The position numbers and the translations under genes are program-made. DNA of 35,862 nucleotides from Candidatus Micrarchaeota archaeon. GTDB lineage: Archaea; Micrarchaeota; Micrarchaeia; Norongarragalinales; SBBD01. Shown here piece by piece: positions 1 to 35,862 of the stretch. The DNA is taken from assembly GCA_038046605.1 (NCBI GenBank), contig JBBSVW010000010.1, positions 1 to 35,862 of the forward strand, in the 5' to 3' direction. Under the pieces are notes generated by a model. That model was not told the DNA's origin. It was given only the letters and a program-made list of their open reading frames with translations, and ran no database searches. The first letter of the stretch is position 1, and every line of letters starts with the position of its first letter.

Positions 1-116
1 GCCCGGTCAAAAAATTTGACTAAAATGTTCCAATATTTTAACCTCTAACTATAGTACTCTATTTTGAGCTTATTATTATGGGGTATATTGTGGAAATTGC
101 TCTTCTGCAATCCGGC

Positions 117-626
117 TCATCTTGAAACCTTGCACTCCTCACAATGGTTGTTTATCCTTCTTGCAGTCAGGTAAATTGAAATTCCAACCATGAGGAAGCC
201 AAAAACCGTTATCTCCCATCTATGATCCAGGAGGAAAAAAATGCCGGCGGCCCCAAGGAACGAGAAAAGTACACTGATGCATGCCGCGCAGGATGCCGTT
301 GCGAAAATGCCAGATAGGATGCTTGAAAAAAACGCCGCAAAACCGGATCCGACCTCCTTCTTATCCGTGCTTTTGGTGTTCTTGATCACATAATATTGCA
401 TCGCAACAAGCACCCCCATAAGGGCTGCAAGCAGGAAAATCAGCAAAAAGCCCCACCAGGGCGTTATTGACACGAAAAAATCCAGGGCATTCCCGGGAAT
501 TGTTAAAACCGGTATTGCTGCGTAGAAGAATGCCATCAGGAGAAATGAAAGGAAGGCAATGAACGCGTATTTCCCATCAAAGAAGCAAAGGGCAAGCGCC
601 GAATTTATTTCTGTTAGTGCATTCAT
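117..626 (-). CDS. Integral membrane protein (~4 TM) with two Cys pairs (CAAC, C-terminal CEEC)
   Basis: 169-aa hydrophobic ORF, co-oriented downstream of dsbA. Confidence 0.8.
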   Translation of the reverse strand: MNALTEINSALALCFFDGKYAFIAFLSFLLMAFFYAAIPVLTIPGNALDFFVSITPWWGFLLIFLLAALMGVLVAMQYYVIKNTKSTDKKEVGSGFAAFFSSILSGIFATASCAACISVLFSFLGAAGIFFLLDHRWEITVFGFLMVGISIYLTARRINNHCEECKVSR

Positions 627-806
627 ATGGCGCGCCTATTGATAAGCCCCCTATTACCGTCTAAATGTACCTTTGCCCCTATGTTAAGTTTTCATTTCCC
701 CGGATTTTTTTGCATTACTAAAACCATTCCATATGGTTTCAATCAGGGCTTTGAAAATAAAAAGAAGGGGGTAATGGTTAACCCACAAGTTCCAAAAGGA
801 AAAAAC

Positions 807-1589
807 TTAGGCCGCGCTTCCGAGCACCTGCTGGAAGACGGTGTATGGCTGGGCGCCAACTATGTTTTGCCCATTCACGAAAAATGAGGGCGTGCCGGTC
901 ACTCCGTTTGCAATTCCCTCCTGGAGATCCGCATTGACTTGGGCCGCCTTCTCCCCGCCATCAAGGCACTTATCAAATGTTGCCGTATTGAGCTTCAAGT
1001 CCGCTGCGTATTTCTTAAGGTCCGTTATTGCAATTGCGCCCTGGTTCTCAAATATCTTGTCATGGAACTCCCAGAACTTGTTTTGGTCCTTTGCGCACTC
1101 CGTAGCTTCGGAGGCCTTTTGCGCGTTTGGATGGATTTGCGTTAAGGGAAAATGCTTGAAAACGAATTTTGCCTTTCCGGATTCAACCCAGTCCGTCAAA
1201 ATTGAGGGATAGGTTTGTGAATAGAACTTCTGGCAGTAGGGGCACTGGAAATCGGAATATTCCACAATTGTGATTGGCGCATCCGCCTTGCCCTTAGTTG
1301 GCGCTCCTTCAAGCTTGAAAGTTGGCGCATTTGGCTGCTGGGCTGGCGCTTGCGTTGGCGCCGGAGTAGGCGTTCCTTGCAATTGCTGGCCGGTTGGCAC
1401 ATTGCTATTAATATTGATTTTCAAATTGCCAAGGTTGGTGTTGATTTGCGCTAGGTTGGAGTTGACCCCATTCACCGCGTAAACCATGACGCCCGAAAGT
1501 ATGATTACGGAGACGATCATCGCAATCGCGACCGCGTACATGCCCTCGTTGCCCTCCTTCTTATGATGCTCATGATGCTGCTCTTCCAT
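807..1589 (-). CDS. dsbA: Membrane-anchored DsbA/thioredoxin-fold oxidoreductase
   Basis: N-terminal TM, Pro/Gln linker, EYSDFQCPYC active site, GVTGTPSFFVNG cis-Pro loop. Confidence 0.93.
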   Translation of the reverse strand: MEEQHHEHHKKEGNEGMYAVAIAMIVSVIILSGVMVYAVNGVNSNLAQINTNLGNLKININSNVPTGQQLQGTPTPAPTQAPAQQPNAPTFKLEGAPTKGKADAPITIVEYSDFQCPYCQKFYSQTYPSILTDWVESGKAKFVFKHFPLTQIHPNAQKASEATECAKDQNKFWEFHDKIFENQGAIAITDLKKYAADLKLNTATFDKCLDGGEKAAQVNADLQEGIANGVTGTPSFFVNGQNIVGAQPYTVFQQVLGSAA

Positions 1590-1687
1590 TTCCTACCTAC
1601 CCCACTCCTTGCAGAGTTAATTGTTGTTTAAGAAAATAGGACACTATTTCGGTCCTTCAAGCTTTATAAAGCCTTTCAATATATTAA

Positions 1688-1724
1688 CGACACCAGAGGG
1701 AAACTACGTTTCCCTACCGTGTCG
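1688..1724. repeat. Intergenic hairpin just upstream of the dsbA TATA-like box
   Basis: cgacac-cag-agggaaac-tac-gtttccct-acc-gtgtcg; ctttataaag at ~1663-1672. Confidence 0.5.
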
Positions 1725-2154
1725 CCCTACCCTTCCTTATTAGTTTTGCGAATTTATCCCCCTCCTTCCCCTCTCCCTTGACTTTGCTCCTTTTCACCAT
1801 CTTCGCATAATACCCTATGAACATTGGGCATTTCATCACTTATTTATTTTAGGCCCCGTATTTATCGACTAGGTTTAAGTGGCATTGTTGAATATGCCGT
1901 TTTCGAAAGGCTGCTGCAATGGTTTGGGCCGTCGCTTCCTATTAATTGTAGGCGCAAACGCAACCTGTCCATCCAAATTCACTTGGCTTCCGTTACCATA
2001 TTTGGACTTTCAACAGGGCCAGGTTTAAGTTGAGAGGCTAAATAGTGCACTTGCGTCACCCATTCAATATGGCCTGCATCTGGGATGGTTTAATTTTTTC
2101 CAAAACAGTTCCAAAGCCTTTTTATTGGCTGGCTGCGCAAGCAATAGGAATTCC

Positions 2155-3360
2155 ATGCGCTTTTACCTCCTATTCCCTCTTTTCGTCCTATTGCTGTTTC
2201 TTAGCGGCTGCATTTCAATTAACTACCATCAAAAAGTCGCGCAAGACGGGTCATCCGTTGTGAGGCAGGAAACCGATGTGAGCGCGCTCACCAATTTGCG
2301 CAATTCTTCGTCGTTGTTTGGCAGTTCCCTCTTCAATTCCTCATCAAGTTTGAAGCCCGAAAATAAGGAGTACAACAAAGCCAAGTATGACGCATACCAA
2401 AGCGCCGAGGAATATGGAATCACCCTCCTGATCCAGCCATCTGGGGAGGTGAAAATAGGAAGCTATTCATATGTTGCAATCACCGTATCGAACAATGCAA
2501 ACCGGACACTTCGCGATGTTCAAATCGGGACGGATAGCAATGCATTTTCACAAAGCAACCAATACGGCAATTTCCTTGGCACATTAAAGCCCGATGAGTA
2601 CCGGTCGCAATCGTTATATCTGAGCCTTCTTGACGTGAAACCCGGGAACCATCCCCTGACCGTAATTGTGACTTTCAAGGATGAGGCCGGACAAGGGGTC
2701 AAACTTGCAAAAACGGAACTTATCAAGGTTGAGGCAAGGGCGACGCCCACCCCGTCAATAACCCCCGATTACGATGCGCAATTTGAAAAGCAGTGCGAGG
2801 AATTGAGAAAATCCGGTTCCGAATGCAGCTATTCGAATGGAAAGTCAATTGCTTCAAAGCGCTATGAGAATGACGGCAAATTCTATTCGTTTGAAGTGGT
2901 TGCGGGCTTTCCAAATACCAAATACGAGCTGGAGGTATTCAGGCTGCCTGCAACAAATGCCTCCTCATCGGGCGAAAATAGCATGCAGGAATATGATATT
3001 TATCAGCGCCTTGATGCGGCGGCGCTAAAGCAGTCCATTTCCTACCTCAAACTTGCGGGCGCGGGAATCACTTACTCGGTTGAGATGCCTGGAAAAATTA
3101 CGAAAGCCGAGGGAGGGGCAATCTCGGAAAACGTTGCCCGTTTCGATGTAATTGAAATGATTGAAAACGGAAAAACAATCAAGGTGACCTCGGAAGAGCT
3201 GAATGCCCCCTACGTGGCCCTTGCAGGGATCATTCTTCTTGTTATGGTGTTCCTTGCTTGGAAATTCGTCCGTAAAAATCCGCCAACACCAATTCCTTCC
3301 ACGGCAACGGGATCCAGCTATCCTCCACTTCAAACTAATGAAATAGAAGGAACTGCCTAA
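2155..3360 (+). CDS. Surface lipoprotein with Ig-like (CARDB-type) domain and C-terminal TM anchor
   Basis: Start moved to ATG 2155 gives signal MRFYLLFPLFVLLLFLSG|C (lipobox); beta-rich domain; C-terminal TM plus basic residues. Confidence 0.75.
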   Translation: MRFYLLFPLFVLLLFLSGCISINYHQKVAQDGSSVVRQETDVSALTNLRNSSSLFGSSLFNSSSSLKPENKEYNKAKYDAYQSAEEYGITLLIQPSGEVKIGSYSYVAITVSNNANRTLRDVQIGTDSNAFSQSNQYGNFLGTLKPDEYRSQSLYLSLLDVKPGNHPLTVIVTFKDEAGQGVKLAKTELIKVEARATPTPSITPDYDAQFEKQCEELRKSGSECSYSNGKSIASKRYENDGKFYSFEVVAGFPNTKYELEVFRLPATNASSSGENSMQEYDIYQRLDAAALKQSISYLKLAGAGITYSVEMPGKITKAEGGAISENVARFDVIEMIENGKTIKVTSEELNAPYVALAGIILLVMVFLAWKFVRKNPPTPIPSTATGSSYPPLQTNEIEGTA

Positions 3361-3579
3361 GGGCAATTCAAGCTGGACCGCTTTATTGCCTCGGGTCCAT
3401 CCTCTGCCCGCAGTGGTAGGGGAAATACCTAATTGCCCCGCAAAAGGTGCAAATGGACCATCCGCGCGATGATTTCATCTCCTCATTGTTGCAGCACTTC
3501 CAAATCGGCTTAACAGCTCCGCATTTGAGGCAAACGAACTTTCCCATAGGTTTCAGAAAGAAAAGAAATCAGGGAATTA

Positions 3580-4130
3580 AAAAAGGCAGATACCAGGTAA
3601 GGGACGTGCCTACCTTGCGGAACCTTGCGATTTATGTCATAACCAATTCGGGAAAAAATTTCAGTTACAATAAGATTCGGGCCATGACGGGGCTCTCGTT
3701 TGACACGATTAAGCTGTACCTATCCTACATTGAAGAAGCACTCCTTTCATTTCAGGTGCCATTCTTTTCGTATTCCCTGAAAAAAGCGCTGGAAAAGCCC
3801 CGCAAGTATTATGCATATGATACCGGGTTGCAAGCGGCAATATCGAAGTCGTTCAGCCCCGATTACGGGCGGAGGGCTGAGAATGCGGTGGCCATTGAGC
3901 TCATCAGACGGAGCAAGGAGGTCCAGTATTATTCAAAAAAGCATGAGGTGGACTTTGTCGTAAAGGATGGGCTGGATGTAAGTGCAATGAACGTGACTTT
4001 TTCGGATGATGCTGCAGGCAGGGAGGAAGTAGGCCTAGAGGAGTTTTCAAGGGATTTCAAGGTCAAAAAGGGCGTTTTGCTCAGAGGAGAGAAACAAATT
4101 ACGGAGTGGCTGCTTGGCAATTTGCAATAA
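3580..4130 (+). pseudogene. C-terminal half of an AAA_14/DUF4143 ATPase; ATPase domain missing
   Basis: KPRKYYAYDTGL, GRRAENAVAIEL and EVDFVV motifs present; no Walker A/B upstream; 5' boundary approximate. Confidence 0.75.
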
Positions 4131-4220
4131 AATTTAATCGGCGGATTAAAAAAGAGAATGGGAAAAAGAAAAAGATCAGATCAAAGATCTGTGAGCTATG
4201 CGAAACCAGCCTCCAAAAAG

Positions 4221-4256
4221 TTTATAAACATCACTTGAGTAATATGCTCAAGTGAT
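4221..4256 (+). promoter_or_regulatory. TATA box followed by a palindromic operator
   Basis: tttataaa 4221-4228; perfect 10-bp inverted repeat atcacttgag (4230-4239) N7 ctcaagtgat (4247-4256) directly before ATG 4260. Confidence 0.8.
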
Positions 4257-4259
4257 AAA

Positions 4260-5024
4260 ATGAGGCTAGTAAACTGGGAGTACGAGGCATACCTTACACT
4301 CCTGAAGTCGTTCGGCTTAAGGGGGTATTTTACCGTAGCTGGCGCGATGGAAAAGCTCGCCTATTCAAAAACATCGACATGGAAAGTCCTAAACGACCTG
4401 GAAAGGAAAGGAATCATCAAGAAGCAAAGGTCAAAGGAGAACTGGAAGGTAAAGAAATATCGCCTTACCACATCCCCAGACGAGCTCCTTTTGGTCGGGG
4501 AGCAGATACCCACCAACAAATTGGTTGGCATGCCACAGGCTGCAAAGGCAGCAGGGATAATGCCCTCCAGCACGCAAGTAATCTACTCTAGCACTCCTGT
4601 CACATCCTACAAAATGCTATTCCGGCCAGGCGGAGCGCATATGGTATCGATTAGGAAGGGAAATTATGACGATGCTTCGTTTGTTGCGGAGAGGATCAAG
4701 GCACGCAATACGGCTTTTAATTCAAGGTATTTGCAATCCGGTGAAACAAATTTTTCCGATGTAATAAAAAGGCTTAATTCGTTTGATTTTAGGTATCTGG
4801 GGGCTGTGGCAGATATTTTACTTGAAAGGGGAGTAGAGGACGAGCGCACAAAAAAAATCATAATAATGCTAAGGGACGGCTTATTCAGGCGGACTGAAAA
4901 AGATAGCCGGGAATTTGGCATCTTCCCAAAGGATTTAAGGAAACAGCCCAAAGAGCTTGATGCAATAGCGGCAAAATGGAGGATTTACCTGAATATTTCT
5001 CCCGCAGAGGTAGAGCTGATATGA
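4260..5024 (+). CDS. Winged-HTH regulator, putative antitoxin
   Basis: N-terminal wHTH pattern (SKTSTWKVLNDLERKGII...YRLT); ATGA overlap with the next gene. Confidence 0.7.
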   Translation: MRLVNWEYEAYLTLLKSFGLRGYFTVAGAMEKLAYSKTSTWKVLNDLERKGIIKKQRSKENWKVKKYRLTTSPDELLLVGEQIPTNKLVGMPQAAKAAGIMPSSTQVIYSSTPVTSYKMLFRPGGAHMVSIRKGNYDDASFVAERIKARNTAFNSRYLQSGETNFSDVIKRLNSFDFRYLGAVADILLERGVEDERTKKIIIMLRDGLFRRTEKDSREFGIFPKDLRKQPKELDAIAAKWRIYLNISPAEVELI

Positions 5025-5746
5025 AAATTGCAAAGGAAAGCGAAGTCGAGAGGATCTCGTTGGAATTGCTTGAAGATTTGAAAAAGAAACTTGCAGGCAT
5101 CAATTACGTTGTAATCGGAGGCTGGGCCCTGACCGCATATGCGGGCAACATCCGGTACACCAAGGACATTGATATGCTGGTCAAGCATACTGAGAAAGAC
5201 GCGCTGATCCAAGGCTTTGACCATACACAATTCAATGTAAAGGAGTCAAAATTCGGCGTAAGGGCCAAGCACAACGATACCGGAATAGAGATCCATGTAA
5301 CCGCTGGGGAGAAGGCCCATGATGAGAGCACCAAGACGGGCATCAAGGTTCCCAATAGGATTTTCATGGAGGGGAATATTGGTGAGGTGTCCGGACTGTA
5401 CTGCAAAACCAAGCGCGTATCAATTCCTGTCTGTGACCTGGAATACTTTGCAGTGTTAAAGGGCATCCCGGATTTGGCAAAGCACGATTTTGATTTTGTC
5501 ATGCTTCTCACGAACCCCCTGCATTTGGGACGCAAGGAAGTGAGGATAAACTCCCAGCGTTTTACATCCCTGCTGAAAACTTGCGTACTGAACCTAAAGC
5601 CGTTTCGGGAGAAGGAGAAAAGGATTAGGGATAAGCAAAACTTCCAAAGAATTGGCAATTCCGTTACCCCTCCAGTATTCTTTGATAATGCCCGGTATAG
5701 GCGGGTTCTTCTGGCATTGGATGAAATTGATAAATTTTTGAAGTGA
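5021..5746 (+). CDS. Pol-beta-superfamily nucleotidyltransferase, AbiEii-like putative toxin
   Basis: VVIGGWAL...RYTKDID motif and late K...KHDFD; start at ATG 5021 (ATGA overlap, gaggt RBS). Confidence 0.78.
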   Translation: MKIAKESEVERISLELLEDLKKKLAGINYVVIGGWALTAYAGNIRYTKDIDMLVKHTEKDALIQGFDHTQFNVKESKFGVRAKHNDTGIEIHVTAGEKAHDESTKTGIKVPNRIFMEGNIGEVSGLYCKTKRVSIPVCDLEYFAVLKGIPDLAKHDFDFVMLLTNPLHLGRKEVRINSQRFTSLLKTCVLNLKPFREKEKRIRDKQNFQRIGNSVTPPVFFDNARYRRVLLALDEIDKFLK

Positions 5747-5785
5747 AAATATGCCTAAAAAAGCGCCAGCTAGAGATGATGAGAT

Positions 5786-6205
5786 ATGTACGTAAGCACG
5801 AGAGCCTTGGTAAGCGACTACGATATTGAAAGCGACACGCTATATTTGTTTTCGAAGAAGGAGCGTGCTACAAATAGCTTCAGTTTTGGAAACCTGAATC
5901 TGGATTTTGCTAAGGAGGGGACGTTTGTTGGAGTAGAGTTCCTGAATGCATCCTCGACATTGCCGCCCCTTATGCTTGCATCCCCAAAAGCGCTTTTTGA
6001 AAATGCCAAAACCCTGAAGATGGAAGCGCTTCGGAAAATCACCAGCGCAAGCGTTTCACTCAATACCGCTGCAAATTTCCTGATCGTTGCGCTTGCAATA
6101 GAATTTGATAAAACCGTTTCATCTGAAAAAATAGGTTGCAGGCTGACGATTCCTGTTGCCTCCAAGAAAGATGTTGCAGCAGCGAGCAAGCCGGCTTTTT
6201 CGTAA
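5786..6205 (+). CDS. DUF2283-domain protein
   Basis: YDIESDTLYL...NLDFAKEGTFVGVEFLNAS signature. Confidence 0.75.
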   Translation: MYVSTRALVSDYDIESDTLYLFSKKERATNSFSFGNLNLDFAKEGTFVGVEFLNASSTLPPLMLASPKALFENAKTLKMEALRKITSASVSLNTAANFLIVALAIEFDKTVSSEKIGCRLTIPVASKKDVAAASKPAFS

Positions 6206-6281
6206 GATTGTTGCCCCCTTAATAAATACCTTAAAAAACATTCTTTGGCAAATACACTTGCTGATTCTGAGGGGATAGTTC

Positions 6282-7136
6282 ATGCAATTCCAGCGCGTCA
6301 CAGATTTGTTGCAACTAAAGCTTATTGCCAACACTATAAGGCAGGACATAATCCGCTCGCTGCTTGAGGCAAAATCCGGCCATTCCGCCGGCCCACTTGG
6401 TTTAAGCGACTTTTTCGCTGCAGCGTATTTCAATTTTATGGCACATGACCCCAAAAATCCCAAATGGGATGGAAGGGACCGCTTCATCCTCTCCTGCGGA
6501 CATGTCTGCCCCGTTCAATATGCAACTTTGGCAAATGCGGGCTATTTCCCAAAAGAGGAGCTCATGACGCTTCGAAAACTCGGGACGCGCCTTCACGGCC
6601 ATCCGCACAACCTTGCGCTTCCGGGATTGGAAAATTCCGCCGGCCCCCTTGGGCAAGGAACCTCCCAGGCTGTTGGCAGGGCGCTTGCGGCGAAAATGGA
6701 GGGAAAAAAGCATTACGTTTATTGCCTGACCTCCGATGGCGAGCACAACGAAGGCCAGACGTGGGAGGCTTGGATGTTTGCCTCCAAGTACAAGCTTGGA
6801 AATCTCATCGCCTTCATGGATCGCAATTACATTCAAATTGATGGCGATACCGAAAACATCATGCCCCTTGACCCGCTGGAGGATAAATTCAAGGCGTTCA
6901 ATGTTAATGTGCTCTCCATTGATGGCAACGACATCGCGCAAATCCTTGATGCGGTTGCAAAGGCAAAAGCCTCCGGCAAGTTTACCATGATATTGCTCAA
7001 TACGGTTCCCGGCAAGGGCGTTTCATTCATGGAAAAGAAGTATGAATGGCATGGAAAGCCCCCGAATGCGCAGGAGGCACAAATCGCGTTAAAGGAATTG
7101 CAGGCGGAGAGGGTTAGGATTGAAAAAGAGGGATAA
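6282..7136 (+). CDS. tkt: Transketolase, N-terminal subunit
   Basis: SGH, RDRFILSCGH, GPLGQG, SDGEHNEGQTWEA (ThDP motif), PGKGV. Confidence 0.95.
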   Translation: MQFQRVTDLLQLKLIANTIRQDIIRSLLEAKSGHSAGPLGLSDFFAAAYFNFMAHDPKNPKWDGRDRFILSCGHVCPVQYATLANAGYFPKEELMTLRKLGTRLHGHPHNLALPGLENSAGPLGQGTSQAVGRALAAKMEGKKHYVYCLTSDGEHNEGQTWEAWMFASKYKLGNLIAFMDRNYIQIDGDTENIMPLDPLEDKFKAFNVNVLSIDGNDIAQILDAVAKAKASGKFTMILLNTVPGKGVSFMEKKYEWHGKPPNAQEAQIALKELQAERVRIEKEG

Positions 7137-7214
7137 AGGGGAAAATGGGGATTGAATATTCGATGCTGCGGTATTGCGCATCAACTCAATTTATGAAAAA
7201 AATGGTAATTTTTT

Positions 7215-8189
7215 ATGGCCGTAAATATCTCACTAAACATCTTTGACAAATTGGAAAAGATCCCAAGCCGTGACGGTCTTGGGAGGGGCCTTCTCGAGCT
7301 GGGTGCAACCCATCCGGAAGTGGTTGTGCTTTGCTGCGACCTGAAGGAATCCACCCGGGTCCAATGGTTCGAGGAAAAATACCCGAAGCGCTTTTTTGAA
7401 GTCGGCGTTGCCGAGCAGAACATGGCGGGCATTGCAGCAGGCATGGCCGCCGAGGGGAAAATTCCATTCATGGCTAGCTATGCCGTCTTTTCCCCGGGCA
7501 GGAACTGGGACCAGATCCGTGTCAGCATCTGCTATTCCGAATATCCCGTAAAGATTATCGGAGCGCATGCAGGAATTTCCGTTGGGCCAGATGGCGCAAC
7601 GCACCAGGCCCTTGAAGACATTGCGATTATGCGCGCCCTTCCAAATATGGTTGTGCTATCCCCGTGCGATTGGTTGGAGGCAAAGAAGGCAACAATCCAG
7701 TGCGTTGATCTCAATTCCCCCACCTATATACGGCTTAGCAGGGACAAGGTCCCGGTTGTCACAATCGAGGAAACCCCCTTCAAAATCGGCAAGGCGGAAA
7801 TTTTCCGGGATGGAAGCGATGTATCGATAGTTGCCACCGGCCAGCTGGTTTATGAGGCACTTGTGGCTGCAAAAACACTGGAAAAGGAGGGAATTTCCGC
7901 AAGAGTGATAAATAATCATACCATCAAGCCTCTTGACAAAACCACATTGATTTCCGCTGCAAAGGAAACCGGCGCAATTGTGACCGCTGAAGAGCACCAG
8001 GTCTACGGAGGGCTTGGCTCGGCCGTTGCCGAAGTCCTCTGCGAGCACTATCCGGTTCCCATAAAATATGTCGCCGTCATGGATAGGTTCGGGGAGAGCG
8101 GGGCGCCTGATGAGCTTCTCGTGAAGTTCGGCCTGAAAAGTGCTGATATCATAAGGCAAGCAAAAGAAGTCTTGAAGATGAAAAAATAA
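7215..8189 (+). CDS. tkt: Transketolase, C-terminal subunit
   Basis: GVAEQNM, GPDGATHQ, TIKPLD, EEHQVYGGLG. Confidence 0.95.
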   Translation: MAVNISLNIFDKLEKIPSRDGLGRGLLELGATHPEVVVLCCDLKESTRVQWFEEKYPKRFFEVGVAEQNMAGIAAGMAAEGKIPFMASYAVFSPGRNWDQIRVSICYSEYPVKIIGAHAGISVGPDGATHQALEDIAIMRALPNMVVLSPCDWLEAKKATIQCVDLNSPTYIRLSRDKVPVVTIEETPFKIGKAEIFRDGSDVSIVATGQLVYEALVAAKTLEKEGISARVINNHTIKPLDKTTLISAAKETGAIVTAEEHQVYGGLGSAVAEVLCEHYPVPIKYVAVMDRFGESGAPDELLVKFGLKSADIIRQAKEVLKMKK

Positions 8190-8288
8190 GAGCTAATTTT
8201 TTTATTATCTGCAAATAACGAACTTTGCCGCATTTGCAAAAGGTAATAAATGCGCTTGCGCGTAAATGTGGAAATCCAAGGTGATCCT

Positions 8289-9272
8289 ATGGGAAAACCC
8301 AAAATCTTTGTAACACGGCCCATTCCGGGCAATGCACTAAGCGAACTAAAGGCGCATTTCGATGTTGAACTTCGCGAAACCGAAAGCATCATCAGCAAGG
8401 AGGAGATAATTGCCGGCGTAAAGGGAAAGGACGGCCTGCTTTGCATATTGACCGATCCGGTTGATGCTGAGGTAATGGATGCCAACAAAAACCTCAAGAT
8501 TATTTCAAATTACGGCGTTGGCTATGACAAGGTTGATGTTGAGGCGGCAACCAAGAGGGGAATAATTGTCACAAACACCCCCGGCGCCCTTACGGAAACT
8601 ACTGCCGATCTTGCGGTTGGCATGATGATTGCGGCTGCAAGGCGCATAGTTGAAAGCGACAAGTTCACAAGGGAGTGCAAATTCGAGGGCTGGGGCCCAT
8701 CCATGATGCTTGGCATAGATGTTTATGGCAAAACACTTGGCATAGTTGGGCTTGGACGGATTGGCAAGGCCGTTGCGCAGCGCGCAGCAAAAGGCTTTTC
8801 GATGAAAATCATCTACAACGACCCGAAAGTGCAGGCCGATTTCGATGCGGAATACGGCGCCAAATGGGTCGAACTTGATACGCTCATGAAGGAATCCGAT
8901 TTCATCTCAATACACGTTCCGCTGACCCCCAAAACCCGCAAAATGTTTGGGGAAAAGCAGTTCCACATGATGAAAAAAACCGCCGTGCTTGTCAATACCT
9001 CCAGGGGGGCAGTTGTCGACCAAACTGCCCTTGGGAAGGCGCTCAAAACCCATCGCATCTATGCAGCTGCGCTTGATGTCTATGAGGATGAGCCAAGGAG
9101 CCCAGTTGAATTGATTCCACTCCCCAATGTTATCCTGCTCCCGCACATCGGATCGGCATCGCTTGAAACAAGGGCCGCAATGGCCAACCTTGCGGTGAAA
9201 TCCCTAATGGATTATTTCAAGGGTGCAACGCCGGAAAATGTTGTCAACAAGGATGTGCTGAACAAGAAATAA
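8289..9272 (+). CDS. gyaR: Glyoxylate reductase / D-2-hydroxyacid dehydrogenase
   Basis: GVGYD, VTNTP, GLGRIG, NTSRG, LPHIGSAS; aggtga RBS supports ATG 8289. Confidence 0.92.
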   Translation: MGKPKIFVTRPIPGNALSELKAHFDVELRETESIISKEEIIAGVKGKDGLLCILTDPVDAEVMDANKNLKIISNYGVGYDKVDVEAATKRGIIVTNTPGALTETTADLAVGMMIAAARRIVESDKFTRECKFEGWGPSMMLGIDVYGKTLGIVGLGRIGKAVAQRAAKGFSMKIIYNDPKVQADFDAEYGAKWVELDTLMKESDFISIHVPLTPKTRKMFGEKQFHMMKKTAVLVNTSRGAVVDQTALGKALKTHRIYAAALDVYEDEPRSPVELIPLPNVILLPHIGSASLETRAAMANLAVKSLMDYFKGATPENVVNKDVLNKK

Positions 9273-9360
9273 TTTTTTGTTAAGCTCAGGGAACGAGTGC
9301 GGGAAATCCCGATAAAATTTTCATGCCTAACTTATTTGGCGATCCACTTCTTTTTTATTC

Positions 9361-10077
9361 CTATCCAAACGCTGTTATGGAAACATACATCAATAGCACT
9401 CCCAAGAGGAACGCCTCCAATTTGCCCGCCTGGTGCTTGGGAAGCATGTCCCTGACCACTATGTAAAACAAGGTGCCGATGGAAAAGGAGAAAAAGAAAG
9501 ATGCATCCCGATGGCTTAAGGGGAGCACACTCCCAAGAAGCGCCCCCAAAAGCACCGATGCGCTAAGGGTAATTTTCATAAGGTGGCGCCAATGCCGCCT
9601 TTCCTCAAGCAAATGCGCAAGGAACGCGGAGGATGCCAGTTCCACAATCCCAAGCGGGACTGCCAAAAGGAATGCCAGCGACTGATCGGCCTCATAGATG
9701 AGGACAATTGCAATGCCATTTAGGAAGTTCACAAGGAAAAAGCCCCACACGTCAAGCACGGATAATTCCCGTCGAAGCTGCTTTGGGTGGCGCTGATGGA
9801 CGTATTTTCCAATGGAGTGGAAGATGACAAATCCCAATAGTACAAAGGAGAAGTTGAATGTGTCCTTTGCAACAAGCGGGACAAGTTCCATGAAAAGAAG
9901 GGTCACCATTACGCCGGCGGCAAAGCTTACCAGTTCGCTATGATAGCGCTCGAGCTTTGGGGATAATTCTTCCCCAATAAAATGGATGATGCTAAGGAAT
10001 AGGCCCAGAAGGATTTGAGGCGAGAAAATATCCATGCTTTGAAAGTGTTGTGCAAACCCATTAAAAACGCCTTCCAT
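9361..10077 (-). CDS. ZIP-family metal transporter (divergent)
   Basis: Multi-TM protein; SFAAGVM, F.ELVP, SIGTLFYIVVRDMLP; start may be 10035. Confidence 0.75.
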   Translation of the reverse strand: MEGVFNGFAQHFQSMDIFSPQILLGLFLSIIHFIGEELSPKLERYHSELVSFAAGVMVTLLFMELVPLVAKDTFNFSFVLLGFVIFHSIGKYVHQRHPKQLRRELSVLDVWGFFLVNFLNGIAIVLIYEADQSLAFLLAVPLGIVELASSAFLAHLLEERRHWRHLMKITLSASVLLGALLGSVLPLSHRDASFFFSFSIGTLFYIVVRDMLPKHQAGKLEAFLLGVLLMYVSITAFG

Positions 10078-10279
10078 CGATTCAATGGTTGTGTCGTTTT
10101 GAGCCTTTCAAAAAGCATCCGTTTCAATTCATCTTTTAAAATATAATTAAAATTAATCAACCCCTTGGAGTTTTGCCAATTTGCCAATCAATTAGTTGTA
10201 TCCCAAAAACGCCTGCGCAACCCTTAAATAATCACATCTGCCCAAAAGATGAACCCATTTTACCTTTTTGGTGATCCGC

Positions 10280-10435
10280 ATGACGGTTGTTGGCGACGAA
10301 CTTGTAAAGAATTGCAGGCACTGCTATAGCAATTTCGGCTATGGAATACGGCTGATCAACGATGGCGGCCATTACAATTGCCCCCACTGCAAGAACAAAT
10401 ACGTTCTCGAGCTCGGATTTACCCGGAAGCTTTGA
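10280..10435 (+). CDS. 51-aa zinc-ribbon microprotein (not in ORF track)
   Basis: MTVVGDELVKNCRHCYSNFGYGIRLINDGGHYNCPHCKNKYVLELGFTRKL; two CxxC motifs, ggtgat RBS at 10270, T-run after stop. Confidence 0.85.
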   Translation: MTVVGDELVKNCRHCYSNFGYGIRLINDGGHYNCPHCKNKYVLELGFTRKL

Positions 10436-10609
10436 TTTTTTTCCAAAAGCCTTTTTTTCCCCTTTTTTATACCTATTTCTTCTAATCTATACTGGGAATC
10501 AAGTGGAATGCATATGGTTTGAAAAACCGTTGGTTTATTTCCCCAAATGGCATCCCCATAATCCCATTCATTCAATAGTTCCAATTTTTTTTGTCGTTTT
10601 GTGATTGAT

Positions 10610-11155
10610 ATGGCCGAAGTAAAAAAGGACGATTACACCGAAAAGGAAATTGCGCAGCTATTTGAAAAAGCCGGCAGGATGGGCGCAATCCTTGCACTTT
10701 TACATTTTGATTCCTATGGCAAGGACAAGGAGAATGTGCGCGCTTCCCTAGTTGACCTTGTTTCCCGGATAAACGCCGAAAAGGGTGTCATCTACTGCCG
10801 GGGCGAAATTGAGGAAGTCATTGAAACGGAAGGCGAGAAGGACAAGGGCTTTACCACCTACACGGAGGTGAAAGTGCTCTTTTCGAGCTTTGATATTGCA
10901 ATAGGCACCTGCCTAAAATTCGGTCCCATTGCAATTGAAGTGATCGAGCCAAATGAACTTAGGATGAACCAGGAGATGATGCAAAATACCCTCCTAAATG
11001 CCTCCAGTATCTCCCAGCAGTTCACCAACTATTTCATGACTAAACTCCTGAAAAAGGAGGATTTGGAGGAATTCCAGGCAAATCTCCAAAAGCGTGTTGA
11101 CAAGGGAAAGGAACTGATGGGAACTTCCAAGGAGAAGCCGAAAGCTGAAGGATAA
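10610..11155 (+). CDS. Conserved archaeal hypothetical protein
   Basis: Long ORF with native-looking codon usage; C-terminal GPIAIEVIEP motif; no function recognised. Confidence 0.75.
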   Translation: MAEVKKDDYTEKEIAQLFEKAGRMGAILALLHFDSYGKDKENVRASLVDLVSRINAEKGVIYCRGEIEEVIETEGEKDKGFTTYTEVKVLFSSFDIAIGTCLKFGPIAIEVIEPNELRMNQEMMQNTLLNASSISQQFTNYFMTKLLKKEDLEEFQANLQKRVDKGKELMGTSKEKPKAEG

Positions 11156-11207
11156 ACGGATGCCAAAAGCTAGGCTGTCCAAGCCGGAAAAAGTCAGGCC
11201 GCCCGTA

Positions 11208-11429
11208 AGCTTTGCACCTAAACTCTTATTTTTAGACCACTTTAAGTGCAGGATTTTCACTTTGGGTGCAAATCAGGCTTAATTCCCAACTCATGCATTT
11301 TCTGAATAAAAACTGTAATATTGTAAGCGATTATTACCGCGCAAAATCATAATTGCTGCATTCATAGCCTTATTTTTCCTCTAAGCACATACCGCGCAAA
11401 AGCAGGTTTCCGGCTTTAAGTGCAAATCT
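11208..11429 (-). mobile_element. 222-bp MITE with DDE transposase C-terminal remnant
   Basis: TIRs agctttgcacctaaa / tttaagtgcaaatct; minus strand reads IAYNITVFIQKMHELGIKPDLHPK*; flanks ccgcccgta and ccttcccta match 6/9. Confidence 0.75.
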
Positions 11430-11530
11430 CCTTCCCTAAAAAAGAATAACTAGGGCCTAAAACAACCCGAAATCACCTTCGAAAAGGAATAAATACTACT
11501 TCCTCCCATTTATCTTCCCTTAAAACCCAC

Positions 11531-12217
11531 TTGATTGATATTATGCAGCAGCTCGAACTATCCGAATTCGTAAAGGAGCCCTCCTGGAGGGAATTGCTAC
11601 TTGAGTCCATTGCAAACGAGCAGATGAACCCCTGGGAAATCGACCTAGTGAAGGTTGCCGATGCCTATTTGCAAAAGGTAAAAGAGCTCCAATCAATGGA
11701 CCTTCGCATCCCTGCAAATGTCATACTTGCCTTAGCCCTCCTCCTCAATTACAAGGCGCAGGCGCTTCAATTGGAAGAACCCGAGCCAGAACCGGATCCA
11801 TTTGTCCGCCCCTTTGAAAACGAGGCAATTCCGGATTTGGTATTCAATCCAAATCTGCCACGCTCACGCACAATCACGCTAAACGAACTAATTGAAGCCG
11901 TGGAGGAAGTCATGCACTACGAGAAGCGCGAGCTGATCCCAAGGGCAAAGGCAGATCCGCTCCACATCGAGCTTCCAAAGGAGAACTTAAATGAGCGGAT
12001 GGTTGCGGTGCATTCCCGCGCCCTCAAAATGAAGGATAGCGAAAACATGGTGCTTTTTTCGGAACTGGTAAAATCCTTCAACGGACATGGCGAAGGGAAG
12101 GCGGAGCTTTACGCATTGCACCTGCCGCCGGTCCTCCACCTGATTCAGGAAGAAAAGATGTTCGCCTGGCAGGACCGCACTTTTGGGGAGATATTCCTTA
12201 AGGTTTTGCAGAACTGA
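11531..12217 (+). CDS. scpA: Segregation and condensation protein A (kleisin)
   Basis: MNPWEIDL, LLNYKA, RTITLNELIEA, WQDRTFGEIFL; start may be ATG 11543. Confidence 0.9.
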   Translation: MIDIMQQLELSEFVKEPSWRELLLESIANEQMNPWEIDLVKVADAYLQKVKELQSMDLRIPANVILALALLLNYKAQALQLEEPEPEPDPFVRPFENEAIPDLVFNPNLPRSRTITLNELIEAVEEVMHYEKRELIPRAKADPLHIELPKENLNERMVAVHSRALKMKDSENMVLFSELVKSFNGHGEGKAELYALHLPPVLHLIQEEKMFAWQDRTFGEIFLKVLQN

Positions 12218-12287
12218 CCTTTCTGCTGGTTTCAGCAATAAACCGCCTGTTTCTTAAACCGGATTTCGAATATTCCTACGAGCCAAT

Positions 12288-12725
12288 ATGGTTACCAAAA
12301 AGGAAGCGCTCCTGACGCTTCGGGCGAAATTGCTCTTAGCAATAGCCAATCATCCAGACCTGAAATACCATCTTGTTTCCGCCGAATTGAAAGGAGGTCT
12401 AATTTCGGAAAGGCGGCTTCACTTGATACTTAGCGCCCAATCTCCCAATGTCAACTATCCCGAGAAGTTTGATCCGGATTGGAGGAAAAAGCTTGACTCA
12501 TGGGTTGCCAGGCAGCTAGGCGTGCGCATGAAAATCGAAGAATCCCCTAAAAACGAAAAGCCAATGGAGGATCATCTGAGGGCTGTTTTGCATACTGTCT
12601 CCAGCCACATTAATTGGGAAGGGGAACGGCTTCCAGTTGGAATGCGCGAACTCCCCAAGGTTAATGGTTTTGGAGGGAGCACCTATAGGCAGTTCGAAAT
12701 TGTGGCTAAATTCCCAAGGCATTAG
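12288..12725 (+). CDS. Hypothetical protein
   Basis: 145-aa ORF, no recognised motif. Confidence 0.6.
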   Translation: MVTKKEALLTLRAKLLLAIANHPDLKYHLVSAELKGGLISERRLHLILSAQSPNVNYPEKFDPDWRKKLDSWVARQLGVRMKIEESPKNEKPMEDHLRAVLHTVSSHINWEGERLPVGMRELPKVNGFGGSTYRQFEIVAKFPRH

Positions 12726-12793
12726 TGCCAAAGCGTACCTGATTTTGAGTTAAGTTTCTCCCTAATTCCAACCAAACAACACCTATGGGGGGG

Positions 12794-12917
12794 ATATGTG
12801 CTAGAATCCCTAAGATTCTAGGCATGCCCAGAATTTCCAATTCTGGAGCATCCGCCCCACTCGTGCCACGCAGACTTTGGGTCTGCTGAGCCGAAAAGCC
12901 TAACGTTTTTCGGTTGC
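12794..12917. repeat. Two consecutive twin-hairpin modules
   Basis: Stems tagaatc/gattcta, ccagaatt/aattctgg, gcagac/gtctgc, ccgaaaa/ttttcgg; first module homologous to 19686-19745. Confidence 0.75.
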
Positions 12918-12994
12918 CTCTCCCCTCCTTAATTGGCAAGTTATTTAAATGCCTCTTAGTTAATGCTTCCGTTCGCAATTATTAGGTGATTTAT

Positions 12995-13246
12995 ATGAAA
13001 ATCAAGGAAGAAGTTCTAAAGACAATCGAGCTGCTAAAGAAAGCAGGCTTCAATCCGGTGGACGCCGTCTTTGAAGGAGCAGTAGGCGTCAAGGAGGACA
13101 CAACGCTTGCGTTCATGGATAAGCTAAACGACAACCAGATGGTTTCGGGGGTCATCCGCGTTATCTACACAATTGATGATGAGAGCGTTCGGTTCGTTGA
13201 AATCCCAGTTGGCCAGTTGCCTGAAGCAGATGGCGCAAAGAAGTAA
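12995..13246 (+). CDS. Small hypothetical protein
   Basis: aggtga RBS before ATG 12995; tttaaat box upstream; T-run downstream. Confidence 0.75.
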   Translation: MKIKEEVLKTIELLKKAGFNPVDAVFEGAVGVKEDTTLAFMDKLNDNQMVSGVIRVIYTIDDESVRFVEIPVGQLPEADGAKK

Positions 13247-13373
13247 CCTCCAATTCGCTCCCCTTTCTTTTTTCAATCACTAGCTGCGCAAATATGTGAA
13301 TTTCTTCTTGCGCGTTTTGAATCTTTAGATCGATTAGGTGTGCAAACAGCTTGTCAATCCTTCTGGTATGCAT

Positions 13374-13466
13374 TATAGCGAATAAGGCAATTATTGGAAC
13401 TTTTGTTGCCTTATTCTCATATAGCGGTTTTATTTGATAGTTCCATTATTTTACTTAACCGCTATA
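13374..13466. mobile_element. Two tandem ~50-bp palindromic elements with TATAGCG ends (IS630-type mini-MITE-like)
   Basis: gaataaggcaa/ttgccttattc (11 bp) and tatagcggtt/aaccgctata (10 bp) stems sharing the TATA at 13420-13423. Confidence 0.55.
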
Positions 13467-13509
13467 AGTGCTGGTTCTAATCAATCCACCCAAAAATAGT
13501 TGATTTCCT

Positions 13510-15612
13510 TCATCCCCCAATTGCCGATAGGGAGCTACTGGTGAAATAGGCGACAATGCAGAATATGATTATTGCAATCGGCACCGATTTTGCTATCGAG
13601 GTGTAGGTGTGCAATTTGTTGTTGCTATCCTCGATTTGCGAATTGAAATACACGAGCATTGTCACAATCTCAATTAGGTAAATCCCCATGATTATGAGGA
13701 ACTGCCCCGGTGTTGCCGATGATTGGGAAATATCAGTTGAGCTGAAAAGCGAACCTATTGCGCCTGCGCTAAAGCCCGGCGTTTCCACTTCGGCCCCCCC
13801 GCCACTTCCCCCTAGATTGGATAGGGAGTTGATTATCACCGTCTGTAACGAACTCACAACCGCCAGCACAATTGGCGCAACGAAAATCGCCATGGTATTG
13901 AGCAGGACTGTTATGTCGGAAAGAAGCCTTTTTAGCATCTCGTCAATCTTTTGCGAATTGCGAAGCTGCATGGAAAGCGAAATGAGCGATTTTGCGGCAA
14001 CGTTTACGCCAATTTCCACCGAATCCACCATGATCTGAAGGCCCGACCTTAACGTTTGCGAAGGCAGGTTTTTCATTGCCCCATACGAACTGTCGAATAT
14101 GGCCGCCTCAACAGTCATTCCAAGCATTGTGACATTTTCCAATATGCGCTTGAAAACCCGGTTTGCAACCTTGCTCCTCGGCAGGAATTCAAGCGCCTGC
14201 CGCATGGCCTCTTCCATTGGCCTATTTTCCCCAAGCCTGGAAGCTAGGACATAAATCGCATCCTTGAACTCAACTTCCATTTCCCGGATTTCATCCTGCG
14301 CCTTCTTCCTTCCGCTGTATTTGCCCCAAAGGTAAACGCTCATCCCAACGCCAATCCCGATCAGAAAGCCAAATATTCCAAATATGCGCATTGTCCCAAA
14401 TGGCAATTCGATAAATGGCGTTGCCTTTATGTCCTCCTTGAGATACGCCGGAAGGGCGGCTTCCTGCAAATAATCCCCAAGCAGCCCAAGCGATAGGCAT
14501 AGCGCGAATAAGAACAAGGCAATTATGACATATGGGAGCTGCACTCCCCCGATATCCATGAGGCCCTTTTTTGGGACGCCCGGGAAATTCTCCGGAATGT
14601 CCGGGGGGATGTATGTTGGAGGCCTTCCGCTAAGGATGCTTTTCCCATAGATGTAAACCCCTGCCGGCAGCATTATGCAGTAGAGTATGAACACATATTC
14701 CGCCTTTGCAAATTGCGCATCCTTGACAAATGCCGCCCCAATGGGCAGGATGATTGCAAGCATCAGCGGAAGAAGAATTCCAAAGTAATAGAGGAAAACC
14801 GTTGGCTGATGAAGCCCTCTTGCATAAATATCCATCTTTTCCTTGCTCCCCTCCAGCACATCGGATACCGCCTTTTCAAGGTAGGCTTCGCGCCTAAGTT
14901 TATCCGCCTCCAGGACGGATGCCCTAATTGTCATAAGCGCCTGCTTGAAATCATCGCTATACGGGCCCCAGCGGTATGCCAAATCATCAAGCGCCTCTTC
15001 CACGCTTGAAAATTTGCCCAGCTGGACAAGCCAGATTATTTTTTTCAGCTCCTCGGCAATTTTCCCCCTTCCATGCGATGCCGCAAACTCAACTGCTTTT
15101 TCCAAATTGGGGTTTAGCCGCATGCTCATTATGATGTAATTTACTATTTCGGGAACGTAGGCTAGGGCCATTAGCTTTTCCTTATCCGCTGCCATTTTTG
15201 GGTATTTCTGGAAATAGTACGCAAGGCCCAAGGGTGCAACGAATAAAAGCAGGGCTCCAAGAAGTGCATTGTATGTCCCAAGCGATTCCCCAAACAGGAA
15301 ATAAAGCGATCCCCCAAGCACTGCGCCAATAGCTGCGGCAACCATGAATGCCCCGCGGGATGCCCCATAGTATTCCTCCGCGCTTATCCCGATATCCAGG
15401 AATCCGAATATTTCCAATTGTTCGGGGGTGAATTTTTGCCCCTTCCCATAGGTTGCAAACATTTTCCCAAGCGAGTGCGTAATGCCCTTGTAGGTCTTGT
15501 ATTGGTCGACTACTTTTTCAACAATTGCCGCCTCATCCGGCTTATAGAGGCTTCCAACTGTTGCTATGCCCATTTGCTCCGGCTTTTTTTTGGGCTCCCG
15601 TTTTGGCGGCAT
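13510..15612 (-). CDS. Type II secretion F / TadC-like pilus assembly membrane protein
   Basis: 700 aa; two cytoplasmic domains (NPNLEKAVEFAA; LASRLGENRPMEEA) each followed by TM bundles. Confidence 0.8.
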   Translation of the reverse strand: MPPKREPKKKPEQMGIATVGSLYKPDEAAIVEKVVDQYKTYKGITHSLGKMFATYGKGQKFTPEQLEIFGFLDIGISAEEYYGASRGAFMVAAAIGAVLGGSLYFLFGESLGTYNALLGALLLFVAPLGLAYYFQKYPKMAADKEKLMALAYVPEIVNYIIMSMRLNPNLEKAVEFAASHGRGKIAEELKKIIWLVQLGKFSSVEEALDDLAYRWGPYSDDFKQALMTIRASVLEADKLRREAYLEKAVSDVLEGSKEKMDIYARGLHQPTVFLYYFGILLPLMLAIILPIGAAFVKDAQFAKAEYVFILYCIMLPAGVYIYGKSILSGRPPTYIPPDIPENFPGVPKKGLMDIGGVQLPYVIIALFLFALCLSLGLLGDYLQEAALPAYLKEDIKATPFIELPFGTMRIFGIFGFLIGIGVGMSVYLWGKYSGRKKAQDEIREMEVEFKDAIYVLASRLGENRPMEEAMRQALEFLPRSKVANRVFKRILENVTMLGMTVEAAIFDSSYGAMKNLPSQTLRSGLQIMVDSVEIGVNVAAKSLISLSMQLRNSQKIDEMLKRLLSDITVLLNTMAIFVAPIVLAVVSSLQTVIINSLSNLGGSGGGAEVETPGFSAGAIGSLFSSTDISQSSATPGQFLIIMGIYLIEIVTMLVYFNSQIEDSNNKLHTYTSIAKSVPIAIIIFCIVAYFTSSSLSAIGG

Positions 15613-15650
15613 GAAAACATTACATTCCGGGTCTTTATATATTTACATTT

Positions 15651-15706
15651 GACAAACCCAAGGGGGGGCGACCCCCCTTAGTTTTGTCGGATGCCCAAAC
15701 CCCCCC
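15651..15706. repeat. Dispersed hairpin element, 'empty' copy
   Basis: gacaaacccaagggggg-gcga-ccccccttagttttgtc-ggatgcccaaaccccc; arms near-identical to 19670-19778. Confidence 0.8.
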
Positions 15707-15822
15707 TCTAAAGCAGCATCGTTGTCTCCACTTTTCGCATTAAAAAACGCCCCAACCGCTTGGTTTTTTATACCAAGGAGTGTTCAAAATACATTCTAAC
15801 TTCATTTCGGGGCTGGATTCTT

Positions 15823-16593
15823 ATGATGGCTGGAAAAGTCGAGAAATATTACCGTGACAAGGTCGAAAAGGAAGGCGGGCTCATATTTTCCCTCATTGAC
15901 CCGGACAAGAGCTACCTTGAGCGTGGGGCTGCAATTGCAAAACTCTCCTATGAGGAGGGCGTGGATGCCATCCTGATTGGGGGATCGGTTGGAGCGCAAG
16001 GCGCGCACCTTGACGAGACGGTGAAAATGATAAAAGAGGAGGTCAGCGTTCCGGTTGTGCTCTTCCCCGGCAACATTTCGGGCTTAACTGATTATGCGGA
16101 CGCCCTATATTTCATGCACATGCTAAACAGCAGGGATGTGTATTGGCTTTCAACTGCACAGATCCAGGCGGCTCCTGTTGTTTATCGCATGCATATAGAG
16201 CCAATTCCCACTTCCTACATTGTGCTTGAGCCGGGCAGGACCGTTGGCTGGATAGGAAATGCCAACCTTGTTCCCCGCGATAGGCCCGATTTGGCATTTT
16301 CATGCGCTCTTGCCGCCAAGTATTCGGGTTCCCATGTTGTGATAACCGATTCCGGCTCCGGCGCCCCCGAACCCGCCCCCATGGAAATGATTGCAGCCGT
16401 TGCCAAGGCATGCGCCAAGGATTTGCTTTATTTCTATGCCGGAGGTATCCGGACTCCAGAGCAGGCATCCGGAATCATTTCATCCGGCGCAGATGGCATC
16501 CAGATTGGGACCGCCTTCGAGGAAGGGGACATCAGGAAGAAAATCCGGGATATGGTAAAAGCGGTAAAGGATGCGGGGAAGAAGAAGGTCTAG
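15823..16593 (+). CDS. Geranylgeranylglyceryl phosphate synthase
   Basis: LIDPDK, ILIGGS, VLFPG, LNSRD, DSGSGA, AGGIR, IGTAFE. Confidence 0.92.
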   Translation: MMAGKVEKYYRDKVEKEGGLIFSLIDPDKSYLERGAAIAKLSYEEGVDAILIGGSVGAQGAHLDETVKMIKEEVSVPVVLFPGNISGLTDYADALYFMHMLNSRDVYWLSTAQIQAAPVVYRMHIEPIPTSYIVLEPGRTVGWIGNANLVPRDRPDLAFSCALAAKYSGSHVVITDSGSGAPEPAPMEMIAAVAKACAKDLLYFYAGGIRTPEQASGIISSGADGIQIGTAFEEGDIRKKIRDMVKAVKDAGKKKV

Positions 16594-16650
16594 TTATTTT
16601 TTATCGTTTATTTTAGTTAGTGGATCCCTGAACCCTATTTTTCAAAGCCC

Positions 16651-17535
16651 CTATTTATTTTTTTCCGCTGCAAGCGCCGCCCCAATCGCTGTGCAATATT
16701 TCGCATCCGCAGGGAATATCGCCCTTATCCCAAACAATTTGGTGGCGGAAGCGATTTTTCCCCCAATCAGTTTGTTTTCATCTACAACCCTTCCGGTGAA
16801 TACGATCTCCTTTAGCCCGCAGCTTTTTGCCGCCAAGGCCCCCATTACTCCTATCGTTTCACCAACCATTCCAATTATGCTAAGGGCAATATCCTCATTG
16901 CTTGTTTTCCCATTTGCGCTAATTTTTCCAAAATTGCTTGCCGTTGTGGCAGCCGGGAGTTTTCCAAGGCCCCCACCCAAAAGATCCCCAATTGTTAAAT
17001 CAAGCGAATTTTTCCCCTTCAGCGCCATCCCCTCCATTTCGGATATGCTTGCGCCGATCAGAATTTTTCCAAGCCCTTCAAGCGTTCCCCCGCCAATTCC
17101 GGTTCCGGCAATATGTGAATGCTTTTTCCCATCGACAAAAACAAATGGTGTTCCTGTCCCTAAATTCGCGCAAATGAACCTGGTTTTTCCTGTAAGAAAC
17201 CCTGCGCCCAATGCAATGGCGGCAATTTCCCCAACCTGCGTTGCCTTGAATTTCCTCCTCATATCGGAAAGGATCGGGTTGCGCTTTGAAACGATCCCGA
17301 TATGCGTTTTTGATCGGATTTTAGCAATCCCCAAATTCGATTTTGCCCTGATGCCTGTTATTCCGACCTTTCCCATCCTTCCAATTGGTTTGCCTTGCTC
17401 CATTTCGCTTTTCAGAATGTTCGAAAGGAATTCGTGCGAATAATACTTCTGCGGCACCGAATAGGTGCGGGCGAGATTGCCCCTCTCAATTACGGCTACA
17501 TCAACGTAAGATGCGCCAAAATCCACGCCTATCAT
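16651..17535 (-). CDS. coaW: Type II (Fumble/CoaW-like) pantothenate kinase
   Basis: GVDFG, NLGTGT, GTGIGGGT, LDLTIGD, TASNFGK, AIGA. Confidence 0.85.
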   Translation of the reverse strand: MIGVDFGASYVDVAVIERGNLARTYSVPQKYYSHEFLSNILKSEMEQGKPIGRMGKVGITGIRAKSNLGIAKIRSKTHIGIVSKRNPILSDMRRKFKATQVGEIAAIALGAGFLTGKTRFICANLGTGTPFVFVDGKKHSHIAGTGIGGGTLEGLGKILIGASISEMEGMALKGKNSLDLTIGDLLGGGLGKLPAATTASNFGKISANGKTSNEDIALSIIGMVGETIGVMGALAAKSCGLKEIVFTGRVVDENKLIGGKIASATKLFGIRAIFPADAKYCTAIGAALAAEKNK

Positions 17536-17596
17536 ATTTACTCGAAATAACCAGGGAACAGCCGTATTTTAATTGGGGTGGGGATTTCATTTTAAC

Positions 17597-17716
17597 ATGG
17601 CAAGGAAAGCAACCGGCAAGAAAAGCGCCTTTAAGGTCAATCTTAGCCCCATAGCGGAAAAATCTATTTCGGATAAGCAGCGGGAATTAATTAGGAAATT
17701 GAAAAAATCCAAATAG
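17597..17716 (+). CDS. 39-aa basic microprotein (not in ORF track)
   Basis: MARKATGKKSAFKVNLSPIAEKSISDKQRELIRKLKKSK; ggggtggga upstream; fills the intergenic gap. Confidence 0.55.
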   Translation: MARKATGKKSAFKVNLSPIAEKSISDKQRELIRKLKKSK

Positions 17717-17763
17717 CTGCATTGAAAATCGCCAATCCTTCAAATGAAAGCAGATTGTACTTT

Positions 17764-19362
17764 CTAATTGAAAAGGATTCCCGCAAATCCAATTAGCGCA
17801 AATGCAACGCCCGCAAGCCCTTCGCCTGCAATTGCGCCAGCAGCAATTAGCCTTCCTTTTTCGGTGCGCTTGGTCCTATCAAAATAAAGCCGAATCAATC
17901 CGCCAATGAAGAGCGGGAGCGAAAGCTCAATAGGCACGTACATTCCAATCCCGAATGCAATTGCAATCATCCCAAGTTTTGGCTTGAGGAACCAAATTAT
18001 TGCAGTTAGGCCCCCCCCAATCAGCATTCCGTATTCGAGCATGGATTCGAGCCCCTGCCCCGAAACAAGCTCCTTGATTGCAACAGCCTGCGGTGCTGGG
18101 AAATCGAGTGTCCCAATCCCGTACGTTGCTTGAATCGATAGCACAATTGCGCCAATGGCTAGTGAAGCTGCTGCCATCCCAACCACCTGCGCAATTATCT
18201 GGTGCTCCAATTTCGTCCCAAGCAAAAAGCCCGCCTTCAAATCCTGCATCATGTCCCCCGCCATCCCAGCTGCAATCGTTACCACGCAGGCAAGCACTAT
18301 GAGCGGGAGCGCCTCAAATCCTAAAAACATCTTTGCAATAATCATTATCAGCATCGCAAAAATTTCCATGGGGTCAACGTTCATTTCCGCCGTTGCCCTA
18401 GCCCCAATGTATGCCATTGCAAATGCGCCAACAATTGCGAGCACCGAAAGCGCAAGCGAAAACCCAAAAGCAATTGAAAGCACTCCTGCGCAAACAATAA
18501 GTGCAATTCCCGACATTCTCCCCGTCCGTGCAGATCCCCAATCGTCAATTAGCCTTCCCATCATCGGAAGCCCTTTTTGGAGGAAATACACAATTGCCGC
18601 CCCCAAAACTATCCCAACCCCAAGGGGCCTGGCTATTGCGCTTACCACTTCGCCCTTCAAAGCGAACATCCCGCCAGTGATTGCGTATGGGATGATCACA
18701 AAATATGTGAAAATTGCGCCCAAAAACCATGCCGTTGTGAATCTTGGCCCAATCAAATATCCCCCTGCAAGGGGAATTAGTGAAAATGAACTTCCAACGG
18801 AAAATATTTTTCCGGCTGAAATTTTAAGCGATTCGAGATTTGCATACGATGGGATCGCATGCGCGTAGTCCCGTGCAATTGAAAATATTGCGCCAAGCCC
18901 AAAGGAGTACATCAATGTTGTTGCTTTTTTCCCTCCCGCATCGCCCGCCTCAATTACCGCGGCAGCCGCCGCCCCGTCTGCGCAGGGCAATTTTTCCCTC
19001 TCGATTAGCTGCTTTCTAAGCGGGTAGGAAAAAATTATCCCAAGAATACCGCCAACAAGGGAAATGATGAGGATTTGCATATATGAAATGGAAATCCCTA
19101 GCATGAGCGCCGCCGGGATGGTGAAGATTATGCCCGCTGCGAGGAGCCCCCCCGAGCTTCCTGCCGTTTGCATTATGCTGACCTCCTGCTTGCTTGTTTT
19201 TCCAAGCGACAGGAGGAAGAATAGCGAAACCAGGGAGGTTGTGACAATTGGCCAGTACACTCCGCCAACCTTCAGGCCGGCAAATGCACTATAGGATGCG
19301 ACAATGATGCTTAGGGTTGCGCCAAAGAAAAGCGCGCGAAAGCTTAACGGTGAACTTGCCAT
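17764..19362 (-). CDS. OPT-family oligopeptide transporter
   Basis: AGLKVG, QTAGS, PLRKQLIE, AGDMMQDLKAG, PAPQA, G.IAGEGL. Confidence 0.92.
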   Translation of the reverse strand: MASSPLSFRALFFGATLSIIVASYSAFAGLKVGGVYWPIVTTSLVSLFFLLSLGKTSKQEVSIMQTAGSSGGLLAAGIIFTIPAALMLGISISYMQILIISLVGGILGIIFSYPLRKQLIEREKLPCADGAAAAAVIEAGDAGGKKATTLMYSFGLGAIFSIARDYAHAIPSYANLESLKISAGKIFSVGSSFSLIPLAGGYLIGPRFTTAWFLGAIFTYFVIIPYAITGGMFALKGEVVSAIARPLGVGIVLGAAIVYFLQKGLPMMGRLIDDWGSARTGRMSGIALIVCAGVLSIAFGFSLALSVLAIVGAFAMAYIGARATAEMNVDPMEIFAMLIMIIAKMFLGFEALPLIVLACVVTIAAGMAGDMMQDLKAGFLLGTKLEHQIIAQVVGMAAASLAIGAIVLSIQATYGIGTLDFPAPQAVAIKELVSGQGLESMLEYGMLIGGGLTAIIWFLKPKLGMIAIAFGIGMYVPIELSLPLFIGGLIRLYFDRTKRTEKGRLIAAGAIAGEGLAGVAFALIGFAGILFN

Positions 19363-19475
19363 ATTCTTATTTTCCCCGATATAGGCCCGACCTTCATGAA
19401 ATCCTATTTATATATTTGTTTGCCCCAATTTTGGCAATTCGACAATTGGCTATTTTTTGCATTTTAACCAAACGT

Positions 19476-19483
19476 TTATATAT
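19476..19483 (+). promoter_or_regulatory. Archaeal TATA box with BRE-like upstream bases
   Basis: ccaaacg-tttatata, about 28 nt before ATG 19511. Confidence 0.5.
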
Positions 19484-19510
19484 TTTTAGCGGTTTTTATT
19501 GTTCGATAGC

Positions 19511-19594
19511 ATGAAATCAAGTATCCAATCAACTGGCTTGCAAAGGATCCTTAATTACGCTATCATGTGCTGCATCTCTAACTCTAAGGCCTGA
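19511..19594 (+). CDS. Possible 27-aa leaderless peptide
   Basis: MKSSIQSTGLQRILNYAIMCCISNSKA at canonical distance from a TATA box. Confidence 0.35.
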   Translation: MKSSIQSTGLQRILNYAIMCCISNSKA

Positions 19595-19669
19595 AAAATA
19601 GGGATGATGCTCTTTTCTTTTGCTTTTGGCGCGGACCTGAAAAAAAATTGAAGCAATAGGCTAACCCAT

Positions 19670-19778
19670 GACCAACCCAAGGGGGAGATGCGTCAGAACC
19701 CCTGGAGGTTCTTAGCATGCCCAGAAACTTCGGGTTTTTGGAGCACCCCTTAGTTTGGTCGGATGCCCAAACCCCCCT
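19670..19778. repeat. Dispersed hairpin element, 'filled' copy with a 60-nt twin-hairpin insert
   Basis: Arms match 15651-15706; insert 19686-19745 matches 12794-12850. Confidence 0.8.
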
Positions 19779-19931
19779 GTGTTGTAGGTGAGTTGGGTTA
19801 TCAAAAAATGTGTTAGCGGAAGCGTTGCAAAAATGAGGTGGCGAATAAAAAAATATTTGCCCGGATTTTCCAGGCATTATGCGCTCAATCCGAGGTGATG
19901 TGGAAAAGTATGGGAGGCAATAGGCGCTAAC

Positions 19932-20523
19932 ACCCAAAGGAGGCAAATCCAATTGTTTGGTTGCGCCTGCCCCCCAAATCATGGCTTTGTGGAGGGGAGG
20001 AATGGCAAATTTTGCGCACAGAAGGAAAGCTGCCATTCCTTCAATCCATTCATTTTGTTTTGAAGTATGGCGGGCATTGCATTTTCGCCTTTTTTCTTTT
20101 TTCAAATTAATAATAATAGGAAAAATGGAGGTGGTGGGCTTTTGGATAACCAAAGAAGGCCATTAAGCTTTTGGAAACTTACGCAGGATAGGAAGGATAA
20201 GCAGGGGAGCTTTGCAATGACGCTTGGCTCGACCTCGCTATACCTTAGGGCAAGGGAGAGGCATGAATTGGAGGATAAGTAGATGATTGATTCCAAGCAT
20301 GCAATTTGCGCCAGCAGCCTATGCGCACATATCGGCGATATGCGTCGGATGCATATTGGAAATGGTTTTTTTATGCCCCCAAGTCCCTAAACAAGCAGTT
20401 GGATGCCTCTTGGCTTTGTTGGAGCCCGTTTTCAATAAACCAATTTTGGCATATCGAGCCAAGTAGGGGTTTGAAGAATAGTGGTACGAGAGAAAAGGCG
20501 TTAAACCCAAAGGAGGCAAATCC
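19932..20523 (+). repeat. 19-bp exact direct repeat pair acccaaaggaggcaaatcc
   Basis: Copies at 19932-19950 and 20505-20523, both preceded by aggcgytaa. Confidence 0.7.
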
Positions 20524-20878
20524 TTGAATCAGAATGCTTTTCGACTTTTCATTCTCTTCCCACTCACGCTCAATTCGAGTGCAATAGGAATTTCCCGTCC
20601 ATTCTATTTAAACCTTGCCTTTTACCACGTCAATGGACGAATATTCGGTTTTAAATTAAACTTTATTTTTAATTCGGGGAACCGGCTTATAAACTTCGGA
20701 CGCAGTGTTACGGTATAATTAAGAAATCCTTTCAAGATGCAATTTTTCAGCAATTTCAGTTAAAAACAGCAGAACGATATCACGAAAAAGGCATTTTCAG
20801 GAAAATCAGAAGTCTTTGGGTCGGTTCCTAATTCGGTGCTATTTTTATTTTAGTCGCCGGTCTATTGTAGGTGACAAA

Positions 20879-21691
20879 ATGACACTTCCTAAATTAAGAC
20901 TATTAATTCCTGTTGGCTTTGCGGCACTATTGGCGTTGTTGCCTAAAAATGCAAGGGCAGTTGCGCCGGGTCCATTCTACCATGACCGGACCGCGGGTGC
21001 ATATTATTTTCACCTGCCCCTAGATCCGGGCGGTAAGTACCATCTGGGCGTCCGCGAGCTGATTTTTTCCACACCCATTGCTACAGGCAAGAAAAGCGGG
21101 CGCAGGCTAAGTGTGGGCGTAGTTGGCGGAAGAGCCGGTGTTGACGAGATCAAAGAATCGCAAGTCGATTTTGGAAAGCTTGCATTGACCTTGCACGGCA
21201 TACGGCTTGGGAATGGCACAACTTTTGAAGTCGGGGTGCGGGGAAAGATATACCGCGAAAAAGGGGGCCGAACGACGGGCGGTGGGGATGTCGGACTACG
21301 GGCAAGCATGGGGGGGGCGAAAGCGGAGGCAGTTGTTTATGATTTATTGCGACCTGCGCATGACGTCATTTACAAGGCATCAGGAAGCGTCCCTCTGCCG
21401 AAGGGCTTTTCGATATCCGGAACTGTCAACACTGAGTCGAGGGATCCCACTGTAGCGGTGTCTACTGCATTCAGAAAAAAGGGGGTAATGGTTTTTCCCG
21501 AAGTCGGGATAGGCTTACGTACCGGAACGCCATATTACGCCTTGGGGGTGTCGGCAAGGGGTGTGACCGGAGTTTTGGTAAGGGAACCCTACAAAGCGGA
21601 GAGCCGGGGAAGCGAATTTCAGACTACCGGAACCCACGTCATTCTTTCCGTTAATCTCGGCGGTCAGCAAAAAAGGACAGGGCACAAATAA
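20879..21691 (+). CDS. Secreted all-beta protein, possible beta-barrel
   Basis: aggtga RBS before ATG 20879; signal peptide ending ARA; repeated amphipathic strands. Confidence 0.7.
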   Translation: MTLPKLRLLIPVGFAALLALLPKNARAVAPGPFYHDRTAGAYYFHLPLDPGGKYHLGVRELIFSTPIATGKKSGRRLSVGVVGGRAGVDEIKESQVDFGKLALTLHGIRLGNGTTFEVGVRGKIYREKGGRTTGGGDVGLRASMGGAKAEAVVYDLLRPAHDVIYKASGSVPLPKGFSISGTVNTESRDPTVAVSTAFRKKGVMVFPEVGIGLRTGTPYYALGVSARGVTGVLVREPYKAESRGSEFQTTGTHVILSVNLGGQQKRTGHK

Positions 21692-22048
21692 TCAGCCGTT
21701 TATGCTCGCGCCCTCCTTTGCCTGTGCCGCCTCCACCTTCTTGCGTATCACATTTATCCTTTCCGTGAACTTTTGCTCCTGCTTCTGCAGGCCGCTCTTG
21801 CGCATTTCCAGCGTTTCCTTCTCCTCCTCCAAATCCTTTTTCATCGTTGCGGCATCCTTTGGCACAAAAACATTCCCAACAAGCCGGTACATGGCGTGCC
21901 TTTCGGGGGTTTTGGCAACCTCCTCCTTTGCCTTTTCAATTTCCGAAAGCTGCACCGTAAGCTGCTGCCTTTGCATGTTGATTATCTGCATTTGCTGCTG
22001 CAAATTCTGGAATTCGATCAGTTCATTCCTAAGGTCTTCTTCGGACAT
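21692..22048 (-). CDS. pfdB: Prefoldin beta subunit
   Basis: Coiled coil, MYRLVGNVFV hairpin, coiled coil; 118 aa. Confidence 0.92.
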   Translation of the reverse strand: MSEEDLRNELIEFQNLQQQMQIINMQRQQLTVQLSEIEKAKEEVAKTPERHAMYRLVGNVFVPKDAATMKKDLEEEKETLEMRKSGLQKQEQKFTERINVIRKKVEAAQAKEGASING

Positions 22049-22213
22049 TTTTTACGCACCCACTTCTCGCGATATTGGAAATACTTTTAATGTGAAAAGT
22101 TAAATACGCTCGTTTTTGGAAAATATGGGCTGCATTGAGGAAAACAGGAATGCCCAATCAATTGCAACTGATGGGTATGCGCTGCCAAACCTCCAAATGC
22201 GCTTTGCTTTTTT

Positions 22214-23143
22214 TCATTTCCTCCCAAACTTCCTCATTATCTGCTCGGTTTCAATAAGCGTCTTTTCATCCAAAATGCCCTGCTCCCTAAGCGTTTTCAT
22301 CGAGAAATTGATCGTTGGGTGCTTGTAGACCCATTCAAGTGTTGCAAGCGCTTCGCGGTCCGTGAAATTATGGGTGCTCTTGCTGCAATTGCGCGCATAT
22401 GCGATCATTACCTCCTCAGCCTGCTCTTTTGTCAGCTTATCCTTCATGCAGGCAATTGCAAGTGTCATGGAGCCGTAGTAGCGCTTCCCCTCGCCAAGCC
22501 CTTGCATTATGCGCTGCATTGCCGGAAGCGATAGGTATTTCCCCTGGAAATTTCCCGCGCTTTTCGAAACCAATGGAAGCTTATCCATTTCATGCGCAAG
22601 ATCATCGGCCGCTTTTTTTATATTGGGCGGGAGCGATTTGGCGCTAAAGGAAATATCCGAAATTTTTATCTCGATTGCACGGCGAAGGAGTGAAATCAGG
22701 CCGCTTTTGGTGAAAAACATCCTTCCATCCGAAACGTTTTCGTTGGCAAGATCGAATCCGAATTTGAGGTAATCGAGAATTTTCATCGATGCCCCTTCAC
22801 CGGCAATTTCCGTCGATGGGAAGAATTCCCTGGCGATCCCCAGCACTATTTCCTCCTCATCCTTCTTGAGTTCATCTGCCGCCTCCCTTGCCTGCATCGC
22901 CGAATATTTCAATGTTGCACTTGAATTTCCGGCTGCGCCAAGCAAAATCCTTCCCAGCACATAGGCAACAATTTCCCTGCGCGGGTTTTTTTCTTTTTTT
23001 GTTGCAAATCCCTGCAAGCTGCGCATGATCCTATTGCGGGCCAGGGTTAGCTCCTCATCGCTAACTGATGCGATGTTTTCCCTTGCCAAATAGTCCCTTG
23101 CCTTTTCGCTAAAGGGGTATTTTGCCGCGAATTCGTCGGACAT
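22214..23143 (-). CDS. priL: DNA primase large subunit (PriL-like)
   Basis: N-terminal AKYPFSEKARDY and internal LANENVSDGRMF motifs; atypical C-terminal domain. Confidence 0.8.
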   Translation of the reverse strand: MSDEFAAKYPFSEKARDYLARENIASVSDEELTLARNRIMRSLQGFATKKEKNPRREIVAYVLGRILLGAAGNSSATLKYSAMQAREAADELKKDEEEIVLGIAREFFPSTEIAGEGASMKILDYLKFGFDLANENVSDGRMFFTKSGLISLLRRAIEIKISDISFSAKSLPPNIKKAADDLAHEMDKLPLVSKSAGNFQGKYLSLPAMQRIMQGLGEGKRYYGSMTLAIACMKDKLTKEQAEEVMIAYARNCSKSTHNFTDREALATLEWVYKHPTINFSMKTLREQGILDEKTLIETEQIMRKFGRK

Positions 23144-23296
23144 AAATTTTTGCCTTCAAATCATCCTAAAAATCATTCGTAATGGATTATTTCACTTTGC
23201 ATTTTGACTTCGCCATCCGGTATTTTATTTGGCTTTACCTCCAACGGCGCCACTTCCCCCCGCATTCATTTTTTTTCGCCTTATATTTTAATTCCA

Positions 23297-25429
23297 TCAT
23301 TTGCGTTTTTCCTTCCCCATCTTCCGTTTCACTTCCATCTCGTAAAGCTGGGGCTTCAAATGCTCCTGCATATACCTGACAAAGGCTTCCTTCGTATCTA
23401 TATCTGAAAGGTGGCCAGGCGCTTTTGATGCCTTATCCAGATCCTTTTGCAGCGCCCCCCTAAGGTTCGGGTACTGCTTCAGGGTGTGGATGTTGAGGAT
23501 TGTTGAAAGCGATTTCCCTTCGTATTTTTTGAACTGTGCAAGCGTCTGTTTTGCGGAGGTGATGTTGTTGGTCCTAATTGCGTCCTGGATTTTTTCCTTG
23601 GCATCAATCCTTGCAATCTGGAGCTGCGAGAATAATTTTGCGTGCTCGTTGAATTCGCGGCTAAGCCTTGCAATCGCATCATCCTTTATTCCGCTTGCAG
23701 CCTCCCCGAGCCCCTCCTCCAATATCTCGTACTGCTCGATTAGGCTGTAAAATGAGCGGCTAAGGTACATGATGGCAATAAGCGTATAGACGGCTGGGAT
23801 CAGAAGGAAAAGATATTCCGAAGGGAAGTGGGAATAAATGTAAATCGTGGTGCCAAGGCCAAGCAGCACAAGCACAATCCCCGAAAAAACATCCCCGACA
23901 TCCCGCTCAATTGTAAGTATGTTGGCGTTCCTTGTCGGGAACGCATTTGTAAGGATTGCATTTGCGATCTTCTTGGTCAGGAACTTAAGCTCCGTCATGA
24001 ACTTGTACATGGGCCAGATGATGAGCGGGAGGATGATAAAACTAACGGAAATTGAGGATGGGATGAATGGCGCAAATGGCAGGTTGATTTGGAAATTCGA
24101 TAGGTAGCTGATGTATATGATTGAAAACGCGATAACGAGGTTTTTGAACAAATGGCCCATGGAAACCAGGTATTCGTTGTGGAATGCGGCGTCGTGGCTT
24201 AGCTTTTCAAGCGAACTTATCTGCCCCTTGAGGGATGCGGCTTTGCGCAATTTCAACGGGTAGATTTTTTCGAAGAATTCCGTGATTGACCCCTTTTTCG
24301 AATACAAAATGGGCATGGAAATTGTCGTGACAATCATCAATAGGAATGCCAAATTCCGGATTTCACCGCCGTTTTCAAGGATGGGCGCTGCCGAGGCTGC
24401 AATTATCAGCCCAAACTCCCCAACGCTTCCCATAAGAAGCCCGCCGGTAACTGCGGATTTCATATCCATCCCAACGGCCGTCCCCACCACCACCTCCGCT
24501 AGCAGTTTGGAAAGAATGTAGCCGCCAACTAGCGCTGCCAGAATATAGTAAGTTTGGATTTCCGAAGGGAGCTGCGCCGTTGCGCCAAAGCTGACAAAAA
24601 AGAACAGCACGAAAAACTCCCGGAAAAGCCCAAGCTCGCGCTTTATCCTTTCGCCATATGCGCTTTCCGCAAGCGCAAAGCCCGCAAAATAGGCGCCAAG
24701 CGCCGGAGAAAGCCCCAGATACCCGCCAAGATATGCAACGGTTATGAATACCCCAATTGCATAAAGCCACATCTGGTCCTCATAGCCGATGCTGGATAGC
24801 AAATTCAGGACATGCTTTGAGACCCTGCTTACGATGAAAAACATCGCAATAACGAAAAAGACCGCGTTCAGCACAAGCAGGTTGAGGGAGCGCTGCTCGG
24901 CAATGCTCGTAATGAATACCAATATGAGGATTGCCAGGAAATCCTCCAAAATCAGGATGGAAATCACAATCCTTGATTCCACGCTTCCCATCAGCTTTTT
25001 TTCAATTATGAATTTCGAGGTGATCACGGTGGATGTTGCCGTAATCATGCCGCCGATAATGACCGCCTCCAAATCCGGCATCCCGAAATATTTGGATACC
25101 AAAAAGCCAACAAGGAATGCGCCAAGCATTTCCACGAATGCCAAAATGGTTGCAATTGCGCCCGTTTCCTTGAACCTGCGTATGTTCAGCTCAAGCCCCA
25201 AATAGAAAAGCAGCATGATGACGCCAAGCTCCCCAAAGACGGTTGCAACGCCAATCCCCACCCCTTCCGGAGAGAGGTAATTCATTGCAAGTGGGCCAAG
25301 CAGTACGCCTGCGATTATGTACCCTACTGCGGAGGAAAAGCCCATTTTTGAAAAGAATATGCCAAAAACCAGGCTGCTTAGGACGATTATTCCTATCTGT
25401 ATGATTGGGATGCTCTCGACGCCTACCAT
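23297..25429 (-). CDS. Cation:proton antiporter (CPA2/Kef-like) with C-terminal extension
   Basis: GYIIAGVLLGP, ELGVIMLLFYLGLE, TSTVI, LILEDF, LGAYFAG, VGEF. Confidence 0.9.
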   Translation of the reverse strand: MVGVESIPIIQIGIIVLSSLVFGIFFSKMGFSSAVGYIIAGVLLGPLAMNYLSPEGVGIGVATVFGELGVIMLLFYLGLELNIRRFKETGAIATILAFVEMLGAFLVGFLVSKYFGMPDLEAVIIGGMITATSTVITSKFIIEKKLMGSVESRIVISILILEDFLAILILVFITSIAEQRSLNLLVLNAVFFVIAMFFIVSRVSKHVLNLLSSIGYEDQMWLYAIGVFITVAYLGGYLGLSPALGAYFAGFALAESAYGERIKRELGLFREFFVLFFFVSFGATAQLPSEIQTYYILAALVGGYILSKLLAEVVVGTAVGMDMKSAVTGGLLMGSVGEFGLIIAASAAPILENGGEIRNLAFLLMIVTTISMPILYSKKGSITEFFEKIYPLKLRKAASLKGQISSLEKLSHDAAFHNEYLVSMGHLFKNLVIAFSIIYISYLSNFQINLPFAPFIPSSISVSFIILPLIIWPMYKFMTELKFLTKKIANAILTNAFPTRNANILTIERDVGDVFSGIVLVLLGLGTTIYIYSHFPSEYLFLLIPAVYTLIAIMYLSRSFYSLIEQYEILEEGLGEAASGIKDDAIARLSREFNEHAKLFSQLQIARIDAKEKIQDAIRTNNITSAKQTLAQFKKYEGKSLSTILNIHTLKQYPNLRGALQKDLDKASKAPGHLSDIDTKEAFVRYMQEHLKPQLYEMEVKRKMGKEKRK

Positions 25430-25480
25430 GGAGGCATTATCCTGCGACGGAATATAAAGGTTTATTCACTACCTCCTAAT

Positions 25481-26191
25481 ATGCTCAAAACAAGCCTTCC
25501 GCAATTGATGGGGGAAATTTTGGCCGCATGCAAAAAGTCAAATCGCATCCCTGCAAATATTAGGCTTGTTGCAGTTTCAAAAAACCAACCTTTGGCTGCA
25601 ATAAAAGAAGCATTTGATTTGGGCATTTTTGATTTTGGGGAAAACAAGGTGCAGGAAGCGGAAGGCAAAATTCCAATTGTTGCATCCTTGATCCAAGGAA
25701 AATCCCCAATGCCCCCAATCAATTGGCATTTCATAGGAAGGCTCCAAACCAACAAGGTCAAAAAAGCCGTTTCCCTGTTTAATCTCATCCATTCAGTTGA
25801 TTCCCTTGCATTGGCAAAAAAAATTGATGCTGAGGCAAAAAAGCAAAACAAGGTGCAAAAAGTACTGCTGCAGGTGAATGTTTCTGGCGAAATGAGCAAA
25901 GCTGGCTTTGATGAAAAAGAGCTGGTGGATTCATTCCCTAAAATATCCTCCCTAAAAAACCTCCAACTCCTTGGCCTTATGGAAATTGCGCCAATTTTAG
26001 GGAAGGGCGAATCTGAGGAAAAATCCAGGCGGCACTTCAAGGCACTCCGAATTCTTAGGGATGCCCTCCAATCCAAATTTTCACATCAACTTCCGGAGCT
26101 TTCCATGGGCATGTCGCAGGACTACCCTGTTGCAATCGAGGAGGGCGCGACAATGGTCCGGATCGGAAGCGCCATTTTTGGGAAAAGATGA
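25481..26191 (+). CDS. yggS: PLP homeostasis protein YggS/PLPBP
   Basis: LVAVSK, FGENKVQE, WHFIGRLQTNK, LSMGMS.DY, TMVRIGSAIFG. Confidence 0.95.
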   Translation: MLKTSLPQLMGEILAACKKSNRIPANIRLVAVSKNQPLAAIKEAFDLGIFDFGENKVQEAEGKIPIVASLIQGKSPMPPINWHFIGRLQTNKVKKAVSLFNLIHSVDSLALAKKIDAEAKKQNKVQKVLLQVNVSGEMSKAGFDEKELVDSFPKISSLKNLQLLGLMEIAPILGKGESEEKSRRHFKALRILRDALQSKFSHQLPELSMGMSQDYPVAIEEGATMVRIGSAIFGKR

Positions 26192-26438
26192 ATATTTGAT
26201 GGACCCATAATTCTGATATTGCCAGTGCCACATTTTATTCCCTATTTGACGTTTTTTTCCGCCATTAGCCCGCTTAGCAATATTCGAAATCAACCGGCTT
26301 TGCACATAAACTGCCTCTTGCACACAAACCCCTAAGGCTGCACATAAATAGCACTATGGTGGTACGTAATCACTATATTTTGCCAGGTTTCTCACTCAGT
26401 TATTTAAATTTTTCTGTATAGAATAATTATGATTTAAA

Positions 26439-26606
26439 ATGGGGAGCCAAAGAGTAGTGCTTGAGACCACCATATATCGGACCACTGATAAAAAGAAACT
26501 CAAAGGTGGTATCAAGGAATACGAATACGGCGCTATTAATTTAAGGGATTCGAAGCTAAAAAATTTTGTTGGTAAACGAGTAAAAATCAATCTCGATATA
26601 GAGTGA
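26439..26606 (+). CDS. 55-aa basic protein, AbrB/DUF2080-like (not in ORF track)
   Basis: MGSQRVVLETTIYRTTDKKKLKGGIKEYEYGAINLRDSKLKNFVGKRVKINLDIE; tttaaat box upstream; GTGA overlap with the next ORF. Confidence 0.7.
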   Translation: MGSQRVVLETTIYRTTDKKKLKGGIKEYEYGAINLRDSKLKNFVGKRVKINLDIE

Positions 26607-27592
26607 CAAATATGGCAACAGAACCAGAAGATAAATCGAAAAGCAGTGAAGAGCAAAAGCCGATAAAAATGGATGATTCCGCATTACCCCTTAATAAGCG
26701 GGTTTTATTCGAAATCGATCAAATAGCTAACGAAATAGTAAAATTACGGGGGCGTCCTCTCCTGTTGATGTTTTATAGCCATACAGCTGGCAAAATAATG
26801 CCTGCCGATTTGAATTACTTAGAGGAAGGCGTTTTTGGTGATGTTGAAAAATTAGCGGGCCTCGACCTTATCCTCCACACTCGTGGCGGAGATGTGAGTT
26901 CATCCTATCGTATTGCACAATTAATAAGAAGCAAATGCCTAAATTTGAACGCTCTGATTCCGATTTATTCTTATAGTGGAGGCACAGTAATATCTCTTGC
27001 TGCTGATGAGATTTTGATGAATCGAGGTACGTCTCTAATTTCGCCTATTGATGTTCAACTCAATAACGATAAGGAATCAATGTCCCTCTTAAATTTTGAT
27101 AAATTTATAGAATTTTTAAAAGAGACTTCAAATTATTTCGAATTTGAAGACGATGATCAAAGAGCAAAATTTATTTCTGCACTTATGGAAAAGCTCGTAG
27201 AACGAATCGATCCACTCCAGATCGGCGAATTCTATCGTCTTAGAGGGTTGCAAAGCTTTTATGCAAAAACGCTTTTAACAGAATATATGTTCCGTAATGA
27301 TTCGGATAAAGAGAGAATTGCGAATGATATTGTAACTCAATTGACAAGCAAATGCCCTACCCACGATTTTGATATTGATTTTCAAATCGCATTGGATATA
27401 GGACTAAAAGTGGGTGAACTCGAGAAGAAAACTTACAAGTTGGGCAAGCAACTGATTAACAAATGTGTGTTAGCTAAACGAATGGGCATCGTTTGCGATT
27501 ATATTGATAGCAAACATAATTGGAGGATGCCCTTCTTTAAACTTTATGGAGTAACTACTTCCGCTACAGGTGAGGACAATGAGAAAAAATAA
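26603..27592 (+). CDS. SDH-family (SDH_sah) ClpP/crotonase-fold serine protease
   Basis: LDLILHTRGG, YSGGTVISLAADEILM (Ser), SPIDVQ (Asp), THDFDI (His); start GTG 26603 or ATG 26612. Confidence 0.88.
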   Translation: MTNMATEPEDKSKSSEEQKPIKMDDSALPLNKRVLFEIDQIANEIVKLRGRPLLLMFYSHTAGKIMPADLNYLEEGVFGDVEKLAGLDLILHTRGGDVSSSYRIAQLIRSKCLNLNALIPIYSYSGGTVISLAADEILMNRGTSLISPIDVQLNNDKESMSLLNFDKFIEFLKETSNYFEFEDDDQRAKFISALMEKLVERIDPLQIGEFYRLRGLQSFYAKTLLTEYMFRNDSDKERIANDIVTQLTSKCPTHDFDIDFQIALDIGLKVGELEKKTYKLGKQLINKCVLAKRMGIVCDYIDSKHNWRMPFFKLYGVTTSATGEDNEKK

Positions 27593-27743
27593 TGAATCAG
27601 CGGGCAAGTCTGAATACTCGAGCAATAATCTAAGTCCTACCGAAGAGCAGCAGTTTGAAAAATTCAGGAAAAAACAAAAAATACTTGCCGAAGAGTATAG
27701 TTCAACTAATCTATTGTTGAGTGGTGCTGCAAATAAACAATAA
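27579..27743 (+). CDS. 54-aa peptide coupled to the protease (not in ORF track)
   Basis: MRKNNESAGKSEYSSNNLSPTEEQQFEKFRKKQKILAEEYSSTNLLLSGAANKQ; aggtgagg RBS; 14-nt overlap with the protease end. Confidence 0.7.
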   Translation: MRKNNESAGKSEYSSNNLSPTEEQQFEKFRKKQKILAEEYSSTNLLLSGAANKQ

Positions 27744-27769
27744 AATCCTCATTCGAAGAACTTTTTTAC

Positions 27770-27958
27770 TTCAAGCGCAAGTTTGAAAACAGGCTGTTTT
27801 CAAGAAAGGAGGTTGCGCAGACAAACGAAGCTTTGGCAAAAGTGCTTTGTCACAATATCGTTGTCCTAATCAAAGAATCAGGAGAGCATGGATTTCAGAT
27901 TGATTTCAATGCTTCTGCACACAAATTACCCTCTGTGCACATTAAGGGAAGGGTTTAA
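27770..27958 (+). pseudogene. C-terminal remnant of a DDE transposase (IS5/ISNCY-like)
   Basis: FKRKFENRLFSRKEVAQTNEALAKVLCHNIVVLI...; no start codon; runs into the right TIR. Confidence 0.85.
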
Positions 27959-28035
27959 GTGCAAGGCTAAATCAACCGCAACCATTAAATAGCGCCTTTC
28001 ATTTCAACTTTAATCACACAATTTAAGGTGATTTA

Positions 28036-29811
28036 ATGGCTAAGAGGAATCCTGTGTCCAAAACGAACTATTGGTTCATAATTGCATGCGTTGCAATTGC
28101 ATTGCTTGCAGTAGTTGCATTCTCATCGTGGAAAAACTACCAGGCGCAAACAAGTTACAAGGCGGATTCCGATTACCGGGCAGGGAACCTTTATGGGCAG
28201 GCGATACCGACCAAAAAGCCAATTATTGTCCAGCAGTGCTCGGATGGCACATTAGTTGGCAAATGTTCAGCTAACAAGCCCTATTTTTGCAATTCACAAA
28301 AGCAAAAGGTTGCTGATTCCGTCAGATGCGGATGCCCAGGTGGCCAAATACCAGTTACCGGAGGAGGATGCAGCGCAGTTGCTCCTTATGAGATGAAAAC
28401 CTACATTGAGGATGATTTGGATTACCAGCTTGACCGCGTTCGATATACGACCGGTGGTTCTAGATTTTACACGCAGGATAGCTCATTTTGGCCAGGCGTT
28501 GGTCCCAAATACTTGACAGCAGATAGTGCTGCTGCCTTGGCGTTGCCAAATAACGGCATTTTGTATACGGATCCATCAATTTCCTTTAACGAGGTCCAGC
28601 ACGCGATGTTATTTGCGTATACTCATTATGATACGACCTCTAAAGCAGTTCAAGCACAATATGCTAAGACCGGCTATGAGGCTGTATTTCAGCCCGGGCT
28701 TCCACTTTGCCTGGATACCACAAAATCCGTTGCCAATTGCCCTTCATCCAGCCTTCTAAAGAATTCTAACGTGAAAATATGGCTTCTTGGCTCTTCTTGG
28801 TATGTGCGCGATGTACAGTTATCAAATTATAACATAACGAACATGACCTTGGTTAGAGAGGATGGTAAGACACTAAAGCTTAGCGAAAACAAGGAAATCG
28901 AGGTCATAGGGCAATCAGGATCTGCAAAGAATTGGAGGGTGAAATTCATTTCATCCTTATATCCGAATTCGTATGTGACGGAATCGGTCTATGCGATCCG
29001 CATTTACAATGACATTGACCAGGTCTACAAGACTCCAATAACCCAAACCTTGAATCCTGGCGAGGCAATATTGATAATAAAGTACCCTGCCGGCTATCGG
29101 TTAAATTACCTTGGGATGGAATCAACCGATTATGATTCTTTGCAATTTTCTGTGCAAAGAGTGCAAACTTTCACCAACACAACGGGAGGAACAGTCACAG
29201 GAAACTTCATGTATATCCTCTCAGGCAAGAGCAATGCGTTCCAATACAATGGCGTGAGCAGGCCGGATGTATATGTGCTGCTTGAGCCATTCCAATCATG
29301 GCATAAGGTGAATTCGGTATGGTACCTTGACAACAACGGTTACCTGGCAAAAGCGGGCGCTTCAGTTGTTGGCCAGGTAGTTTATCATTACAAATCCGAT
29401 GAACAGGCCTTCATCTTCATCAACTCAACCAACTCCACCGGCGGGTTCCTTGGACAGTTGAACTGGACGATTATCCAGATTCCCGAGATCACAGAGGATG
29501 GAGGTGGCACATCTGCCTATCCGACAACAAACTGGCATATAAATTTCGTTTACGACAAAAACCTGGACCAATTGGTAAACAGTCCACAAGCACCAGTTTC
29601 GGATAAAGTGGGATACAGCTTTGGGGGCAATATTTACTTGGGAACCCAGGAACCGGGCTTTGTGACAAACCGCGGAACCATATTCCAAGCCTTCTCTCCC
29701 ACATCCGCCTCATTTGGCTATCCATTGAATGTCGTCCATGCGCGCTACACCCTCCAATACTACGGCGATGACATCGTATGGGTACCGGGCGGTTATGTCA
29801 ACCAGAAATAG
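28036..29811 (+). CDS. Membrane-anchored surface protein, S-layer-like, with Cys-rich N-terminal module
   Basis: aggtga RBS; N-terminal TM; CSDGT..GKCS.NKPYFC...CGCP...C; Asn/Thr/Tyr-rich with several NxS/T sequons. Confidence 0.75.
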   Translation: MAKRNPVSKTNYWFIIACVAIALLAVVAFSSWKNYQAQTSYKADSDYRAGNLYGQAIPTKKPIIVQQCSDGTLVGKCSANKPYFCNSQKQKVADSVRCGCPGGQIPVTGGGCSAVAPYEMKTYIEDDLDYQLDRVRYTTGGSRFYTQDSSFWPGVGPKYLTADSAAALALPNNGILYTDPSISFNEVQHAMLFAYTHYDTTSKAVQAQYAKTGYEAVFQPGLPLCLDTTKSVANCPSSSLLKNSNVKIWLLGSSWYVRDVQLSNYNITNMTLVREDGKTLKLSENKEIEVIGQSGSAKNWRVKFISSLYPNSYVTESVYAIRIYNDIDQVYKTPITQTLNPGEAILIIKYPAGYRLNYLGMESTDYDSLQFSVQRVQTFTNTTGGTVTGNFMYILSGKSNAFQYNGVSRPDVYVLLEPFQSWHKVNSVWYLDNNGYLAKAGASVVGQVVYHYKSDEQAFIFINSTNSTGGFLGQLNWTIIQIPEITEDGGGTSAYPTTNWHINFVYDKNLDQLVNSPQAPVSDKVGYSFGGNIYLGTQEPGFVTNRGTIFQAFSPTSASFGYPLNVVHARYTLQYYGDDIVWVPGGYVNQK

Positions 29812-29965
29812 GCCTTTTCTTTTATTTTTTATACTCGCTAGCGTAAGCAATTGAAATTAAATTGGTTGGGGCTTATTTTTTCTTGATTTTTCAATCAATT
29901 GCATCTGGTTTTTTTCCAAACCAACCCATTTAAAATCAGCGATTCGATAAATTATTCCTGATTCT

Positions 29966-30889
29966 ATGGTTTTGCTTGAAACTAACCTTTGCGGCCACAA
30001 ACTCTCCAACCCGACAGTGCTCGCCTCCGGCTTTTTGGGACTTGATTGGGCTTCCCTTGATAGGGTTGCCAAATCTGGAGCAGGCGCAGTTACCACCAAG
30101 AGCTGCAATTTGGAGGGAAGGGAGGGCTACAACAACCCTACGGTGCTTGCAAATGAGGATTTCATGCTAAATGCCATTGGCTTAGCAAATGCCGGCGTGG
30201 AAAATGAAATTGAGGAGCTAAAAATATTGAGGAAGAAAACAAAGGCGGTCATCATTGGCTCCGTTTTTGAAAATTCCCCCGAAAGGTTTGGGGAAGTGGT
30301 AAATCGCATTTCAAAAGGTTCGCCCCACCTAATAGAGCTCGATCTTTCCTGCCCTCACCTTGGCGGGAAGGGATTCGAGAAGTACCACGATTTCGCCTCC
30401 GATCCGGTTTTGATTGGGGAAACGGTTAGGGTGGCGAAAAAGAACACAAAAATCCCCATCTTTGCAAAATTATCCCCAAATGTCCCGAACATAGCGGATT
30501 TGGCGGTTGCGGCGCAAAAAGCCGGCGCGGATGGCATTACCGCAATAAATACGACTGGGGGAATGATGATTTCCGCCGAATTCAAGCGGCCAATCATTCA
30601 CAATAAATTTGGGGGCGTTTCGGGCCCTGCAATCAAGCCAATTGCCCTTAAGTGCGTCTACCAATGCTATGGGGCGGTAAAAATCCCAATAATAGGAACC
30701 GGCGGCATCACAAACGGACTTGATGCAATAGAAATGATGATGGCGGGCGCAACTGCAGTCGGGGTTGGCACTGCCACCTATTACCGAGGAATTGGTGCCT
30801 TCAAGGATATTTGCAGGGAAATGGAAATCTGGATGGAAAAAAATGGCTACAATTCAGTTAAGGAGCTGATTGGCGCTGCGCATGGGTAA
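29966..30889 (+). CDS. pyrD: Dihydroorotate dehydrogenase B, catalytic subunit
   Basis: NAIGL.N, LSCPH, KLSPN, AINT, GGVSG.AIKP, IIGTGGI. Confidence 0.95.
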   Translation: MVLLETNLCGHKLSNPTVLASGFLGLDWASLDRVAKSGAGAVTTKSCNLEGREGYNNPTVLANEDFMLNAIGLANAGVENEIEELKILRKKTKAVIIGSVFENSPERFGEVVNRISKGSPHLIELDLSCPHLGGKGFEKYHDFASDPVLIGETVRVAKKNTKIPIFAKLSPNVPNIADLAVAAQKAGADGITAINTTGGMMISAEFKRPIIHNKFGGVSGPAIKPIALKCVYQCYGAVKIPIIGTGGITNGLDAIEMMMAGATAVGVGTATYYRGIGAFKDICREMEIWMEKNGYNSVKELIGAAHG

Positions 30890-30913
30890 AAAGAAAAACA
30901 GCTGATTGCTAAA

Positions 30914-31726
30914 ATGGAAAAATCTGTCACATCCGGCTACAAATTCCCCCTCAAAATACCTATTCCCTTCACCATCTCCAAAATAGAAAAGGAGAATTAC
31001 CGTGTCAAAACCTTTTTCTTCAAGGAATCCCTTCCATCGCTCCCCGGCCAATTCGTGATGATATGGCTCCCCGGAGTTGATGAAAAACCCATGAGCATCA
31101 ACTACGGCAATCCACTTTCGATTTCATTTGCTGCTGTTGGCAATTTCAGCAATGCACTTTCAAATTGCAAGGTGGGGGATAAGGTTGGTGTTTCGGGCCC
31201 CTATGGCACTGCCTTTGGGTTGAACGGAAAAAACATCCTTCTGGTGGGCGGAGGCTATGGCGTTGTCCCTCTCCGCTTCCTTGCGCAAAACGCAAAAAAG
31301 AACGGCGTCAAATGCACCGCAATTGTGGGGGCCAAAAACGAAAAAGACCTGCTTTTTGAAAAACGCCTCGAAAACGAGGGATGCGATGTGCATCTTTCAA
31401 CTGATGATGGAAGCAAAGGCTTCAAGGGAACTGCGGTCCAATTAGCCAAACAATTGATTTCAAAGCAAAAATTCGATGCCATTTATTCCTGCGGGCCCGA
31501 AAAGATGATGTTTTACCTCTCAAAATTGGCGCAAAAACGCAAAATCCCCTGTTTCGTTTCCGCAGAAAGATTCATGAAATGCGGCATCGGCATCTGCGGC
31601 GCTTGCACAATTGGGGGGCTTATGAGCTGCAGGGACGGACCGGTGATGGATTCCAGGCTGCTTGAAAACATTGAGGATTGGGGCAAGTTCCATCGCGGAA
31701 AAGGGGGTAGGAAGGTGAAATGGTGA
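30914..31726 (+). CDS. pyrK: Dihydroorotate dehydrogenase electron transfer subunit
   Basis: PGQFVMIW, GPYG, GGGYG, CGPE, MKCGIGICGAC...C.DGPV. Confidence 0.95.
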   Translation: MEKSVTSGYKFPLKIPIPFTISKIEKENYRVKTFFFKESLPSLPGQFVMIWLPGVDEKPMSINYGNPLSISFAAVGNFSNALSNCKVGDKVGVSGPYGTAFGLNGKNILLVGGGYGVVPLRFLAQNAKKNGVKCTAIVGAKNEKDLLFEKRLENEGCDVHLSTDDGSKGFKGTAVQLAKQLISKQKFDAIYSCGPEKMMFYLSKLAQKRKIPCFVSAERFMKCGIGICGACTIGGLMSCRDGPVMDSRLLENIEDWGKFHRGKGGRKVKW

Positions 31727-32131
31727 ATGCCTCAAGAAAAGGAGCAGCGGCAAGCACCCTCCCTGAAAAATGTAATCTACCGGATCAGCAAAAGCGATAT
31801 GCCACTTTCACGAAGCGCAATCTATGAGATGCTAAACGCGGAGGTAAACCGCGCAGGGGTTGAAGTTGCGCCGGTTGCTTTGGTTAATGCGCCTTTATCC
31901 CTTCTCCTTGCCATGCTTAGGCCAAAAGAGAAGCATGTGGAAAAATTCCTGACCCTAATGGCGCATGCAAACCTTAGGGATGCGGGGGGAATCCGATCAA
32001 ACCCCGGCAGGGCAAAATTCGTCAATTTCGTCTTTTCGGGAGTTGCCTTGAAGGACCCTGATGCATACATCAAAACCTTTGTCCGCCAAGGCATGCTCGA
32101 TTACCTTAGGCGTGTCAAAAAAGAAGGGTAA
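31727..32131 (+). CDS. Hypothetical protein within the pyr cluster
   Basis: 134-aa ORF abutting the pyrK stop; no motif recognised. Confidence 0.6.
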   Translation: MPQEKEQRQAPSLKNVIYRISKSDMPLSRSAIYEMLNAEVNRAGVEVAPVALVNAPLSLLLAMLRPKEKHVEKFLTLMAHANLRDAGGIRSNPGRAKFVNFVFSGVALKDPDAYIKTFVRQGMLDYLRRVKKEG

Positions 32132-32157
32132 TAAATAGCCCAGCCGAAAGCTTCCTT

Positions 32158-33510
32158 ATGCTTGTCAAAAACGGCACCATCGTGAATGCAAAGGGAATGC
32201 TAAAAGCCGATATTTATTTGGAGCTTGGCAAGATCCGCAGGATTGGCAAAAACATGAAAATGCAAGGAGAGGAAACTATTGATGCTAGCGGCCTATTTGT
32301 GCTTCCTGGGATGGTCGATGCGCACGTCCATTTGAGGGATTTCCGCGAGGTTTCCAAGGAGGATTATTTCACCGGCACTAGCGCAGCCCTTGCCGGCGGG
32401 GTTACCTCTGTAATCGACATGCCAAACAATTCCCTTCCAACCATTTCCATGCAAAATCTGGAGGCGAAAAAATTTGTTGCGGGCAGGAAAGCGGTTTGCA
32501 ACTACGGCTTCCATTTCGGGGCAACGCCGGATAATTTCGAGGAGGCAGCAATTGCAGCAAGGGACCCATCAATTGCCTCCCTCAAAATCTATATGGGCTC
32601 TTCCACCGGATCGCTTTTGCTGGATGATTTCTCCGCGCTCTACTGCCATCTTGCATCTTTCAAGAAAACCATCACATTGCACGCCGAGGACGAGCATGCA
32701 ATTAGGCATTTTTCAAAGCAGCATGGCTTAATGGAAAACGAGGAAGACCTACGTGGCGCAAAGCATACTAAGGCAACCATCCACTCAAAAATCAGAAATG
32801 AGATGGTTGCAGAATTAGCAGTCACGAGGGCGCTTTCGGCAGCGTCCAAAACATCGGCAAAGCTCCATTTCGCCCACGTTTCCACGAAAAAGGAAGTGGA
32901 TTTGATTTCGGCGGCAAAACGCAAGAAAATGCGAATCACCTGCGAAGTTTCCCCCCATCACATTTTCCTCGATGATTCGCTCACTAAAAAACTTGGAAAT
33001 TTCGCGAAAGTAAATCCTCCTTTAAGGGGCAAAAAAACGGTTTTGGAGCTTTGGAGCGCCCTCAAATCCGGAAAAATCGATATTTTGGCAACCGACCATG
33101 CGCCACATTTGAGGGAAGAAAAGGAATTGGGCTATTGGGAGGCGCCCTCCGGGATGCCCGGACTTGATACTGCATTGTTGCTCATGCTGGATGCAGTTAA
33201 CAAGCGCCGCCTTTCCCTGCAAAAGGTTGTTTCCCTCTACTCGTACATGCCATCAAAGGTTTTCAAAATCTACAATAAGGGCGAAATTGCAGTTGGGAAG
33301 GATGCGGACTTGGTTCTTGTGGATTTGAAGGCCAAAACCAAAATCTCGAAAGAAAAGCTGTTCACAAAATGCGGCTGGAGCCCATACGAGGGAACGCAAA
33401 TTCAAGGGGCAATTAGGCGCACCATTCTTGCCGGAAAAACCGCATACGATGGTGAAAGCGTAATTTCAAGGATGGGCGAAGGGAAAGAATTGAGGTTTGG
33501 GAAAATTTAG
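32158..33510 (+). CDS. pyrC: Dihydroorotase
   Basis: DAHVHLR, GGVT..DMPN, CEVSPHH, KVNPPLR, ATDHAPH; pyr context. Confidence 0.92.
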   Translation: MLVKNGTIVNAKGMLKADIYLELGKIRRIGKNMKMQGEETIDASGLFVLPGMVDAHVHLRDFREVSKEDYFTGTSAALAGGVTSVIDMPNNSLPTISMQNLEAKKFVAGRKAVCNYGFHFGATPDNFEEAAIAARDPSIASLKIYMGSSTGSLLLDDFSALYCHLASFKKTITLHAEDEHAIRHFSKQHGLMENEEDLRGAKHTKATIHSKIRNEMVAELAVTRALSAASKTSAKLHFAHVSTKKEVDLISAAKRKKMRITCEVSPHHIFLDDSLTKKLGNFAKVNPPLRGKKTVLELWSALKSGKIDILATDHAPHLREEKELGYWEAPSGMPGLDTALLLMLDAVNKRRLSLQKVVSLYSYMPSKVFKIYNKGEIAVGKDADLVLVDLKAKTKISKEKLFTKCGWSPYEGTQIQGAIRRTILAGKTAYDGESVISRMGEGKELRFGKI

Positions 33511-33549
33511 CCTTCTAAATCCTTATCAATCCAGCCAATAAATTTGCCA

Positions 33550-34803
33550 TCATCCCGCCCCTTCCTTTCTCCCCCTGGGCGTTATGTGGCTCGCGACAAT
33601 AATCCGCTGAATCTCGTTTGTACCCTCAAAGATCTTGAATACCCTTGCATCCCTCCAAATTACCGTAATTGGGTGACTATCATCCATTGCGACCTTCTGC
33701 CCTCCGACCCGCAGTGCAAGATCCGCAACTTGATTCAAGCCTTCAGTTACAATTTCCTTCGTAGTCGCTGCTGCTATTGAAAAATCGGATTTGGGGTATT
33801 CGGCAGCTACGGTATAAACGTGCCGCCGCATATTATCTATTATTCCGTGCATCTTTGCTAAATGCCCCCTAATTGCCTCCTTTTCATGACTGTGCATGGG
33901 TGCATCCCTGACATGCTTTTCATAATGCAATATCGCCTCGTCATATGCGCGCTTTGCCATTCCGAGTGCAATTGCGGAAAGCGTGACGCGCGCCCTTTCC
34001 AAAGGCACTTTTGCGCCTTCGAACCCCTTTCCCCTGCCCTTTTTTTCTCCAAGCACAAATTCTTCGGGCAATCTGGTATCCTGGTACGCAAAAACACTGG
34101 TATGCGAGGCCCTAAGCCCCATTTTGTCCTCGGCGGCCTTTGCGAGGTAGGCGCTAACATTTGGCACAATTATTGCAGAGTGGCTGAATTTTGTAGGGTC
34201 GTTCCGATGGGGCGTCCTGGCGAAAACCACGCCCATTTCCGCCAGCTTTCCGTTGGTCACGAATATTTTTTCACCATTGACCAAAGCACGCCCTTTACTG
34301 AAGGTGATGCTTGTCCGTATGCCCTTCGAATCGGATCCTGCGCCGGCTTCAGTTAGTTGAAAAGTGCCAATCCTCCCCGCAGCCAGTTTGGGTATCCAAT
34401 GGCGCTTTTGCGCATCCGTGCCCAAATTTAATATGGTGTTTGCGGTCAGGCCCGAAGAAACGCCGACAAGCAATGCAACGGATGCAGATCCGTAGCCCAA
34501 TGCCTCATCCCTAATGCAAGCGCCAATCAATCCATTGCCATCGCCTCCATACTTTTCAGGAAGGCCCATGCCAAATACGTGCTTGTTGCGAAGCTCATCT
34601 ATAATTTCATCCGGAATCCTTTCCTTGGAGTCCATATCGGATAGGTGCGGTGCGACTACGGCCCTTGAAAATTTATTGACCCGATCGTAGAGTTGCCTTT
34701 GAGAAGGGTTGAATATCCTCTCATAAATTATGTCCCGTTGACGCGCTTTGGCCATTTCTTTAACCCGGCTAGTTTCTGATTGCATTGGATGTTCTAATGC
34801 CAT
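33550..34803 (-). CDS. Acyl-CoA dehydrogenase family protein
   Basis: LTEAGAGSD, NGEKIFVTNG, KMGLRAS.T, WRDAR..KIFEGTNEIQR. Confidence 0.92.
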   Translation of the reverse strand: MALEHPMQSETSRVKEMAKARQRDIIYERIFNPSQRQLYDRVNKFSRAVVAPHLSDMDSKERIPDEIIDELRNKHVFGMGLPEKYGGDGNGLIGACIRDEALGYGSASVALLVGVSSGLTANTILNLGTDAQKRHWIPKLAAGRIGTFQLTEAGAGSDSKGIRTSITFSKGRALVNGEKIFVTNGKLAEMGVVFARTPHRNDPTKFSHSAIIVPNVSAYLAKAAEDKMGLRASHTSVFAYQDTRLPEEFVLGEKKGRGKGFEGAKVPLERARVTLSAIALGMAKRAYDEAILHYEKHVRDAPMHSHEKEAIRGHLAKMHGIIDNMRRHVYTVAAEYPKSDFSIAAATTKEIVTEGLNQVADLALRVGGQKVAMDDSHPITVIWRDARVFKIFEGTNEIQRIIVASHITPRGRKEGAG

Positions 34804-34886
34804 CAGATTAAGAAAACAAACTTTTAATAACTTTAATCGGGAATCCTATCTATCTGAAATCAATCAAAATGGGGGGGTGTGGTTTT

Positions 34887-35642
34887 ATGGAATTCTCATT
34901 CAAGGACGCCAAATTCTTCAAGCAGTGCCTGGACGCCTGCGGAAACCTGATCGATGAGGGCAGCTTTGAGATCACCAAGGAAGGCATTCACCTTCGCTCG
35001 CTTGACCCTTCGCAAATCGCAATGGTTGATTTCAAGCTCCCCAAGGGGCATGCGTTTGCCTCCTATGATGTCGAAGATCCAAGAACCTTATCCGTTAATT
35101 TGCAGGATCTTTCGAAAGTCATCGCAAGGAGCAAGGGTGCCGAGAAGGTGAGCATAGGTTTTGATGAGAAGGAGGGAAACCGCCTCCAGATTGAATTCGC
35201 CGGGGATGCAAAACGCTCATTCAAGCTGCCGCTTCTTGATTTGCGCGAAACTTCCATGCCAAAAGAGCCAAAGGTGCAATTGGAAACTTCTGTTAAGATC
35301 AGGGCCGGAAATTTCAAGGAAATGCTAAAGGACGTGGTGCTGGTTTCATCCCACCTGCAAATGGAAGCGAACGATCACATGTTCAATATCGAGGCGCACG
35401 GCGATTCAGGCGACCTAAAGGTTGAAAATTCAAGCAAGACGCTCAAGGATTTGGTAGTAACGGCGCCAACCATTACAAAAGCGATGTATCCGGCTGAATA
35501 TCTGGACAAGATGACGCGCGCAGCAGTTGATAATGAGCCCCTTCACATCGAATTTGGAAACAACAAGCCCATCCGGCTCTCCTACAAGATCGGGGAGGCG
35601 GAGTTCGTGTTCTTCCTGGCGCCAAGAGTTGAAAGCGCGTAA
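34887..35642 (+). CDS. pcn: DNA polymerase sliding clamp PCNA
   Basis: LDPSQIAMVD, C-terminal FFLAPRVE; start moved to ATG 34887 after gggtg RBS. Confidence 0.95.
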   Translation: MEFSFKDAKFFKQCLDACGNLIDEGSFEITKEGIHLRSLDPSQIAMVDFKLPKGHAFASYDVEDPRTLSVNLQDLSKVIARSKGAEKVSIGFDEKEGNRLQIEFAGDAKRSFKLPLLDLRETSMPKEPKVQLETSVKIRAGNFKEMLKDVVLVSSHLQMEANDHMFNIEAHGDSGDLKVENSSKTLKDLVVTAPTITKAMYPAEYLDKMTRAAVDNEPLHIEFGNNKPIRLSYKIGEAEFVFFLAPRVESA

Positions 35643-35650
35643 GTGAATGT

Positions 35651-35862
35651 ATGGTAAGGCGATTGCCTGTCACACATGGGCCGATTATTCCGCTCCCTAC
35701 GGAACGAGGGGCAATATTAGAGCATCTTCGTGCCAATGACCATCGTTTTGCGCTGAGAATCGCTCCCGATTTAATTGATACGTTAGAAGGCTATGAGTGC
35801 CGAGATCTTTTCAAGCATCCTATTGCTCACGTTCCCCAGCGGAGGGGGGCTAAGGCGGGGGC
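35651..35862 (+). CDS. Partial hypothetical ORF running off the window end
   Basis: MVRRLPVTHGPIIPLPTERGAILEHL... open to the end of the sequence. Confidence 0.5.
   Translation, partial: MVRRLPVTHGPIIPLPTERGAILEHLRANDHRFALRIAPDLIDTLEGYECRDLFKHPIAHVPQRRGAKAG

Follow-up and report, generated by a model that had tools for sequence, protein, structure and literature searches.

A transposon-borne gene pair of an SDH-type ClpP-fold protease and a small helical protein in a Micrarchaeota archaeon: a candidate conflict module

Within a small transposon of a Micrarchaeota archaeon we find a two-gene unit that associates a divergent protease, predicted to be of the SDH type (PF01972) and to have a ClpP fold, with a microprotein of 54 residues encoded immediately downstream. 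Both genes are real, and their pairing is conserved and co-inherited. That protease and peptide form a functional pair is very probable. Which function they share is far less certain: we put forward a mobile conflict module, as a tentative proposal to be weighed against three others.

Three open reading frames, all on the forward strand, follow one another closely in the window, by which we mean the whole stretch of DNA analysed (35,862 nucleotides). ORF1 (26439..26606) codes for 55 residues and is a member of a conserved family of small proteins. Its TGA stop codon (26604-26606) overlaps a GTG at 26603, from which the protease would have 329 residues, and is located 5 nt before the ATG at 26612, the start of the 326-residue form that is the public gene call (26612..27592). 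The ATG of the peptide gene (27579..27743) falls within the protease gene, by 14 nt, and follows the SD-like motif aggtgagg (27568..27575, forward strand, within the protease coding sequence); a GTG at 27570 would lengthen the peptide to 57 residues. Coordinates, coupling, overlaps and the motif ahead of the peptide were all re-read in the sequence, and agree with what the initial annotation had claimed for these three frames. Its remark that two of them were absent from an ORF track holds for that track alone, ORF1 and the peptide both being called genes in a public protein collection. A TATA-like box (ttatttaaat, 26400..26409, forward strand), about 30 nt 5′ of the ORF1 ATG, may be the archaeal promoter of an operon without leader. 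Likewise, a T6 tract (27762..27767, forward strand), 19 nt past the peptide stop, is a possible archaeal terminator. Both are read from the sequence.

Judged by its profile matches and its modelled fold, the 326-residue protein belongs to the SDH-type (PF01972) serine proteases of ClpP fold, as a divergent member. It matches PF01972 with 59.1 bits, the gathering cut-off being 31.3 (E 4.6e-16), in an alignment limited to residues 87-156, numbered from the ATG at 26612 as are all residues below. The initial annotation had seen that Ser, Asp and His motifs were kept. Indeed, Ser122, Asp147 and His251 are invariant across 23 aligned sequences and make putative catalytic residues; PF01972 is described in Pfam as having a Ser/Asp/His triad. 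The N-terminus is hydrophilic, and its residues 1-19 are of low confidence in an AF2 model which displays, for the protein as a whole, a confident ClpP-like fold (pLDDT 87.8). Foldseek matches this model to SppA (3rst, E 3.3e-5), to ClpP and to 1510-N; with ClpP chains, TM-scores range from 0.45 to 0.57, for an identity of 11-16%. In Pfam, SDH_protease and NfeD1b_N were the only families found at E <= 1, and the canonical ClpP (S14) family, CLP_protease, gave no match. The protein also misses the equivalog cut-off of NCBIfam NF047768, Clp_like_SDH (73.1 bits against 250), and ranks as a relative, not an equivalog, of that family. Close homologues number six among 5.8 billion clusters, at 35-52% identity, which places the window protease in a small, divergent subfamily of the SDH type.

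The partner peptide begins with a low-complexity stretch, has as its core an amphipathic helix that is conserved (..EEQQFEKFRKKQKILAEEY..), and ends in a tail that varies. Whether a small frame would persist beside homologues of the protease was a check proposed with the initial annotation, and it does persist: a same-strand small ORF (ATG start, 33-100 aa, beginning between -80 and +30 nt from the protease stop) follows the protease at 28 of 29 loci. Other ORFs of at least 200 aa in the same DNA, taken as controls, are followed by one in 13 of 80 cases. When an SD-like motif is required as well, the figures become 22 of 29 and 4 of 80. The family comprises 25 distinct peptides, with sizes between 33 and 72 aa; a contig end interrupts one of them. 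Their pN is lower than their pS in 14 of 15 pairs, 0.22 against 0.68 for example; the exception is the L009/L012 pair, of 35 codons (pN 0.38, pS 0.32). The similarity matrices of peptides and proteases correlate, with a Mantel r of 0.80 that was reached by 0 of 2,000 permutations; this is no proof of interaction, because adjacent genes are co-inherited anyway. Identity in the peptide family is 22% per column, and the start Met is the only invariant column in 22 aligned peptides. Tails are unrelated between clades, and we have dropped for this reason the reading of the window peptide's tail, LLLSGAANKQ, as an SsrA-like degron. The profile libraries searched recognised no antitoxin or DNA-binding domain in the peptide. 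A word-based homology search with ORF1 and the peptide returned only the proteins themselves, and the Atlas gave nothing usable (a score below 0.8 for the peptide, and 0.92 for ORF1, to a cluster without a name).

The pair sits in an element of 1,672 bp that has the structure of a transposon, inserted in a strain-specific manner. Inverted repeats at its two ends, a target duplication of 10 bp without mismatch and what remains of a transposase bear out the initial view of the module as transposon cargo. The two copies of the target sequence, AAATCAACCG, identical to one another, lie at 26287..26296 and 27969..27978. As a measure of chance, 42 of 33,862 positions of the window have a 10-mer that recurs 1,500-1,900 nt downstream. 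The left inverted repeat with its adjoining end (GCTTTGCACATAAA...) spans 26297..26357 on the forward strand, the exact motif being at 26297-26310; the right one (TTTAAGTGCAAGGC plus T) spans 27954..27968 on the reverse strand, with IRR at 27954-27967. The right-end sequence is also present after the transposase stop in L052-L054. The left end is 82% identical to the ends of elements in G004 and G002, and to a MITE-like copy of about 100 nt on contig C23 of G000; the inverted repeats of more distant relatives of the transposase were not located. What is left of the transposase in the window (27767..27958, forward strand) is the last ~63 codons of a DDE_Tnp_1 protein of 403-416 aa, and the element is therefore non-autonomous. 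This remnant is 94% identical in amino acids, and 92% in nucleotides, to full-length copies in the same-genus genomes G006 and G004, and a full-length copy scores 84.3 bits against PF01609. At 0.374, the GC content of the element is lower than that of the window (0.468). Its flanking genes (YggS-like and p591) are neighbours in genomes of the same genus, about 157-370 nt apart in three of these, against 1,844 nt here. Among 40 relatives, 6 of them from the same genus, none was found to have the protease. Contigs of a second sample span both junctions of the transposon; no empty-site joint was seen among the contigs of the samples compared.

ORF1 has to be considered apart from the pair. The initial annotation had called it AbrB-like, a label for which neither sequence nor modelled fold gives support: no match to the swapped-hairpin domain of AbrB, MazE and SpoVT was found. 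A full phmmer scan gave 13 homologues at E <= 1e-3, and in none of them, nor in ORF1, was PF04014 present at E <= 1 when they were compared with Pfam. A profile search of the PDB gave chance-level TCR matches only (E >= 0.7). BLASTP produced no alignment between ORF1 and the true PF04014 protein of L014, and no similarity was found to the true MazE/AbrB genes that lie upstream of two relatives of the protease. The AF2 monomer model, with a beta-hairpin and a short helix (pLDDT 74.9, pTM 0.40), had a best Foldseek match at E 0.11, which is not AbrB; given this monomer pTM, a fold that exists only in the dimer is possible. In a sample of 401 genomes from the phylum, 22 have the family. At 11 of 19 other loci, all of them devoid of the protease, it adjoins a transposase of the family seen here, and it leads other cargo elsewhere (DNA methyltransferases, DruA, GNAT). 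To judge by the company it keeps, ORF1 is a real gene family that forms part of the transposon backbone, not of the protease unit, as a caveat in the initial annotation had foreseen. Elsewhere, genes of the family are divergent from the transposase; in the window, ORF1 and the remnant run in the same direction, so that the element must have undergone rearrangement, and the coupling of ORF1 with the protease may be secondary.

The general plan of this transposon family is that of a leader gene (of the ORF1 family; RHH-like in G006), divergent from the transposase and followed by interchangeable cargo. Elsewhere the same slot holds genes of the defence type, namely N6/N4 DNA methyltransferases (4 loci), DruA, GNAT and parts of type I R-M systems. 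Two copies of the transposon in the same genus carry Dcm with Vsr, and a radical SAM protein with T5orf172. As for the protease itself, a transposase directly adjoins it in 8 of the 16 loci examined, with 4 Pfam DDE families represented (two of these 8 matches are weak: that of L006, and that of L020, by a single stretch). One of the 16 loci has an integrase, and another belongs to a viral contig with ThsB-TIR.

We propose the following scenario. The functional unit would be a two-gene operon made of the SDH-type ClpP-fold protease and its translationally coupled helical partner of 33-72 aa. It occupies the cargo slot of a DDE transposon, behind the transposon's own leader, ORF1, in an element that later lost most of its transposase. 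There, the pair would act as a mobile conflict module, in abortive-infection defence against viruses or in addiction, with the protease as the effector. The small protein would bind the protease through its conserved amphipathic helix, and gate its activity. Most likely it would act as an inhibitor, or in an antitoxin-like way, its loss or displacement freeing the protease. These parts do not deserve the same credit. For a conflict function of the pair the chances look about evenly balanced; the scenario taken as a whole stands slightly lower, at just under an even chance; that the peptide is specifically an inhibitor of the protease is doubtful.

The contender that survives best does away with conflict. 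It sees in the pair a protease of an ordinary kind, accessory or housekeeping, with a small subunit that serves for assembly or as an adaptor; the gene would be found in mobile DNA only because archaeal genomes that are small and rich in IS elements can dispense with it. We consider this rather unlikely. At four of the 16 long loci (L008, L011, L012 and L013) the surroundings are housekeeping genes (hydrogenase and DAHP synthase, ribosomal proteins, topoisomerase, FEN1) and nothing mobile is close by, as would be expected of such a protein. PF01972 proteins are moreover widespread and unstudied, and our literature search found no mechanistic study of SDH-type ClpP-fold or PF01972 proteases. 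PADLOC, too, matched none of the three window proteins; this blank carries no information, because it misses 6 of 6 comparable proteins from phage and plasmid cassettes (four SDH-type proteases and two small neighbours). A housekeeping role, however, fits poorly with a distribution that is patchy and strain-specific, the protease being absent from all 40 relatives, and with its recurrence by 4 transposase families, an integrase and on a viral contig. It also leaves aside the R-M, DruA and GNAT genes that fill the slot elsewhere, and the MazE/AbrB antitoxin-type genes found upstream of the protease in L014 and L016.

Another scenario would make of the peptide a dedicated substrate or pro-form of the protease, the cleavage of which frees an active signal, toxin or regulator. 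Pairs of a protease and its substrate are known in defence, with CalpL-CalpT and Craspase-Csx30, and the tight translational coupling and co-inheritance of our two genes would suit such a partnership, as would the order of a disordered N-terminus and then a helix that is read in the peptide sequence. Yet no cleavage motif is conserved in a family where, among 22 peptides, the start Met alone is invariant; the peptides are very short (33-72 aa), with tails that differ from clade to clade, and have no export or leader feature. We regard this scenario as improbable. Finally, the pair could be what is left of a virus or provirus of archaea, with a ClpP-like capsid maturation protease and a small scaffold-like helper comparable to lambda gpC/Nu3, but we hold this very unlikely: the protease does match PHROG 11747 (E 2.2e-36) and, weakly, head-maturation protease families, its best viral fold matches are giant-virus ‘serine dehydrogenase proteinase’ models (E 3.4e-11, TM 0.54/0.60), and its relative L034, on a viral contig, comes directly after a capsid gene; yet the head-maturation match reaches 24.6 bits where the cut-off is 120, neither the 1.67-kb element and its immediate surroundings nor the other 15 long loci showed a gene for capsid, portal or terminase, and the element is a DDE transposon, not a provirus.

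The mobile conflict module is the reading that we tentatively prefer. Immune systems with a protease as effector are an active field of research, and to our knowledge very few defence systems have been characterised in small-genome archaea. The SDH-type family now gains a defined and conserved two-component unit, a protease with a microprotein of 33-72 aa, of which nature provides 25 peptide variants. Furthermore, a transposon with R-M, Druantia-type and other defence cargo is a possible route for immunity genes among these archaea. With its 1.1 kb, the pair lends itself readily to experiments on toxicity, rescue and binding. In its most ambitious form, the proposal would be that of a new protease-based system of abortive infection or addiction in DPANN-type archaea and other uncultured lineages, where a fast-evolving microprotein with an amphipathic helix gates a ClpP-fold protease, and which resides in undescribed archaeal ‘slot’ transposons whose ORF1-family leader drives interchangeable defence cargo (R-M, DruA, GNAT, protease pair). 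To this extended form we give rather little credence.

How the pair compares with known systems can be seen at several levels. The protease is akin to the SDH-type ClpP-fold proteinases (PF01972; NF047768; PHROG 11747 and 21683) in its Pfam score, its Ser/Asp/His residues and its predicted ClpP/SppA/1510-N-like fold, whereas its subfamily is divergent and has an obligatory small downstream partner. The vehicle recalls the cargo-carrying IS derivatives, that is, transporter IS elements and unit transposons: a DDE transposase element with inverted repeats, a target duplication and passenger genes. It differs from them in being an archaeal family with a fixed slot behind a divergent small leader gene. 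Type II toxin–antitoxin systems in which, as in higBA and hicAB, the toxin gene precedes that of the antitoxin share with our pair a compact unit of two translationally coupled genes, a location in mobile DNA, a patchy occurrence and a small partner that evolves fast. In the window, by contrast, the partner has no recognised DNA-binding domain, and the ‘toxin’ would be a ClpP-fold protease; we know of no established toxin–antitoxin family where such a protease is the toxin.

The nearest system is FS_HP_SDH_sah, which DefenseFinder lists and which reportedly stems from Fillol-Salom et al. 2022 (Cell 185:3248). This cassette of a bacterial small protein and an SDH_sah protease is named as an anti-phage defence system (PMC13532340). 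The likeness consists in two genes, for a small protein without known family and a PF01972 ClpP-fold protease, borne by mobile DNA; for the SDH_sah component, the window protease passes the PF01972 threshold. We rejected the idea that the Tai systems are this satellite protease system under a new name, because the text that describes them never mentions protease, SDH, ClpP, serine or peptidase (PMC11364771). The examples of FS_HP_SDH_sah are bacterial (phage satellites and prophages), and the window pair, which is archaeal and transposon-borne, is likened to them by PF01972 and by its layout of two genes. Identity between the window protease and the SDH-type examples from phages and plasmids that were compared is about 24-30%. 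At the loci of Klebsiella, Shewanella and Porphyromonas phages, the SDH-type protease has a small gene upstream and no such ORF downstream; an E. coli phage-plasmid has, downstream of the protease, a 59-aa ORF that is not annotated and is rich in Ser, Thr and Asn. None of these small genes resembles the helical peptide of the window. The initial annotation had presented the module as a candidate undescribed one: this calls for qualification, the cassette type being already named in bacteria (PMC13532340). With the window pair, which is archaeal and transposon-borne, a cassette type named for bacterial phage satellites would be extended to small-genome archaea.

The three reading frames that the initial annotation placed here are indeed present as described, their coordinates having been read again from the sequence. 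ORF1 (26439-26606) codes for 55 aa. The protease gene runs to 27592 from either GTG 26603, which the ORF1 stop overlaps, or ATG 26612, 5 nt past that stop; the version called in the public annotation has 326 aa. A small ORF (27579-27743, 54 aa counted from ATG) begins 14 nt within the protease gene and is preceded by aggtgagg. Both ORF1 and this peptide are called as genes in the public protein collection. Contig C10, which is the entire 35,862-bp window, belongs to an archaeal genome of 1.64 Mb (106 contigs, 90.7% complete), and also encodes PCNA and a PcrB/GGGP-synthase. What was first observed is thus confirmed, and its interpretation partly supported.

The downstream peptide is, on comparative grounds, a real and conserved partner of the protease. 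We fetched 33 loci with protease relatives: 29 metagenomic (window included), three genomic, from Pacearchaeota and Nanoarchaeota MAGs, and one viral. Truncated or partial matches (L024, L028, L030) were left out of the count beforehand; L005, with just 89 nt past the protease stop, was also left out, the corresponding ORF being present there and running past the contig end. A same-strand ATG ORF of 33-100 aa, starting between -80 and +30 nt from the protease stop, was found at 28 of 29 loci (window included), with a Shine-Dalgarno-like motif at 22, as against 13/80 and 4/80, respectively, for other ORFs of at least 200 aa in the same DNA. The small ORF pointed out in the window is therefore kept beside homologues of the protease. 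The only locus without one is L026, whose protease gene is truncated. Once near-copies are allowed for (L004/L008/L010, L006/L007, L017/L023), 25 distinct peptides remain, one of them partial. Their reading frame is under purifying selection: pN is lower than pS in 14 of 15 pairs (0.22 vs 0.68 for L006/L011, 0.23 vs 0.65 for L015/L016), the exception being L009/L012 (0.38 vs 0.32, 35 codons). The peptides are very divergent, with a mean column identity of 22% (32% between that of the window and that of L003). They have in common a charged, amphipathic core built around a glutamine that is conserved in most of them (..F-L-x-x-Q-K/E-x-h..); their tails are unrelated. Protease and peptide similarities correlate (Mantel r 0.80, with none of 2,000 permutations as high), which shows that the two have long been inherited together; the correlation alone is not proof of interaction.

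The protease itself falls within the SDH branch of ClpP-fold peptidases, as a divergent member. With 59.1 bits it passes the PF01972 (SDH_protease) cut-off of 31.3, the match being limited to residues 87-156; it scores 73 bits, below the cut-off of 250, against the NCBIfam SDH equivalog, and matches PHROG 11747 (E 2.2e-36). A search of 5.8 billion protein clusters retrieved only six close homologues, at 35-52% identity. Across 23 aligned relatives the invariant positions are T90, G92, G93, P117, Y121, S122, G123, G124, T125, P145, I146, D147, L222 and H251, so that the serine, aspartate and histidine singled out by the first reading are all among them. The AlphaFold2 model, a confident one (pLDDT 87.8, pTM 0.83), has a ClpP-like core (27-158) followed by a helical domain (159-290). 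Its Foldseek matches in the PDB are SppA, ClpP and the stomatin-specific protease 1510-N (E 3e-5 to 6e-4); in BFVD they are giant-virus 'serine dehydrogenase proteinase' models (E 3.4e-11). No solved structure is close to it.

ORF1 tells a different story. It had been labelled AbrB-like, a label that finds no support: members of its family have no convincing match in Pfam, to PF04014 or otherwise; a PDB profile search gave chance-level matches only; the monomer model (pLDDT 74.9, pTM 0.40), in which a short helix accompanies a beta-hairpin, matches no fold at E <= 0.001; and no alignment was obtained between ORF1 and the genuine MazE/AbrB proteins encoded upstream of the protease in L014 and L016, where PF04014 scores 31.9 and 30.9 bits. 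Scanning 1.84 billion representatives in full with phmmer yielded 13 homologues (43-58% identity, 55-77 aa), and the family motif is KVYxTTDKKKLKxGxKxYEYGTISIRDPxLxxYIGKxVxV. With members in 22 of the 401 genomes sampled from the phylum, this is a real gene family that is not specific to the protease. In 11 of 19 other fetched loci (nine matching in full, two as N-terminal fragments) it directly adjoins a divergent transposase of the family of the window's remnant; leaving aside L073, a full match from an unpublished genome, makes this 10 of 18. The protease is found in none of the 19. The reservation, voiced at the outset, that the first gene might belong to the transposon backbone has thus proved well founded.

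Behind ORF1-family genes, and on their own strand, lies varying cargo: N6/N4 DNA methyltransferases (L065, L066, L072, L077), beside which a convergent gene of 160-168 aa is found in the last three, a GNAT acetyltransferase (L067), a DUF4352 protein (L074) and DruA (L076; PF14236 E 4.8e-90, PADLOC DruA E 2.3e-104). Parts of type I restriction-modification systems are convergent (L078, L079). Since the family is followed by varying cargo in this way, ORF1 is the leader of a cargo slot. More broadly, a DDE_Tnp_1 transposon family of small-genome archaea carries a slot at whose head stands a small gene, oriented divergently from the transposase and belonging to the ORF1 family or, in G006, RHH-like. 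Across copies (L059, G006:C7:111000-117600; L060, G002:C17:8500-13600; L064-L083) its contents include Dcm with Vsr, N6/N4 methyltransferases with their convergent gene, DruA, GNAT, and radical SAM with T5orf172, and it has the look of a defence-gene shuttle.

That the protease module travels as transposon cargo, as initially proposed, is upheld by inverted end motifs, a 10-bp duplication and a transposase remnant. The 1,672-bp element (GC 0.374, against 0.468 for the window) starts at 26297 with GCTTTGCACATAAA and ends at 27968 with TTTAAGTGCAAGGC(T). A perfect 10-bp direct repeat, AAATCAACCG, flanks these ends (26287-26296 and 27969-27978); a 10-mer recurs at such a spacing (1,500-1,900 nt downstream) at only 42 of 33,862 window positions. 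The remnant (27767-27958) encodes the C-terminal ~63 residues of a DDE_Tnp_1 transposase of 403-416 aa; full versions of it, frequently several of them, occur in genomes of the same genus and family (identity 94% protein, 92% nucleotide). Related copies support the end assignments: in one of ~6.07 kb in the same-genus genome G006, with ends as in the window element and flanking GCCAAAGGA repeats, the cargo is a C5 methyltransferase, Vsr and unknown genes; in another (G002, ~4.5 kb) it is a radical-SAM protein with a T5orf172/MUG113 protein; and a MITE-like copy of roughly 100 nt (contig C23 of G000, ~11567-11660; L050/L058) has both terminal repeats, four TGCACAnAAA repeats and its own 10-bp duplication, CCTCAAACGG. 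Because ORF1 is co-directional with the remnant here and its relatives are divergent from the transposase elsewhere, an internal inversion and deletion must be assumed. A second inverted pair of end-like motifs in the window (GCTTTGCACCTAAA, 11209-11222; TTTAAGTGCAAATC, 11415-11428) may be another MITE-like copy of ~220 nt, between ORFs 10601-11155 and 11531-12217. Two genomes of the same genus (L053 1417-1478, L054 1357-1419) each have an isolated left-end sequence beyond a full copy, at 7 and 69 nt from its right end; this points to nested or tandem insertion, or to existing ends being favoured as neighbours of insertion sites.

The protease was found in none of the 40 relatives examined (six of the same genus, four of the same family, 30 of the same order). 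The flanking genes (Na+/H+ exchanger, YggS-like, 591-aa protein, DHOD) are syntenic in same-genus genomes, and the gap between YggS and the 591-aa gene, 1,844 nt in the window, is roughly 157-370 nt there, as estimated from tblastn coordinates. The 591-aa protein adjoining the insertion (28036-29811) belongs to no Pfam family; its counterparts in three same-genus genomes hold the equivalent position at 41-47% identity, and a fourth, G002, lacks it.

Among 16 protease loci with enough flank, a transposase directly adjoins the pair in eight: IS240-like (L014, L016, L031, L033 and, weakly, L006), DDE_Tnp_1 (L018), IS1-like (L020, weak) and IS1595 (L022). An integrase is present at L015. In the viral contig L034 (IMG/VR; stretch 3887-5978) the protease relative is preceded by a capsid gene of the HK97 type and followed by a ThsB-like TIR gene (ThsB-TIR) and an integrase; more than one integrase lies nearby, and a 38-aa ORF begins 25 nt past the protease stop. 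Genes upstream of the protease vary by clade: MazE/AbrB in L014 and L016, none in the window's nearest relatives and, in L020, L021, L026, L027 and L029, a protein of 74-82 aa with the pattern 'GGLKGGKARA..AAxARW'. The latter, seen in one clade, is basic (..NPAAVALGRLGGLKGGKARA..L..E.R.EIA..AA.ARW), overlaps or abuts the protease start and belongs to no Pfam family.

Protease and peptide very probably form a functional pair. We propose that they would make a two-component conflict module, with the protease as effector and the microprotein as a protease-bound gate, most likely an inhibitor; the conflict role itself we consider an evenly balanced question, and inhibition, taken separately, a tentative assignment. 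Four of the 16 loci (L008, L011, L012, L013) have housekeeping surroundings, and an accessory protease with a small subunit, foreign to any conflict, is a rather unlikely reading. That the peptide is a substrate or pro-form of the protease seems improbable. A remnant of a viral maturation protease is very unlikely.

PADLOC 2.0 has no model for SDH-type proteases and matched none of the window's three proteins, nor any of six phage and plasmid cassette proteins (four SDH-type proteases, two small neighbours), while its DruA control was found. The bacterial examples fetched for comparison are unlike the window. In a Klebsiella phage a 71-aa gene runs into the beginning of an 'SppA protein' gene (331 aa), next to XRE/ImmA; a Porphyromonas phage has its protease next to HicAB, and a Shewanella Mu-like phage has a 90-aa gene upstream. 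None of these three phage loci has a helical ORF downstream of the protease. In an E. coli phage-plasmid (L061, NZ_CP081794.1) the SDH-like 'serine protease' is a moron between the Q antiterminator and lysis genes, and an unannotated, Ser/Thr/Asn-rich ORF of 59 aa (2860-3039) overlaps its stop by 8 nt. The nearest listed system is FS_HP_SDH_sah of DefenseFinder, entered as a small hypothetical protein with an SDH_sah protease (PMC13532340). The module had been presented as a candidate undescribed one; this has to be qualified, the type of cassette being already listed, and what is new is its archaeal, transposon-borne variant. Our search of the literature on SDH-type/PF01972 proteases found no study of mechanism. 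The variant has a clearly conserved microprotein partner, and a cargo-slot transposon as its vehicle.
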